DNA of 64,000 nucleotides. It comes from Pirellulales bacterium (GTDB lineage: Bacteria > Planctomycetota > Planctomycetia > Pirellulales > PALSA-1355). A program made the translations under genes and the position numbers. A model generated the notes under the pieces. It searched no databases and was not told the DNA's origin. It saw only the letters and a program-made list of their open reading frames with translations. This document shows, in pieces, positions 1-64,000 of this stretch (positions within the stretch are counted from its first letter, which is position 1; each line of letters begins with the position of its first letter). Location of the stretch: the NCBI GenBank assembly GCA_963733035.1, contig CAVTBU010000005.1:258483-322482 (forward strand), read 5' to 3'.

Positions 1-131
1 TTATCGGAACCGCGCAGTTGGAACTTCTCACAAAACCAGAAAAGTTCCCCCAAGCCACCGGGCTTTAAAGTGCTGGCAACGCCAGCGGCGCAACCGGGGC
101 ATTGTGAACTTCGCCCCTTGCAGCGGGCCAT

Positions 132-1280
132 CTACCTCGCCCGGGCCAGCGCCTGATCCAAGTCGTCGCGCAGGTCTTCGAATGCTTCGAGCCCAACCGA
201 CGCGCGAATCAGGCCATCCGTGATCCCGTTTGCCAGGCGATCTTCGCGCTGATAGCTGGCATGCGACATCGATGCTGGCTGCTCGATCAGCGACTCGACC
301 GCCCCTAGGCTGACGGCCAGGCTAAACAGCCTCGTCGATTCGACGACTCGCTTGGCTGCCGAAAAGTCTCCGACGATCTCGAAACTCAACATGGCGCCAA
401 ACGCCCCGTCCATTTGCCGCCGGGCGATCTCGTGTCCGGGATGGTCGGGCCGGCCCGGGTAGTTGACCCTGGCGATTCGTGAATCGGCCGCCAGCCAATC
501 AGCAAGTTGGGACGCGATACGAGACTGTTCGCGGATACGCAATTCCAGCGTTTTTAGTCCCCGCGAACAGAGATACGATTCCAAGGGGCCCATGACCGGA
601 CCCGTGGCATTCTGCACGAAGTACAGACGGTCAAAGAGTTCCTTGTCCTTGACGACGAGGGCTCCACCGAGCACGTCACTGTGGCCGCCAATGTATTTGG
701 TGGCCGAGTGCATCACGATGTCAGCCCCCAGTTCCAAGGGGCGGGTAAGCGCCGGCGTGGCGAACGTATTGTCCACGGCCAGCAGCGCGCCATGCCGCCG
801 GGCGATCTCGGCGGAGGCCGCGATGTCGGTGATCGACATCAGCGGGTTCCCAGGCGATTCGATCCATATCAGCTTCGTTTGGGGCGTGATAGCGGCTTCA
901 ACCGCTTGCAAATCGCCGGTACGTACGAGCGCTACTTCAACACCGAATCGATCCAGCACTTTATGCAGTAGCCGGTAGGTGCCACCATAGATGTCGCTAC
1001 CGGCGACGATGTGGTCGCCGCTCGAGAGACTCATCACCGCGCAAGTCGTGGCAGCCATGCCCGAGGCAAACGCCAGCGCGTGCTTGCCGCCTTCCAGTGC
1101 CGCCAGAGTTTGTTCGAATGCCTTGCGGGTCGGATTCCCGCTCCGCGAGTAATCGAACTCCTGTGGTTCGCCGGCCTTTGCCTGCACATATGTGGCGGCA
1201 AGGTGAATCGGCCTGACGACGGCGCCAGTTTTCGGCTCGGGCTCACTACCGACGTGAATCGCGCGCGTACGAAATTGCAT
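132..1280 (-). CDS. PLP-dependent trans-sulfuration enzyme (cystathionine gamma-synthase / beta-lyase / gamma-lyase family)
   Basis: 382-aa ORF resembling Cys/Met-metabolism PLP enzymes along its full length. Carries the PLP-lysine motif 'HSATKYIGGHSD'. It lies only 60 nt downstream of a paralog on the same strand, so it is probably co-transcribed. The exact reaction (MetB/MetC/MetZ-like) cannot be assigned by eye. Confidence 0.9.
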   Translation of the reverse strand: MQFRTRAIHVGSEPEPKTGAVVRPIHLAATYVQAKAGEPQEFDYSRSGNPTRKAFEQTLAALEGGKHALAFASGMAATTCAVMSLSSGDHIVAGSDIYGGTYRLLHKVLDRFGVEVALVRTGDLQAVEAAITPQTKLIWIESPGNPLMSITDIAASAEIARRHGALLAVDNTFATPALTRPLELGADIVMHSATKYIGGHSDVLGGALVVKDKELFDRLYFVQNATGPVMGPLESYLCSRGLKTLELRIREQSRIASQLADWLAADSRIARVNYPGRPDHPGHEIARRQMDGAFGAMLSFEIVGDFSAAKRVVESTRLFSLAVSLGAVESLIEQPASMSHASYQREDRLANGITDGLIRASVGLEAFEDLRDDLDQALARAR

Positions 1281-1340
1281 GAAAACTTCCCGCTTGATTC
1301 CTAAACAAAAATTCCGGTTGGCTCTCGACTGCGTCCGGCG

Positions 1341-2546
1341 CTAGCCGTCGAGCGCCTGCTTGAGATCAGCCACCAGATCCTCGGAATTCTCGATCCCGCA
1401 GGAAAGCCGGATCATGTTGTCGGGAATTCCGAATCGCTTGCGCTCCTCGGGCGGAACCTCATAATAGCTCATCACCAGCGGCTGTTCGATAAGCGACTCG
1501 ACGCCGCCCAGGCTGGGAGCGATCCGCGGAATCCTCACCGCGTCGACCACGGCCGCGGTCTGCCGCCAATCGGCGTCCTTGACCAAGAAGGTGACCAGGC
1601 CACCGAAGCCGCGCATGGTACGCTTGGCAACCTCGTAGTATGGGTGCGAAGGGAGTCCCGGATAGTAGACCCGCTCGATGCGCGGATGCGAGTCGAGAAA
1701 CTCGGCCACGGCCTGACCGTTGGCATTGTGCCGTTGCATCCGAAGTTCGAAAGTCTTTAAACCCCGCTCGAGCAAGTAGACGTTGTGGGGCCCGTTGACC
1801 GCGCCGGTGATACCGCGGAGTTTCCGCACGGGCTCTAGCTTTTCGCTGGAACCAACGATCACGCCGGCCAGAAGATCGTTGTGTCCACCCAGGTATTTCG
1901 TAGCTGAATGCAACACATAGTCGATGCCGGCGGCGATCGGCTGCACGTTATAAGGCGTGCCGAGCGTGGCGTCGATAAGCGTTTCCACCCCGTGCTTTTC
2001 ACCTAATGCGGCGAAGCGTTCCAGATCGACCACGCTCAAATGCGGATTGGTCGGCGATTCACTCACGAGCAACCGGGTTTTTTTGTTGATGGCGGCTTCC
2101 ATCGCGGCATAGTCGCCGGCCGGTACCTCGCGGGTTTTCACGCCGAACCGCGAGAGATGCTTGGAACAGAATTCGCGCGTGCGGTGGTAACACTCGTTGA
2201 AGAAGACGACTTCGTCGCCGGCGTTGAGCTTGGCCAATAACAAGCCCACCACGGCTGCCATGCCGCTTGAGAATAACACGGCTACTTCTCCCCCTTCCAG
2301 CGCGGCCAGTTTGCGTTCGACAACGCGTTCGCTGGGGTTGCCGTAGCGACCGTACTCCTCGCGCGGCTCCTTTTGCTCGATGAATTGAATCACCGCAGCC
2401 GTGCTGGGAAAGGTAAAGGTCGAGGCGCAAAAAATCGGGTCAGTAATCGAGTGGGCAACTTTCTGACGATCTTCGCCGGCGTGTACTGCCAAGGTGGAGC
2501 CACCGGCTGGATCGCATGCAAGTGTCTGTTGGTCTTTTTCGCTCAT
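1341..2546 (-). CDS. PLP-dependent trans-sulfuration enzyme, second paralog (cystathionine gamma-synthase/O-acylhomoserine lyase-like)
   Basis: The ORF track gives 1341..2729, but the first 61 codons are an Arg-rich translation of a structured leader. Family-like sequence begins at M62 (ATG at 2546, 'MSEKDQQTLA...'). PLP-lysine motif 'HSATKYLGGHND'. Confidence 0.85.
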   Translation of the reverse strand: MSEKDQQTLACDPAGGSTLAVHAGEDRQKVAHSITDPIFCASTFTFPSTAAVIQFIEQKEPREEYGRYGNPSERVVERKLAALEGGEVAVLFSSGMAAVVGLLLAKLNAGDEVVFFNECYHRTREFCSKHLSRFGVKTREVPAGDYAAMEAAINKKTRLLVSESPTNPHLSVVDLERFAALGEKHGVETLIDATLGTPYNVQPIAAGIDYVLHSATKYLGGHNDLLAGVIVGSSEKLEPVRKLRGITGAVNGPHNVYLLERGLKTFELRMQRHNANGQAVAEFLDSHPRIERVYYPGLPSHPYYEVAKRTMRGFGGLVTFLVKDADWRQTAAVVDAVRIPRIAPSLGGVESLIEQPLVMSYYEVPPEERKRFGIPDNMIRLSCGIENSEDLVADLKQALDG

Positions 2547-2690
2547 GGCGCCTGAAGGTGCCTTTCTGAAACGGACGGTTCGCGCAAAACGGACACGAGA
2601 CCCACGCGCCGACACGACGTGGCGAAGGAAACCTCGCCGCAACCAGACCAACCGCGACCTCACACGCAGCGGGCGAACAGGTCGGGCAAC

Positions 2691-2725
2691 AAAAAAGCCG
2701 CGACCCTGCCCCACGCAGTCGCGGC
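2691..2725 (-). terminator. Rho-independent terminator-like hairpin inside the leader of the trans-sulfuration operon
   Basis: Minus strand reads GCCGCGAC-(13 nt loop)-GTCGCGGC followed directly by TTTTTTG. The stems are 2718-2725 and 2697-2704 and the T-run is 2691-2696. It lies about 145 nt upstream of ATG 2546, and no credible gene sits upstream on that strand. Confidence 0.6.
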
Positions 2726-2823
2726 TCACTTGTTCAAAGTTGAGATCGTCCTACCGATGGATATCGGCGAGGGCGATGGCACTTTAGCAGTCAGGCTGCA
2801 AGCGGCCGCAAATCCCAGGCGGT

Positions 2824-2852
2824 ATTCTATCGTCTCTGGCCGAACACCGCAA
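2824..2852 (-). promoter_or_regulatory. sigma70-like promoter hexamers TTGCGG-N17-TAGAAT (candidate)
   Basis: On the minus strand, TTGCGG (2847-2852) and TAGAAT (2824-2829) are separated by exactly 17 nt. A transcript from here would run about 125 nt to the terminator at 2691-2725. This is pattern match only, and Planctomycete promoter rules are poorly known. Confidence 0.3.
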
Positions 2853-2991
2853 GCTGCGCGTGGGTGCGGACGCCGCAGACCGTGTGAATAGCCGAGGACG
2901 GCCAAGCCGAACTGGACTCCCGGAACTCCTCGCCAGTACAATAGAGGTAATGGCTCCAGGCTTTCAGGCGGCCTGAGGGAGGCTTCTGTCG

Positions 2992-4164
2992 ATGCAATTT
3001 CGAGGAACATTCGGTCTCGCGGCGGTCGCCGTTTTCTTTCTGGGCAATTCTCCAGCCCTTGGCGGTAATCCACCGCCAGTAGCCCAGGCGGTTCCGCCGG
3101 CGGTCTCACCCCAAATGATCGACTCCCTCGTACGCGACCTTGGCTCCGGCAAGTTCTCCACCCGCGAGCAGGCCACTCGCAATTTGATCCATCTGGGAAT
3201 TGCGACTCATGACGCCCTTGAGCGAGCGTTAAAATCGCCCGATGCCGAGGTGCGTCTGCGTGCCCGTTCCATTTTGACAACGGTCATCGAGTCAGATTTT
3301 CAACAGCGGCTGGAAGCTTTTGCCGCCGACTTCGACGGCAGCCAGAGCACGGCCTTACCGGGTTGGGAACGGTTCTCGGCCGAATTCGGCAACAGCCGCC
3401 TAGCGCGGCAGTTGTTCGTCGAAATGCAGCGTGCCGAACCAGACCTGCTCGAAGCGTTCGCCGAAAGTCCGCTGGCGGGCAGCGCGGCCATCAACGAGCG
3501 AACTCGCCAGATCCTCGACGGCCAGCGTGAGTCGCTGATGCACCTGGGAACGTTGGCCAGCCTGCTGTTTGTTGCCGGAGCCGACGACATCCGAGTGGAC
3601 GAGGACGGTTGTCTACACATCTTTCCATTCGTTGTGCAGTCGACTTACCACCGCAACCACAACTCACCCGAATGGCCGACGATCCTGAAGAAACTGGTTG
3701 GGCGGTGGATTGCCAAGGACACGACCCCGTCGATGACCAATCAGAATCTCACGCTTGCCGCACAGCTCGAGTTGAAAGATGAAACGCTCGCGATCGCGAC
3801 CCGTGTGCTGGGCGAAAAGGAGAGCGCGTTGGCCTCGCGGCAGATTTCGATCCTGATGATCGGGCGTTTTGGCGACCGCGACGACCTGGGACGCATCGAG
3901 CCGCTGTTGGAAGACTCCACCAGTTGTGGCATGGTGCAGATTGACGATCCGCCACGCCAGGTGGAACTGCAGATCCGTGACATCGCGCTGGCCGCCATGC
4001 TCCACATGACCGGCCAGGATCTACGCGAATATGGCTACCGCAACGTGCAGGAGTTTGGCCCCACGGTGTTTCAAATCGGTACGCTGGGCTTCAGCGATGC
4101 CGAGGCTCGCGACGCGGCACTCAAGAAGTGGACCGCCTGGCGAACGGCGCATCCCGCGTCCTGA
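2992..4164 (+). CDS. secreted hypothetical protein with HEAT/PBS-lyase-like repeat
   Basis: 390-aa ORF with an N-terminal signal-like segment 'GLAAVAVFFLGNSPALG'. The segment 'TREQATRNLIHLGIATHDALERALKSPDAEVRLRARSIL' looks like a HEAT-type repeat. No specific family recognised. Confidence 0.7.
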   Translation: MQFRGTFGLAAVAVFFLGNSPALGGNPPPVAQAVPPAVSPQMIDSLVRDLGSGKFSTREQATRNLIHLGIATHDALERALKSPDAEVRLRARSILTTVIESDFQQRLEAFAADFDGSQSTALPGWERFSAEFGNSRLARQLFVEMQRAEPDLLEAFAESPLAGSAAINERTRQILDGQRESLMHLGTLASLLFVAGADDIRVDEDGCLHIFPFVVQSTYHRNHNSPEWPTILKKLVGRWIAKDTTPSMTNQNLTLAAQLELKDETLAIATRVLGEKESALASRQISILMIGRFGDRDDLGRIEPLLEDSTSCGMVQIDDPPRQVELQIRDIALAAMLHMTGQDLREYGYRNVQEFGPTVFQIGTLGFSDAEARDAALKKWTAWRTAHPAS

Positions 4165-4349
4165 ACCGTTCGACGAACGTGGCTACCAGGCTTGCTAGCA
4201 GCCGGCGCGGCAATCGCATTGCCGAACTCGCTGGACATCGTAGTTTCTCTTGACGCACCGGTCGATTTCTCCGACCATTCCGCCCCTGCCCTAACGTTCC
4301 CACCGCGGCAACTGGGCCGCGCGAAGGTCCCCGCAATAGGTTCCACACC

Positions 4350-4980
4350 ATGACGTTCGAATATTCGTCACGCTGCCGTGATTCGGTTCTGCTATTCGTC
4401 ATTGCCATCACCATTTTCGCCAGCGGCTGCAACTCGCCCTATCGTTCGGATCAGGGCGCTCTGGTCGGCGGATTGACCGGAGCCGGGCTGGGTGCCCTTG
4501 TCGGAAACGCGGTGGGCAACACCGGGGCTGGCGCGGCCGTGGGTGCGGGGGTTGGAGGCGCTCAGCGGCGCTGCGGTCGGCGGCAGTCTCGATGAGATTG
4601 AAGCTCGCAACCGCGCGGAAATCGAAGCTCGCCTGGGACGTCCGGTCGCTGGCGCGGTCTCGATCAACGACGTCGTGGCGATGACCCGCGCCGGTGTTTC
4701 GGAAGAGGTGATGATAACGCACATCCAAACACATGGCATGGCCGCGCCGCTGCAAGCTCCGGACCTGATTCTGCTGCAACAACAAGGCATCAGTCCACGA
4801 GTCGTACAAGCCATGCAGGCGCCGCCGCCGGCAGCAGCATCTGCGGCCTACGGGGCGCCCGTTTTAGTGGAACAGCCCTACATTGTGCCGGCGCCGATGT
4901 ATTATCCTCCGCCGTATTACTACCGACCCTATCCACGACGCGGCTTCGGTTGGGGTGTTGGCTTCGGCGGACCGCTGTAA
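4350..4980 (+). pseudogene. glycine-zipper lipoprotein with Pro/Tyr-rich C-terminus; frame broken at the G5 run 4547-4551 (or assembly indel)
   Basis: Fragment 1 (4350..4595, frame 0) has a lipobox 'IFASGC' and a glycine zipper 'GGLTGAGLGALVGNAVGNTGAGAAVGAG'. Fragment 2 (4492..4980, frame 1) continues 'LEALSGAAVGGSLDEIEARNRAEIEARL...'. Removing one G from GGGGG (4547-4551) joins them seamlessly. Confidence 0.6.
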
Positions 4981-5233
4981 TCGTCCCTTGAAAACTGCCA
5001 ACGCGGCCTACGTCAATCAGGCCCGTGCAACTCTCTGCAGGAAAACGAAGAACTACGCCCCGCGCGGCCATTTCGCCATTGCATCCATGCGACGGAACCG
5101 CAGGCCGAATTCTTCAAGGCGCCGAGCGGTTGTGACCATCTCGGCATGTGGCTAGCATGAATGTGTGACTGGTCGTCGCCGTGCGTCACGGTCGCTCCGC
5201 GCACTTACATGCCCTGTTTGCGAGTTCTTGCCG

Positions 5234-8200
5234 ATGCCACGTTCGCTCTTTAGTTTCGTCTTGGGATCGTTCATTGCGCTCGCCAGTGCACACGGCGAAG
5301 ACCTTGGCGTGCGCGTGCCCGAGGGATTTGACGTCGCGCTCTATGCCGACGACACCTTGGCCCACGACATCTATTGCATGACGGTCGACGCCCACGGTCG
5401 CGTGGTGGTGGCCGGCGCTGGTTACGTCAAGATCTTGCACGATTCTGACGGCGACGGACGAGCTGACCGCAGCACGCTCTACTCAGAATTGCCTGAGAGC
5501 GGCGCGCACGGGATGTACTTCGACGGCCCCGATCTAATCTGTACCGGCGACAACGGCCTGCTGCGAATGCGCGACCAGGATGACAACGGTGTCGCTGACG
5601 GTCCGCCTGAAGTTTGGGCCCGCCTGCGTCATCCCGAGCACGGCGCCAACGGCGTCATCCGCGGGCCGGACGGCTGCTACTACCTGATCTGCGGCAACGA
5701 CGCCGGGATTTCAACCGAGCACGTCGCCACCGCGACTTCCCCGGTGAAACATCCGCGCTCTGGCGGCGTGGTTCGATTCTCGGCCGAGGGGCAAGTGCTC
5801 GACGTCTACGCGCACGGTTTCCGCAATCCCTACGACCTCGACATCGACGCCCAAGGGCACGTGCTGACGGTCGACTCGGACGGCGAGCGCGATCATCACC
5901 TGCCGTGGTACGCTCCGACTCGGCTATTCGACGTGGCGCAGGGCCAGGAGCACGGTTGGCTGCTCAAAGGCTGGACCCAGTCATGGAACCGGCCCGAATC
6001 GTTCTTCGACAACGTTGAACGTGCCGCCGAAATCGGCCGCGGCTCGCCTACCGGCTTGGCCGTGTACCGTCATCGACAGTTCCCGGAACACTATCATGGC
6101 GGCGTGTTTTCCGCGTGCTGGACGTTCGGCCGCGTATATTACTTTCCGTTGCAGGCTGACGGGGCCTCGTGTGGTGCATCGCTTGAAACGTTCATGGAAA
6201 CGACGGGCGACGTCGGATTCGCGCCGTGCGATCTGGCGGTTGGGCCCGACGGAGACCTGTTCGTCGCCATCGGTGGCCGGCGCACGCGGGGCAGCGTGTT
6301 TCGCGTGAGCTATCGGGGCAGCAAAGTCGAGCCGACGAGCGGCGATCCGTTAACGGGTGTACTAACGGCCGATCAGCCGCTGTCGAGTTGGTCGCGGAAT
6401 CACTGGGTGCCAGCCGCGCACGAACTGGGCTACGACGCGTTCGCCGAAGCCCTCTGCGATGAGCAATTGCAAAGCGCATCGCGCATGCGCGCCGCCGAAG
6501 TTCTGGTGGAGGTCTACGGCGGGCTCGATCCTCAAACGGCGGCGACTGCCGCCGGTGCGAAAGACGACTGGGTGCGAGCCAGAGTCGCTTGGGCGATCGG
6601 GAGGGGGCCGTTTTCGGCCAACATGGCACAGTTGGTGGCGGGACTGACCGACGACGAATCGCCCTGGGCACAACGCGCAGCCTGGGAAACGCTGGCAACA
6701 TTTCCGAAGATCGCCCCCGATTGGACGACTCAGCCCGCCTGGGCTCGCGGCTTGAATCAACCGTTACGCCGCATTCGGGCAGCGGCGATCGACGTCGCGC
6801 GTGGCGTGGGCGCGGCGAGCTATCAGGAGTTTGCCTCTCGTATACGAATCGGTTCCGATGCGACACGCTTGCGACTAGCCGAGCTTTGGATAGGCCTTTC
6901 CAAAGGCGCCGAAATTACGTTGCCGTCGTTTGAAGCGGACCAACTGACGTTCTGTGCAAATGTCGTTGCCGATCCGCAGGCGGAATTGCCGCTTCGACTC
7001 GAAGCCGTGCGGCTATTGCAAATCCGCTTGGGGGACGTCCGCTTGCCGGATGGTCAGGCTGAAGTCTATGGTGGTTATGTCGCCAATGCGGCCAACGCAC
7101 TCGCTTCATCCCATCACCACAGGTTGGTCGCTCGCGTAGCTGGGACATTTCCCAGTGGCGAAGCCGAACTGGACCGGGAATTGGCCCGGCTCCTCGGCAT
7201 GCTGGCCGCCGAACAGGACGGGCTACTTCCGGCGATCGCCGCGAAGTGGACGACCGACAGCTCGGTGGAAGACGACGTGCACTATCTGATCGTCGCGTCG
7301 CTCCTTCCCGACCATCGCGACAGGGCATTTACAGACGCCACGACAAACTGCCTGCTGAGCCTGAATTCGAAGCTCGCGGCGGCCGGACAATTTGCAAGCC
7401 GCAATTGGCCGTTTCGCGTCGCCGAAACATTCGAGCGACTCTGTCGTCGCGATCCGCTGCTCGCGCAAAGTGTGGCTACCAGCAAACGATTGAATAACGT
7501 CGAACATGCTCTGTTCATCGAGGACCTGCCGCCGGAAATTCGGGACGCCGCGACTCGCACGTTGTGGGCCGCCACGCTTCAGGCACAGCGCGAACCGACT
7601 GCGGAAATGGTTGCCCTCGCCGGACGCCTGTCAGACGACGAAGCGGCCGCGCTATTGCGACCACAGTGGGAACTCGGCGCCTGCGCGACTCGATCATTCT
7701 AGTGCTGGCCAAGAATCCTCAAGCGGCCGATCGAGAGAAGTTCATCGCGTCGCTCGCGTCACCCCAGCCAGCAGTGGTCGAGCAAGTGGCCCACGCGCTG
7801 GTTGCGCTGGGCATCCGGAACACTCCCGAGGAAATGGCCGCGGCGCTTCGTGCCCTGAAGCAGTCCTGTTCGCTCGACAAGCAAATGGAACCGCGGACTT
7901 CCTTGATACGACTACTGGAATTCTGGACCGAGGACGGCGCTGATGTGGATTGGGATCCAGATCCTGCCCGGCTTTGGCAGGGCTGGTATCAGTTATTTGC
8001 CGAGTATTATCCGGCCGAGTACGCCAACTTGAATGCCACCAGCGGAACCGACGTCACCAGTTGGCGGAAGCGATTGGCGGCGGTTGATTGGGGTTCTGGC
8101 GACGTTCGCGCCGGCCGCCGCGTGTTTGAGCTTCGCTCCTGCCATCGCTGTCACCAGGTGAGCGGCCACTTGGGACCCGAACTGCGAGGCGCGGTGTCGC

Positions 8201-8505
8201 GAATGTCGCGCGACGATCTCTTCACAGCCATCATTGATCCCAATCTCGAAGTCTCACCTGCCTACTTCACCACGCTTATCGCCACAAAGTCCGGACAGGT
8301 GTATCATGGGCTTGTTGTCTACGAATCGCCCGAAAGCACGTTGCTGCAAACGGGGCCGGATATCACGGTCCGGATCACCAACACGGAAACCGAATCGATG
8401 CGTCCCAGCAACCAGTCATTGATGCCAACGGGCCTGTTGGACTCGCTCTCCGACGAACAATTGGCCGACTTGCATGCCTATTTAAAATCGCTGGCGACGG
8501 ATTGA
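5234..8505 (+). pseudogene. PVC-type membrane-bound-dehydrogenase-domain / HEAT / CxxCH heme-binding protein; frame broken near 7675-7685 (or assembly indel)
   Basis: ORFs 5165..7702 (frame 2) and 7564..8505 (frame 1) together reproduce the architecture of the intact 1145-aa paralog at 43945..47382. The parts are a signal peptide 'MPRSLFSFVLGSFIALASAHG' (start moved to ATG 5234), a 'DSDGDGRAD' propeller region, HEAT-like repeats, and a C-terminal cytochrome c domain 'CHRCHQV...SLMP'. One extra C in 'ggcgcctgcgc' would give '...PQWELGALRDSIILVLAKNP'. Confidence 0.8.
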
Positions 8506-8555
8506 GCGACTCCGGGTGAGAATCCTCTCCCCCAATAAACGGGTGGAACCCAATC

Positions 8556-10172
8556 ATGAACGACGAAATTCCACATGTGTCCCCAGAGGCCTCCCCTGCG
8601 GACGCGCCACGTTGGGCTCGCACGCGCCGCTGGTTGTCGCTGGGCATTATCGTCCTGGAAGCCATGGGTCTGGGAGCCGCGCAGTACCTCGAAAACGCGG
8701 AGATCGTGCCACCGGCCGAGGCGTTCCTCACAAAATTCTCGATCGTCGGCCTGGGAACGATTCTGATCTTTCTCTGGTTCGTGTTTCTGGCGCCGGCGGC
8801 ACCAACGCTTCGTCGCCGCGTCGGTGTCATTGGGATAGTGCTGCTGTTGGTCATCGCCGCGACGGTCCGCGTGCAAGGCGTCACCGGCGACATTCACTTT
8901 CGTCTGAAGTGGGCCTGGTCACCGGCAATCGACGAGACGCTGCCAGACGCCGCCAGCGAGGTCGCCAAGAATTCGGACGTGAACTTGCTAGAAACCACGC
9001 AGCATGACTGGCCGCAGTTTCTCGGGCCGAATCGTCTGGCATCGTTGCCCGACGCGAACCTGGCGCACGACTGGTCCGAATCCAAGCCAAAGCTTCTCTG
9101 GCGCGAGCCGATCGGTGCCGGCTGGTCGAGCGTTGCGATCGTCGGCCACTACGGCGTAACGCAAGAGCAGCGCGGCGAAGAAGAACTCGTCACGTGCTAC
9201 GACTTGGACAACGGCAAGCTGCAGTGGGCGCATGCCACACCAGTCCGTTTTCACGAGGTGATTGCTGGCATCGGACCGCGTGCCACACCCACGATTGACG
9301 AGGGCAAGGTTTATGCCCTGGGAGCGCTCGGTAACCTGGTGTGCCTCGACGGCGCCACGGGGAAACTTATCTGGCAGCACGACATCGTCAACGAGAATGG
9401 CGCCAAGCAGCCTCAGTGGGGCAAAAGCTGTTCGCCGCTGATCTACAACGACTTGGTCATCGTCAGCGCAGGTGGCCCAGGAGGGAAGTCGCTTGTCGCC
9501 TACAACAAAGATGACGGTAAACTGGTTTGGAGCGCCGGTGACGACGCATCATCCTACGCCTCACCCACGCTGATGACGCTCTGCGGCCAGCCGCAGATCG
9601 TGATGGTCAACCAGACAATGACCAGTGGTCACGACCCGTCCGACGGGCACATTCTCTGGGAACACGTTTGGCCGGAACAAGGCATCGCGTCACCCAACGT
9701 CGCGCAACCGATCGCGGTTGGCGATGATCGGATCCTGCTCACCAAAGGCTACGGCGTCGGCAGCACGTTGTGGCAGATCAAGCGCAATGGTGACGCCTGG
9801 TCGGTTGAAGCGCTGTGGAAGACCAACAATCTCAAGACCAAGATGACCAACGCGGTCATCCGCGACGGTTACGCGTACGGTCTCGACGAGGGGACACTCT
9901 GCTGCATCGACGTCGCCACGGGTAAGAAGAAGTGGAAGCGATCGCGATTCGGTCACGGGCAAGTGCTGCTGGTGGGCGATTTGCTGCTCGTGCAATCCGA
10001 GGATGGCCAAGTCGCGCTGGTCGAGGCCTCGCCCAAAAAGTACACCGAGCTCACGCGCCTAGCCGTGGTCGACGGCCAAAGCTGGAACTATCCGGCACTG
10101 AGCGGCCGAAGGCTGGTCGTGCGCACCGAACGGGAAGTCGCCTGCTACGAATTGCCGGCCGCTTCGCTCTGA
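8556..10172 (+). CDS. PQQ-like beta-propeller repeat protein with N-terminal membrane anchor
   Basis: 538 aa with three hydrophobic N-terminal segments followed by 'HFRLKWAWSP'. Contains repeated PQQ-like blades (e.g. 'GKVYALGALGNLVCLDGATGKLIWQ', 'GYAYGLDEGTLCCIDVATGKKKW'). It starts 50 nt after the PVC heme gene. The last 28 nt overlap the convergent gene at 10145. Confidence 0.85.
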   Translation: MNDEIPHVSPEASPADAPRWARTRRWLSLGIIVLEAMGLGAAQYLENAEIVPPAEAFLTKFSIVGLGTILIFLWFVFLAPAAPTLRRRVGVIGIVLLLVIAATVRVQGVTGDIHFRLKWAWSPAIDETLPDAASEVAKNSDVNLLETTQHDWPQFLGPNRLASLPDANLAHDWSESKPKLLWREPIGAGWSSVAIVGHYGVTQEQRGEEELVTCYDLDNGKLQWAHATPVRFHEVIAGIGPRATPTIDEGKVYALGALGNLVCLDGATGKLIWQHDIVNENGAKQPQWGKSCSPLIYNDLVIVSAGGPGGKSLVAYNKDDGKLVWSAGDDASSYASPTLMTLCGQPQIVMVNQTMTSGHDPSDGHILWEHVWPEQGIASPNVAQPIAVGDDRILLTKGYGVGSTLWQIKRNGDAWSVEALWKTNNLKTKMTNAVIRDGYAYGLDEGTLCCIDVATGKKKWKRSRFGHGQVLLVGDLLLVQSEDGQVALVEASPKKYTELTRLAVVDGQSWNYPALSGRRLVVRTEREVACYELPAASL

Positions 10173-11380
10173 CTGGGCTCGCTCTCACTGGGCATCGAAA
10201 CGGACGGAGAGCCGTTGGTGCTCACTTGTACGGTGGTGGGCAGAGGATGCTCAAGCAACCAGTCCTCGAGAATGATGTGCTCGACGGCCGGTGCGCGCAA
10301 CAACGCGGTTCGCGAAGGCAACACCGCCGTGAGCCAGGGACGTCGTACCGCCCGAGCCATGGCCCTCAGGCCGAGTTTGTTCAGGGAGTTACCGGTAAGT
10401 TGGGCCTGCACGTTGTCGCGCAACCGCTGGAACGTGGCCGGCACAAGGTTCGGCCCGGGCCCGACGTGGATCACGGTTTCCGTCCCGCAAGCCAGCGTTT
10501 CGTACACTGCCTCCCACAGTCGCTGCGGATGGTCAATCCACTGCATCAGGATCTCGCGGGCGTTGAAATCGTTGTAGTTTGCCTTGCCCGTTACCAGCGA
10601 GAACACTGGCGGATTCGGCTTGGTAAACCCGCCGGGCAATGTGTGCGCAAGCACACCGACGCGATTGGTAATATTCTTTTGCCATACCAGTGGCGTATGT
10701 ACCGGCGGCCACTTATCGCTATTCTTCCGCAGATAGACGCGTTTGGGAAAGACGTCGTGCATCAGCTTTCCAAAGCGGTCGACAGTCTCGTATTGCCCAA
10801 GCAGCAACACCGTGTTCGGCGCCAGAAACGATGAGATGCCAATGACGCCAGCGCCCTCATTGTTGATGTGCAAACAGAGACGCTTGACGTCGTCAAAATC
10901 GAGCACCGGCCCGCGAGAGAACAAGACGCCCATCGTGACGTTCTCGGCGAGCGCCACGCAGTCGGCGGCAACGGCCAGCGGCAGCTTGAGCGCGTGCTGC
11001 ATTTCGAACACACCCGAGGCAATCACGGCCGTCAGTTCGCCCAAGCTGTAACCAAATACCATCCGCGCGTTTCGGTACTCGACGCCAAAAAATTCCTCGA
11101 GGATCTCCACTTGCGCTAGCGAGACGGCCACGATCAGCGCAATCGCCTCGTGGTAGCTCTCCAAGTCGGTTTCGCGGTTTTCCCTCACGCGGGCAATCAG
11201 ATCCACGCGCTGCCGCACGGCGTCGGCGCAGATATGGCTGGCTTCGCCCAGGTAGCGTTCAACGGTCGGACCAAATCGGGGGTGCGCAAGCAACTCGCGC
11301 GTACGTCCCAAATTCGCGATGTTGTAACCGCGGAACGCAACGGTAAATTGCCCAAAACGATCCCGAAGGGTGCTGGCCAT
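10145..11380 (-). CDS. FabD-like acyltransferase (malonyl-CoA:ACP transacylase fold), orphan
   Basis: Nucleophile elbow 'GYSLGELTAV' (FabD has GHSLGE) and a downstream His in 'WPPVHTPL'. Start moved from 11572 to ATG 11380 ('MASTLRDRFG...'), because the upstream 64 codons look non-coding. 412 aa, longer than a canonical FabD. No ACP, KS or other fatty-acid/polyketide genes are nearby. Confidence 0.7.
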   Translation of the reverse strand: MASTLRDRFGQFTVAFRGYNIANLGRTRELLAHPRFGPTVERYLGEASHICADAVRQRVDLIARVRENRETDLESYHEAIALIVAVSLAQVEILEEFFGVEYRNARMVFGYSLGELTAVIASGVFEMQHALKLPLAVAADCVALAENVTMGVLFSRGPVLDFDDVKRLCLHINNEGAGVIGISSFLAPNTVLLLGQYETVDRFGKLMHDVFPKRVYLRKNSDKWPPVHTPLVWQKNITNRVGVLAHTLPGGFTKPNPPVFSLVTGKANYNDFNAREILMQWIDHPQRLWEAVYETLACGTETVIHVGPGPNLVPATFQRLRDNVQAQLTGNSLNKLGLRAMARAVRRPWLTAVLPSRTALLRAPAVEHIILEDWLLEHPLPTTVQVSTNGSPSVSMPSESEPSQSEAAGNS

Positions 11381-11597
11381 CGGAAGATTCAGAGGAAGAA
11401 GAGAGAAATGACGTTTGGCACGCTCATGCCATACGGCGGGCTGCTTCTGACTATCATACTCAAAAGGCGCCAGAAAACTTACCCGTCTTTTTCCACCCCC
11501 CTTACTCGGCCAATTGCCTTGTGGACCGCCCCCAGCGGGGCTAAAACCAAACTTCAGGTGGCTGTTGACCATTCCTGCGTTTCACGAGCGTTTTTTT

Positions 11598-12353
11598 ATG
11601 TCCTCAAAACCGCGAATGGCGGTCATTACTGGTTCCTCGAGCGGAATTGGCAGGGCCGTCGCCCTGGCTCTGGCGGAAGCGGGCTCGAACGTCGTCGTAC
11701 ACGCCCGTAGCAATCGGACAGGGACCGAAGAAGTCGCTGCGGCAGCACGCAAATTGGGAGCGACGGCGCACATCATCATTTGCGATCTGGCCGACCCCGC
11801 ACAGCACGACAAACTGGTCGAACAATCCTGGAATTTCTACAACGGAGTGGACATTTGGGTGAATAACGCAGGAGTCGACGTCCTCACCGGTCCGGCGGCC
11901 AAATGGCCATTCCAGCGTAAACTTGACGAGCTCTGGCGGGTAGACGTCGCCGCAACGATGGCGCTGTCGCGCGAGATCGGTGCACGGATGAAGGCTCGAG
12001 GTTCTGGCACGATATTGAATATCGGCTGGGATCAAGTCGATTTTGGCATGGCTGGCGACAGCGGCGAACTGTTTGCCGCCGCGAAGGGTGCGGTGATGGC
12101 CTTCACGCGGAGCCTGGCGCGCTCGCTAGCGCCGCAAGTACGCGTCAACTGCGTTGCCCCCGGCTGGATCAAAACCAAGTGGGGCGAAAACGCCTCCGAG
12201 GATTGGCAAAGTCGCGCCGTCGGAGAGGCGCTTCTTGCCCGTTGGGGAAAGCCCGAAGACGTTGCCGCTGCAGTCCGCTTTCTGACGTCTGCCGACGCGG
12301 ACTTTATCACCGGGCAGACTATTCCGGTCAACGGTGGATTCAAACATTCGTGA
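11598..12353 (+). CDS. short-chain dehydrogenase/reductase (SDR) family protein, atypical active site
   Basis: Cofactor motif 'TGSSSGIGRA' and 'NNAG' are present. Where FabG-type SDRs have 'NxxS...YxxxK', this protein reads 'NIGWDQVDFGMAGDSGELFAAAK' (Ser->Trp, Tyr->Phe, Lys kept). Start set at ATG 11598 ('MSSKPRMAVITG'). Confidence 0.85.
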   Translation: MSSKPRMAVITGSSSGIGRAVALALAEAGSNVVVHARSNRTGTEEVAAAARKLGATAHIIICDLADPAQHDKLVEQSWNFYNGVDIWVNNAGVDVLTGPAAKWPFQRKLDELWRVDVAATMALSREIGARMKARGSGTILNIGWDQVDFGMAGDSGELFAAAKGAVMAFTRSLARSLAPQVRVNCVAPGWIKTKWGENASEDWQSRAVGEALLARWGKPEDVAAAVRFLTSADADFITGQTIPVNGGFKHS

Positions 12354-12368
12354 CCGCGGCAAGCACTC

Positions 12369-13799
12369 ATGAGCGAACATATCCATTTTGTCACCGGTCG
12401 TCTGGCCGAGCATTCGCTTCGCGCGGTGTTGGCCGCTCTGGCTCCACGTGTCGGCTTCGAATACTCGATCGACGTGCTGGGCATTACCGTCGCCGCGCTA
12501 CTCACCACTGACTGGATCGCCCCGCGGCTACAGATACCACCAGACGCCGACCGCGTCATTCTGCCGGGATACTGCCAGGGGGAATTGACTACGATCGAAC
12601 AGGTTGCCGGGGTTCCCATTGAACGGGGGCCACGCGACCTGCGCAGATTGCCGGAGTTCTTTGGCCACCAGACTGCTGACACCGACTACGGCGCCTACGA
12701 CATTGAAATCCTGGCCGAAATCAACCATGCGCCCCGGCTGGCTTTAAGTGATATTCTGGCCGAAGCCGCGCGACTCAATGCCGATGGCGCGGACCTGATT
12801 GATGTCGGTTGCGACCCGGGTGAACCCTGGGCCGCCGTCGGGCAGGTTGTTTCGGCGCTGATCGCCGAAGGGCATCGGGTGTCCATCGATAGCATGAACC
12901 CTCTGGAGATTGGGCCGGCGGTACACGCTGGCGCCGAGCTAGTCTTGAGCGTCAACAGCCATAACCGAGAGGCGGCCAAGGACTGGGGGTGCGAGGTCGT
13001 GGCCGTGCCGGACGACCCCTCGCAACTTGATACACTCGACGAGACCGTTGACTACCTGGCCAGCCACGGCGTGCGGCTGCGGATCGACCCGATTTTAGAG
13101 CCGATCGGATTCGGATTTGCCGGCAGTTTGGGACGATACCTGGAAACACGTCGCCGCTATCCCGATGCCGAGATGCTGATGGGAATCGGCAACCTGACGG
13201 AGCTAACCGATGCCGATTCGGCGCCGATCAATGTATTGTTGTTGGGCTTCGCTCAAGAGCTCGGCGTTCACAGCGTGTTGACCACGCAGGTTATTAACTG
13301 GGCTCGAAGCAGCGTTCGCGAGTGCGACTTGGCCCGGCGGCTCGTGTACTATGCCGTTGGTCATCGCACATTACCTAAACGTCTTGAGCCGCGGCTTGTC
13401 GTGCTGCGTGACTCCGAGGTGTTGGGCCACAACGCCGAAGATCTCGATCGACTTGCCGAACAGCTCAAGGACCACAACTATCGCCTATTTGCCGAATCCG
13501 GGCGGCTTCACGCGATTACGGCCGGACAGCACTTGAGCGATGAGGATCCGTTTCTGCTTTTCGAACAAATTCGCGTCGCCGCGGCGCAACCGCTCGACGC
13601 TTCGCATGCCTTCTACCTGGGATATGAACTTGCCAAGGCGGCCACGGCTCTCACGCTCGGCAAGGAATACAACCAGGACGAAGCATTGGATTGGGGCTTC
13701 TTGACCCAGAGCGAACAGTTTCATCGACTCACTCGGACCTCCAAAAACCATCATCGGTCGTCAACCGGAGGCATCTCCCCGGAAGGCAACAAGACGTGA
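12369..13799 (+). CDS. dihydropteroate synthase-like pterin-binding protein with N-terminal extension (methanopterin-pathway type)
   Basis: 476 aa. The central region carries pterin-binding/DHPS-like motifs 'GADLIDVGCDPGEPW' and 'VSIDSMNPLEIGPAVHAGAELVLSVN', preceded by an N-terminal domain of about 120 aa. The genomic context is pabAB and mptG. Confidence 0.75.
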   Translation: MSEHIHFVTGRLAEHSLRAVLAALAPRVGFEYSIDVLGITVAALLTTDWIAPRLQIPPDADRVILPGYCQGELTTIEQVAGVPIERGPRDLRRLPEFFGHQTADTDYGAYDIEILAEINHAPRLALSDILAEAARLNADGADLIDVGCDPGEPWAAVGQVVSALIAEGHRVSIDSMNPLEIGPAVHAGAELVLSVNSHNREAAKDWGCEVVAVPDDPSQLDTLDETVDYLASHGVRLRIDPILEPIGFGFAGSLGRYLETRRRYPDAEMLMGIGNLTELTDADSAPINVLLLGFAQELGVHSVLTTQVINWARSSVRECDLARRLVYYAVGHRTLPKRLEPRLVVLRDSEVLGHNAEDLDRLAEQLKDHNYRLFAESGRLHAITAGQHLSDEDPFLLFEQIRVAAAQPLDASHAFYLGYELAKAATALTLGKEYNQDEALDWGFLTQSEQFHRLTRTSKNHHRSSTGGISPEGNKT

Positions 13800-15232
13800 A
13801 ACTCGAACCATGCGAATTCCCGTCCGCCGATTGCGATACCCTGGTCGAGACCTGGGATCCGGACGTCGATCTCGAACAGGCATTCGCGCAACTGGCACAC
13901 CGGCCGCACGTCCTGTTTCTCGACAGCGCGCGGCGTCACCCAACGTTGGGGCGGTACTCATTCCTGACGGCCGATCCGTTCGAATATTTGGAAATCCCCG
14001 CCGACGGCAGCGACGCAATGCGACAATTCGAGGGCCGACTCGGACGGTTCAAGTCGCCCACGCTCCCAGGCCTGCCGCCATTTCAGGGAGGCGCAGCCGG
14101 GCTGCTCGGCTACGACCTGGGACGCTCGCTGGAACGGCTGCCATCGCCGGCATTTGATGAATTTAAAACGCCGGCGTTGGCCGTCGGACTATATGACGTA
14201 GTCCTGGCAGTGGATCACGTTGAACGTCAGGCGTGGATTATTTCGCAAGGCTTCCCTGAAACCGAAACCAAGGAGCGTCGGCGGCGAGCCGCGGACCGTT
14301 TGGCCGAATTCCGCGGCTGGCTCAGCGATACAGCGGCATCGCCTGTCCGCCCAACTCCGCTGGTCGACCGCGTTCCGCTGACCGACCTCGCGCCTCAGTA
14401 CCCAGTTGCGGGCCCTGCTGGAATGACCAGCAACATGTCGGCCGAAACCTATGTGGCAGCGATCCGTCGGGCCATTCAGTACATTTACGACGGTGACATC
14501 TTTCAGGTCAACATCGCTCAAAGGCTGCTTTACCCAGCCAACGCCGAAGCCGCACACCTCTATCTGCGACTGCGGTGTCGCAATGCTGCGACCTTTGCCG
14601 GCTACTTCGATTTAGGACACACTCAAATTGCCAGCGCCTCGCCGGAGCGGTTTCTACAAGTGCGAGACGGTGAGGTCGAGGCTCGACCCATCAAAGGCAC
14701 GCGCAGCCGCATGGCTCGTCCCGAGGCCGATTTATTCGCTGGCGATGAGCTGTTGGCAAGCGAAAAAGACCGTGCCGAAAACGTGATGATCGTCGACTTA
14801 TTGCGCAACGACTTGTCGCGAGTTTGCACGCCTGACTCGGTTCGCGTCAGTGAACTGTGTCGATTGGAAAGCTACGAATTCGTTCAGCATCTCGTCTCGG
14901 CTGTGCGGGGGACGTTGTCTACAGACCACACTGCACTCGACCTTTTGCGAGCGGCATTTCCTGGAGGATCGATTACCGGGACTCCCAAAGTTCGCGCGAT
15001 GGAAATCATTGCCGAGCTTGAACCCACGGCTCGCGGCGCCTATTGCGGCTCGCTTGGCTATCTCGGCTTCGACGGCACGCTGGACACCAGCATTCTGATT
15101 CGCACCATCACGGCCAGCGGAGGCTGGTGGCAGGCGTCCGTTGGTGGTGGTATCGTGGCGCAATCGGTCCCCCAACGTGAATACGAAGAAACCTGGCACA
15201 AGGCCATCGGCCTGATTTCGGCTCTGCAATGA
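13796..15232 (+). CDS. pabB: aminodeoxychorismate synthase component I (anthranilate synthase component I family)
   Basis: Chorismate-binding family sequence including 'ARPIKGTRSR' and 'AFPGGSITGTPKVRAMEII'. A probable GTG start at 13796 overlaps the upstream stop (GTGA). A pabB rather than trpE assignment rests on context (pterin/pABA genes), not on diagnostic residues. Confidence 0.8.
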   Translation: MKLEPCEFPSADCDTLVETWDPDVDLEQAFAQLAHRPHVLFLDSARRHPTLGRYSFLTADPFEYLEIPADGSDAMRQFEGRLGRFKSPTLPGLPPFQGGAAGLLGYDLGRSLERLPSPAFDEFKTPALAVGLYDVVLAVDHVERQAWIISQGFPETETKERRRRAADRLAEFRGWLSDTAASPVRPTPLVDRVPLTDLAPQYPVAGPAGMTSNMSAETYVAAIRRAIQYIYDGDIFQVNIAQRLLYPANAEAAHLYLRLRCRNAATFAGYFDLGHTQIASASPERFLQVRDGEVEARPIKGTRSRMARPEADLFAGDELLASEKDRAENVMIVDLLRNDLSRVCTPDSVRVSELCRLESYEFVQHLVSAVRGTLSTDHTALDLLRAAFPGGSITGTPKVRAMEIIAELEPTARGAYCGSLGYLGFDGTLDTSILIRTITASGGWWQASVGGGIVAQSVPQREYEETWHKAIGLISALQ

Positions 15233-15888
15233 TCGTCCTGGTCGACAACTACGACAGCTTCGTCTTCAATCTGGCCCGCTATTTCGAGCGGCTGGGTCAA
15301 TGCACTCACGTCGTGCGGAATGACGCGACGACGCCCGAACAAATCGCGGCACAGCGGCCGGACGCTGTCGTCCTTTCGCCTGGGCCGTGTACACCGAGTG
15401 AAGCCGGCTGTTCGCTGGAAGTCGTTCGCCAACTGGCGGGCCGCGTGCCCATTTTGGGGATTTGCCTGGGGCATCAAACCATTGGTGCGGCCTTCGGCGG
15501 ACGCGTGGTCCGGGCGTCGGAACCCGTCCACGGCCGCACATCGCCGATCATGCACAACCGTCAAAGCGTTTTTGCGAACCTGCCTTCGCCGCTGGTTGCC
15601 TGCCGGTACCATTCCCTGGTCGTCGAGCACGAAAGCCTGCCACGGGAACTTGAGGTAACGGCATGGACTGCCGACGGAACGATCATGGGCCTCGCGCACA
15701 AGTCGCTGCCCATTGTCGGCCTGCAATTTCATCCCGAGTCGATTCTGACCGATGCCGGGTACGATTTACTTGCGGCATTTTTAAAAATTGCCAACATTGC
15801 ACTGCCGGTCGATGTTCCCGCCATGGAAAGCGAGAAGGTCGCTACCTCGATCGCGCCGCCTCTGCCGACACTCCCAGTCACCTTTTGA
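15229..15888 (+). CDS. pabA: aminodeoxychorismate/anthranilate synthase component II (class I glutamine amidotransferase)
   Basis: 'MIVLVDNYDSFVFNL', catalytic 'GICLGHQ' and 'QFHPES'. ATGA overlap with pabB. Confidence 0.9.
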   Translation: MIVLVDNYDSFVFNLARYFERLGQCTHVVRNDATTPEQIAAQRPDAVVLSPGPCTPSEAGCSLEVVRQLAGRVPILGICLGHQTIGAAFGGRVVRASEPVHGRTSPIMHNRQSVFANLPSPLVACRYHSLVVEHESLPRELEVTAWTADGTIMGLAHKSLPIVGLQFHPESILTDAGYDLLAAFLKIANIALPVDVPAMESEKVATSIAPPLPTLPVTF

Positions 15889-15906
15889 CTTTCCGATTTC
15901 GACAAG

Positions 15907-16500
15907 GTGCATCTCGTGATTCTAGAGGGCCTGGTAACGACGCTTTCCTCCGATGGTTCGGTGAACATCTCGCCGATGGGACCTCGTGTCGAACTGCCGC
16001 TCACTCGATTTGTATTGCGGCCCTACCCAACGTCGACGACTTACCGGAACTTGAAACGCACAGGTCAGGGAGTGTTGCATGTCACCGACGACGTGGAGTT
16101 ATTGGCCCAGGCCGCAGTTGGCGTCCCTAACCCGCTTCCGCCGATGGAGCCGGCCACAGCGGTGGAAGGGCGGATTCTCACCGGTGCGTGTCGCTGGTAT
16201 GCGTTTCGGGTCGAGTCGCTTGACGAATCGCGAGAGCGGACAGAAATTGATTGCAACGTCGTCGACTCTGGAGTGCAGCGCGAGTTTTTCGGCTTCAACC
16301 GCGCGAAACACGCCGTACTCGAGGCGGCCATCCTGGCCACGCGCACCGATTTTCTGCCCGGCGATCAGATCCTCGCCGAGTTCGACCGCCTTCGAATCAT
16401 GATTGAGAAGACTGGCGGTCCGGCAGAGCAGCGGGCGTTCGACTTTCTTGGCCGAACCGTGCGGAACCGACTTGCGCTGAAGGCCACGGGCCGCCAATAG
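15907..16500 (+). CDS. DUF447 family protein (split-barrel, methanopterin-cluster associated)
   Basis: 197 aa. The N-terminus 'ILEGLVTTLSSDGSVNISPMGP...LRPYPTSTTYRNLKRTGQGVLHVTDD' matches my recollection of the DUF447 pattern found in archaeal and methylotroph H4MPT gene clusters. GTG start. Confidence 0.65.
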   Translation: MHLVILEGLVTTLSSDGSVNISPMGPRVELPLTRFVLRPYPTSTTYRNLKRTGQGVLHVTDDVELLAQAAVGVPNPLPPMEPATAVEGRILTGACRWYAFRVESLDESRERTEIDCNVVDSGVQREFFGFNRAKHAVLEAAILATRTDFLPGDQILAEFDRLRIMIEKTGGPAEQRAFDFLGRTVRNRLALKATGRQ

Positions 16501-16534
16501 CCGCCGACCTGCCGCTTGCGGTAAAATCAACCCG

Positions 16535-17499
16535 ATGTCCACGCTCATCGAAATCGCCACCGACAGCCGGCTGCATTTCGGCATGTTTTCCTTCGGCCGG
16601 CCCGAGGTGCGCCAGTTCGGAGGAGTTGGCCTGATGATCGACCGGCCGGGGCTTCGGCTCCGGGTGACGCCTGCCACTGGTTTTCAGGTGCTGGGACCGC
16701 TCGCGCATCGTGTTCCCAAAGTTGTCCGGCGACTGGTCGAATCTTGGGACCTGACGGCTCCGCCCGCCTGCCGGCTGGAGATTCTTTCCGCGCCGGCGGA
16801 GCATCTCGGATTGGGCACCGGTACGCAATTGGAGTTGGCCGTGGCCGCCGGTTTGAGCGCATATCGAGGTGGTCCATCGCTGGACGCTGTGGAACTGGCC
16901 AAGCTCACTGGCGCGGCGCACGCTCGGCAATTGGCACCTATGGTTTCCTGCGCGGAGGTCTGATCGTCGAGAGCGGCAAGTTGCCAGACGAGGTCCTTGC
17001 CCCGCTCGAACACCGCGTCGAGCTGCCGGCCGCATGGCGATTCGTCTTAGTATTCCCGAACGCCGAGCGAGGACTGGCCGGCGATGCCGAACAACGGGCT
17101 TTTCGCGCCCTACCCCCCGTTCCCTGTGAGACGACCTCGCGGTTGCGGGCCGAGGTAGCAGAGACGCTTCTACCGGCAGCCGCAGCGGGCGAGTTTTCCG
17201 ACTTTAGCGAAAGCATGTTTCGGTTCGGCCGACTAGCCGGGATGTGCTTTGAGCGCAGTCAGGGTGGACCGTTCGCCAGCCCTCGACTTTCGGAGTTGGT
17301 CGAGACGATTCGCGGCCTGGGAGTAAGCGGTGTTGGCCAAAGTTCCTGGGGACCAACGCTGTTTGCCCTGCTAGATTGTGACGACACGGCTAAACGGTTC
17401 GGTCTTTCAATGGCAAAACACTTGCGGCCTGGTGAAACGTGGCTTGTCGCGAAGCCCAGCTCCACTGGGGCCAGTCTCTCACGGAGAGAGATCGCATGA
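16535..17499 (+). pseudogene. mptG: beta-ribofuranosylaminobenzene 5'-phosphate (beta-RFAP) synthase; frame broken near 16910-16912 (or assembly indel)
   Basis: Fragment 1 (16535..16963, frame 2) reads 'IEIATDSRLHFGMFSFG...HLGLGTGTQLELAVAAG' (GHMP-kinase-like MptG pattern). Fragment 2 (16744..17499, frame 1) continues 'RGARSAIGTYGFLRGGLIVESG...GVGQSSWGPTLFAL'. Inserting one C in 'actggcgcggc' gives '...AKLTGRGARSAIGTYGF'. Confidence 0.75.
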
Positions 17500-17894
17500 A
17501 AATCTCGGCCGGAACCCTTGCCTACCGTCAGGGCGCCGAGGGCATCGAGGTACTCCTCGTGCATCCGGCCGGCAACTATAATCGCCATGCCCCTTGGAGC
17601 ATTCCCAAGGGCATACCCGACTCCGGTGAATCGTTGGAGGATGCGGCGCGACGCGAGACGATGGAAGAGACCGGAATTCGCGTCGGCAAACTGCGGCCGA
17701 TGGGGTCGATCACGTACCAGAAGAGTCACAAGCAAGTGCATGCCTTTGCCACTGAATGCGGTTTCGAAGCGCCGCACTGTGCTTCCTGGGAGGTCGACCG
17801 CGTGGAATTCGTGTCGCTCGAAAGAGCCCGCGAGTTATTGCACCCCGACCAGCGTGCATTCCTCGATCGGTTGCTTGAGGTGTTGAACGAGTGA
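17496..17894 (+). CDS. NUDIX hydrolase
   Basis: Perfect Nudix box 'GIPDSGESLEDAARRETMEETGI' (Gx5Ex7REUxEExGU). The start ATG at 17496 overlaps the mptG stop (ATGA). Confidence 0.9.
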   Translation: MKISAGTLAYRQGAEGIEVLLVHPAGNYNRHAPWSIPKGIPDSGESLEDAARRETMEETGIRVGKLRPMGSITYQKSHKQVHAFATECGFEAPHCASWEVDRVEFVSLERARELLHPDQRAFLDRLLEVLNE

Positions 17895-18433
17895 AACGCG
17901 CTGTCGCCGACGCCGGCCACGTAATGGTACTGTCCACCCGCTCACACGGGGCCACTGGGAGAACTAACCTAATGTTGTCGCTCGAAGATCAAATCGTGTT
18001 GTCGTTGCGGCGAATCAGTCAGGCCATCGACGTTTGGTCGCGGCATCTACTGCAACACTACGGCCTTACGTCTCCTCAACTGGCCACTCTCCGCGAGATC
18101 CAAGGAGGCAGAAACGTTTCGACCGGCACGCTGGCCTCGGCCCTGCACCTGAGCCAGCCGACAGTGACCGGAATCCTTACGCGTCTCGAGCAGCGAGGGC
18201 TTATCACGCGAGTTCGCTCCGAGGATGATCGCCGTAGTGTGTTGGCCACAGTGACTGAAGAGGGTAAAGCGTTAGTTGCCAAGGCACCCCAACTGCTACG
18301 CGACAGTTTCTGCGAGGAATTGGTCACACTACCTGTCGACGAGCAGCAGCGAATTCTCGCGACGCTGCAAAAAGTGGCCGACATGATGCACGCGCCCCAA
18401 GTCGTGGAGGGACCGTTCTTCTTCAACTCCTAG
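17891..18433 (+). CDS. MarR family transcriptional regulator
   Basis: Winged-HTH pattern 'LTSPQLATLREIQGGRNVSTGTLASALHLSQPTVTGILTRLEQRGLITRVRSEDDRRSV'. GTG 17891 overlaps the Nudix stop (GTGA). ATG 17972 ('MLSLEDQ') is an alternative start. Confidence 0.85.
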   Translation: MKRAVADAGHVMVLSTRSHGATGRTNLMLSLEDQIVLSLRRISQAIDVWSRHLLQHYGLTSPQLATLREIQGGRNVSTGTLASALHLSQPTVTGILTRLEQRGLITRVRSEDDRRSVLATVTEEGKALVAKAPQLLRDSFCEELVTLPVDEQQRILATLQKVADMMHAPQVVEGPFFFNS

Positions 18434-18565
18434 TCAGCCGAGAGCCGAACATTCGTCACAACCGCGTCAACTGCAATGTCCTGCGAGAAACGTCGGATTT
18501 GCGTTCGCGGCTTTCTCGCCCACGCGTCCTGATCGCTCCAATCCTCGCTTTGTGAGCACGGCATG

Positions 18566-18586
18566 ATGCTAAGATTTCGTTAGCAT
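18566..18586. promoter_or_regulatory. AT-rich inverted repeat ATGCTAA-N7-TTAGCAT between marR and flp
   Basis: Perfect 7-bp arms (18566-18572 and 18580-18586) located 87 nt upstream of the flp ATG (18673). A chance occurrence is plausible in a 240-nt spacer. Confidence 0.25.
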
Positions 18587-18672
18587 GTCGCTCAACCTTG
18601 GTCTTCGGTCATGCACTGTACGATGGCCAACATCCGGGGCTACCCCAGGGCGTCGATGCACGTGAGGTACCC

Positions 18673-18849
18673 ATGCGACGATTGCTGATACATACGGCCC
18701 GCTTCTTAAGATCGGAAGACGGCCCCACTGCGGTGGAATACGCGATTCTGTTGGCCTTGGTAATTCTCGTTTGCCTAACGGCAATTCGCGCCTTTGGCAC
18801 CAAGACCAGCAGCTCATTCAGCAAATCAGCACAATCGATTGCCAGCTAA
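18673..18849 (+). CDS. flp: Flp family type IVb pilin (orphan copy)
   Basis: 58 aa reading 'MRRLLIHTARFLRSEDGPTAVEYAILLALVILVCLTAI...'. It has the Flp processing/hydrophobic motif G/xTAVEYA. A GAGG sits 6-7 nt upstream of ATG 18673. It is a paralog of the flp at 60575..60760. Confidence 0.85.
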   Translation: MRRLLIHTARFLRSEDGPTAVEYAILLALVILVCLTAIRAFGTKTSSSFSKSAQSIAS

Positions 18850-19526
18850 CGGTCAGCGCTACTCTTTGCTTGTTCCAAGCGTTCGATCTTGATGTTTCGT
18901 AGGGCGGCCGTCGTCGAGAAGCAGGAAATGCCCAGCGGGCGAGAAAGTTCCACTTCCGGCCGAATGGAGATTCTGCGATCCTTGGTGTCGATGTCGGCCA
19001 TTTGTTTGCCGTCCAGCCAAGTCTCGATCTTGTCATCCGTCACGCGCACCCTCACCTTGTGCCACTTGCCGTTGTTGAACTCCTGATAGCGAGTCGTCTC
19101 ATTCTCAGACGCGTCGCTGCCGTCGATGCTCGATAGGCCGATCACACCGCCACCCCAGCCGCCGATGATGAACGTGCAGGGGTCGTCGCTCACGGGAAAC
19201 GTCAGTCCGCAAAAGAAGTCGCTGCCGTCGACCCGCATCGTTTCCAGCGATATTTCGTAGTTCACTCGCGGGTAATCGCCGGTCCAGGTGATGCCCGTTA
19301 GCGGATTACCAGCTCGCATAATGATCTGGCCGTCTTCGACGTCGACGTCCCCTTCACCACCAAATTTCGTTTTTTTCCAGCCGTCAAGCGATTTACCGTC
19401 AAACAGGATTTGACTCTTACCGGACTTGCTGGGATCACCCGCGCGCGTCACGGTGGGGCCGACCACGGGCAATGAAAACACGAAAAATACGACGGCCTTC
19501 GCTACCCACCCATTTCGCATTGCCAA
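18846..19526 (-). CDS. DUF1080 (3-keto-disaccharide hydrolase-like) domain protein, secreted
   Basis: Signal peptide followed by 'ILFDGKSLDGWKKTKFGGEG...WHKVRVRVTDDKIETWLDGKQM...ALRNIKIERL', the typical DUF1080 jelly-roll pattern. Confidence 0.85.
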   Translation of the reverse strand: MAMRNGWVAKAVVFFVFSLPVVGPTVTRAGDPSKSGKSQILFDGKSLDGWKKTKFGGEGDVDVEDGQIIMRAGNPLTGITWTGDYPRVNYEISLETMRVDGSDFFCGLTFPVSDDPCTFIIGGWGGGVIGLSSIDGSDASENETTRYQEFNNGKWHKVRVRVTDDKIETWLDGKQMADIDTKDRRISIRPEVELSRPLGISCFSTTAALRNIKIERLEQAKSSADR

Positions 19527-19736
19527 CCTGCTCCCAGAAGATCAAGTTTCCACCCGGCGCAAATACCGACGAGGCACCGGCCTACCATAGCCGCGCCGCC
19601 GGTGCGGGGCAAGGAATTTCCGCGAGTCGCGACGCTCCCCCTTTGGTCGTGCCGCTGGCGCAATTAAAATGGCAGCTCCGGGGTCCCGGCCCATCAGCCA
19701 ATCGCCACACCAAGAAATCACACCAGGAAACCGACC

Positions 19737-20582
19737 ATGCGCAACCACTTCGCCTCCGTCGTCCACGCGACGTTGTTCGCCACGGCCGTAATGATGGCCG
19801 CTTCGCCGGCCGCGTTTGCCGTCGAATTCCCCGACAAGAACCTCGAAGCTGCCCTCCGCAAGCTGGTGTTCGAAAAGCGAAACAACACCGAGGAACTTAC
19901 CGACGACGATCTTCGCAAGATCTCCACCCTCGAAGCCAAGGGGCAAGGCATCAAGAACCTCGCGGGGTTGGAGCACTGCGCCAACTTGCTGCTGCTTGAC
20001 CTGGCGAATAACGAAGTGAGCGATCTCGGGCCAGTCAAGAGTCTGGTCAAACTGCAGTCGCTCACCTTGTCCCAAAATAAGATTTCGGATCTCGTACCGA
20101 TCATGGAATTGGACAAGTTGCAATACTTAAACTTGGAAGGCAACCAGGTTCGATTGTTGCAGCCCCTGAGCGGGATGACGAAACTATCGGCGTTGTATTT
20201 GGCTGATAATCAAATCGAAAGCGTCGCCCCGCTGGCAGGCCTGACGCGGCTTTCGTCGCTCGACTTGGCCAAGAACAAAATCAGCGACATCAATCCGCTC
20301 AACAACATCCCGCGGCTGAACGTCCTGAAGTTGAGCGACAACGCCGTTGCCGACATCGCCCCGGCTACCGCCCATCCTCCGCAAAGCATGCTACTGATCG
20401 AGCGCAATAAGATCGAGGATCTCAAGCCGCTCGTGGCCGCGGCCAAGGCCGACTCCGAAGGGCAAAAAACGTTCGCCCCGTTTCTGCGGCTGTTTCTCGA
20501 GGGCAACCCGCTCTCCGAAGCAGCCAAGAACGAACAGCTCGCCGAACTAAAGCGAGCAGGCGTGCGCGTCGAGAACCAATAG
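19737..20582 (+). CDS. secreted leucine-rich repeat (internalin-like LRR) protein
   Basis: Signal peptide, then about 8 tandem 22-residue LRRs ('LxxLxLxxNxIsDlxPLxxLxx'). Confidence 0.85.
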   Translation: MRNHFASVVHATLFATAVMMAASPAAFAVEFPDKNLEAALRKLVFEKRNNTEELTDDDLRKISTLEAKGQGIKNLAGLEHCANLLLLDLANNEVSDLGPVKSLVKLQSLTLSQNKISDLVPIMELDKLQYLNLEGNQVRLLQPLSGMTKLSALYLADNQIESVAPLAGLTRLSSLDLAKNKISDINPLNNIPRLNVLKLSDNAVADIAPATAHPPQSMLLIERNKIEDLKPLVAAAKADSEGQKTFAPFLRLFLEGNPLSEAAKNEQLAELKRAGVRVENQ

Positions 20583-20597
20583 CTCAGAATCGGATCG

Positions 20598-21374
20598 CTA
20601 CTTGGATTTCAACGGCGTTCCCTGCGCGGATCGTAGCGGCGGTGACTTGGCGCTAATGCCTTGGGACGGCACGGCGCGCACCGGCGGAGCCGCCCGTCGT
20701 CGCAACGGAGTTGCTCGCTCCCAGGGATGGCGGGGAGTGTTGTCAACCGTATCGCGCGGATCCGGCGTCTGCGGTGCCGTTTTGACCCGAGATTTGGTCG
20801 GCGCATTGCGCTGGGGCGGCATGCTCTGTGCTTGACGACGGCTGGAAGGTTGTTGGCCGCGCGGTTTGCTCGCCTCAACTCCCAGGTTCGATTGCCGCCG
20901 AGGCGCCGGTGAAGTCCGCTGCCAAGGCACGCGAGGAAGAGAAGGCGTGGTCGGCGGCCGCCGCAACATCTGCCAGTTTCTAATTGCGTCGCTCGCTTGG
21001 TTGTCCTCGGCTTCGACATTCTCTGGTCTGACGTTCGGCTTGGTCAGATTGCGTACCGCCTCGGTCGACTTTTGCCGCAGGTTTTTAGGCCGCGCCTGGT
21101 CGACCTTGCGCTCAAGAGGCGGCGGATCTGGAAGATTCAAAACGTCCGGGAACGGCAATATTGACCGAGACGCGTCGGCGTCGAATGGACGGCGGCCACC
21201 GTCCGCGGGGACTGTCAGCTCGGGGTGCGGCTCGTTCAACTGCCCGCTCGCGTCCTCTGCCGCTCCCGGTGCAAGGCCAGGCAACAGGGGTCCGTCCTGT
21301 GCGACCGCCCAATTCAAGAGGGCCACCACCGTCAGGGGCCCGCTTAATACCCAGCGTAGCAGCGCTCCCTTCAT
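20598..21374 (-). CDS. Pro/Arg-rich low-complexity secreted hypothetical protein
   Basis: Start chosen at ATG 21374 ('MKGALLRWVLSGPLTVVALLNWAVAQ', signal-like). The remainder is low complexity, so coding status is only moderately supported. Confidence 0.5.
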   Translation of the reverse strand: MKGALLRWVLSGPLTVVALLNWAVAQDGPLLPGLAPGAAEDASGQLNEPHPELTVPADGGRRPFDADASRSILPFPDVLNLPDPPPLERKVDQARPKNLRQKSTEAVRNLTKPNVRPENVEAEDNQASDAIRNWQMLRRPPTTPSLPRVPWQRTSPAPRRQSNLGVEASKPRGQQPSSRRQAQSMPPQRNAPTKSRVKTAPQTPDPRDTVDNTPRHPWERATPLRRRAAPPVRAVPSQGISAKSPPLRSAQGTPLKSK

Positions 21375-21481
21375 TGGGCACGATACTCCTGACGGTTGGC
21401 GAACAAGGAAAATGAACAAGGCATCGGCAGCCTGTCGGCTATCGTTATTCTCGTCGACCGCCCCCCGACCGGATGCGACTT

Positions 21482-21570
21482 TAGGGCATGCTCGTTAGAA
21501 CCGTTGCCATCCGTCTTCGCCGCGCAAACCGAGTTCCGCGGCACGCTGCTTGCACTGCCAGCATGCCCTA
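21482..21570. repeat. nested inverted repeats in the ku upstream region
   Basis: The outer arms are a perfect 11-bp pair, TAGGGCATGCT (21482-21492) and AGCATGCCCTA (21560-21570). The inner stem is 6 bp, GCCGCG (21519-21524) with CGCGGC (21537-21542). The element ends 89 nt upstream of the ku ATG. Confidence 0.5.
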
Positions 21571-21659
21571 GGGTTTAATACGTCAACAGCCACCTTAAAC
21601 GCGGTCGAGACGGGGCTTTGCGCAACGACTGGCCGCCTCGAAAAGAGGGACGTGCGGCC

Positions 21660-22532
21660 ATGGCCATGCGCTCGAGTTGGAAGGGCTATCTGAAGCTAAG
21701 CCTCGTCTCGGTGCCCGTACAGGCTTTTAATTCGGCGGCAGCGAGCGGGGGCGAAATCCACTTCAACCAATTGCACTCGGAGTGCCACAGCCGCATTCGC
21801 TATCAAAAGGTGTGCCCAATTCACGGCGAGGTGAGCAAGGACGAAATCGTCCTGGGCTATGAATACGCCAAAGGCAAGTACACGATCGTCGATCCCGAGG
21901 AAATCGAAAAGCTTCGCCGTGAAAACGACCGCGCCATCAACATCGCAGAGTTTATCGCCCCCGATGCGCTCGATCCGGTTTATCTCGACGGGCGAAACTA
22001 CTACCTGGTTCCCGATACTCCGGTCGGGCAAAAGCCGTACGCCGTGCTGCACGACGCCATGACCAAGCGCGACCGGCACGGGCTTGCCCGCGTGATTTTC
22101 TCCGGCAAGGAGCAGCTCGTGCTCGTGCGCCCGATGAACGGCCTGCTGATGATGTCGATGCTCAACTACGAAAGCCAGATTCGCAAACCGGAAGCCTTCG
22201 AAGACGAGGTACCGCGGCCCAAAGTTTCCTCTCAGGAGGTGAAGCTGGCCGAGATGCTGATCGACGCCTCGACGTCCAAGAAATTCGATTTCTCGAAATA
22301 TCAAGACTTGTATACTGAGCGATTGACCGAGCTGATCAACGCCAAGATCGAAGGGAAAGAGGTCGTGGCTCCGCCGTCGGAGGAAGAGGTACCAGTCATC
22401 AATCTGATGGACGCACTCAAGCAAAGCCTGAACAAATCCGGCAAACGAGCCGCTACCGAAAGAGCAAAACCCGCCAAAAAAATGGCCGCCAGCCGACGAC
22501 AAACGACACCCGGCAAGCGAAAATCTTCGTAA
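21660..22532 (+). CDS. ku: Ku protein (non-homologous end joining)
   Basis: 'MAMRSSWKGYLKLSLVSVPVQAFNS...IHFNQLHSECHSRIRYQKVCPIHGEV...GYEYAKGKY' and a Lys-rich C-terminal tail. An AAGAGGGA sits about 11 nt upstream of ATG 21660. Confidence 0.9.
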   Translation: MAMRSSWKGYLKLSLVSVPVQAFNSAAASGGEIHFNQLHSECHSRIRYQKVCPIHGEVSKDEIVLGYEYAKGKYTIVDPEEIEKLRRENDRAINIAEFIAPDALDPVYLDGRNYYLVPDTPVGQKPYAVLHDAMTKRDRHGLARVIFSGKEQLVLVRPMNGLLMMSMLNYESQIRKPEAFEDEVPRPKVSSQEVKLAEMLIDASTSKKFDFSKYQDLYTERLTELINAKIEGKEVVAPPSEEEVPVINLMDALKQSLNKSGKRAATERAKPAKKMAASRRQTTPGKRKSS

Positions 22533-22612
22533 ACGGCCCGCCGCTTGGAACCGGGAAAACGGCCACGGCGTTATTTGATCCGAGACCGAGTACAGCAACG
22601 GAGTGTAGACGC

Positions 22613-23782
22613 GTGGCTCAAACGCTCGCCAACACCAACTGGCTCCAAGGCAAACGCGTTGTCCTGGCCGGGCGGTTAGCCTCGATGACCCGTGATGAAG
22701 CAGCGCAATTGATCGCTGCTCACGGAGGTGTGCTTGCCCGCTCGATTACACGATCCGCGTCGGTTGTGATCGTGGGCCGCGAGGGCTGCCCGCTGGCGCG
22801 CGATGGTCGCCCTAATCGCAGACTGCGACGCGCGCTGGCACTCGTCAAACAAGGACACGAGGTGGAAATCCTGCCCGAGGAGGAGTTGCTAGCCCGGCTG
22901 CACCGCCCCACGGATCGTTTCCAGCATCACTTCACGCTGCGCGAGCTGTCGGAAATGTTAGCCGTGTCGACTGAGCGGCTGCACGTGTGGCTCCGCGCGG
23001 GACTGATTGAACCGGCCGAAATCGTCGACGGCATACGCTACTTCGAGTTTCGCCAGGTGGCCGGCGCCAAGAGCTTGTGTGAACTCGTGCGCAGCGGCGT
23101 GACCACCGCCCGCTTGCGACAGAGCCTGCGACGTCTGCGCAAGTGGCTCGGCGATATTGAGGATCCACTCTCGCAGTTAACGACGCTCGAGCACTCTCGC
23201 CAACTCGTCGTGAGGCTGGATAATGGCCAACTCGCCGAACCGAGCGGTCAATTGCTGCTCGCGTTCAGCGCCGAACCGGCCGAGACGCTGCCGACTTCCG
23301 TCCCCTGGACCGCTGAAAGCAGGTCGGTCGAAGAATGGTTCGAACTCGGCTGTCAGGCCGAGGACCGCGAGGACTTTCAGCAGGCGACCCATGCGTTCCG
23401 CCAAGCGCTGCTCGCCGGCGGCCCCGCGGCCGAGATCTCCTTCAACCTGGCCAACGTACTCTGTTCGCTGGGTGACTACGCTCGAGCCAGCGAACGCTAT
23501 CGGCAGGTGCTCGAGCTGGATCCGAACTTCTGCGAGGCGTGGAACAACCTGGGAACCGTACTCACTTACGAAGGTGAAAATGCCGAAGCGGTGACAGCTT
23601 ATCGGCATGCGTTGCGGCTGCACGCAAGCTATGCTGACGCGCACTACAACCTGGCCGATACGCTCGATGACCTCGGGTGCACTGACGAGGCCGCGGAACA
23701 TTGGCGGAGATATCTCGAACTCGAACCGCGCGGGCCGGGTGCCGAATACGCACTCGACCGTCTCCATCAGCGGCCGCGTTAG
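22613..23782 (+). CDS. BRCT domain - MerR-type HTH - TPR repeat protein
   Basis: N-terminus is LigA-like BRCT ('LQGKRVVLAGRLASMTRDEAAQLIAAHGGVLARSITRSASVVIVGREG'). The middle is a MerR-like HTH ('FTLRELSEMLAVSTERLHVWLRAGLIEP...IRYFEFRQV'). The C-terminus has 3-4 TPRs ('AEAVTAYRHALRLHASYADAHYNLADTL...'). GTG start, 80 nt after ku on the same strand. Confidence 0.8.
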   Translation: MAQTLANTNWLQGKRVVLAGRLASMTRDEAAQLIAAHGGVLARSITRSASVVIVGREGCPLARDGRPNRRLRRALALVKQGHEVEILPEEELLARLHRPTDRFQHHFTLRELSEMLAVSTERLHVWLRAGLIEPAEIVDGIRYFEFRQVAGAKSLCELVRSGVTTARLRQSLRRLRKWLGDIEDPLSQLTTLEHSRQLVVRLDNGQLAEPSGQLLLAFSAEPAETLPTSVPWTAESRSVEEWFELGCQAEDREDFQQATHAFRQALLAGGPAAEISFNLANVLCSLGDYARASERYRQVLELDPNFCEAWNNLGTVLTYEGENAEAVTAYRHALRLHASYADAHYNLADTLDDLGCTDEAAEHWRRYLELEPRGPGAEYALDRLHQRPR

Positions 23783-23786
23783 AGCG

Positions 23787-25292
23787 TCACGTCTTATTCG
23801 CTTCGGCCGGCTTCCCGTTCTCTTCGGTCTCGGCCGGTCTGAGCAAATCCTCACCCTCCTCGGAGGGTCGCGCCAGGTCAGCTTGCTGTTGGATCTCCCC
23901 CTTTTCGCTCGCCAATCCACCTTCGGCCAAGGTCGCCATAGCGCCTTCCCGCGTCGACACCGGCGACCGTGTGTGGGGCGCCGGAACGCTCGACGTCGCC
24001 TGACGCGCGCGCCCTTCTTGTTCCGACATTTGCACGGGCACGCCTTGCGGAAAGACGAGTTCACGCGTCTCGAAGGGAATCGTAATTCCGTGTTCGTTGA
24101 ATGCTTGCTTGATCAGCCGAATGAGTGCCGACTTCACTCTCATCCAGCTATGCTCTTCAACGTTTACCCAAAAATAGACTCTCAGCGTCACGGCGGACGT
24201 TGCAAACTCCTCGGCTAGTACCATCGGCTCCGGGTCCTCGAGGACGGCCGGATGATCATGCAACAGCGATAGTGCAATTTCCTGCGCTTTGGCGACGTCG
24301 ACGCTGTATGCCACGCCGACCGTAAAGTCCGTCCGACGATTCGGGCTACTAGTGTAGTTGATGATGGTACTCTTATAGACCGCGGAATTGGGAATTTGCA
24401 CGTGGTTCCCCTCGAACGTCATCAGCAGCGTCGTGCGGACGTTCATCCGCTGTACGATGCCCATGACCCCGTTGATTTCGACCAGGTCGCCATTGAGAAA
24501 CGGAGTCTGCACACTCAGAAAGATGCTAGCCAGAAAATTCTCCGTGATATCGCGGAACCCGATGCCTAGCACCAACCCGACCAGGCCCGTGCCGCCGAGG
24601 ACCGTCAGCGCCAGGCGCGTCAATCCCGACACATACAACACGACGTAGAGTCCAAACAGCATCACCAGTGCACCGCCGATCCAGGCCGCAACACCGCGCA
24701 ATAGCTGGCTGCCAAATCGACGACGAAACAGGATTAGCAGCAGCCTATTCGTCAGTCGTGCGGCCAAATACGCCAGCACGATGATCCCGAGGCAAAACAA
24801 CAACCAGGGGGAATGGCGCACGCTGGTTCGCCATAAATCATAGATCCCGTTGAGCGCGGGCCTGAAATCCCAGACCGACGGCTGGATCACGTCGATCAAA
24901 TTGACCACCGCGACGACGTCCTGCGTGCTTCGCGCCAAGTCGCCGGCCCACTGTTTCCGCTCGTCCGTTTCAGTCGAACCGCGCAGAAAGGCCACGCCTT
25001 CCTGTACCTCAACATCCGGCTCATAGAACCAGTCGGGAGTGGCCTTGAGGATCTTTTCCAGACGATCGGCAATTTGATCGTCGCTAACTTTGGGCTTAAC
25101 GTCTATCTGCGCGGCGGGCGATTCCGGACCAGGTGCCTTCCCCGGCGGTACGGGCTTGAGTTCATCGTCCGTCACGCCTTTACCGGTTTGCGCGGGCAAT
25201 TGCGCGCGCGTTCCGCCCGCGATTCCCACCAGAATTGCCAGTCCCAGCAATCCGAGGCCGACCCGGTAGCGCCACTGGTTCATGACTCGCAA
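23787..25292 (-). CDS. mechanosensitive ion channel (MscS) family protein with periplasmic BON domain
   Basis: BON-like segment 'DQIADRLEKILKATPDWFYEPDVEVQEGVAFLRGSTE', several TM helices, and the MscS beta-domain 'GDLVEINGVMGIVQRMNVRTTLLMTFEGNHVQIPNSAV'. Confidence 0.85.
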   Translation of the reverse strand: MRVMNQWRYRVGLGLLGLAILVGIAGGTRAQLPAQTGKGVTDDELKPVPPGKAPGPESPAAQIDVKPKVSDDQIADRLEKILKATPDWFYEPDVEVQEGVAFLRGSTETDERKQWAGDLARSTQDVVAVVNLIDVIQPSVWDFRPALNGIYDLWRTSVRHSPWLLFCLGIIVLAYLAARLTNRLLLILFRRRFGSQLLRGVAAWIGGALVMLFGLYVVLYVSGLTRLALTVLGGTGLVGLVLGIGFRDITENFLASIFLSVQTPFLNGDLVEINGVMGIVQRMNVRTTLLMTFEGNHVQIPNSAVYKSTIINYTSSPNRRTDFTVGVAYSVDVAKAQEIALSLLHDHPAVLEDPEPMVLAEEFATSAVTLRVYFWVNVEEHSWMRVKSALIRLIKQAFNEHGITIPFETRELVFPQGVPVQMSEQEGRARQATSSVPAPHTRSPVSTREGAMATLAEGGLASEKGEIQQQADLARPSEEGEDLLRPAETEENGKPAEANKT

Positions 25293-25511
25293 TCTCTCCC
25301 TCGCCCCAACGGTTTTTTGAATGTCCGCATGTCGGCGCTATTATTCGGATCCCGACAACCCCTCGGACTGTCGCAACTTGTGCCAAACAGACACGGTTGC
25401 CCTGCCGCCCGGCGTATTCTAAAACCACGGTTTCTGATGAAGCAACTACCCGACGCGGACACTTCGCTCGGGCTTGAGGTTTTGACGAATCGAAGATCGG
25501 CTGAGGACTCC

Positions 25512-26755
25512 ATGTCAGCGTTGCGTTACGGCATTGTCGGTGGCGGATTCATTTCCGCGTTTCAACTCAAGGCCCTGCGCCAAGTGCGCGGCGTCGAAGT
25601 GGCAGGACTCGTATCGCGCCGGCCGCCGAATGAATTGGCGGCCTACGTTCGCCAACACGGCCTAGGCGAAGGCAAAATCTACGACAGCATCAAGGAAATG
25701 GCGCCGCACGTCGACGTCATCGCCATCTTCGCGCCGAACTTCGTGCGGGTGGCAATGGTCGAAGAGCTCGTCGATGCCGTGAAGACCGGCGCGCGCACCT
25801 CAAGGGCGTCATCTGCGAAAAGCCGCTTGGACGCAATCTAAGCGAAGCACGGCGACTGGTGGAACTCGTCGAGTCGGTCAAGCTGCCACACGCCTACTTC
25901 GAAAACCAACTGCATATGAAGTCGATCCAGGCCCATCGGGCGCAGCTCGCCCCGATCATCGAGGCCATGGGACCTCCGGTGCTCGCCCGGTCCTCGGAAG
26001 AACACGCCGGTCCGCATAATCCCTGGTTCTGGGATCCGGTGCGTCAGGGAGGCGGCGTGATGAGCGATATGGGCTGTCACTGCCTGGCCGTCGGTTGGTA
26101 CGCCCTCACGCCGCCGAGTAAGAGTCCCACGTTCCTCCAGCCGCAAAGCGTGATGGCCGACCTGTCGCTGCTTAAATGGGGCCAACCTCGTTGGAAGCAG
26201 GAGTTGCGCGAGAAACTCGGCGTCGATTACGACCAGACACCGGCCGAGGACTTTGCCACCGGCATGGTCACCTACAAAAATCCCGACAGCGGAGCCAAGG
26301 TAAAAAGCCAGTTCACCGTTTCCTGGATGTACGACAAGCAGGGGCTGCGGCTGGCGCTCGACGGTATCGGCCCAGGCTATGCCTTTGAAATGAATACCCT
26401 CCGATCCCCGCTGGAGATCTTCATTGGCGATTTGGCCGCCAGTGGCGCGGCCGACAGCGAGTTGGCGCTGGAAAAGTCGCAATCGACTCGAGGATTGCTG
26501 GCAGTCCACAGCAACGAAGCGGACTTGTACGGCTACAACGACGAAAACGAAGACGCCATCGCGGCATTCACGCGGAATCGCCCACCGATGCTCGACTGGC
26601 ACTATGGCGTCGAAATCGTACGGTTGACGATGGCCGCCTATCTGTCCGCCGAGCGACGCGCAACAGTGGACCTGACCGACCCGGCGACGGAGCGCGAACT
26701 CGAAACCTACGTACCACTCATTCAGCAAGGGCGCGGTGGCGAAGTGTTACGGTAG
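25512..26755 (+). pseudogene. Gfo/Idh/MocA family oxidoreductase; frame broken within 25791-25798 (or assembly indel)
   Basis: Fragment 1 (frame 0, ending at 25841) has the Rossmann start 'MSALRYGIVGGGFISAFQLKAL...'. Fragment 2 (25859..26755, frame 2) has a frame that, read upstream of its ATG, gives 'HLKGVICEKPLGRNLSEARRLVELVESVKLPHAYFEN', which includes the family EKP motif. One missing nt in 'gcgcgcac' explains the break. Confidence 0.8.
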
Positions 26756-26884
26756 TAGCGTCTGGCGCGAACACGTGGAGACCTTCGCTGCCGGCAAAGG
26801 TAGTGGGAAAATTGCCGACTTTCGCGGCGCGAAGTACAATCGTGTTGCCTGACGTGACGGTTCCACGCACACCCGAGGTCGACC

Positions 26885-27076
26885 ATGCACGAACGTCCCG
26901 AAATCGAACAGTGGCTCAGCGAACGCGGCTATCCGCCAGCGGCGATCGAGAAGATTCTCGAACGACTAGATCGCTTCGATGCCAAGATCAACCGCGAGAG
27001 CGTCTTCGACGCCATTTCGACCGGAGAAATCGACATGGACTCACTAATCAAGGAAGTCCTCGGCGACAGCACCTGA
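26885..27076 (+). CDS. small acidic hypothetical protein (63 aa)
   Basis: ORF 'MHERPEIEQWLSERGYPPAAIEKILERLDRFDAKINRESVFDAISTGEIDMDSLIKEVLGDST' has protein-like composition. A GAGG sits about 8 nt upstream. No family recognised. Confidence 0.45.
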   Translation: MHERPEIEQWLSERGYPPAAIEKILERLDRFDAKINRESVFDAISTGEIDMDSLIKEVLGDST

Positions 27077-27182
27077 TCGAGTCCCAGGCCCGTGCACGAC
27101 GAGCCGGGAAACGTCTTGCTGTGGGATGCGCTTCCCTAGACTGGTCGGATCAAGCCTTCGCGCGATTTGCCTTTGCCGCGCT

Positions 27183-27932
27183 TCACGCTCCGGCGCCATT
27201 CGCGGCGATCAGATGATCCTCGGACAAATGAAAGTCGACCACGAGCGGCAAGTGGTCGCTGGCCACCTTGGCGAGCGCGCTGCGTACCACGCGAGCCTGG
27301 CGCACAAAAACATCGCCGCGGCAGAATGCCTTGTCGAGCGAGCCCATGGGAAAGTATGCCGGAAATGATCGAAACCGCGAAATTGGCGCCGTAACCTGTG
27401 TAAAACGGTGCTCGGCGAATGGGCCGGTTCCGAGCGTGTTCCGCCAGTCATTGCTGTCGCCAGCAACCAGTATCGGCAGATCCGCGGCCTGCCGAAACAG
27501 GTGGTGGTTCAGCAAGTGCCCCACCTGCCAATGTCGTTCTTTTTCTGCTAACCCCAAATGCCAGTGCACCAGGTGCAATGGCCCTTCGGGCGTCTCGACG
27601 ATTGCCAATTGCGCCCCACGTGGGCGTTTGCCTCCCATCCGCAGTGAGATTTGATGGCAGGAGTGAATCGGCCAACGGGAGAGTATCAGGTTCCCGTAGC
27701 CGCCGGTCTTGAGCCGCACGGTCGTCTGACGGAGCCGCGCGACGGCATTGAAATGCTTCGCGAGCATTTCGCATTGATCGTGAAACCGGGAGCGCCGGCA
27801 ATTGTGATCGACCTCCTGTAGGCAGATCAGATCGGGATTTTCTCCCTCGATGACGTCGATCACCCGCGCCAGGTCATAGCGCCGATCGCGGCCGCCAATT
27901 CCCTTGTGGATGTTGTAACTCAATAGCCGCAT
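27183..27932 (-). CDS. endonuclease/exonuclease/phosphatase (EEP) family protein
   Basis: 'MRLLSYNIHKG...NPDLICLQEVD...VAGDSNDW...ASDHLPLVVDF', the full EEP motif set. Confidence 0.9.
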   Translation of the reverse strand: MRLLSYNIHKGIGGRDRRYDLARVIDVIEGENPDLICLQEVDHNCRRSRFHDQCEMLAKHFNAVARLRQTTVRLKTGGYGNLILSRWPIHSCHQISLRMGGKRPRGAQLAIVETPEGPLHLVHWHLGLAEKERHWQVGHLLNHHLFRQAADLPILVAGDSNDWRNTLGTGPFAEHRFTQVTAPISRFRSFPAYFPMGSLDKAFCRGDVFVRQARVVRSALAKVASDHLPLVVDFHLSEDHLIAANGAGA

Positions 27933-28180
27933 TGTCTCGCGCCGTCTCCATCCCTTTCAGCAGCGGCAAAGCTACGCGTAAGCTCGCCGTGGAAACCCTA
28001 CTTTTTCTTACGTCAGATCGCCCTGTACCGTTCTATACTCCGTCAATATCCTGTCAAACCGAGGAAAATCTTGCGTCTACCCCAGGGTGCTTGCGAGCGC
28101 AGTCCCGCGCAGTTAGCCTGGACCAACAAAGTCGGGCGTCAAACGGTAAGGCCCTGAAAATCCCCCCGGAGTTCGCAATC

Positions 28181-29143
28181 GTGCGTGTCGTGGCTGTCGC
28201 AACAACGTTCGTTATCCTAACCATGCTCTGGAGCTATTGCACCCAGGTCGTAGCCGCCGATCTGCCGCCCAGCGAGCAAGTGCGGCCGGTTAAGTTGCTC
28301 GACGTCGACAACTATTGCGAGGGAGTCGTGTTCGACTCCGACGGTCTTGGCTACCTGTCGCACGGCAAAGTGATCGTACAATTTACCCTCGACGGCAAAG
28401 GCGCCGTGTGGGCGGAAACGGGCGCCCCCAATGGACACAAGATTCTCGCCGACCGGACGCACCTGGTGTGCGATGCCAGTCACCATGCAGTGCTACACTT
28501 GTCGGCCGATGGCACCCCCCTGCCACATGCATCCAGCCGTTGCGCGGGCGAACCCCTCCGCGGCCCGAATGACTTGACGCTCGACACGCCGAACGGGGGT
28601 TTCTATTTCAGCGATCCCGGTGGATCGAGCGACATCCATCCGATTGGCACCGTTCACTACGTCGACCGCGATGGAAAGACAACGCTCATCGACAGCGAAC
28701 TGGCATTTCCCAATGGCATCGTGCTCACAATCGACGGCAAGAAGTTGTACCTTGCCGAGAGCAAGAAGAATCGCGTGCTGGTTTACGAAGTCGTCGCGCC
28801 AGGCAAAGTCGCCAATCGCCAGGTGCTCGCTGAACTTCCGACGAAGGACCCAGCCGCTGGCCAAATTGACAGCCAGCCAGACGGGATGTGCCTCGACGCA
28901 GCCGGAAATCTCTACGTCGCTCACTATGGCATGCAACAAGTGCAAGTGCTCAGCCCCGAAGGCAAGCTCCTTCGCCGCTATCCCGGTGGCAATGTCACGA
29001 CAAGCAACGTGGCCTTCGGTGGTCCCCGTCGGGATCAGCTTTTCATCACCGGCGGACTCGGCGCCGAAGCCGGCGGCGGCGGGTTGTTTCGCCTCGACCT
29101 TGGCGTCCCGGGGCTGAATATTTTGCCAACCGCCGGCAACTAA
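28181..29143 (+). CDS. SMP-30/gluconolactonase/LRE-like six-bladed propeller protein, secreted
   Basis: 'CEGVVFDSDGLGYLS', 'GPNDLTLDTPNGGFYFSDPG' and 'FPNGIVLTIDGKKLYLAES'. The start is uncertain. GTG 28181 gives a signal peptide 'VRVVAVATTFVILTMLWSYCTQVVAA', whereas the ORF-track start 27932 would abut the divergent gene. Confidence 0.75.
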   Translation: MRVVAVATTFVILTMLWSYCTQVVAADLPPSEQVRPVKLLDVDNYCEGVVFDSDGLGYLSHGKVIVQFTLDGKGAVWAETGAPNGHKILADRTHLVCDASHHAVLHLSADGTPLPHASSRCAGEPLRGPNDLTLDTPNGGFYFSDPGGSSDIHPIGTVHYVDRDGKTTLIDSELAFPNGIVLTIDGKKLYLAESKKNRVLVYEVVAPGKVANRQVLAELPTKDPAAGQIDSQPDGMCLDAAGNLYVAHYGMQQVQVLSPEGKLLRRYPGGNVTTSNVAFGGPRRDQLFITGGLGAEAGGGGLFRLDLGVPGLNILPTAGN

Positions 29144-29182
29144 ACATTCCTCGCTTCCACACCTCCAGTGAGAGTCACCAAG

Positions 29183-30082
29183 ATGCAAATCACTCGTTGT
29201 ATAGTAAGCCTCTCGCTCAGCCCCCTGCTCCTCGCCGCCTTGGCGTCCATCGCGGCGGCTCACGATGCATACGAACTGGGACCCGATTCGAAGCGTCAGG
29301 ACGGCGTTCCCGAAGGCAAAGTCACCAGACATCAAATTACCAGCCGCGTCTTTCCCGGCACCGAGCGGGACTACTGGGTATATGTTCCCCAGCAATACAA
29401 ACCCGAAGAACCGGCCTGCGTTATGGTCTTTCAAGACGGCCGGTGGTACGTCGACAACGAACGAGACTTCCGCGTGCCGATCGTATTCGACAATTTGATC
29501 CACAAAGCCGAAATGCCGGTCACCATCGGCATTTTTATCAATCCGGGCACGATACCGTCGGAAGTCGAGGGGGGTAAACCGCGCGAGAACCGCAGTTTCG
29601 AGTACGATTCGCTCAGCCCGCGGTATGCCGACTTCTTAAAGAAAGAGATTCTGCCCGCGGTCGCCAAGGACTACAAGCTTACCGACAAGCCCGAGGAGCG
29701 GGCCATTTGCGGTATCAGTTCCGGCGGCATTTGCGCATGGACGGTCGCTTGGGAACAGCCGGAGATGTTTCAAAAAGTGTTAAGCCACGTGGGCAGCTTC
29801 ACGAACATTCGCGGCGGGCACGTTTACCCAGCCCTCATCCGCAAGACCGAGCGACAGCCGATTCGCGTCTTCCTACAAGACGGTGACGAAGACCTCGACA
29901 ACGCGCACGGCAATTGGCCGCTCGCAAATCAGCAAATGGCCGCAGCGCTGAAATTTGCCGGCTATGACTACGTGTTTGAGTACGGCCACGGCGGGCACAA
30001 CGGCAAGCACGGCGGAGCGATTCTACCTGATTCGCTCCGTTGGCTATGGAAAGACGTTGTCTCGGCACGTGCCGAGCAATAG
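29183..30082 (+). CDS. secreted esterase (enterochelin-esterase-like alpha/beta hydrolase)
   Basis: Signal peptide, '[11 protein letters not shown]', the nucleophile elbow 'GISSGG', and a C-terminal 'GGHNGKHG'. Confidence 0.8.
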
Positions 30083-30086
30083 CCAA

Positions 30087-30836
30087 CTATTTGCCGGTGT
30101 ATCGTCGGCGCCAGACCAGTGCCGCGGCAATGCCCGAGAGAGCCAGTACAAACACAGACGGCTCGGGAACAATGATGCTCGGCGTGCCGTTGAACTGGGG
30201 CTCGCTCAGGCTGGTGCCGTAGAGAAACCGCGCGGCTGTGATCAGGGCGTCCGGCTCGCCACTAAAACCAGCCAATGTGAAGACCACAGAGTTCTTAATC
30301 AAATTCTGTCCGCTGACGCCACCGTTGCCGGTTGAAAGATCGTCGCCGGCGCTGGTGATGCCATACTGAAGTCCGTCTGGACTGGCAGGGCCCTGCAGAT
30401 TGTCTCCGGGGAACAGATTTCCGGAGCCAAAGTCGCTGAGTCCGGTTGACGAAATCCCTTCGTTGAATCCAGCCGGATTGCTGATGCCGTTGGCGTACGC
30501 CCATTCGCCACCGACGACGCCGCCCGATGGTGTCACGTCGCTGCCGCTGCCGCCGACCAGAACGGAATTGCCGGCCGGTACAAGCGCCGAAACGCGGGTC
30601 AGCGCGGGATCGCCATCCACCTGGAAAAAAACAGCCGTGAGAACGTCCGTGGGTACCAAAACATCAGCTAGCGAAGTGTTGGTGAGTTCAACCAGCAGGT
30701 CGCTACCAGACCGTGTGAACTCCACGGAAGCGGAACGACTACCGCTCGTGAATGCGAAAGAAATCGAGCCTGCCAAAGCGGGTTGGGCAAACAGCAGAGT
30801 GCCCCACAGCAGGGCGCATGCAGTTTTCAGGAGCAT
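30087..30836 (-). CDS. PEP-CTERM sorting-domain protein
   Basis: Signal peptide and a C-terminal 'VPEPSVFVLALSGIAAALVWRRR' (PEP motif, TM helix, basic tail). Confidence 0.85.
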   Translation of the reverse strand: MLLKTACALLWGTLLFAQPALAGSISFAFTSGSRSASVEFTRSGSDLLVELTNTSLADVLVPTDVLTAVFFQVDGDPALTRVSALVPAGNSVLVGGSGSDVTPSGGVVGGEWAYANGISNPAGFNEGISSTGLSDFGSGNLFPGDNLQGPASPDGLQYGITSAGDDLSTGNGGVSGQNLIKNSVVFTLAGFSGEPDALITAARFLYGTSLSEPQFNGTPSIIVPEPSVFVLALSGIAAALVWRRRYTGK

Positions 30837-31208
30837 CTGGTCTTCAGGGGTGCAAAATCAGTGGGGGGTGGCGACGCTCAGGTTGGTCCGCCCTCGCCAA
30901 AATCTGTGCGTTTCGGCCCATATTAATTGGCCATGCCCATCTGTCAACGCGTACGCAGGAAAATCTGCATACTGCGGTTGTGCGCAATTCTCGCCGCCGT
31001 TGGCAGTATCGCAGTTCGACGTAGAGTTTGGGCGATTTAGCGAATGGGGGACATGAGCTACTGGCGCCAGATTACACAATCGTAACGGCACGCGATGGCA
31101 TCACGCGCACGCAGCTAGGTGCACAGTTCCAAGTGGGCGTCGCCCCAAAGTGGTGTTCACGCTCCAAGCCCTTGCGAGAGTGTGAGTTTCGCATTACGCT
31201 TGCCGTCC

Positions 31209-32564
31209 ATGCAGCAACGTAAGTCCCAGGCAATTCCCGATTCCGCCGTCCGACCAGCCCGCTCCTGGTACCCTTGGGCGGTGGTCGGGATGCTGTGGTT
31301 CATTTGCTTTTTCAACTATGCTGATCGTCAGGCCATCGCGGCGGTTTTGCCGGTGCTGGGCGACGAATTCGACTTTTCGAAAACCGAGCAGGGACTGATT
31401 GCCTCGGCCTTCATGTGGGTTTATGCGCTCTCGGCACCCATGGCGGGCGGCGTCGGCGACCGCACCTCGCGCAAGCTGTTGATCCTCGGCGGTTTGTACG
31501 TCTGGAGCATTGTCACGGGTTTCACCGCTGCCTGTGGCAAACTCTGGCAATTCGTGTTCGTGCGTGGGGCCGAAGGACTGGGCGAGACATTCTATTTTCC
31601 CGCGTCCATGTCGTTGGTCAGCGACTACCACTCCAAACGTACGCGCAGCCGAGCCATGAGCTTGCACCAAACGAGCGTCTATGCTGGCACGGTCGGTGGT
31701 GCCTGGTTTGCCGGTTGGATGACCATGGTGAGCGGCGACTGGCGATGGTCCTTTGTCGCCCTGGGTGGCGCGGGTGTGGTGCTGGGGCTGGTGCTGATGT
31801 TCTTCATTCGCGAACCCGAGCGAAACGAAGCCGAGCGCCGCGAAGCAGGTGAACTCGATACGGGGCATCCCACCGCCAGCGCGTCTTCGACGCAAAAAAG
31901 CGGTTTTCTGACCGGTGCGCTGGCCACATTTGGCGACGTGATGAAATTCGGATGGGAACTCTTACAGAATCCGGCCGCGCTGTTGCTCGTGGCTGCTTTC
32001 TGCGGGGCGAATTTCGTGGCGTTCGTTTTTATCACTTGGATGCCTACCTTTCTGCGTGAGGAATATCAATTGAATTTGGCCGCGGCGGGTTTTGCGGCCA
32101 CTGTGTATATGCAGGTGGCTAGCATGGTAGGTTCGATCGTCGGCGGGTTCTTGGCCGACCGCTGGGGGCAGTATCGCGCCGGTGGCCGAAGTCTCGTGCA
32201 GGCTTTGGGAATCGCGATCGGGGCGCCGTTCATCTATTGGGTCGGCGTCGCGCCGGAACTCAACACGGTGCTCGTGGCCATGACCTGCTTCGGCTTTGCC
32301 AAGGGGATTTACGACTCAAACATCTGGGCGTCGCTCTACGACGTCGTGCCCGCCGAAAGCCGCGGCAAGGCCGTGGGTTTTACGAACATGATCGGCTGGA
32401 TCGGCGCTGGCGTCGGCGCCACGGCTTTCGGAGCCGTCGTCGACCGCGGCTACACGATGAGCCAAACTCTCGCTTCAACCGTGGTGATCTACATCGGCAT
32501 CGCTGGCTTGTTGGTGCTTGCCTCACTGTTGGCGGCGCGTCGCGCAGCTCCTCTGGGGACGTAG
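31209..32564 (+). CDS. MFS transporter
   Basis: About 12 TM segments, with 'FNYADRQAI' and 'GGVGDRTSRKLLILGG' (MFS loop 2-3 motif). Start at ATG 31209. Confidence 0.85.
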   Translation: MQQRKSQAIPDSAVRPARSWYPWAVVGMLWFICFFNYADRQAIAAVLPVLGDEFDFSKTEQGLIASAFMWVYALSAPMAGGVGDRTSRKLLILGGLYVWSIVTGFTAACGKLWQFVFVRGAEGLGETFYFPASMSLVSDYHSKRTRSRAMSLHQTSVYAGTVGGAWFAGWMTMVSGDWRWSFVALGGAGVVLGLVLMFFIREPERNEAERREAGELDTGHPTASASSTQKSGFLTGALATFGDVMKFGWELLQNPAALLLVAAFCGANFVAFVFITWMPTFLREEYQLNLAAAGFAATVYMQVASMVGSIVGGFLADRWGQYRAGGRSLVQALGIAIGAPFIYWVGVAPELNTVLVAMTCFGFAKGIYDSNIWASLYDVVPAESRGKAVGFTNMIGWIGAGVGATAFGAVVDRGYTMSQTLASTVVIYIGIAGLLVLASLLAARRAAPLGT

Positions 32565-32584
32565 TCGACTTTCCACGCGCGCAC

Positions 32585-35500
32585 TCACCGGAAATCGCGA
32601 GACTGCGAGCGCAGCCCTCGTAAACGCTCGGATAGATCTTCCAGCTTCGTCACCAGCACGTGGATTACCTGCCCTTGCCGCTGCAGTCGGCCGTGGGCCA
32701 CGAAAGTCGAAGCCGTGCGTGCTACGCGATAGAACTTCTGCCACACGTCCTGGCGAATGATAAGGTTTGCCGTGCCGGTTTCGTCTTCGAGCGTAACGAA
32801 CGTGATGCCCTTGGCCGTGCTGGGCCGCTGCCGCATCAGCACGATGCCCGCCACGCGGACGTGATGGTTTTCTGGATGCGTTGCCAACCGCTCCGACGGC
32901 AGGATGCCCCAAGCATCGAGTTCTTCGCGCACAAACTGCATTGGATGGGCCTTGAGCGAGAGACCGGCCGTGCGATAGTCGGCGAGTACTTCCTCCTCCA
33001 TCTCCAATTCCGGCAGCTGCACGGCCGGCTCGTCTTCGTTCGCTAGCGCTCCAAACAACGGCATCTCGCGCGGCTTCTTTTCCTGCGACAATGCCTGCCA
33101 GAGTGCTCCGCGGCGATTCAGCTGCAGCGAGACAAACGCATCGGCCTCCGCCAGTCGGGATGCCACGGCCCGGCTCAACCGCGTGCGACGCGCGAAATCG
33201 TCCCAACCGAGAAAAGGCCCGATTGCCCGCGCTGCCTCAATCGCTCGGGCATGAGTCTCCGACAGCCCGTTGACAAACCGCAGCCCCAGCCGCAATGCCC
33301 CATCCTCGAGCGTCGAATCCCAACCACTGGCATTCACATCCACGGGCCGCACTTCGACGCCGTGCTCCTGGGCGTTGCGCACGAGTTGGGACGGTGCGTA
33401 AAAACCCATCGGCTGGCTGTTCAAAACCGCGGCGCAGAAGGCAGCCGGGTAATAGTGTTTCAGCCACGCCGACACGTAGACCAATAGCGCAAAGCTGGCC
33501 GCGTGCGATTCGGGAAAGCCGTATTCGCCGAACCCGCTGATCTGGCGAAATACGGCCTCGGTAAACTTGAGGGTCAGGCCGCGACGTTGCATGCCGTCGA
33601 GCAACTTCTGGCGAAACTGCTCGATGATACCCGGTCTTCGCCAGGCTCCCATCGCGCGGCGCAGTTGATCGGCCTCGCCGGGCGTGAACCCGGCCGCAAC
33701 CACGGCCAACGACATCGCCTGCTCCTGAAACAGGGGCACGCCAAGCGTTCGCTTGAGCACCTCGCGAATCGCCTCGTTGGGATAGGCAACTTCCTCCTCG
33801 CCCAACCGCCGGCGCAAATAAGGGTGCACCATATCTCCCTGAATCGGACCGGGTCGCACGATCGCCACTTCGATGACCAGATCGTAAAACGTCCGGGGCC
33901 GCAAGCGCGGCAGCATGCTCATTTGGGCCCGGCTTTCGATTTGAAACACGCCCATCGTATCGGCCCGGCCGATCATGTCGTACACGGCCTCGTCCCCTTC
34001 GGGAATCGCTGCTAGCGAAAGCTCGCGGCCGGTGTGCTGCTCGACCAGTGCAAAGCACTTACGAATCGCCGTCAGCATGCCCAGCGACAGACAATCGACC
34101 TTCAGGATGCCGAGCTCATCGAGATCGTCCTTGTCCCACTCGATTACCGTGCGGTCTTCCATGGCCGCGTTTTCGATCGGCACCAGTTCGCAGAGCGGTC
34201 CCTGAGTCATCACCATGCCGCCGACGTGCTGTCCCAAATGCCGCGGGAAACCAACCAGTTCGCCCACCAGGTTCACCAACCGCCGGCCCAGAAACGAATC
34301 GGGATCGATGCCCACGTCGCGGCAGCGCACGGGCAGCGCCTGGTCCAGATGGTGCCCTTCCAAACTCTTGGCCAATGCATCAACTCGATCAAGCGACAGG
34401 CCGAGTGCCTTGCCCACGTCGCGCACGGCCGAGCGCGGTCGGTAGGTAATCACTTCGGCGGTCATGCCGGCTCGCTCGCGGCCATACTTGTCGTACAAAT
34501 ATTGCAACACCTCTTCGCGCCGCTCGTGTTCGAAATCGATGTCGATGTCGGGAGCCTCGTTCCGCTCGCGGCTGAGAAACCGCTCGAACAGCACGTCCAG
34601 CCGCCCCGGATCGACAGCCGTGACTCCCAGACAAAAACAAACCGCCGAGTTGGCCGCACTGCCGCGGCCCTGGCATAAGATGCCACGCCCGCGGGCGAAT
34701 CGCACCAGGTCGTACACGGTCAGAAAATACGCCTCGTAGCGAAGATCCGCAATCAAGGCCAGCTCGTGCTCCACGAGCGAGCACACCTTGTCGGGAACGC
34801 CCTGTGGATAGCGCTCGCGGCGCCGGCCCAGGTCAAGCGGGTTAAATATTGCAGCGGTGTTTCGCCCGGCGGTGCCAATTCCTCGGGATACTCGTAACGC
34901 AACTCGTCCAGCGAGAACGTCGACCGCTCGGCAATTTCCAGCGTGCGGGCGATGGCCGCCGGTGCCGCGGCAAAACGTTCGGCCATTTCCGCGGGCGACT
35001 TCAAATAACGCTCGGCGTTGGCGAACAACCGATCTCCGGCTTCGGCCACGGTCATCCCCAGGCGAACCGCCGTGAGCGTGTCCTGCAAACCGAGCCGCCC
35101 GCGGGTGTGATAGTGGACATCACCTGCCGCCACCAGTGGCAATCGCGAGCGCCGTGAAAGATCGACCAACCGCGCAATCACCGTTCCGTCATCTGCTCCT
35201 CTCGTCAGTTCCGCCGTTAGATAACCACGATCGGCGAACAGTTCGCGATACCGGCCGAGCGTGCGAAGTACACCGCGCCCAGTCGCTGCGCCACGGACAT
35301 CGCCGGGTAGCACGCCGCACAACAAGCCTTCGGCATGTTGTGCAAGCTCGTCGAATGAAAGCCGGAATTCTCCTTTGGGGGCTTGCCGGCGACCGCGTGT
35401 GATCAACCGCGCCAACCGACCGTACGAGGCTCGATCGGTCGTCCAAAGCAGCACCGGTGGAGCATCGAGCAAATGGATCTCGGCACCGATGATGAGCCGC

Positions 35501-35682
35501 AGTTGCAAATCCTTCGCCGCCCCGTGCGCCCGCACTACGCCGGCCAGCGAGTTGCGATCCGTCACCGCCAGCGCAACCAGCCCCAATTCCGCCGCCCGCA
35601 GCGCCAGTTCATCCGGATGCGAAGCCCCTTCCAGAAATGAAAAGTTCGTTTTGCAATGCAACTCGGCATACCGCGGCCCCAA
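32585..35682 (-). pseudogene. dnaE2: error-prone DNA polymerase III alpha-like DnaE2 (ImuC); frame broken near 34816/34817 (or assembly indel)
   Basis: The N-terminal fragment 34753..35682 (PHP domain) reads 'MGPRYAELHCKTNFSFLEGASHPDEL...'. The C-terminal fragment 32585..34786 reads '...LVEHELALIADLRYEAYFLTVYDLVRFARGRGILCQGRGSAANSAVCF...'. One nt added in 'gccgc|gagcgc' restores '...WAGAAERYPQGVPDKVCSLVEHELALI'. The combined length of about 1030 aa fits DnaE2. Confidence 0.85.
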
Positions 35683-35799
35683 TCGCGAACATGCGCCAGT
35701 GGCTCGGCAAGACGCGGGCGCTTACTGGATAAGGGGGGATCAGGCATGGGAAGAATGGGACAAGGAATTACGAATGGCACGCCGACGAATCTGCAGCAA

Positions 35800-37491
35800 T
35801 TACAAAAATTGGCCATGCAAGAACCACTGGCCGGCGTTTAGTTCTCGGAACAGCCAATACCGCTGGCCGCTTTCTGTCTCCACCTGGTAGTAGTCGCGGC
35901 GAATGCATTGGCCGCGCCACCAGCCAGTTTCGATTCGCTCGGGGCCCCAGTGATGTACGATGCGATGGTCCGCGCCGGCGTGACAAAATTTCACCGGCGG
36001 GCCGTCGGGTACAACGGAAATCACGTCCAGCGTTTCGGGCTCCGGCCGAAGGCTCAGCGGCCGATCGCCCGGCTGCAGCGATGAGCGAGAGCCATCGGGG
36101 CCTGAGGATGCCACGCGGCGTTTGGCATGGCGGGTCTTCAAACTTGCCACGGGCTTGTACTGGCAGGCGAACTCCGGCTGCGCGCCGGAAAGCAGCCATG
36201 GCCGCACCACGGCATGCGCTCCCAGGCGATTGCTTAACCGGTCGACCAGCGCCGCCAGCTCGCGCGGCGACTCGCGATTTTCGTTCCCCAACTCGGCGAA
36301 AAATTCCTGCTGCTGAAACTCCAGGGCATCCAGCGCCAGCACTTCGAAGCGAATCGCCACCAGTGGCTCACGAAACCGCACCCCATCGAGCTTCAATCGC
36401 ACCAGTTCGCCCACGTGTCGCTCGGACGCGCTCGGTCGATACAGGCCGATGACAAATTCCAGGGCACTGTCCTGCTCGGGGACGAAACGGCAAGCCAAGC
36501 GTAACACTCCCCGCCGCTCGCGGGCCAATGCCTGGCAAACCCGCGCGACGAGTTGCTCGACCACCCACTCGATCATCTCGCGGCGGCCGGTGGGATGCTC
36601 GAGCAACCACTCGAACGTCCACTCTGGCGGCACGTCTCGGGCCACGATCGCTTCGGCCGCTGCCCCCAGGACCTGATCGAGCCGCAGCAGCACCAGCGGA
36701 CCGAACCGCGCCAGCAGCGTCTCACGCGGCAGTGCCGCCAATTGTTCGATGCGTTTGATTCCCAGCTCTCCGAACAAGAAGCACGTCTCGGCCGGCAATC
36801 GCAGCGCCGCCGGCGGCAGCGGCGCGAGTGCCGACGCGGTTTCTTCCGCCGGCACCAACAGCGGCTGGCCAAGCGCCCTCAAGATCGACGCCGCATCGAG
36901 CGCCGCCCTCGCATCTGCCAGCGGCGTAAAATGCGTCGCGGCCCAGGCGGCCCCAAGCGTATCGGCCAGTGCCACGCGAGCCACCAATCGGCGGCGGCGA
37001 AAATCCGTCACGATTCGCCGGGCAAGCGCCGGCTCACCCCCGCAAAGCGGCCCTAATCCCGTGACGTCCAGCAGCAAGCTATCCGCCGGTGCCGTGTCCT
37101 CAATGCCAGCCGCTTCGATGCCGACCGTGGGAGCAAACCGCTGGCAATCGTCGGCCAGCGCCTCGAGCGCCAAACGATCAGCCACTGGATCAGCCATCTC
37201 CAGGTGGAGTTGTTCGCAATGGCCGGCAGCCGTTGGCTGGTCCGTGGCGATTCGCAGCGCCAGGGCAGTCGCTTCGGCCAACGGCATCCCCGGTCGAATG
37301 CCGCCTGCACTCCGTGGATCCCAATTGCTGGCAGCCGCCTGATCCAATCGCTGGCAATAAGCCGTGACTTTCGCCCCGCCAGACGCGTGCAACTCGTAGA
37401 GCACAACGGCCCGCCGACTAAGCTCGGCGCGAGCGGCGGCGAGTCGTTGCAGCGGCCATTGAGGGAGCCAGATGCAGAGAGCCCGTTTCAT
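35800..37491 (-). CDS. imuB: ImuB (Y-family polymerase-like mutasome subunit)
   Basis: Start at ATG 37491 ('MKRALCIWLPQWPLQRL', the typical ImuB N-terminus), because the upstream 98 codons of the ORF look non-coding. The C-terminus reads 'HHWGPERIETGWWRGQCIRRDYYQVETESGQRYWLFRE'. It sits between imuA and dnaE2. Confidence 0.8.
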   Translation of the reverse strand: MKRALCIWLPQWPLQRLAAARAELSRRAVVLYELHASGGAKVTAYCQRLDQAAASNWDPRSAGGIRPGMPLAEATALALRIATDQPTAAGHCEQLHLEMADPVADRLALEALADDCQRFAPTVGIEAAGIEDTAPADSLLLDVTGLGPLCGGEPALARRIVTDFRRRRLVARVALADTLGAAWAATHFTPLADARAALDAASILRALGQPLLVPAEETASALAPLPPAALRLPAETCFLFGELGIKRIEQLAALPRETLLARFGPLVLLRLDQVLGAAAEAIVARDVPPEWTFEWLLEHPTGRREMIEWVVEQLVARVCQALARERRGVLRLACRFVPEQDSALEFVIGLYRPSASERHVGELVRLKLDGVRFREPLVAIRFEVLALDALEFQQQEFFAELGNENRESPRELAALVDRLSNRLGAHAVVRPWLLSGAQPEFACQYKPVASLKTRHAKRRVASSGPDGSRSSLQPGDRPLSLRPEPETLDVISVVPDGPPVKFCHAGADHRIVHHWGPERIETGWWRGQCIRRDYYQVETESGQRYWLFRELNAGQWFLHGQFL

Positions 37492-38218
37492 GATGCTTAC
37501 CTCGCCAGCTATGCAAACCGTGCCACGCTCTCGGTTCGGGAAGCTCCAGTTCGATCGCGCGGCCAGTTTGCCCCATGCGCGAGCGCAGCAGCTCCACCCG
37601 TAGCCGCCGCGTGCGGATCGACTGGGTCGCCGGGCGCCGAAGCGGCTCGACCCCCAGTCGCAACTCGGCCCAGGAAGGCTCAGCCCGGGCCTCCGGTCCG
37701 CGCAACAAAAAACCCAACACGCCGCTGCCTTCGGCGGCCAACTGCCAACGGCGGAACGCATGATCATCGGCCCGCTCGACCGCACACCAGACGACCGCCA
37801 CGCCGCGCGAGCGAAGCACCTGGTCGAGTGCCCAATCCTGATCGGCGTCGCTGCCGGGCCGCACCACGATCAGTTGTTCGAGCCGAATGCCCAGACCAAT
37901 CGCGGCCGGAGGGTAAAACCGCCGTGTTCGATCGATCACCACCAGCGATCCCCCGACACTCAGTGCTTCGCATGCCGCCAATAGTGCGAGGGTACCCGCC
38001 CCGCTGGCGTCGCCCCTTCCTAGCCATTCCACCAGGGTTCCCCGGCGAAAGCCTCCCTCGGACAGCAACGCATCGAGTTCCGCCTGCCCACTGGAAATCA
38101 CTTCGCCCGAACCCACACTCCAGCGTGTCCCTTCGATCTGGCGCATGCGCTCAGCCAGCGATTCGAGGACGGCGGCCCGCTGTGGGCTAGAAAGATCGCA
38201 CTGGTGGAGTTGAGTCAT
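37418..38218 (-). CDS. imuA: ImuA (RecA/SulA-fold translesion-synthesis protein)
   Basis: 'ISSGQAELDALLSEGGFRRGTLVEWLGRGDASGAGTLALLAA...LIVVRPGSDADQDWALDQVLRSRGVAVVW' fits the ImuA pattern. Start at ATG 38218 ('MTQLHQ'). The 3' end overlaps the imuB start by 74 nt, so its last ~25 codons are uncertain. Confidence 0.75.
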   Translation of the reverse strand: MTQLHQCDLSSPQRAAVLESLAERMRQIEGTRWSVGSGEVISSGQAELDALLSEGGFRRGTLVEWLGRGDASGAGTLALLAACEALSVGGSLVVIDRTRRFYPPAAIGLGIRLEQLIVVRPGSDADQDWALDQVLRSRGVAVVWCAVERADDHAFRRWQLAAEGSGVLGFLLRGPEARAEPSWAELRLGVEPLRRPATQSIRTRRLRVELLRSRMGQTGRAIELELPEPRAWHGLHSWRGKHHETGSLHLAPSMAAATTRRRSRRA

Positions 38219-38240
38219 CGCAGGTTCCTTGCTACCATAA

Positions 38241-38256
38241 GTGTACATATGTATCC
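38241..38256. promoter_or_regulatory. palindromic operator candidate (SOS-box-like) upstream of imuA
   Basis: GTGTACATATGTATCC with a perfect 10-bp palindrome TACATATGTA at 38244-38253, 25 nt upstream of the imuA ATG. It is an AT-rich island in GC-rich DNA and resembles GTAC-N4-GTAC-type LexA boxes, though imperfectly. Confidence 0.4.
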
Positions 38257-38406
38257 TTATCGGCGGCAAGGCGAACAAAAATAACTTTCCCACGTTAGAG
38301 CCATTAAAAATGGCCGCCGAGGGAAAAAGAGGCGCAATTTAGGAGCAGAAATGGGCAATCGCCGTGCTAGCAAAGCGACTTGCCGCCCGCCCCAGAGACA
38401 GGGGCC

Positions 38407-39312
38407 TCAACGCTTGTCGGACAACGCCTGGCGACGCTCATGAGCCCGGCGGATCAAGGGCGACTCGCGGGCCTTGCGGGCCGCCGTGTAGGCCGTATCG
38501 GCCAGTGTGCCGGCCAGTTCCATGCGACCGGCCTGCTCAGCCTGATCTGAAAGTGCCAGCGCTGCCGATGCGGCCTTTGCTGCCGAGTCCGTGCTCACCA
38601 GACCGGCAATCGAAGCCCCCAGTGCCTCGCTCTTGAGTTCCAACAGATCGACTGCAAACGTTTTATCTAGCGCGTCGATGGCGGCCAGCGCCGTCACAGG
38701 ATCACCACCCGAAATGGCCCATTCGCGAGCTTCGTCGAGGGCCGCATACTGCTCGCTGAGTCCTTTGGCACTCCGAGCCGTCTTGAGTATTTGGGACGCC
38801 AAGCGCGCCTTCTGCCGCCCCGACTTGGCAGCCAGGATCGCATCGGCAAACTGTCCCTGAATCTTGTCGCGCGCAGCGTCGACCAGAGCGGCGGGGGGCA
38901 CTTTTTGGCGGTGCTCGCTCAGCGGCGGACCGTCCAACAGCGGCAAGAGCGCGCCGACTTCCATGCCAGCCGCCTTGGCCTGTTGCCACAGCGCTCGCGC
39001 GCGTGCCCGATCACCGGCCGGATCGACGGCCTGAAAGGCTCCGTAAAACACCTGAGCCTGAGGGGCGCGCTCATCGGCGCTGGCGTGGGCGAAAAACAGT
39101 GCCAAGCCGGCCGGCAGCGTGGCCACCGTATAATCGCGCCGCTGCCCCTCGATGAACAGCCCCACGCGATCTGGCCCCACTTCGACGATGGCTGCCCGAT
39201 TGCCGTCCCACTCAATCTCCTCGGTCGTCTCGTACTTCTGCCAACCGGAACGTACCGCCGCAAAAAACAACCCAAGCTGCTCACTGAGTGCGCAGCGTGG
39301 CGACTTCGCCAT
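38407..39312 (-). CDS. hypothetical protein (Ala-rich helical); possibly the C-terminal part of the J-like protein upstream
   Basis: 301-aa ORF with protein-like composition ('LFFAAVRSGWQKYETTEEIEWDGNRAAIVEV...'). Its first 32 nt overlap the end of ORF 39281..39958. No family recognised. Confidence 0.55.
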   Translation of the reverse strand: MAKSPRCALSEQLGLFFAAVRSGWQKYETTEEIEWDGNRAAIVEVGPDRVGLFIEGQRRDYTVATLPAGLALFFAHASADERAPQAQVFYGAFQAVDPAGDRARARALWQQAKAAGMEVGALLPLLDGPPLSEHRQKVPPAALVDAARDKIQGQFADAILAAKSGRQKARLASQILKTARSAKGLSEQYAALDEAREWAISGGDPVTALAAIDALDKTFAVDLLELKSEALGASIAGLVSTDSAAKAASAALALSDQAEQAGRMELAGTLADTAYTAARKARESPLIRRAHERRQALSDKR

Positions 39313-40271
39313 GTCGAGACTCGGCGGGAAGATTCTTTTCCGCCGCGTCGAGTGCCCGGTTTGCCGCGGTCACGTTCCGCGATACCAGCGCGGTGCGTGC
39401 TTGTTGTAGCGCGCCCTCGAACGCAAACTCCCGTTCCATATCAACGGCTGAATCGTTCACCGCGGCAACGCGGGCCGCAGGGGGCTGGTTCGACGACTTG
39501 TCGCGAGGCGGAGCGGCAACGTCGCTCGGCGGCTGCGCCGCCGGTTGTTTCACCTCGATTGACGTTGATAGTTCGGCCGTCGCGGATGGCTGCGTCGAAG
39601 ACGCTCTCACAAGAGACCCTCCCTCGACAACCGCATCGGCCCGCGCGGCGTGGGTCGAACTCTCCGGCTCGACACCTGGCGCCGCGATCGAATTTGCAAC
39701 CGCCGGTTCGTGCGTGGGAGCCACCACCGACTGCGCAATCGGGTTGCCTTCGACATTCCACCGCCAATACGCGATACCGGTGAGGATCAGCAACAGTCCG
39801 CCGGAAATCCCCAGCGCAATCTTCGGGCCGCTGAGCGTCGAAGCCTGCCGCCGACGGGCGAAGTTCATCCGCTGCTCGGTCCGGGCAATTTCTTCCCACG
39901 GCTCTTCGCGCGGAATGCTCGGATGGCGCGTCGGCCGCCACGGGAATCGACTTGGCAACAGGCGATCTCAACTCGGTAGCACTCGCAATGTTGTATTTGA
40001 GTCGCAGTTTTTCGTCGTACTGCGCCCGGGCTTGCGGATCGAGCAAGCATCGCCGGGCAGCTTCTAGCTGTGCGAGCAAGCGCTGCTGAAGTTCTTCGTG
40101 AGCACCCTGCGAAAGTGCGCTGACGCGGGCGATCGTGAGTTCCGCCGCGGCGGTTATTATCTGTGGGTCGGCGGTGAACACCGGCAGGCCGAACACACGA
40201 TAGTAATCCGCCCCGGCACGCCCACCGTCGATGCCGAGCCACTCGCGATACGGATCAAACGAATTGCCCAC
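39281..40271 (-). pseudogene. J-domain-like (no HPD) membrane protein; frame switch somewhere in 39900-39960 (or assembly indel)
   Basis: ORF 39441..40271 begins 'MGNSFDPYREWLGIDGG...DYYRVFGLPVFTADPQIITAAAE...LLDPQARAQYDEKL', the recurrent Planctomycete J-like N-terminal module, then degenerates. ORF 39281..39958 in another frame supplies a basic stretch plus a TM helix ('ARRRQASTLSGPKIALGISGGLLLILTGIAYW') and a plausible tail. Confidence 0.5.
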
Positions 40272-40303
40272 GGCGGCATTCCCCAGGGCTCAACGGACTA
40301 TGC

Positions 40304-41149
40304 TCACGGGGCAACTGAAATATCAAAGTAACGCACGCCCTGTGCGTTGATCTTGCGCTTGTAAACGCGGGTCGCGCTGGTGGCATACAAGGTATCAAGC
40401 TTGGCACCGGCAAAGGCGAGGTTGGCCAGCCAGCCGCCTTGTGGCCGATCAATGATGCCGACCAGCCGTCCCTGAGGATCGAACACTTGCACGCCTATTT
40501 GCGTGGCAACGTGCACGCGGCCAGCCGAGTCGACCGTCATGCCATCGGCCCCAGCATCCGGCCGGCCATCGGGGATTCGCAAGTCGCCAAACGGCTCCTT
40601 GAATGCTAAGTCGCCGTTGAACTCGATGCGATACGCCCACAGATGCGTCCCCTTCATATCGACGACGTAGAGCGTGCCCTGGTCGGGCGAAAGCACCAGG
40701 CCGTTGGGATATTCGAGTCCCTTGTCTACCACTCGCTTCTCACCGCCTGGCGGGATATACCAAATCTGGTGGTTCACCGGATCCGTGAAGTAGATTCCGC
40801 CCTCGCGGTTGACGACCAGATCGTTGCTCAGCACACCGTCGGCGATTGTCGTGGCCTCGCCCGACGAGTCATATGCAACAATCCGTTTCTTGCCGTTTTG
40901 GCAACCGTACAGTCGGCCGTCGGGGCCAAACATCAGACCGTTGGTGCCGTACGACTGGTCGACAAAGACTTCAACCTTTCCCTCCGGTGTCAGCCGATGG
41001 ATCTTACTGCGGAAGACGTCAGTGAAATACAGGTTGCCGTCCGCATCGGCCGCTGGCCCTTCGGTAAAGGTGTGGCCGTCGGAAACGACCTCCCAGTTCT
41101 GACCGTCGATCAGGAGTCCGGCCAAGAGTATTACGGCGAGCGATTTCAT
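40304..41149 (-). CDS. SMP-30/gluconolactonase/LRE family protein, secreted
   Basis: Signal peptide 'MKSLAVILLAGLL', 'FTEGPAADADGNLYFTDV', 'GGIYFTDPV' and 'YPNGLVLSPDQGTLYVVD'. Confidence 0.85.
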   Translation of the reverse strand: MKSLAVILLAGLLIDGQNWEVVSDGHTFTEGPAADADGNLYFTDVFRSKIHRLTPEGKVEVFVDQSYGTNGLMFGPDGRLYGCQNGKKRIVAYDSSGEATTIADGVLSNDLVVNREGGIYFTDPVNHQIWYIPPGGEKRVVDKGLEYPNGLVLSPDQGTLYVVDMKGTHLWAYRIEFNGDLAFKEPFGDLRIPDGRPDAGADGMTVDSAGRVHVATQIGVQVFDPQGRLVGIIDRPQGGWLANLAFAGAKLDTLYATSATRVYKRKINAQGVRYFDISVAP

Positions 41150-41203
41150 GTGGAGCGATCCTCATGCAGCATCTCGAAATCCGCCCTACTCCCGCGCCGC
41201 CAC

Positions 41204-42508
41204 CTATCCGGAGACGGCGTAGCAGTAGAGCGTGTCTTGTTCGCGCACGTAGAGTTTACCTCCGACGATCACCGGATGCGACCAACTCGGTTGCTCGACC
41301 CCAGGAATTTCGAAGGTACTCTTCTCCTGGTACTCGGCCGGTGTGGCCCCGATCAAGGCCATCACGCCGTTCTGGAAGCGGAAATAAAGGTTTCCGTCGG
41401 CGTAAGACAGGGCGGACGAACCGGTCCCTGGCCCGCGATTGTGCCGCCAGACGGTCTTGCCGGTTTTCCACTCCAGGCAGGTTGGCGCTCCGCGGTTGTG
41501 ACCGTGTCCGGCATAGACGTAGTCGCCGAGCATGACCATGCCGCCGTGGTGGTTCTGAAAGTCCTTGCCGTCGAGAAAGTAAACTTCCTCGGCCTGCACG
41601 CCACCGGCATCGGGTACGAGCTTGAGAAGCGCGGCGCCTGTTTGATAGCCTGATGAACAAAAGACATAGTCGCCATCCACCAGGGGCGTGGGAATGTTGG
41701 CCGTGCGATTGGCGATGCGGCCGTAACCCCAGAGGTACGTACCGCTCCGGGCGTCGACGCCGACGAGGCCCTGTCCCATGAGTTGGATGTATTGCCGCAC
41801 GCCGCCGCCGTCGCTGATGACGATCGACGAATAGGCCGCACCGTCGCGTCCCGCGCCATCGAGCGGAGGAATGGCCGACCGCCAGATTTCCCGTCCCGTC
41901 TTCTTGTCGAGCGCCACAATCCCGGCCTCCGAGCCGCCGGGCGTGCAGACCAGCTTGTCACCGTCGATGAGAGGGGACTCGCTGTATCCCCAGCCCGAAT
42001 GCATATGCCCGCCGAAGTCTTTCTGCATGCTGCGGTGCCAGACTTCCTTGCCATCGCGGACGCGTAGACAGACTAGATCACCGTGCGGCCCCAGTGCGTA
42101 GACCAGCCCGCCGTCGACGGTTGGCGTGCAGCGTGGGCCGGCATAGCCTTCCGGCTCCCACACGTCACCGATCCGCGTACTCCAGAGTTCCTTGCCGCTA
42201 TCCAGATCCAGCGCGATCACGAACTGACCATCGTCGCGATCTCCCATCGTGAAGATTCGGCCATCGGCGATTGAAAGGCTCGAGAAACCGCGTCCCAAAT
42301 GGCCGGCCTTCCAGAGGAGTTTGGGGCCTCCCTCCGGCCAAGTATCGAGCAGGTTTGATTCGGTGGAACTACCGTCGCGTTGCGGTCCGCGCCATTGCGG
42401 CCAGAACGGTTCCACGTCGCCCGAAGTAGGCCGCTTGTCCGCGGCAGACGCCACTGCGCTGCAACTGACCAGCAACCATCCCACAAACAGCAGCCAGCGA
42501 CGCGTCAT
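41204..42508 (-). CDS. secreted PQQ-like beta-propeller repeat protein
   Basis: Signal peptide 'MTRRWLLFVGWLLVSCSAVASA', 'WPQWRGPQRDG', and repeated blades ('DGGLVYALGPHGDLVCLRVRDGKEVW', 'GDYVYAGHGHNRGAPTCLEWKTGKTVW'). Confidence 0.85.
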   Translation of the reverse strand: MTRRWLLFVGWLLVSCSAVASAADKRPTSGDVEPFWPQWRGPQRDGSSTESNLLDTWPEGGPKLLWKAGHLGRGFSSLSIADGRIFTMGDRDDGQFVIALDLDSGKELWSTRIGDVWEPEGYAGPRCTPTVDGGLVYALGPHGDLVCLRVRDGKEVWHRSMQKDFGGHMHSGWGYSESPLIDGDKLVCTPGGSEAGIVALDKKTGREIWRSAIPPLDGAGRDGAAYSSIVISDGGGVRQYIQLMGQGLVGVDARSGTYLWGYGRIANRTANIPTPLVDGDYVFCSSGYQTGAALLKLVPDAGGVQAEEVYFLDGKDFQNHHGGMVMLGDYVYAGHGHNRGAPTCLEWKTGKTVWRHNRGPGTGSSALSYADGNLYFRFQNGVMALIGATPAEYQEKSTFEIPGVEQPSWSHPVIVGGKLYVREQDTLYCYAVSG

Positions 42509-42721
42509 CTTTCAGACTCCTTTTGGCAGGACAAAATCAGGCGGGAAGCGGGAATCTCGCCAGCAACATCCGTCGCCAAGCGAACTCCCCGGCGGGCAAA
42601 ACAGTCAAGCGAGTGCTCAGAAGTCTACTCGTCTAGCATGCAGCGAGCAACCTTCGAGCGGGGGCCCAAACTCCGGGCGTGCTCGTGTCGATAGCTCGCA
42701 CGTCCACGCGCTCGAGCCGCA

Positions 42722-43513
42722 CTATTCCGCCTGCTCCGATTCAAGTGAGCCGGCGGTCAAAATCGGCCACTTGCTGAGGTCCGGTTTGGCGTTATCCGCG
42801 GGGACGGAAGTTCCGTTGACGACCGTGAACTCGTCGGTCTGCGGACCCTCAATCGCCTTGGGCGCACGCCATCCGACAAGCACCAAGTGTTCGCCGGCAT
42901 CGTACATCCACAGCTCGAAGATACCCGGCATTGTTTGCTTCTCGACCTTCCCGTTCACCTTCACGAAAAACGGCTGAGAGAGTTCCATGCGGATTTTGCG
43001 CCAGTGAATCGCCTTGCCAGACGGTGTGTCCGCATCGACCGGTTCCCAAGTTGGAACCGGTTCGGGTAGGACCTTCTTTAGGCCTGCTTCGACCTCGTTG
43101 GCCAACTTATCGGCGTCTCCGGGCTTGGCATCGCCAACCGCAAGGTAGCAGTAAAAGGGAAGCGTCTTGCCCTCCGGGTCTTTCGCCATCCCTTCGTACG
43201 TCAGTTTGATGGTATCGTCAGCGGGCATGAATGGCGGCTGTCGGCGATCTGGCTTGATGCGATCCCCGTCGTCCGGATGTCCGCTATCCTTAGTGTACGA
43301 TTGCGTGAAGATCACCGGCACGCGCACCGAGAATTGGGTTCCGGGGATGACCGTCGGCAAATACATACCCTGAAACTTCGCTTGGCCCCGCAAACGCGCT
43401 GCCCCGCGATTGATCAGGGCATTGTATTCGGAGGTTCCACAGCCAGAAATCGCTGAGATCAGTAATAGCCACGCGGGCCAGGTCCTGCGTGTCATTTTCG
43501 TTCGTTGGTCCAT
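42722..43513 (-). CDS. hypothetical lipoprotein
   Basis: Lipobox 'LLISAISGC' after a basic N-terminus. No family recognised. Start ATG 43513 (alternative 43495). Confidence 0.65.
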   Translation of the reverse strand: MDQRTKMTRRTWPAWLLLISAISGCGTSEYNALINRGAARLRGQAKFQGMYLPTVIPGTQFSVRVPVIFTQSYTKDSGHPDDGDRIKPDRRQPPFMPADDTIKLTYEGMAKDPEGKTLPFYCYLAVGDAKPGDADKLANEVEAGLKKVLPEPVPTWEPVDADTPSGKAIHWRKIRMELSQPFFVKVNGKVEKQTMPGIFELWMYDAGEHLVLVGWRAPKAIEGPQTDEFTVVNGTSVPADNAKPDLSKWPILTAGSLESEQAE

Positions 43514-43944
43514 GATCCACTCCCAAAACACAATGCCACGCGAGATGCTGCCCCAATCTCAATTTTGATTGCCGACGGCGCACGGTGTCAAGCAAACGGG
43601 ACGTAAGGAATCGTACCGTGCGCTGCCAGAAAAGAGAAAAGGGCGGACGAAAGTCAAATCCACAGGAAACACGAAATGAGTTCAATCAGGTCGGCAAACC
43701 AACCACGACTCCACCTCGAAGGCGGTTCTGGCTGCATCGCGATGAAATCTCTGGTCGGAAGTCGCTTGCTCCGTTCAAGCATAAATTGATTCTACCCTAT
43801 GCGCAGAATCTGACCCCCACGCCGTCCCGACGATGGCTATGGGCCGACGTCCGCGGTTGCGGGTCGAACGGAGGCGGTCCATAATCAGGACCTGCTGATC
43901 TCAATCAACCGAAAACTCCCCGTTTTCCCCCGATCTTTCGAACC

Positions 43945-46900
43945 ATGATCCAACTCGCTTATCGCAAAGTGGTCGCCTTGCTCCTATTGCTGCCTGCCGC
44001 CACGCTCTTGGCCGCCGCTCCGGAAGTGATTCCGCACCACCAAGACAAACCACCGGGGCCCGCGCTTACTCCACAAGAGGCGATCAAGAAGATGAACGTG
44101 CCGGCGGGGTTTTCTGTGGAAGTCGTGGCCGCTGAACCCGACATCGTGAATCCTGTCGCCATGACGTTCGACGAGCGCGGACGGGTATGGATCACCGAGA
44201 GCTTGGAGTATCCGCGGCGCGAAGCCGGCCCGGGGCGCGACCGCGTGAAAGTGCTTGAAGACACCGACGGCGACGGACAAGCCGACAAGTTCACAATTTT
44301 TGCCGAAGGATTCAACATTCCCTCCGGCATTGCGGTGGGGTACGGCGGCGTGTGGCTGGCCAACGCCCCCGACATTCTCTTCTTGCAAGACACCGACGGC
44401 GACGGACGAGCCGACAAACAGGAAGTTGTTGTCACGGGCTTTGGCCGCGACGACACTCACGAACTACCCAACTCGCTCACCTGGGGCCCAGACGGCTGGC
44501 TCTACGGCCTCAACGGCGTGTTCAACCCATCGCGCATCGAACAAAATGGAAAGGCATTGGAGTTTACTTGTGCACTGTTTCGCCTCCATCCCCGTACACG
44601 CGAGTTTCAACTCTTTGCCGAGGGAACGAGCAATCCCTGGGGAGTGGCCTGGGACATCGAAGGGAGCGCCTTCCTCAGTGCTTGCGTGATCGACCACCTA
44701 TGGCATCTGACCGAAAGCGGCTACTACGTCCGCCAAGGCGGACCGTATCCGCCACATACCGTGCCACAGGGATCCATCGTCAAACACAAACATCAGAAGG
44801 CCGCCTATTGTGGCATTCACTTCTTCGATAGCGACGCTTATCCGCCGGAGTTTCGCGAGCGGCTCTACATGGGCAACATCCACGGCAACTGCCTGAACGT
44901 CGACGTGCTCCAACGCGATGGCTCAACCTATTTTGCCACTCCCGAAGCCGACTTCCTGAGTGCCAACGATGCCTGGTTCATGCCCGTGGTGCAAAAGACC
45001 GGCCCCGATGGCTGCCTCTATGTCCTCGACTGGTACGATCGGTATCACTGTTATCAAGATGCCAATCGCGATCCGCCGGGCATCGACCGGCTCAAAGGGC
45101 GCCTCTATCGCATCCGTTATCAAGATACGCCGCGCGCTCCGCAGTTCGACCTGGCGAAGGAAACTAGCGCCCAACTCGTCGAGCGACTGCACAGCCCGAA
45201 CGTCTATTTCCGCGACATTGCACAGCGCTTGCTCACCGAGCGAAACGATTCGGCCGCAGTGCCCCAGCTTGAGCAACTCGTGCTCGATGACGGTGCTTCG
45301 CGAAAGGCGCGCCTGCATGCTCTCTGGGCGCTCGTCGGCACCGGGGGGCTTTCTCCGGAATTCCACGCTGCCCTGCTCGCCAATGCCGACTCGGGCATTC
45401 GAGCGTGGGGCGTGCGGGCAGCCGGTAATTTTGGCAAGGTTGACGACCTGTTGCGAGGCAAGATCCTTTCGCTCGCCGCTGACCCGGCTGCCGAAGTCCG
45501 GTTGCAAGTGGTCATCGCCGCCACCAAGCTCGAGGGAGTCGACGCGATGCCAGTTTTGTTGCAGGTGTTAAGCACCAGCGGCGGTGACAAGCTGCTGCCG
45601 CACATCGTTTGGCAAAACCTGCAGCCGATGCTCGAACAACACGGCGCGCGGTACCTCACACTTGCAACAGCGTCGCACTACCGCACGTCTCCCGCCGTTG
45701 CATCGTTGATGCCGCAGGTGATCGACCGCATCCTTGCGAGCCGGAACACCGACGCCATCGGGGTCCTGGTGCAAACCCTCTCCGACGAAGCGACGGCCGA
45801 ACCGCAGACCCTGGAAAAATGTTTGGCCACGCTCACCACGAGGCTAGCAAATCGCGAAATCACCGCCGCGCAGCTCAAACCGCTCAAAACCCAGCTGGAT
45901 CCACTCGTACAGAGAATTCTCACGGGAGATGACAAGGCCGCGATCTATCCCAATGCCGCCCTGCTAGCCGCCACGTGGAAAGATCACCGCGCTATTGAAG
46001 TCGTGCGGACGTATTTCAATTCGTCCGAGCAACCGGCATCGAGGCGAATTCAGGCACTCGAAGCCCTGATTGCGGCGGGCGACGACACCATATCGGGCGG
46101 CGTCACCGCGTTTTTCGCCGATCCGCGGAATCATCCCGTCGAACTCCGTACGGCCGCACTCGCGGCACTTGCGCGTCTCGATGCGCCCTGGATCGCCGAA
46201 GTCGTCCTGGAAAACTATCCGCAACTCGAGCCCGAGCTTCGTCCGCGCGCGATCGAGCTTCTGACCGAGCGCCTCCAGTGGGCCGAACAACTTCTCGACG
46301 CGATTGGACGTGACGAAATCCCCGCATCGGCTCTGAACGCCAATCAAGTGCGGCAACTGCTCGCCCGTAACGACGCATCGCTGACCGAAAAGGTCCATGC
46401 TCGCTGGGGATACGTCCGTGACGAGCGAGATCCACATCGCGAGGAATTGATTGGCCGCATGCGCACTTTTCTTCGCAAGACCGAGGGAAATCCGCTCGCC
46501 GGCGAGGAAGTCTTCAAACGTGTGTGCGGACAATGCCACAAAATCTACGATCAGGGCCAAGAGGTCGGTCCTGACATCACGCTCAACGGACGCAACTCGT
46601 TCGAGCAGCTTCTTTCGAATGTTTTTGATCCGAGCCTGGTGATCGGTGCCTCGTATCAGGCCCGCACGGTCGTCACGGCCGACGGCCGCGTGCTGACCGG
46701 TTTGGTTGCCGAGGACAGCAACGAGCGCGTCGTTCTGACGATGCAAGGGGGGAAGCAGGAGGTGATTCCGCGCGGCGAAATCGAGATCATGAAGACCAGC
46801 CCGCTATCGTTGATGCCGGAGGATTTGGAGAAGCAACTCAAACCGCAGGAGTTGGCGGACCTGTTCGCGTTTATCACGCTCGACAAACCGCCAAGCGACC

Positions 46901-47382
46901 CCTCGGCCAAAAAGCTTCCTGGCTCGCAACCGATCGTGCCCCGGCAAACGACCGACCGCGGAAAGTTCAGCGAACTTGTGCACGAGATCTCTCGGCAATT
47001 TGCGACAAATAGTGCCGGCAAGGAAGGTTTGGCAATTGTGGCCGAGCACGCCGGCCGGGAGGGCGTGCTCCGCACTACGCCCGTTCATCGTCAGCAACCT
47101 TGTGTGCTGCACGGCAAGCTCGACGTGCCCGCTGGCAAACATTCGCGACTGCTGCTCGTCGTCTCAAATGAGAAGAAAGGTGCCTGGAACCTTTTGGTAC
47201 GCGTAGACGGTCAAACACTGCATCGGTCACTTGTTGATGGAGCGGATGCCCACTGGCAGACTATTGCCGTCGACGTCTCGCAATACGCGGGCAAGCAGGT
47301 AAACGTCGAGCTACTTGACGCCGCGGTCGACGATCGTCCCAGTGCCGCGTATTGGGCACAAATCGACCTGATCTCCGAATAA
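43945..47382 (+). CDS. PVC-type heme-binding CxxCH protein (membrane-bound-dehydrogenase domain + HEAT repeats + cytochrome c + C-terminal beta-rich domain)
   Basis: 1145 aa. It has a signal peptide, '[20 protein letters not shown]', '[11 protein letters not shown]' and '[10 protein letters not shown]', HEAT-like repeats, and '[23 protein letters not shown]...SLMPEDL'. It is an intact paralog of 5234..8505. Confidence 0.9.
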
Positions 47383-47509
47383 GATCGTTTTCACGGCGTC
47401 CGCGACATGCTGTGCGGCGGCCCAGGAATCGATTCACCGTCGACGACGACCAGATCGCAGGGATGATAGTGTAAGACCTTTCGACAACAACCGGGGAGCA
47501 AGGTTTCGC

Positions 47510-49174
47510 ATGGCAGATTATCAGTTTCCCAAGCTCGCTAAACCCGAGAAAGTCAAAAAGAACCAGGTGCTGCTGGTGGCCAGTGGCGACCTGCGGCTGT
47601 CGGCCAACCAGAATTGCTGGCCCGCACAGCATGAAATGGAACAGGCGCTCACCAAAGCGGTCGCCGATGCCGGGTACGAACTCGTCCGGGCGCATCCCTA
47701 CAAGGCCGATGAAAAACACGGCTTCATCGGCTCGCAGCACGAAGGGCTCGAAGTATTCCGCTCGATCGACCCCGAGGCCAAGCTCATTGTGGCCGAGGCC
47801 GTGTGGCAATACTCGCATCACGTACTTCCGGGCCTGCTCACGCATCGGGGCCCGCTGTTGACGCTCGCCAACTGGTCGGGCACTTGGCCAGGCTTGGTCG
47901 GAATGCTGAATTTAAATGGTTCGCTGACAAAAGCCGGGCGAAATTATTCCACGCTATGGAGCGAGGACTTCACCGACAAATTCTTCGTCCACCACCTGAA
48001 GAATTGGCTCGCGAAGGGCGTCATCCGGCATCGCGTCGACCATGTCCGCCCGTTCCGTTTCATCAAAGTGCCGGCGAAAGAACGCCGCCTTGGAGCGGCG
48101 TTGGCCGCCCAACTGAAGCGTGAAAAGGCAATTCTCGGCGTATTCGACGAAGGCTGCATGGGCATGTTCAACGCCATCATTCCCGATCACTTGCTACATC
48201 CGACCGGCTGTTTCAAGGAACGGCTCAGCCAGTCAGCGCTCTACAATGAGACCATGCACACACCAGACGACGAGGCGCACGCCGTTCTTAAGTGGATGCA
48301 GTCGCATGGTCTCAAGTTCGTCACCGGTCCCAAGCACGCGGAAGATCTGACCGACGACCAGATTCTTAAGCAGTGCAAGATGTACATCGCCGCGATGCGA
48401 ATCGCCGACGACTTCGGCTGCGACGCCATTGGAATTCAGTACCAGCAGGGGCTGAAAGACCTGCTGCCGGCCAGCGACCTGGTGGAAGGAATGCTCAATA
48501 ATAGCGATCGTCCGCCGGTGCGCAGTCGAGACGGAAAACGAGTGTTGCGAAAGGGAGAACCGCTGCCGCACTTCAACGAAGTGGATGAATGTGCTGGACT
48601 CGACGCGTTGATGACCTATCGCGTGCACAGGGCGATGGGACAGCCGGTCGAGAACACTCTGCACGACGTCCGTTGGGGCGATTGGGACCAAAGCGGCACG
48701 GTAAAGGACTACGTCTGGGTGTTCTTGATCAGCGGCTCGGCCCCACCGGCACACTTTCAGGGTGGCTGGAAGGGAGCCTCCAGCGAGCGGCAACCGGCGA
48801 TGTACTTTCCCAACGGTGGTGGCACGCTCAAGGGAATTTCGAAGCCCGGCGAGATTGTCTGGTCGCGGATTTACATCGAACGCGGCCGGCTCTGTATGGA
48901 TTTGGGCCGTGCCGGCGTGGTTGATCTGCCCGCCAGGGAAACCGAGCGCCGCTGGCAGGCCACAACGCCCCAGTGGCCGATCATGCACGCGGTGACGTAT
49001 GGAGTTTCGCGCGACAAGTTCATGGCCCGACACAAAGCCAACCACATTCACGTGGCCTATGCCCACAGCGCCGCCGAGGCCGATCGCGCCCTTGCCACCA
49101 AGGCGGCAATGGCCGAATCGCTAGGCCTAGATGTCTTTATCTGTGGCACTCGGAAAAACGGCAAGGCGTGGTAG
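47510..49174 (+). CDS. L-fucose/arabinose-isomerase-like sugar isomerase family protein (tentative)
   Basis: 554-aa ORF with a GGGGAG about 10 nt upstream. The N-terminal '[18 protein letters not shown]...' and the overall length recall the FucI-like fold family common in Planctomycetes. The family call is from memory only. Confidence 0.45.
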
Positions 49175-49470
49175 CGGGCTGCAACGTCGGCAAGTTGATT
49201 TCTTCAGCTGGCGAGGTGGCGCATGCTGGCTCGGTGGCACGCGTGTATTTCTAGTCACGCTAGCCGAGTTCGGCAATCGCCGCACTAATCCTATCCCAAA
49301 GTGCCCGGCGCGCTTCGAGCGTGGCGAGTGCACCGTCCGCCGCCGCGTCCCATTTGGCCGGGTCGTTTCCGCACAGGCCGGCGATCAACTTTTGGGCCAT
49401 GGGACCGTGTTCGTCTGTTCGTGACAACTCCCGCGGCTCGGCTCGTTTGTTGTCGAGGAGGGCAATCCGT

Positions 49471-50430
49471 TTACCGCGGCAGCGGCGGCAGCGGATCGCC
49501 GTAGGGTTGCTGCGGCGGCTGATAGACGGGAACTTGCGGCCGAACCTGCGGTGGCGCATATTGCACGGGTTGCCCTTGCTGTACGGACGGTCGTTGCGCG
49601 ACATAGGCCGCATTGGCCGGCGGTAGGGCTCCGACTCCCGGTGTGGGTGCTCCACCCGCATGTGACGCGTAAGTGCCGGCATCGCCCGAAAGCCGCGCGA
49701 CCCACTCTTGCGCGGCCACCAGGTTCGGATCGGCCTGAGCGGCCAGGCGGAAGTGCTCCAGCGCGCCTTGATGGTCCTGCTTTTGTTCCAACAGGTACGC
49801 AAGATTGTAGTTGCCGACGCCCTTGCCGTGCGCGGCAACGAGTTGGGCCAGTGCCTCTTTGTTCTTGCCTTCTTCGACGTAAGCCGCCGCGAGATTGTTG
49901 CGATAGAGCTTGCTATCGCCTTCCAATTCGACTGCCCGCTTAAGTTCGCGTGCCGCCTCGGGAAGCATGCCGCGGCGATGGTAGCAAAGTCCCAAGTCGT
50001 TATGCACCGAAGCATTTTTGGGATGTTTGCGGATCGCCCGCTGATAGTACTTCGTCGCGGCCTCGAAGTTACCCTGACGGTCTTCCAAGCGTGCGTAGCC
50101 CACAAGCGCTCCAACGTGATTCGGATTCAAGTCGAGCGCTTTCCGAAAGCTTGCCTCGGCCTCGGCGAAGTTCCCAGCGCTTTCGTGCATTTCGGCGGCG
50201 GCCACGAACACGTTCGGTCCCGGTTTTCCGGATGGCGAACTTACGGGTGCTTGTCCGTAAGTCCGCTTAGGCTTTACGGCAGCGATCATTTTGTCCGTAC
50301 CGCTCTTGACGCTCGCTGACAGCTTGTCAGTAAACGATTGTTGCGAGGCAGGTTTTGCCGAGGATGTGCAACCGGAGAGTGCCGGCACGCTCATGACCAG
50401 GGCTAGTGTGCAAACAAACCTTTTTGCCAC
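49471..50430 (-). CDS. TPR-repeat lipoprotein (TadD-like position at the end of the tad locus)
   Basis: Lipobox 'VPALSGC', at least 4 TPR-like repeats ('AEASFRKALDLNPNHVGAL', 'ATKYYQRAIRKHPKNASVHNDLGLCY', 'ALEHFRLAAQADPNLVAAQEW'), and a Pro/Gln-rich tail. Confidence 0.75.
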   Translation of the reverse strand: MAKRFVCTLALVMSVPALSGCTSSAKPASQQSFTDKLSASVKSGTDKMIAAVKPKRTYGQAPVSSPSGKPGPNVFVAAAEMHESAGNFAEAEASFRKALDLNPNHVGALVGYARLEDRQGNFEAATKYYQRAIRKHPKNASVHNDLGLCYHRRGMLPEAARELKRAVELEGDSKLYRNNLAAAYVEEGKNKEALAQLVAAHGKGVGNYNLAYLLEQKQDHQGALEHFRLAAQADPNLVAAQEWVARLSGDAGTYASHAGGAPTPGVGALPPANAAYVAQRPSVQQGQPVQYAPPQVRPQVPVYQPPQQPYGDPLPPLPR

Positions 50431-50578
50431 GGAACCGTCCTCGCATTCACTTCGTTAAAAACAAACGTCTCAACCGCTTCGATCGCCATCTGTAGCATCG
50501 TCCAATCGAGGCGCGCGTCTGCACTGCAAAAACACGCCGTTCGCGGCACTCCCCAGGCACTCCTGCGCGAGTGCTAGC

Positions 50579-51160
50579 TCACTTGATGCTGGAGTTGTCG
50601 TACCCGCCAGCACCGCTGCCGCCGCTGGAGATTCCACCGGCGGGCAACCGCGGATCGGGACGCGTGGCATTGAATTTCCGCGCCACTGCATCGATGTCCT
50701 CGGCCGGCCAGCCTTCGTTCGGCAGGTTTGACTCAACCACCTGGGCCACCATGCCGGGCGGCACGATACGCTCGGCGGCGCGCTCGACCGCCTGAATGCG
50801 ACCCTGCGTCTCCTCGGATGTCAGACCCTGCTGCACGAAGATCGTGCGGCGGTTGGGAGGCATTTGAGTGAGGATGTTGCGGACCTTCGACTCACCTGCC
50901 AGGGTAAGTTGGTTCGTTCCCTCCTGGAAGAGGTAGTCCGACATCAGATTCTGACGCCGCCAACCGTTGGCGATTTGAATGGCAAAGGGCGCCATTGTCG
51001 CTTGGCGATCGGGTTGCAGAAATGGCTCCGGCCACATCGTGTTGCGGCGATAGTCGCGCTTGAACGCCTCGCAACACTTGTCGAACCATTGAGCCTGGGC
51101 GGTGCTGGCAGTGCCCAGGAAGACAGATAGCACCAAAATGACCGAGCCCAAGCGTAACAT
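50579..51160 (-). CDS. secreted hypothetical protein within the tad locus
   Basis: Signal peptide 'MLRLGSVILVLSVFLGTASTAQA', then 'QWFDKCCEAFKRDYRRNTMWPEPF...'. No family recognised. It lies between tadC and the TPR lipoprotein. Confidence 0.65.
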   Translation of the reverse strand: MLRLGSVILVLSVFLGTASTAQAQWFDKCCEAFKRDYRRNTMWPEPFLQPDRQATMAPFAIQIANGWRRQNLMSDYLFQEGTNQLTLAGESKVRNILTQMPPNRRTIFVQQGLTSEETQGRIQAVERAAERIVPPGMVAQVVESNLPNEGWPAEDIDAVARKFNATRPDPRLPAGGISSGGSGAGGYDNSSIK

Positions 51161-51313
51161 CAGTTCCCTCCGATCGATGGGCCTTCTCCCTGAGCGGCCA
51201 ACCGGTGCACCACCGAATTATCCGGCGGCGCGGCCGCGTCATTTTCTATCGACCCGCGAGCATCCCGATCTGTGCAGCAATGGGCGTAACCGTTCAAATT
51301 TGCCCGGTTTGCC

Positions 51314-52285
51314 CTATTTCTGGCCAGCCATCATCGGGAACATCTCATTGACGATCGTGATTGCGGCCGGGCCAACCAATACGACAAAGATCGCGGGAAA
51401 GATGAAAATTACGAGTGGAAAGATCAATTTCACGGCCGTCTTGGCGGCCTTCTCTTCCGCCAACTGGCGGCGGCGCGTGCGCATCGAATCACTCTGAACG
51501 CGGAGCGCCTGCGCAACGCTCGAGCCGAACTTATCAGCTTGAATCAGGATTGCGGCGAGGCTGCGTAGATCGTCGACGCCGGTGCGTCCCCCGAGGTCCT
51601 GCAATACTTCATTGCGCGCCCGGCCCATTTGCAGATGGAAGTTGCACATTGTGAACTCATCACACAGCACGCGGCAAGTCTTCTTCATTTCCTCGCTTAC
51701 TTTTCGCATCGCCTGGTCCAAGCCCAAACCTGCCTCGACGCAGACCACTAACAGGTCTAACACGTCGGGCAGACCCAAGAAAATCTGCTCCTTGCGGTGC
51801 CGCGCGAGCAGCCACAGAATGATATCCGGTAGGTAGAACATGCCGCCCGTGACGCCGACGCTATAGATCAAAGCCTTCTGGGTCATGCTGCCGGTCAGGA
51901 TCGCCGTGCCGCCGCTGGCGGTCACGCCGATGACCATGCCGATAAACTTTAGAGCCAGAAAAACGCTAACTGCGTTTTCGCTACGAAATCCCGCCTCACT
52001 CAATCTTTGGCGAATCTTGCCTACGTCCTCGGCCTTCGTCGGTTGCAGCGGGCGAGCCATGGGCGTGGCCTTGGCCAACATCCTGCTCATGGTAGCGCCC
52101 TTTTTGACCGGCGCGTTTTCACCGTTCCGCCGCCGTCCCGGGTTGCGAAGTTCCTCTAGCCGCTCCTCGGCACGAGGCTTGCGAGCACCCAACGTTTCAA
52201 GGATCAACCAGGCGCCAACGGCGAACAGGCCGAAGACGGCAAACGGCACCAACTTGGCCATCGGCAATGCAGCCAATAAGGTCAT
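51314..52285 (-). CDS. tadC: Flp pilus assembly inner-membrane platform protein TadC (T2SS F family)
   Basis: T2SF-like domain ('LPDVLDLLVVCVEAGLGLDQAM...', 'SVAQALRVQSDSMRTRRRQLAEEKAAKTAVKLIFPLV') located downstream of tadB. Confidence 0.85.
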   Translation of the reverse strand: MTLLAALPMAKLVPFAVFGLFAVGAWLILETLGARKPRAEERLEELRNPGRRRNGENAPVKKGATMSRMLAKATPMARPLQPTKAEDVGKIRQRLSEAGFRSENAVSVFLALKFIGMVIGVTASGGTAILTGSMTQKALIYSVGVTGGMFYLPDIILWLLARHRKEQIFLGLPDVLDLLVVCVEAGLGLDQAMRKVSEEMKKTCRVLCDEFTMCNFHLQMGRARNEVLQDLGGRTGVDDLRSLAAILIQADKFGSSVAQALRVQSDSMRTRRRQLAEEKAAKTAVKLIFPLVIFIFPAIFVVLVGPAAITIVNEMFPMMAGQK

Positions 52286-52289
52286 GGCA

Positions 52290-53258
52290 CTACACCTTGA
52301 TGTTCACGATTTTCTTTATCACGACCGCGCCGAGCAATTGCATGATGATGCCAACGGACAACATCTTCCGCCCCAATGGGTCGGTAAACAGCGGCCTCAC
52401 GTACTCGGGATTCATACGGTAAATGGTGATGAACAACAGCGGCGGCAGGGCCAACAGCACGATGCCCGAAAGTCGGCCTTCGCCAGTAAGGGCCTGAACC
52501 TGCCCCCAGATTTTGAAGCGTTCGCGAACCAGATAGCCGATCTTGTCGAGAATCTCGGCCAAGTCGCCGCCCGTCTGCCGCTGTAAGATTACGGCCGTTG
52601 CAAAAAACCGCAGGTCGATATTCGGCATGCGGTCTGTCAGGTTATCGAGTGCCTCGTCGAGCGGCACGCCAAGGTTCTGTTCCTCGAACACCCGCTGAAA
52701 TTCCTTCGCGATTGGGTTCCGCATCTCTTCCGAGACGAGGCTGAAACCGGATGCCAAACTGTGTCCGGCCCGCAGGGCTCGAGATATAAGTTCCAGCGCG
52801 TCGGGCAGTTGCTTGGCGAACTGCTTTAAGCGTCGGCGGCGGCGGAATATCAGCCAGCCGAACGGGAGCGCCGCGAGCATCATTCCCATCGGCAACACGA
52901 TGGTCGGATGCATGCCAGCAAGCACCGGAATGAACATTCCCACCACGGCCATCACTGCCGAGATGCTAAAAAACTGAGTCGGTGTGAGCGTCGTGTCGGC
53001 CTGTTCCAGCAGCAGGCTGACATTGCCGAGTTGCGATAGATAATTGACGAGCGCGCCTTGGGTGCCGTCGAGTGGATGAGCCAGGACGCTCCCTTTGAGC
53101 ATTGCCTCCTTGGCGTGCTTGCCGCTGGTCGAGCCAGTTAACACGGCCAGACGGTCCTCGACGCCCGTTTCCGTTGACGCCGATAGCCACATGGCCACCG
53201 CCCCGACAACGGCCGCGACGCAAAGAAATACCGCAATGGGAATGATCAGGGTCATCAT
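52290..53258 (-). CDS. tadB: Flp pilus assembly inner-membrane platform protein TadB (T2SS F family)
   Basis: 'LPDALELISRALRAGHSLASGF...', 'TGGDLAEILDKIGYLVRERFKIWGQVQALTGEGRLSG'. Immediately downstream of cpaF. Confidence 0.85.
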   Translation of the reverse strand: MMTLIIPIAVFLCVAAVVGAVAMWLSASTETGVEDRLAVLTGSTSGKHAKEAMLKGSVLAHPLDGTQGALVNYLSQLGNVSLLLEQADTTLTPTQFFSISAVMAVVGMFIPVLAGMHPTIVLPMGMMLAALPFGWLIFRRRRRLKQFAKQLPDALELISRALRAGHSLASGFSLVSEEMRNPIAKEFQRVFEEQNLGVPLDEALDNLTDRMPNIDLRFFATAVILQRQTGGDLAEILDKIGYLVRERFKIWGQVQALTGEGRLSGIVLLALPPLLFITIYRMNPEYVRPLFTDPLGRKMLSVGIIMQLLGAVVIKKIVNIKV

Positions 53259-53312
53259 GGAAGCACTCGGTCCCTAGAACCTCGCCGGCCAGGTCCGGCA
53301 TCGTTAGTTACG

Positions 53313-54629
53313 TTAGTCTTCGAGCATCGTCCGCTGGCGGAAAGCGCTCGACGGCAGGCGCACGCCGGCGGCTTCCAAACGATCCATGAAGTTGGGGCGC
53401 ACCCCCGTGGCCTCGAACCGGCCGAATGCCCGGCCGTTTTCGTCGACGCCTTCCTTGACGTAGTGGTAAATGTCCTGCATCACGATCGTGTCCTGTTCCA
53501 TGCCGAGCACCTCGGTGATGTGCGTGATCTTGCGCGGCCCGCCCTGCAAACGGTTTGCCTGCACAATTAAGTCGACCGCGCTGGCAATTTGCTGCCTCAG
53601 CGCTTTAAGCGGTAGTTCGAAACCGGCCATCGTAATCATCGTTTCCATACGAGCCACGCCGTCGCGGGGTGTGTTGGCATGGATTGTCGTGAGGGAGCCT
53701 TCGTGGCCAGTGTTCATGGCCTGCAACATGTCGAGCGTTTCTGGTCCGCGACATTCGCCAATGATAATTCGCTCCGGCCGCATACGCAGAGCGTTGCGCA
53801 CCAGGTCCGTGGCGGTAATTGCCCCCTTGCCTTCGATGTTCGGCGGGCGTGTTTCCAACCGCACGACGTGATCCTGTTGCAATTGAAGTTCCGCCGCGTC
53901 CTCGATCGTCACGATACGGTCGGAGTTCGAAATGAAGCTTGACAGCGTGTTGAGCAGCGTCGTCTTGCCGGAACCCGTACCGCCGGAAATCACAATATTG
54001 AGCCGGGCCTTGATGGCGCCTTCGAGCAGCATCACCATCTCCGGCGTAAACGCCTTGAAGTTCAGCAAGTCTTCCAGCTTGAGCGGGTTCGATCCAAAAC
54101 GCCGAATCGAAACACAGGCTCCATCCAGCGCGAGCGGCGGAATGATCGCGTTCACGCGCGAACCGTCTTGCAGACGTGCGTCCACCATCGGGCACACTTC
54201 ATCCACGCGGCGACCGACCTTCGATACAATGCGGTCGATGATTTGCATCAGATGGTTGTTGTCGCGAAAAACAACCGACGTCTTTTCCATCTTGCCGCGG
54301 CGCTCGACGTAAATGCTCCTCGGCCCGTTGATCAAGATATCGCTGATCGTTGGATCCTTGAGCAGCAATTCGAGCGGCCCCAAGCCGAAAGTCTCGTCGA
54401 GCACTTCCTCGACAAGTCGTTCACGTTCGTTGCGATTGAGCAACGTGTCTTCCGTGTCGCAAAGATGTTCGACAACGAGCCGAATTTCGCGGCGGAGGAC
54501 GTCGCCTTCCAATTCGCCGACGCGGGTTAAATCCAGCTTGTCAACAAGCTTGCCGTGAATGCGCCGCTTGAGATTGTCGAACTCGGCCGACTTCGAATCT
54601 TCGCTGGTTCGTAACGTTGTCGTCTTCAT
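53313..54629 (-). CDS. cpaF: CpaF/TadA secretion ATPase
   Basis: Walker A '[12 protein letters not shown]', '[11 protein letters not shown]', Walker B/His box '[11 protein letters not shown]...[16 protein letters not shown]'. Start moved to ATG 54629 ('[11 protein letters not shown]'). Confidence 0.9.
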
Positions 54630-54883
54630 GCGGCCAGGGTCCTGTGCTTTTTGGTCGGGCAATCCGACGTTCCAACGTCGTGGCGTGATGTGAAAGCGCA
54701 ACATCGGCTGGCCAAGGCCAGCCCGCGGTGCATGACGCAGCCTCTTCCCGAACGAAATATAGCTCGCGGATTACCCAACCGGACGAAGACGGTGCACGCT
54801 GGTTGTGCGTCCACGTGCTGGCAGCAACGCATGCGACGGTCATGCCGATTGAACAACCGCCGAAAAAACTCGCGCCTGAGCCG

Positions 54884-56113
54884 TTACTTTTCGGCGTTGG
54901 CCTTCGCGCGACCCGGCCAGAGATTGAGCAGCTTTTCCACCGCTCGGGCGCAGGTAGAGAGGTCCTTCGGATCCTGTTGAACGTCCTTGTCGCCGCACAG
55001 AGCGCCGGCCAGTTGTACGACAGCCTGCGTGATCGCCGCCTTCGGGGCGTGCTCCAACAGCGGAACACCGTTATTGCGCACCTCGACCATCGTGCGGTAA
55101 TCGTTTGGTAGCTGCCAGAAAATTTCGCGGCCGATTGTCTCCTGAGCCTTCTTAAGGCCGATATGGCTATCCAACCCCACCCGGTTAACCACGACCTTGA
55201 CCTTATCCTTGATCGATTCCATCTGGCCGAACGACATCATCAGCCGCACGATGTTTCGCAGGCAAGGCAGGTCCAATTGCGTGACCAGCAGCACATGGTT
55301 GGCCATCTCCATCGCCACCATGTCGATCGGACTGTAGCTCTTCGATAGGTCGATGATCAGATGCGTAAACGTGGCCTTCAGCAGACCGATCACACGCCGC
55401 ATGTCGTCGGGAGTAATCAGCGCCGCGTCTTCCAACTGCACGGGCCGCGGCAATAGGTATAATCCGGACGAGTGTTTCGTCAACGAGCGTTTCAGCAGCG
55501 TGAAATCGAGCCGCGTTACGTTTTGCGCCACGTCGACCAGTGTGTAATCGGGAATCGTGTCGAGAAACACGTCGGCGTCTCCCAGGCACAGATCCACGTC
55601 CAGAAGTGCCGCCGTGTTGCGCGGGTCGGAGGCAAACACGCAACCGAGATTCACCGCCAGACTCGTCGCCCCCACGCCGCCGGTGGCACCAGCCACGGCA
55701 ATCACCGTGCTGCCGCGTGCGCGATCGCCGCGTCCAAATCGCTGTGCGCCGATGCGTTCGAGCGCCGCTACCAGGTCTTCCAGCCGCACGGGCTGAGGCA
55801 GAAATTCTTTCACGCCGCTGCGCATTGCGCGGAGGATCAAGTTTCCATCCGTCGACGAACTGATCACCACAATGCTGCACTCGGGCGACGTCTCGTGCAA
55901 TTGACTTACGAGTTGCAGCGCCTTTTCGGGGTTGTGATTGAGCGACACGATGCCCACATCGGGATGCGTCTGGGCGACGACGTCGGAAAAGAACTCATAG
56001 CGTGAACACTCGGCCTCAAGCCACACCGTGTCCATGCCCAGCAGTGTCGATTTGAGTGCTTCACGCGATGCATCGACCGGGTCCACGATGGCCAATCGCA
56101 GGACGTTGCTCAT
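54884..56113 (-). CDS. cpaE: CpaE/TadZ-like pilus localisation ATPase (pseudo-receiver + MinD/ParA domain)
   Basis: N-terminal receiver-like domain lacking the phospho-acceptor Asp ('DVGIVSLNHNP'), then a deviant Walker A 'VIAVAGATGGVGATSLAVNLG'. Confidence 0.8.
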   Translation of the reverse strand: MSNVLRLAIVDPVDASREALKSTLLGMDTVWLEAECSRYEFFSDVVAQTHPDVGIVSLNHNPEKALQLVSQLHETSPECSIVVISSSTDGNLILRAMRSGVKEFLPQPVRLEDLVAALERIGAQRFGRGDRARGSTVIAVAGATGGVGATSLAVNLGCVFASDPRNTAALLDVDLCLGDADVFLDTIPDYTLVDVAQNVTRLDFTLLKRSLTKHSSGLYLLPRPVQLEDAALITPDDMRRVIGLLKATFTHLIIDLSKSYSPIDMVAMEMANHVLLVTQLDLPCLRNIVRLMMSFGQMESIKDKVKVVVNRVGLDSHIGLKKAQETIGREIFWQLPNDYRTMVEVRNNGVPLLEHAPKAAITQAVVQLAGALCGDKDVQQDPKDLSTCARAVEKLLNLWPGRAKANAEK

Positions 56114-56204
56114 GATGTTTCCGTTCGCTTCCGCCTGTTTGCAGGCCTGCCAATACCGCTCGGCAAACCCTACTCCGAGTCTATGAGCCGCTCATCGGTA
56201 ACTC

Positions 56205-57977
56205 TTAATTCTTTACGTCATATCCGATGGGGCCGATGAAGCCCGGCGGAGCGGAATTCGCATTTGCGGCGCGCTCGCCGGCGCGTCGCTGGGGGTTAGT
56301 CGGATTGTAGGAGCCGGAACGGGCCCCCGCCCCACTCGGGGGTTGAGCATAGCTGGGCCGTCGCGAGCTCGGGGCGGCGGCCGGCCCGTCGACCACGCGA
56401 TCGCTCACAATCACGGCCCCCTTCGGCAAGGCCGCGCCCTGCGAGTCGGGAACCATTTCCGTGGGACCGGCCGGCGTCGGCACTACCTGTTCTGGCACCA
56501 CCTGTTCCGGACCTGCACCCGGCCCGCTTGGGCCAAAGGGGCTCGGGCCGCCTGCTGGGCCGTGTCCCATCGGCCCGTACGGCTGGACTGGTGTTTCGAT
56601 GTAGCCCTTCCAGTAGAGTCCGCAGTCGTCTGGGATTTGGGTGCTCATTCCGGGAGCACAATTCGGAACCTGGTCGGGATCCATCGCCTCAACCAGTTCT
56701 GGGCGCACCATCACCAACAACTCGACTTCGTTGATTCTACTTCGATTGCGGCGAAACGCCGCCCCGATATAGGGCATGTCCATCAGGTAAGGGATGCCGC
56801 GCTTTTGAGATTCCACACGTTGCTGCAACAAACCAGCGATCGCCAGCGTTTGTCCGAACTTCATCTCCACGCCGGTATCCACGAAACGCTCGCGAAAGCC
56901 TGGCACCGACGTACCAGCAACGGTGATCGAAAGGGTTGGATCAAGTTCGCTCACCTGCGGGCGAACTTCGAGGCGAACTCCGCCGTTGCCCAGCACGATC
57001 GGCACAAAGTCGATTTGCGTACCAAAGGGTTTGAAATTGATCGAAATGTTGCCGAACCCGGTGGGCTGCGGGTACGGCATTTCACCGCCAACCAGATAGC
57101 TGGCCGGGCGACCGCTCACGGTAACCAAGTTCGGTTCGGCCAGTACTTTCAGCAAGTCCTCTTGCTTGAGCGCGTCGAGAAACGCCACGAAGCCGCTCGG
57201 GTCGCTGACGATGCCCCATTGAAATGTCTCGGCGTTACTGGTGGTGAAGGACGCGGCCGTTCGAAACAAGTTGGCCACGGGATTTGCCTTGGAAATTAGG
57301 CCGCTGGCCGTTGAACCGGCAAAATTAGCACCGGAAAAGTTGGCAAAATCGAAGCCCAGTTCCTTGAGGTTCGTTCGAGACACTTCCATCACCTTGACGT
57401 GCAGCAGCACTTGCTGCGTGCCGCCGACAATCATGTTGTTGATTACCTTAGGATAATAGTCCTCGGAGATGCGCATGATCGTGTTCACATGGTCGGCCCG
57501 ATCGACGTAGCCCGACAGTACGAGCGTCGAGGCCTGCGTTGGGTACAGCTTGAGAGACGCGGCGGGAAACTGCGACTTAAGCAGGCCTTCCAACTCCCGA
57601 ACGTCACCGACGATTACCACGTCGACCGTATGCACCTCTTCCTTGTCGTCCCACAGGTTGACAGTCGTTATGCCCGGCTTCTTGGCGTGGATTTGCACCT
57701 CGTTTTCCGAAAGCACAGTGAACGCCAGCAACTCAGGGTTGCTCACCTGGGCACGGGGAATTGGCGACTCCATGCGCAGTATGCGGCTGCCGTTGACCGT
57801 CAGCTCAACCTTCGTGTTGGCCGCCGTGATGGTCTGCGTGACTAGCGGCGGTGTCGCAGGGGCTCGTGTCGAATCTTGAGGGGGCCCCTCTTGGGCACGA
57901 GCAGGCAGAGCTGCGAGAATTGCAAGGGTTGCCGCGACCGCCAAACGGCGGCCGTGCCGGAATCGATGCAGTACCAT
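56205..57977 (-). CDS. cpaC: Flp pilus secretin CpaC/RcpA
   Basis: Signal peptide, pilus N-terminal domain ('ELTVNGSRILRMESPIPRAQVSNPELLAFTVLSENEVQIHAKKPGITTVNLW'), secretin core ('GIPYLMDMPYIGAAFRRNRS'), and a Pro/Gly-rich tail. Confidence 0.9.
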   Translation of the reverse strand: MVLHRFRHGRRLAVAATLAILAALPARAQEGPPQDSTRAPATPPLVTQTITAANTKVELTVNGSRILRMESPIPRAQVSNPELLAFTVLSENEVQIHAKKPGITTVNLWDDKEEVHTVDVVIVGDVRELEGLLKSQFPAASLKLYPTQASTLVLSGYVDRADHVNTIMRISEDYYPKVINNMIVGGTQQVLLHVKVMEVSRTNLKELGFDFANFSGANFAGSTASGLISKANPVANLFRTAASFTTSNAETFQWGIVSDPSGFVAFLDALKQEDLLKVLAEPNLVTVSGRPASYLVGGEMPYPQPTGFGNISINFKPFGTQIDFVPIVLGNGGVRLEVRPQVSELDPTLSITVAGTSVPGFRERFVDTGVEMKFGQTLAIAGLLQQRVESQKRGIPYLMDMPYIGAAFRRNRSRINEVELLVMVRPELVEAMDPDQVPNCAPGMSTQIPDDCGLYWKGYIETPVQPYGPMGHGPAGGPSPFGPSGPGAGPEQVVPEQVVPTPAGPTEMVPDSQGAALPKGAVIVSDRVVDGPAAAPSSRRPSYAQPPSGAGARSGSYNPTNPQRRAGERAANANSAPPGFIGPIGYDVKN

Positions 57978-58096
57978 CCTTGGTATCCTTGTAGTGTCGC
58001 CCGTCGCGCTGTCACGCGAGGACGTTTAATAACGGCGCTCCCACGCCGCGTCGCATGCCATCCCTGTTCAAACTGGACTCCGGAAGTCCTGGAGCA

Positions 58097-59221
58097 CTAA
58101 CTAGTGGCCTGACTCTCGCCGTCCGTTCCTTCGTCCGCGCCGCCCTCCGGCCCCTGGGGTCCCTCCCCGTCAACTGGCGGCGGCACCGGGCTAAAACCAC
58201 CCGGCATGTCGTTCATCGTCGGGTCCGGTCCGCTGCCACCCAAGTCACCGGGCCCTTGTTCGGTTTGCACAATGGGCAGCTCGCCGTCGCCGGGAATTTC
58301 AATGTTGACCAGTTCGGCCCCCATCATGACGAGCATGCGCCTTCGCTCTTGCGGCAACGGTGGAGCCGATGGCACCGGCGTCGACGGCCCAACGACTGAT
58401 CCTCGGCCATTCTGCTGCGCGAGCCAGTCCGAGACATCGCTCGTTTCTTTTTCTGGCGTTGCTCTCTCGGCCACGCGATCAGACTTTTTTAACTCGTCGC
58501 CAAAGATATCACTGATCGTCGCCCCCTGGTCGACAATGTGTGCTTCGTCCTCGGGATTCCGCAACACCAAGCGCACGGCACCGCCAATTTCCGTTGCGGC
58601 ATGCAAAATCACGGCCTGCTGCGGCGTTACCAAGAGCGAAATCGTCTTGGCGCTCATCGGTTCGGTCTGCTCATCCTTGGTCGCGGTGAATTCCGTCTCG
58701 GTCTGCGTGTCAACGGCAAACACTTTGATGTCTTGCAAGACAATCTTGGCGGCTGTCGCGTGAGAATCGCTGTTCGGATGGCGGAAGACCAGCACGTCGA
58801 CTCGGTCGCCGGGCATAATCAAATTGCTCGAACCGCCCACCGGATCAACTTTCACGTACGCCACACGGTAGCCAGGCGGAATGTCTTTGGCTGCGCCGAC
58901 CATGTCCTCGGCGCCCAACAGTTTCGAGGCCAGAATCGGTTCGCCGGCATACAGCTTCAGCCGCGTCCGTTTTCCTTCGACTTCCTCCAATTTCGTCAGC
59001 GCACCCTGCGGAACGATCTTCTTGGGCCATTCCTCGAGCTTCACGTTCTGCGCGGTTAGTTCCTCGTTCGGGCGAATGTCGGTCATTGCCACGAACACCG
59101 GCTGGCGTTCACTATCGTCGCCGACCTTGGAGCGCGCATCGAGAACCTGGCTAATGCCCATCGCGGCTACGGCACCGCAGCCCAACGCCAAAGCAACTAG
59201 CATGATCGATCTGGTGCGCAT
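58097..59221 (-). CDS. cpaB: Flp pilus assembly protein CpaB/RcpC
   Basis: N-terminal TM anchor 'MRTRSIMLVALALGCGAVAAMG', then a SAF/RcpC-like region ('VFVAMTDIRPNEELTAQNVKLEEWPKKIVPQGAL', 'PGYRVAYVKVDPVGGSSNLIMPGDRVDVLV'). Start moved to ATG 59221. Confidence 0.85.
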   Translation of the reverse strand: MRTRSIMLVALALGCGAVAAMGISQVLDARSKVGDDSERQPVFVAMTDIRPNEELTAQNVKLEEWPKKIVPQGALTKLEEVEGKRTRLKLYAGEPILASKLLGAEDMVGAAKDIPPGYRVAYVKVDPVGGSSNLIMPGDRVDVLVFRHPNSDSHATAAKIVLQDIKVFAVDTQTETEFTATKDEQTEPMSAKTISLLVTPQQAVILHAATEIGGAVRLVLRNPEDEAHIVDQGATISDIFGDELKKSDRVAERATPEKETSDVSDWLAQQNGRGSVVGPSTPVPSAPPLPQERRRMLVMMGAELVNIEIPGDGELPIVQTEQGPGDLGGSGPDPTMNDMPGGFSPVPPPVDGEGPQGPEGGADEGTDGESQATS

Positions 59222-59611
59222 GAATATCTCCCGGATCTCCGGCTGGCGACGCCTGCGACTGTTCGCTAGCACGCCTGCAAACTGGCGTGCAAACGAAGGG
59301 CCGCTTCGTCGTTTCACCTAGAACATTGGCGTCCACAGGCCATAAACTTGACAAAAAGCCCCCGAAAAGAATTGCCTTACTCGCGGTCCAGTTGTGGCGA
59401 GGCGGGAACAACCATAAGTGGCTGCGGGACTTGCAGCTGGGCGAGTCCCCACTCTCGTTTCGCCCACTCCCTCGCGTCGATCCCCTACGGATCGGTGGGG
59501 TGTGCCTGCTCGTCGGCCGGGAATACATTCCATCGGTCGCGGGCCAGGATTCATCGCTGCGAGCCAGCGTCGCATCAACGTCACCCTATACATGCCCCCT
59601 CGGGCGGCCGA

Positions 59612-60175
59612 TTACAGCAGCATCCCTTGGAAGGCGAAGTAGGCGATCGTGCCGATGGCGATCGGAATGCCGTACGGAAGCAAGAGCATTGTGCTCTTGC
59701 GCTCGGCGGCAATCGTCGCCAACTGCTCGGGATCGCGAATCGTAACCATCTCGTACCAGATTGTCAGAAACTGGAAGTAATGTTTCGTCCATGCACGGCG
59801 GTAAAGGACCATGAGTAGGGCGATCACGCCACCTACGATGGCCGAGACGCAAAACGCATAAAGCGTATCCCCCATGCCGATCCAGGCACCGACGCCGGCC
59901 AGCAATTTGACGTCGCCAGCCCCCATTCCGCCGATGGCGTAAGCCGGCAGCAAGAGCGCCAGCCCCACGACCATGCCCAACAGGGCCGCACCGAAACCCG
60001 CCCATCCGCCGGTGATGGCGCCCACTACCAGTCCGGTCAGCACGAACGGGAAGGTGAGCCAATTGGGAACCTTGAGCTTATAACCGTCGATGAGGGCGGC
60101 CACAATCAAGGTGATGGTGACGATCCAAACTCGCCAGTGTTCAATGAGGTGTTCGTTGAAGTTGGTTTCAAACAT
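59612..60175 (-). CDS. cpaA: A24-family prepilin peptidase CpaA/TadV
   Basis: 187-aa polytopic membrane protein with 'AALIDGYKLKVPNWLT' and 'GGMGAGDVKLLAGVG' (two catalytic Asp contexts). Confidence 0.85.
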   Translation of the reverse strand: MFETNFNEHLIEHWRVWIVTITLIVAALIDGYKLKVPNWLTFPFVLTGLVVGAITGGWAGFGAALLGMVVGLALLLPAYAIGGMGAGDVKLLAGVGAWIGMGDTLYAFCVSAIVGGVIALLMVLYRRAWTKHYFQFLTIWYEMVTIRDPEQLATIAAERKSTMLLLPYGIPIAIGTIAYFAFQGMLL

Positions 60176-60484
60176 TGCCCAAATCCTTTCGCACTAGCGA
60201 GGGGGTAAGTGTCGAGGAGCTTAGAAACAGCCCGCCGCAATCGTGACCTTTGCCTACCGACGCGTCAGCAAAAATGCTGCTCCAGCGCCCAACAGCGTCA
60301 AAAAGTAAGACGCGAGTTGCACGGCTCCAGCCATCGATTCGACCGGCAGGAAATAGTAGTACATGAGGTTGCTCTCGCGGCGAGGCCCTGCGATGGAAAC
60401 TGCCAGTCGCCGGAATGGCTCGCCAAGAAAACGTAGCTTTTGCTTTACCGGAATGCGGTCGCGGCGGGAAAAAAGGTCTCCACG

Positions 60485-60517
60485 AAAAAACCCCCGGCGT
60501 GCAACGGGGAGCACGCC
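60485..60517 (-). terminator. Rho-independent terminator after flp
   Basis: Minus strand reads GGCGTGC-(8 nt)-GCACGCC followed by GGGGGTTTTTTCG. The stems are 60511-60517 and 60496-60502, and the T-run is 60485-60490. It lies 57 nt downstream of the flp stop. Confidence 0.7.
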
Positions 60518-60574
60518 GAGGGTTGCGAACAATCCTGCAATCCGTTCGGCCGAGTTGTATCGGCCCGCGAATTA

Positions 60575-60760
60575 CTAGCTGGCCGTGGTGCCCATCGAGC
60601 CGGCCACGTTGCTGAACGTGGTTTTGGCCTTCGAGCCCAACGAGGTAATTGCCGTCAAGCAGACGACGATGATCAATGCGAGCATCACCGCGTATTCGAC
60701 TGCTGTGGGACCATCTTCCGAAACGAGGAAACGTTGCATCTTCTTGGCAAGGCTCTTCAT
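60575..60760 (-). CDS. flp: Flp family type IVb pilin (locus copy)
   Basis: 'MKSLAKKMQRFLVSEDGPTAVEYAVMLALIIVVCLTAITSLG...'. A GGAGGA sits 6 nt upstream of ATG 60760. It is the first gene of the tad locus. Confidence 0.9.
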   Translation of the reverse strand: MKSLAKKMQRFLVSEDGPTAVEYAVMLALIIVVCLTAITSLGSKAKTTFSNVAGSMGTTAS

Positions 60761-61349
60761 GGAATCCTCCGCTGCGGCCACTCGCACCCCGCGGGGTAAA
60801 TATGCGAGCTATTGGCCGAAAATTGTCAGTGGGGCTGTTGCAACCGCGGTCCCGGCCTTGCGGCCGACACTCGCCTGCGTTGCGGTTACCCTGGCCCCAA
60901 ATTCGAAACGATCGCCTCCCCAGACGAGACTTTCATCCGGGTCCACCGCACGAGCGGCTTCACCGGGGTGATTGTTTTGTCACGCACGCCGCGTACAAAC
61001 GCGAGTGAACGCCACTCACATTGACTGACGCGCGCGACAGACAGTCATCCCTTCGGTAGCCAGGCTGCCACGCCGCTTAATGAGGCGGACGTGGTCCACG
61101 GCTTTGCGTCCCGGCCTCGCGACCGGTTTGCCCTTCTCGAGGATGAAGAGGCTGCAGGCCTCCCACGCAAGTGCCTTCGAAATGGCCCGATGTGACGGCG
61201 AAATTGGTTTGCCGGGAATCCGGCCGCTTCGAAAGGTGCTTACGCTTTTCGATGTCCACCAGGGACATCTCGACGGTCGATGCTTTCGTACCGCCCGTCT
61301 ACATTGAAAACTAGGTCGCATCCGCCGCTTGTCAAACTGCGAGTGAAAA

Positions 61350-62990
61350 CTATTCCGGGAATTTTTTTTGCCGCGTTTCAAAGACCGAAATCAGCGGTCG
61401 GCCAGCGTAGTCGAACAGCACTCGACGCTCCAACACCCCGTCGTGGCCATTCCGTCGTAGCTCGCGTTCAGTGGGGCTACCGACAAATTCCACGTACCAG
61501 GTGGTTCTAGAACGGCTAACCGGCTCGGGTGCCAGCGGATCGATGGCTGATGCTGGCTCCCGTACGTCGACACTATGCTCGCCTTGCGCCAAATAGGCGA
61601 GCGGCCAGTAGAGCCACCACTCACTGGCCACGATGCGGATCGCGTCCTCGGGTCCACGTTCGGCCAGGATTTTGCCTAAAGCAGCCAACTTCGGCTCGAC
61701 CTTGGCTGTCCGAAATGCGCGATGCGAGAGTCCCCCACTCCGCTCGATGAACTCGAAGTATCCAAGGTAAAACATGAGCGGGAACAGCCCTCCGACGAGC
61801 AACAATCCCCAGGCCGACGCTCGTGCCCAGGGCCGGGCAGGCTCGATCCACCACTCCAGTCCTCGCGAGAGAACGAGGGCCCCCGGCGCAACCAGGCAAA
61901 TGCCGTAACGTTCGAGGTGCGGAACGATCGCGCCTGGCCCGGCCACCAGCGCGAATCCCAACAGCATGATCGACCAACCTAGGAGCAAACTAACATCGAC
62001 AGCGTCTGCGCCGTGCAAGAGCCGTTGCACCAGTCCCCAGGCCCCAATCACCATGGCAAAGCCCAGAATCCAATTGCTCGCCAGCGGCAGCCAGACAAAC
62101 GGCGCGAGTGCCTCCTTAGCGACCTCCACGCCTGAAATATATTCGTATACCGTCGCACCGCTCAGCAAACGCAAATAGTTCTGGCAAAACTCGCCAAATT
62201 CGCTGGGGCCATGTAGTCGAGTCACCAGGGTGGCCAATAACACCCAGGCGATATATACGACAATCGCGCTAATCGTCACGAGCCCGGCCAACGATCCAGG
62301 ACGCGCGGGCAGGGCCGCTGTTCGCAGGCGCCAAATCAGTTGGTTCCGGCGGGCGTAAATAATCGGCACGACCAGCAGCGGTGTGGCAAAAATGTTCGTG
62401 GGGTGAACGATCAGTGCGGCCGCGAGTGCAACCATGGCCCCCAGCGGAAGCGGGCCGGCCGACGAGCGATGGCGCAGCCAGATGAGCGGCAGGTAGAGCA
62501 CCACCACCGTGGCCAACAGGCTTTGGCTCGCATCCCAGCCCAGCCGACTGTAGGCGATGTTGATGGGCAGCGCCGCCAACAGCACAGTCGAAACCAAGGC
62601 GGTCCGGCAATCGAACGCCCGCCAACAAAGCCAGTAATTAACGACGAGTGACAGGATGCCACTTACGACTGCAACCGAACGTAGTACGACGAAAGACGGA
62701 GAAAAAACCGTGTGCAGAGCCGCCAACGGCAACAGAAAGAATACATTCACCGGGTTGCCGGTTGGCGTTCTCCAGGCAATGGGTTGCCCGTGTAACAGCC
62801 GCATTGCCTGCACGCCGGACCAGGCTTCATCGCCGTTGATGCCCGGTAGATTGCCGAGTCTCCATATCCGTAGGAAACAGCACACCGTCAAAAGCAATAC
62901 CGTTGCCGTCGCCAGCCAGAGCGATCCGCTGCCGCGCAATGACGTGTCCGGATCAGCAATGGCTCGAGGCGCTTCGCTAGTAGACGGCAT
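61350..62990 (-). CDS. GT-C fold membrane glycosyltransferase (ArnT/PMT, GT39/GT83-like)
   Basis: 546 aa with more than 10 TM helices. The first periplasmic loop reads 'LPGINGDEAWSG' (DE motif typical of ArnT/PMT-type enzymes), and there is a soluble C-terminal domain. Confidence 0.7.
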   Translation of the reverse strand: MPSTSEAPRAIADPDTSLRGSGSLWLATATVLLLTVCCFLRIWRLGNLPGINGDEAWSGVQAMRLLHGQPIAWRTPTGNPVNVFFLLPLAALHTVFSPSFVVLRSVAVVSGILSLVVNYWLCWRAFDCRTALVSTVLLAALPINIAYSRLGWDASQSLLATVVVLYLPLIWLRHRSSAGPLPLGAMVALAAALIVHPTNIFATPLLVVPIIYARRNQLIWRLRTAALPARPGSLAGLVTISAIVVYIAWVLLATLVTRLHGPSEFGEFCQNYLRLLSGATVYEYISGVEVAKEALAPFVWLPLASNWILGFAMVIGAWGLVQRLLHGADAVDVSLLLGWSIMLLGFALVAGPGAIVPHLERYGICLVAPGALVLSRGLEWWIEPARPWARASAWGLLLVGGLFPLMFYLGYFEFIERSGGLSHRAFRTAKVEPKLAALGKILAERGPEDAIRIVASEWWLYWPLAYLAQGEHSVDVREPASAIDPLAPEPVSRSRTTWYVEFVGSPTERELRRNGHDGVLERRVLFDYAGRPLISVFETRQKKFPE

Positions 62991-63277
62991 GGAATACGGA
63001 AGGTCGTGTTCGTAGAGAAATCGGGGCCATCAAAGATAGCCTCGTCCTGCAATGTTCGCCGACGACGCCTTCCGTCGATCCCGGACCGCTGCGCCGCTAC
63101 ATTCGGTACAAGTTGCATGGACTAGGAATTTCCCGCGATGAATGCGTTTGGCGGGCCTGCCCAACGTGCAGCATCGAGCTAAGTTTTCTCTGACCGGCAC
63201 GACCGCTCGCTTTCAAAGTGCTCTGCCCACCGGCCGGCTTCCCCACCCGTAACAATTGCCACACCTGGAACGTTTGC

Positions 63278-64000
63278 ATGGATTTCCTTGCCACGATCCT
63301 CGAACGCCTGTCGGCCAGCGACCTGTGCGGCTATCAGCCCAAGGCCCCCGCAACGACCGAACCCACCGCGCTCGCCGCACTCGCCTTGTTCGCGCATGGT
63401 CGAGACCAAGCCGCCGAGCCTTTAGTGCAGCGTTTGCTCGAAATGCAGAACAATGACGGCAGCCTCGGAATTGATCGCCTTCAAGCGGAACCGGGCTGGC
63501 CCACCGGCTGGGCACTACTTGCCTGGCGTGCCGCACAAAAGAGTTCGATCTTTGTCCCCGACTACCTGCGCGCGATCTTGCGCGGCAGAAACTGGATTCT
63601 CAACAACGCGGGAGACGTCGCGGACCCGGCCGGCTGGGGCGGACACGACACGAGCATGCACGGTTGGGCGTGGGTCGTGGGCACGCATTCGTGGGTCGAG
63701 CCCACCGCGATCAACTTGCTGGCACTTAAGCATAACGGCCAAGCGCACCACCGACGCGCTCGGGAAGCCGTCGCGTTGCTTGTCGACCGCTTGCTGCCGG
63801 ATGGCGGCTGCAACTACGGCAACACGGTGGTCTTTGGCCAAACGCTCCGCCCCCATCTAGAACCGACAGGGATTGCCCTGCTGGCACTCCGGGAAGAGGA
63901 AGATCCCAGTGGCCGCCTCGACCGTTCCGTCAAATATTTGCAGCGCGAACTGAATGAACGCACCACAACCGCGTCGCTCTGCTACGGCCTGTTGGGCCTC
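63278..64000 (+). CDS. prenyltransferase/squalene-oxidase-repeat (terpene-cyclase-like alpha/alpha toroid) protein, 3' end outside window
   Basis: Absent from the ORF track because it has no stop. My own translation from ATG 63278 is open for all 241 codons: 'MDFLATILERL...LLEMQNNDGSLG...GWAWVVGTHSWVEPTAINLLAL...LLPDGGCNYGN...'. The repeated 'Q/L-x-x-DGS/G' motifs match the family. Confidence 0.6.
   Translation, partial: MDFLATILERLSASDLCGYQPKAPATTEPTALAALALFAHGRDQAAEPLVQRLLEMQNNDGSLGIDRLQAEPGWPTGWALLAWRAAQKSSIFVPDYLRAILRGRNWILNNAGDVADPAGWGGHDTSMHGWAWVVGTHSWVEPTAINLLALKHNGQAHHRRAREAVALLVDRLLPDGGCNYGNTVVFGQTLRPHLEPTGIALLALREEEDPSGRLDRSVKYLQRELNERTTTASLCYGLLGL

Follow-up and report, generated by a model that had tools for sequence, protein, structure and literature searches.

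A BRCT, MerR-like and TPR protein as a conserved companion of Ku and ligase genes in Planctomycetota and Spirochaetota

Introduction

Non-homologous end joining (NHEJ) in bacteria has been described as a pathway of Ku plus LigD only (PMC7969030, PMC6379672, PMC5124664). Which partner, then, accompanies a ku gene that has no ligase gene beside it? The question is raised by a 64-kb stretch of Pirellulales DNA (the whole of the stretch that was analysed, hereafter the window), in which ku is followed on the same strand by the gene of a protein, here called X, that combines a BRCT domain, a MerR-like winged helix-turn-helix (wHTH) and TPRs. An earlier note on this DNA had described X as being paired with ku instead of ligD, and had proposed it to be either an adaptor of end joining or a regulator of ku.

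Methods

Relatives of X were collected as 60 loci, one genome per species, picked solely by similarity to X. Neighbouring genes were called with GC3 guidance, since clustering of all open reading frames (ORFs) was dominated by spurious high-GC frames. For the tblastn search of the window, the queries were a stand-alone ligase, two LigD proteins and a divergent ligase. As the full-length model of X retrieved TPR proteins only in Foldseek, residues 1-235 were modelled separately for the BRCT and wHTH matches.

Results

The ku-X pair and its surroundings

The ORF list, Pfam (Ku, 2.1e-40) and NCBIfam (TIGR02772 Ku_bact, 263.9 bits against a cutoff of 150) agree on a canonical Ku gene with a same-strand frame closely behind it, as first described (Table 1). 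The Ku protein, which ends in the C-terminal tail ...AKKMAASRRQTTPGKRKSS, is 78% identical to that of the related locus L001. No plus-strand terminator is predicted between ku and X (22533-22612), and the GTG start of X is preceded by GGAG at a distance of 9 nt.

Table 1. Features of the ku-X region in window coordinates
Feature	Position	Strand	Remarks
17-bp imperfect palindrome TGCTTGCA-C-TGCCAGCA, candidate operator	21547..21563		97 nt upstream of the ku ATG
ku, bacterial Ku end-binding protein	21660..22532	+	290 aa from the ATG at 21660; start 21618/21660 in the ORF list
ku-X spacer	22533..22612	+	80 nt
X, 389-aa BRCT/MerR-like wHTH/TPR protein	22613..23782	+	ORF list, Pfam, NCBIfam, AlphaFold2
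BRCT domain of X, residues 1-95, LigA/RFC1 class	22613..22897	+	PDB profile, Foldseek
MerR-like wHTH of X, residues 105-195	22925..23197	+	Pfam, PDB profile, Foldseek
Motif LVVRLxxGQLAEPsGQLxFDF of X, residues 196-217	23198..23263	+	Candidate docking motif; predicted short strands
Four TPRs and capping helix of X, residues 239-385, near consensus TPR	23327..23767	+	Pfam, AlphaFold2, Foldseek

Homologues of the ligase, LigD, PE and PrimPol were not found within the 64-kb window (best tblastn E-value 0.28-0.6), which bears out the statement that it holds no LigD-like ligase, polymerase or phosphoesterase gene. An imuA-imuB-dnaE2 cassette that had been placed some 9 kb away stood in part: a dnaE2-like gene (32585-35682, minus strand; Pfam PHP, DNA_pol3_alpha, finger and HHH_6), split into two overlapping ORFs, lies 8.8 kb downstream, but the two ORFs upstream of it gave no Pfam match, so that imuA and imuB were not borne out.

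Architecture and family of X

The domain search returned the architecture claimed for X, with Pfam matches to BRCT, MerR and TPR, and the AlphaFold2 model (pLDDT 87) lays the domains out as in Table 1, with a disordered linker (residues 217-233) ahead of the TPRs. Among NCBIfam models, the BRCT domain (PF00533, 28.7 bits against a cutoff of 21.3, residues 11-65) matches those of LigA and Pol III epsilon over their BRCT part, and its profile matches in the PDB are the BRCT domains of RFC1 (2.9e-08) and LigA (2.5e-06). By structure, the BRCT domain of LigA (rmsd 1.6 Å over 90 columns, 29% identity) is followed by that of RFC1, DNA-bound models included, and weaker matches comprise the XRCC1 and Lig3 BRCT domains and chains of NHEJ complexes. 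The positions of the phosphate pocket, which from the PDB-profile alignment and the RFC1 literature we take to correspond to RFC1 T415, G416, R423 and K458, are occupied in the X family by T19 (60 of 87 sequences), G20 (87/87), R27 (77/87) and R47 (63/87); the window protein carries A19 at the Thr/Ser position.

The MerR-like domain (MerR_1, PF13411, 34.9 bits against a cutoff of 21.6, residues 107-174) is internal rather than N-terminal and resembles GlnR, TnrA and CarH in PDB profile searches and DNA-bound NmlR, MtaN, BmrR, GlnR and RacA in Foldseek. Within its recognition helix, R122 is at least 90% conserved and W126 is invariant. The AlphaFold2 models lack the long antiparallel coiled-coil dimerization helix after the wHTH: a short helix at 165-179 is followed by a second short one at 183-194, and then by strands and disorder. 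The motif that comes next is modelled with a pLDDT of 53-69. Among 87 sequences, G212 and Q213 never vary, and conservation is 90% or higher at R201, G205, L207 and F218. The TPRs (pLDDT 91-98) score 78.5 bits with TPR_2 in four stretches (residues ~237-370), also four with TPR_1, and superpose on consensus TPR proteins with an rmsd of 1.1-1.6 Å, OGT and MamA being matched as well. No XRE-type HTH or RNPP-family match was found among the best 25 Pfam and NCBIfam matches listed.

The X family is uniform in architecture and comprises at least 472 clusters at 50% identity (E <= 1e-30). Among the best 150 matches of the BRCT-MerR module in 1.84 billion representatives, which span 154-509 aa and nearly all measure 360-430 aa, no fusion to Ku or a ligase was found. 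Long forms of X at L016, L057, L005 and L013 proved to be over-extended ORFs in high-GC DNA and not fusions. A short form without the BRCT domain occupies the same ku-lig-X position at L046, L048, L053 and other loci. Databases name the family only 'TPR repeat protein' or 'MerR regulator', and literature searches found no papers on it; that no characterised example of the architecture is known, as the earlier note had put it, accords with these searches.

Gene neighbourhoods

A Ku and/or ligase gene directly adjoins X on the same strand at 45 of the 60 loci. Their arrangements are ku-lig-X (27 loci), ku-X with LigD adjacent (four), ku-X only, as in the window (six), lig-X on a contig cut upstream (three) and a divergent ligase, C13, followed by X (five); at the other 15 loci, the 6-10 kb around X contain no NHEJ gene. 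Ku lies upstream of X on the same strand at 37 of the 60, and also at L060, where the match to X covers the TPRs only. All Ku matches fall 56-2079 nt upstream of X, and Ku was never found elsewhere in flanks of about 20 kb. X almost always stands directly after the ligase gene, or after ku if no ligase lies between, and the ligase-X junction is an overlap of 4-8 nt or a gap of 4-12 nt at L011, L032, L035, L036, L039, L048, L053, L054 and L058, and a 1-nt overlap at L029 and L030.

LigD or another ATP-dependent ligase is encoded near X at 39 of the 60 related loci, usually as ku-lig-X closely followed by a convergent LigD-like gene, or as ku-X-ligD, and a pairing 'instead of ligD' is therefore a misleading description. 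X comes on top of the ligase machinery and does not take the place of LigD, and the ku-X pair of the window is a reduced arrangement of the cluster.

The linkage of X to NHEJ genes persists through several gene-order variants and down to 32-35% identity of X, in Pirellulales, Gemmataceae, Phycisphaerales, Brocadiaceae and Spirochaetia, with protein identities of 32-78% across the linked loci. X is a conserved member of ku/ligase/LigD clusters in dozens of species of Planctomycetota and Spirochaetota, and this gene order supports a functional link with NHEJ. The test of neighbourhood conservation that had been suggested was thus strongly positive, and the pairing recurs in related genomes when these are approached from X, and it is lineage-restricted when they are approached from Ku: X occurs in about five of 17 Ku contigs with sufficient downstream DNA, and was not found within 6 kb of a Ku gene whose product is 66% identical to that of the window. 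Nine metagenome contigs yielded X downstream of ku independently.

Ligases, LigD-like proteins and shared tails

The stand-alone ligase beside X, encoded directly after ku, has about 300 aa and the Pfam domains DNA_ligase_A_M and DNA_ligase_A_C, and the LigD proteins near X contain LigD_N, a ligase domain and LigD_Prim-Pol. The motif I lysine, motif V and the OB domain are missing from every one of the 20 full-length LigD-like proteins encoded at loci with a stand-alone ligase. LigD-like proteins of this kind have E-x-x-F-x-G-x-R where motif I would stand. Judged by its sequence, the ligase domain of LigD in ku-lig-X loci is dead; the LigD proteins of L019, L034 and L040, loci without a stand-alone ligase, are intact. 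Where the LigD-like protein is ligase-dead and the ligase is encoded separately, some means of recruitment would therefore be needed.

A C-terminal tail motif, KMAPS...KKSG, with the basic form K-M/L-A-P-S ... K-K-S/T-G, is common to X-linked Ku and the C13 divergent ligase. It is absent from three ku-lig loci without X (L116, L120 and L121), although this correlation with X comes from a small and phylogenetically confounded sample. The five divergent-ligase loci encode a 205-aa protein and no Ku, and the C12 protein of the C12-C13-X operons has no Pfam or PDB match.

A palindrome upstream of ku

The palindrome in Table 1 overlaps a -35-like TTGCAC, and TTTAAT lies 18 nt downstream. Its consensus is TGCTWGCA-N-TGCWAGCA, and alignment shows it kept upstream of ku in L001, L081, L082 and L083. 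With up to two mismatches, it has ten matches in 1.75 Mb of loci, nine of them upstream of ku, X or a C12-C13-X operon and the tenth overlapping one of these. The window contains the exact pattern once and five matches with up to three mismatches, where 0.92 would be expected; a three-mismatch copy lies upstream of the dnaE2-containing operon. At L002, where X stands alone, the palindrome lies 81 nt upstream of X, and it precedes the C12-C13-X operons of L029, L030 and L044. It is also found upstream of ku in L096, L097 and L119, where the contig stops too close behind ku to show whether X follows, and upstream of ku genes without an adjacent X in L082, L115 and L125.

No family-wide operator was found upstream of ku: the sole palindrome is lineage-specific, its paired half-sites occur at only 11 of 109 ku loci, and in other lineages the region upstream of ku consists of plain -35/-10-like boxes or the end of an upstream DUF72 gene. 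To judge from its distribution, the palindrome seems to belong to a lineage-specific factor, perhaps a repressor of the SOS type, rather than to X. As to a known LexA box, the paper found on such motifs (PMC4951493) describes none for Planctomycetes, and the copy ahead of the dnaE2-containing operon is no more than suggestive.

Discussion

The reading preferred here, with modest confidence and with a MerR-type regulator as its main rival, is that X is a lineage-specific NHEJ accessory and a candidate adaptor at broken DNA ends, coupling a ligase to Ku-bound ends; this choice is tentative and falls somewhat short of an even chance. The BRCT domain, of the LigA/RFC1 class, and the MerR-like wHTH would hold X on DNA at or near a 5'-phosphate end or nick; the BRCT region of Rfc1 helps to form a 5'-DNA-end site (PMC9293004). 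A protein partner, for which the basic C-terminal tail common to Ku and the divergent ligase is a candidate, would be bound by the TPR domain and/or the conserved GQ motif. That a MerR fold can be a protein-binding module is known from CbpM, which is encoded downstream of its partner (PMC4063869). X may in this way bring the separately encoded ligase together with Ku-bound ends, and the need for it would be greatest where a stand-alone 300-aa ligase coexists with a LigD-like protein without a ligase active site. In the window genome only ku-X is left of the cluster, and a ligase partner, be it LigD, a stand-alone ATP ligase or LigA, would have to be encoded outside the 64 kb.

Several observations weigh against such an adaptor. 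A quarter of the X genes (15/60) have no NHEJ gene within 6-10 kb, and many loci with ku or ku-lig do without X, which is therefore no core requirement. The window BRCT has an alanine at the Thr/Ser position of the phosphate pocket. Furthermore, the clearest domain assignment in X is the DNA-binding domain of a transcription factor, and a regulator would fit the palindrome that the window's lineage conserves in the promoter region of ku. It is accordingly conceivable, if rather unlikely, that X is a MerR-type transcription factor that regulates its own NHEJ operon and itself in the manner of HspR, its signal input being the TPR domain (binding Ku, another protein or a peptide) or the BRCT domain (sensing DNA ends). 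In favour of this stand the significant MerR_1 match, the closest solved relatives (GlnR, TnrA, CarH, NmlR, MtaN and BmrR), which are true regulators, and the conservation of the recognition-helix Arg and aromatic position (R122 and W126). An HTH joined to TPRs is a known layout of ligand-controlled regulators such as the RNPP family, where an N-terminal XRE-type HTH precedes the TPRs, whereas the HTH of X is of the MerR type and follows a BRCT domain. The palindrome lies upstream of ku (window, L001, L081 and L083), of X (L002) and of C12-C13-X operons, and its 17-bp geometry resembles the TnrA/GlnR box, TGTNA-N7-TNACA. It overlaps the -35 box, however, instead of sitting midway in a 19-20 bp -35/-10 spacer as MerR-type operators do; it occurs at ku genes that have no adjacent X and is missing from most X-linked ones, yet the recognition helix is conserved family-wide. 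The wHTH of X is internal and lacks the antiparallel coiled coil that defines MerR-type dimerization and promoter distortion, the helix at 183-194 having only 12 residues, and we know of no transcription factor with a DNA-end-type BRCT domain. The overlapping stop and start codons of ligase and X suggest production in matched amounts, which also counts against a regulator. X does stand last in its cluster, as does hspR, whose product is a MerR-family repressor encoded in the dnaK operon and modulated in its activity by an operon product; HspR and CbpM share with X a MerR-like protein encoded by the distal gene of an operon to whose products it is tied (PMC4063869), but they are small coiled-coil dimers without BRCT or TPR, and X has no long coiled coil.

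Less probable by a clear step is that X acts with ligases on DNA ends or nicks outside classical Ku-dependent joining, in gap or nick repair or end protection, with Ku as a mere frequent neighbour. X follows a ligase gene (27 ku-lig-X, three lig-X and five C13-X loci) more often than it directly follows ku (ten loci), the five loci with the divergent ligase and the 205-aa protein have no Ku, a further 15 have no NHEJ gene nearby, and its BRCT class is common to nick-sealing LigA and gap-binding Rfc1. Nevertheless, 37 of the 45 linked loci do contain Ku, which is the sole repair gene beside X in the window and in six others, and the Ku-like tail of the divergent ligase suggests that end joining there follows the same logic and differs in how the ends are bound. 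A chance neighbourhood of ku and a generic TPR protein, to which the many Ku loci without X and the annotation of the family only as a TPR repeat protein might lend some colour, is highly improbable and is effectively refuted by the neighbourhoods: 45 of 60 independently sampled species keep X by Ku or ligase in the same orientation, through several gene orders and at 32-78% identity, and Ku never lies elsewhere in the flanks.

Set against the Ku plus LigD systems of Mycobacterium, Bacillus and Pseudomonas, the clusters described here share a canonical Ku (TIGR02772) and, in the related loci, a PE-ligase-PrimPol LigD or separate ligase and LigD-like genes by ku; they differ in having a third conserved gene, X, and in the window ku is without a ligase. 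NHEJ is also known in split form, with separate Lig, Pol and PE genes of the archaeal Methanocella type and stand-alone LigDom genes in actinomycetes. The stand-alone ATP-dependent ligase gene of about 300 codons directly after ku recalls this form, but here PE and Pol stay fused around a dead ligase-like domain, and X follows the ligase. In RFC1 (p140) and LigA, which provide the best sequence and structure matches of residues 1-95 of X and appear to share the conserved G, R and R/K pocket positions, the BRCT domain is part of an enzyme, whereas X is non-enzymatic, has it as its N-terminal module and can do without it in the short-form relatives; as these occupy the same ku-lig-X position, the BRCT domain is inessential to the shared function.

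Eukaryotes assemble end-joining and break-repair complexes through BRCT domains, as between the Lig4 BRCTs and XRCC4, the XRCC1 BRCT and Lig3, and the Pol lambda/mu BRCT and Ku-DNA. X is likewise a BRCT-containing non-catalytic protein genetically tied to Ku and ligase, although it has a single BRCT of the LigA/RFC1 class together with a MerR-like wHTH and TPRs; beyond the BRCT fold it has no sequence relationship to XRCC4, XLF or XRCC1, so that the comparison is one of analogy and not evidence of homology. A bolder and doubtful extension would make X a third structural factor of prokaryotic end joining, a BRCT scaffold that binds DNA ends and the Ku/ligase tail and loads a separate ligase, as a counterpart of XRCC4/XLF/XRCC1-type factors in a four-part system of Ku, Lig, X and PE-pseudoligase-Pol.

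Teaching and models alike treat bacterial NHEJ as a minimal two-protein pathway, Ku and LigD, and X adds a conserved gene to its clusters. Bacterial end joining probably has an extra conserved partner, X, in these lineages, which suggests that in some large phyla (Planctomycetota and Spirochaetota) the pathway takes a more elaborate form. This bears on how a ligase is recruited where LigD's own ligase domain is dead, and on NHEJ genes as aids to genome editing in non-model bacteria.

The ku–X locus

Judged by its sequence, the first gene of the pair encodes a canonical bacterial Ku, which scores 263.9 bits against TIGR02772 (cutoff 150) and which, read from its internal ATG, begins with MAMRSSWKG, as in homologues. 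The gene for X, the 389-aa BRCT/MerR-like winged-HTH/TPR protein, follows on the same strand after 80 nt, a gap in which no forward-strand terminator is predicted. The ORF list, Pfam and TIGR02772 agree with the earlier note on this pair, and its claim that the window lacks a LigD-like gene also holds: no ligase or LigD gene turned up in the 64 kb when one stand-alone ligase, two LigD proteins and one divergent ligase served as tblastn queries (best E-value 0.28–0.6). The flanking genes, coding for an LRR protein, an MscS-type channel, a MarR regulator, a NUDIX protein and a 3-keto-disaccharide hydrolase, are all unrelated to repair.

Features of the window and of X (domains in residues of X)
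Feature	Position	Strand	Basis or remark
17-bp palindrome, TGCTWGCA-N-TGCWAGCA	21547–21563		upstream of ku; also in four close relatives
ku	21618–22532 (304-aa ORF); ATG 21660, 290 aa	+	Pfam Ku, 2.1e-40; NCBIfam TIGR02772
Ku C-terminus examined for tail motif	22440–22532	+	
X	22613–23782, 389 aa	+	ORF list; BRCT, MerR_1, TPR by Pfam
BRCT (X)	residues 11–65		Pfam, 28.7 bits
MerR_1 (X)	residues 107–174		Pfam, 34.9 bits
TPR (X)	four stretches		Pfam
dnaE2-like polymerase	32585–35682	-	Pfam; 8.8 kb downstream of X
dnaE2-like, polymerase core ORF	32585–34786	-	
dnaE2-like, PHP domain ORF	34753–35682	-	
presumed imuB	35800–37785		no Pfam match
presumed imuA	38407–39312		no Pfam match
palindrome copy, 3 mismatches	40062–40078	-	~100 nt upstream of operon ending in dnaE2
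Flp-pilin-like ORF	18598–18849	+	from translation only
Flp-pilin-like ORF	60575–60787	-	from translation only

An imuA–imuB–dnaE2 cassette 9 kb away had also been proposed. Its dnaE2 part is real, though broken into two ORFs that lie in different frames, with a 34-nt overlap; this could be due to a frameshift, a sequencing error or a pseudogene. The imuA and imuB parts lack confirmation, because neither ORF upstream of dnaE2 has a Pfam match at E <= 0.001. Elsewhere in the window, two small Flp-pilin-like ORFs share ...EDGPTAVEYA[IV][LM]LAL[VI]I[LV]VCL..., the second adjoining an apparent pilus-assembly gene cluster at 50–60 kb.

Domain organization of X

The three domains that the earlier note attributed to X all pass the Pfam gathering thresholds, and literature searches gave no account of the family or of the BRCT–MerR–TPR architecture, in line with its statement that no characterised example was known. 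An AlphaFold2 model built from 87 homologues (mean pLDDT 87) places the BRCT domain at residues 1–95, the winged HTH at 105–195, short strands at 196–216, a disordered linker at 217–233, and four TPRs with a capping helix at 239–385.

The N-terminus aligns to the BRCT portion of the NCBIfam models of LigA and Pol III epsilon, which are among the bacterial BRCT examples given in a recent review (PMC10386641). The top PDB match of the N-terminal half in profile searches is the BRCT domain of RFC1 p140 (2.9e-08), followed by those of LigA, while Foldseek, queried with a separate model of residues 1–235, returns the LigA BRCT first (rmsd 1.6 Å, 90 columns, 29% identity), next RFC1 BRCT structures, some of them bound to DNA, and after these XRCC1 and Lig3. 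The predicted BRCT domain of X belongs to the DNA-contacting class; the Rfc1 BRCT region contributes to a 5'-DNA-end site (PMC9293004). Across the family the putative pocket positions are conserved as G20 (87/87), T19 (60/87), R27 (77/87) and R47 (63/87), and X of the window carries Ala19.

The winged HTH matches GlnR, TnrA and CarH in sequence and DNA-bound NmlR, MtaN, BmrR, GlnR and RacA in structure; the long antiparallel coiled coil of MerR type is absent from the models. A segment modelled with lower confidence carries the conserved motif LVVRLxxGQLAEPsGQLxFDF, in which GQ is invariant, and the TPR domain closely resembles consensus TPR (Foldseek).

Gene neighbourhoods of X and of Ku

The family to which X belongs is large, and its members are of uniform length. 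A word-indexed search gave 474 matches, whose only names are 'tetratricopeptide repeat protein' or 'MerR regulator'; nearly all the complete ones measure 350–435 aa, the shorter entries being apparently truncated. In addition, 472 clusters at 50% identity match a BRCT–MerR–linker profile (E <= 1e-30). With the X alignment as sole query, 80 loci were fetched from a set with one genome per species, and 60 encode true relatives; neighbours were identified by tblastn searches for domains of Ku, ligase and LigD and by GC3-guided gene calling and clustering.

Ku and/or a ligase lies beside X in 45 of the 60 loci, which bears out the proposed link of X to NHEJ. The commonest order is ku–lig–X (27 loci), lig being a stand-alone ligase of ~300 aa (DNA_ligase_A_M and DNA_ligase_A_C); ku–X has an adjacent LigD in four loci (same strand in L034 and L040, convergent in L019 and L027) and stands by itself, as also in the window, in six. 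Three loci show lig–X with the contig cut upstream, five show C12–C13–X, C13 being a divergent ligase, and 15 have no NHEJ gene within 6–10 kb. All Ku matches lie on the same strand, 56–2079 nt upstream of X, and by Pfam, which also bears out the stand-alone ligase, neighbours of 680–880 aa combine LigD_N, ligase and LigD_Prim-Pol domains. X is nearly always directly 3' of a ligase gene, with 1–8 nt overlaps or 4–12 nt gaps. The linkage spans Pirellulales-like, Gemmataceae, Phycisphaerales, Brocadiaceae and Spirochaetia genomes and is kept at X identities as low as 32–35%.

A short form, MerR–TPR without BRCT (~290–310 aa), fills the X slot of ku–lig–X in many loci, after the ligase gene (L025, L042–L058, L063). 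About ten such loci have a DUF72 (PF01904) gene immediately 5' of ku and in the same orientation (including L042, L043, L045, L050, L052, L053, L054 and L056), with a TGGTATCCT box between the two.

The reciprocal search started from Ku and covered 80 loci on metagenome contigs. Nine contigs carry X downstream of ku, but of the 17 with at least 2.5 kb downstream only ~5 have it. The order ku–lig without X occurs in L116, L120, L121 and L156, and L082, whose Ku is 66% identical to that of the window, has no X within 6 kb. Both directions of search therefore describe X as a lineage-restricted addition to NHEJ clusters, neither a universal NHEJ part nor a replacement for LigD; the suggestion that it stands 'instead of ligD' is not supported by the 27 ku–lig–X loci and the four with LigD.

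Where a locus has a stand-alone ligase, its full-length LigD-like proteins (20 in all) without exception have the motif I lysine replaced (for example EMEFAGRR versus the expected E[IV]KFDGYR) and lack motif V and the OB domain; they are predicted phosphoesterase (PE)–pseudoligase–PrimPol proteins. Their genes (L005, L007, L013, L014, L026, L028, L032, L035, L036, L039, L043–L056) are mostly convergent, downstream of X; LigD is intact in L019, L034 and L040, all without stand-alone ligase. Given these ligase-domain losses, the common system is Ku, Lig, X and PE–pseudoligase–Pol.

A Ku-less operon precedes X in L029, L030, L041, L044 and L059. Its ~205-aa C12 has an acidic C-terminus (...MDFDMI) and no Pfam or PDB match; C13 (550–680 aa, RNA_ligase and DNA_ligase_A_C matches) has a Lys-rich tail ending as Ku tails do (...KKKSG). 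Examination of the Ku C-termini of the window, L001–L060 and L086–L158 gave the X-linked tail K-[KM]-[ML]-A-[PA]-S ... basic ... [KR]-K-[ST]-[GS], also found on the C13 ligases; in three ku–lig loci without X, Ku lacks it and ends right after an NLMEALK motif.

Possible functions of X

X is very probably tied functionally to end joining, and of the earlier reading this link and both functional ideas, adaptor and regulator, stand. The interpretation we tentatively favour is that of an adaptor, for which we infer a mechanism: the BRCT and winged HTH would keep X bound to DNA, at an end or close to one, a partner, possibly the tail common to Ku and C13, would be bound by the TPR or GQ motif, and a separately encoded ligase would thereby be coupled to Ku-bound ends. 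Counting against it are the short form without BRCT in the same slot, the 15 X loci without NHEJ linkage and the many Ku systems without X.

The main rival, a MerR-type regulator encoded in its own operon like HspR, is somewhat less likely. With up to two mismatches, the palindrome has ten matches in 1.75 Mb of loci, all in ku/X-operon promoter regions (further sites at L001:8955, L002:9920, L044:6206, L081:825, L082:4563 and L083:2429). These matches include one that lies 81 nt before X in L002, a locus in which X has no such partner genes, and ones that precede three C12–C13–X operons. It follows lineage, not X presence: of 109 ku loci only 11 have paired half-sites ahead of ku, some of these with no X adjacent (L082, L115, L125), and the palindrome is missing from most ku genes linked to X. 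Also against a regulator are the missing coiled coil, the internal HTH, a BRCT class not known from transcription factors and the tight coupling of the X gene to the ligase gene. In CbpM, a MerR fold acts as a protein-binding modulator, its gene lying downstream of its partner's (PMC4063869).

Bacterial NHEJ is described as a Ku and LigD system (PMC7969030, PMC6379672, PMC5124664). The closest known systems are this two-component NHEJ and the split NHEJ of archaea or actinomycetes, and eukaryotic BRCT-mediated ligase-complex assembly resembles X by analogy only. The pathway is a known one with an uncharacterised, conserved extra component, X.
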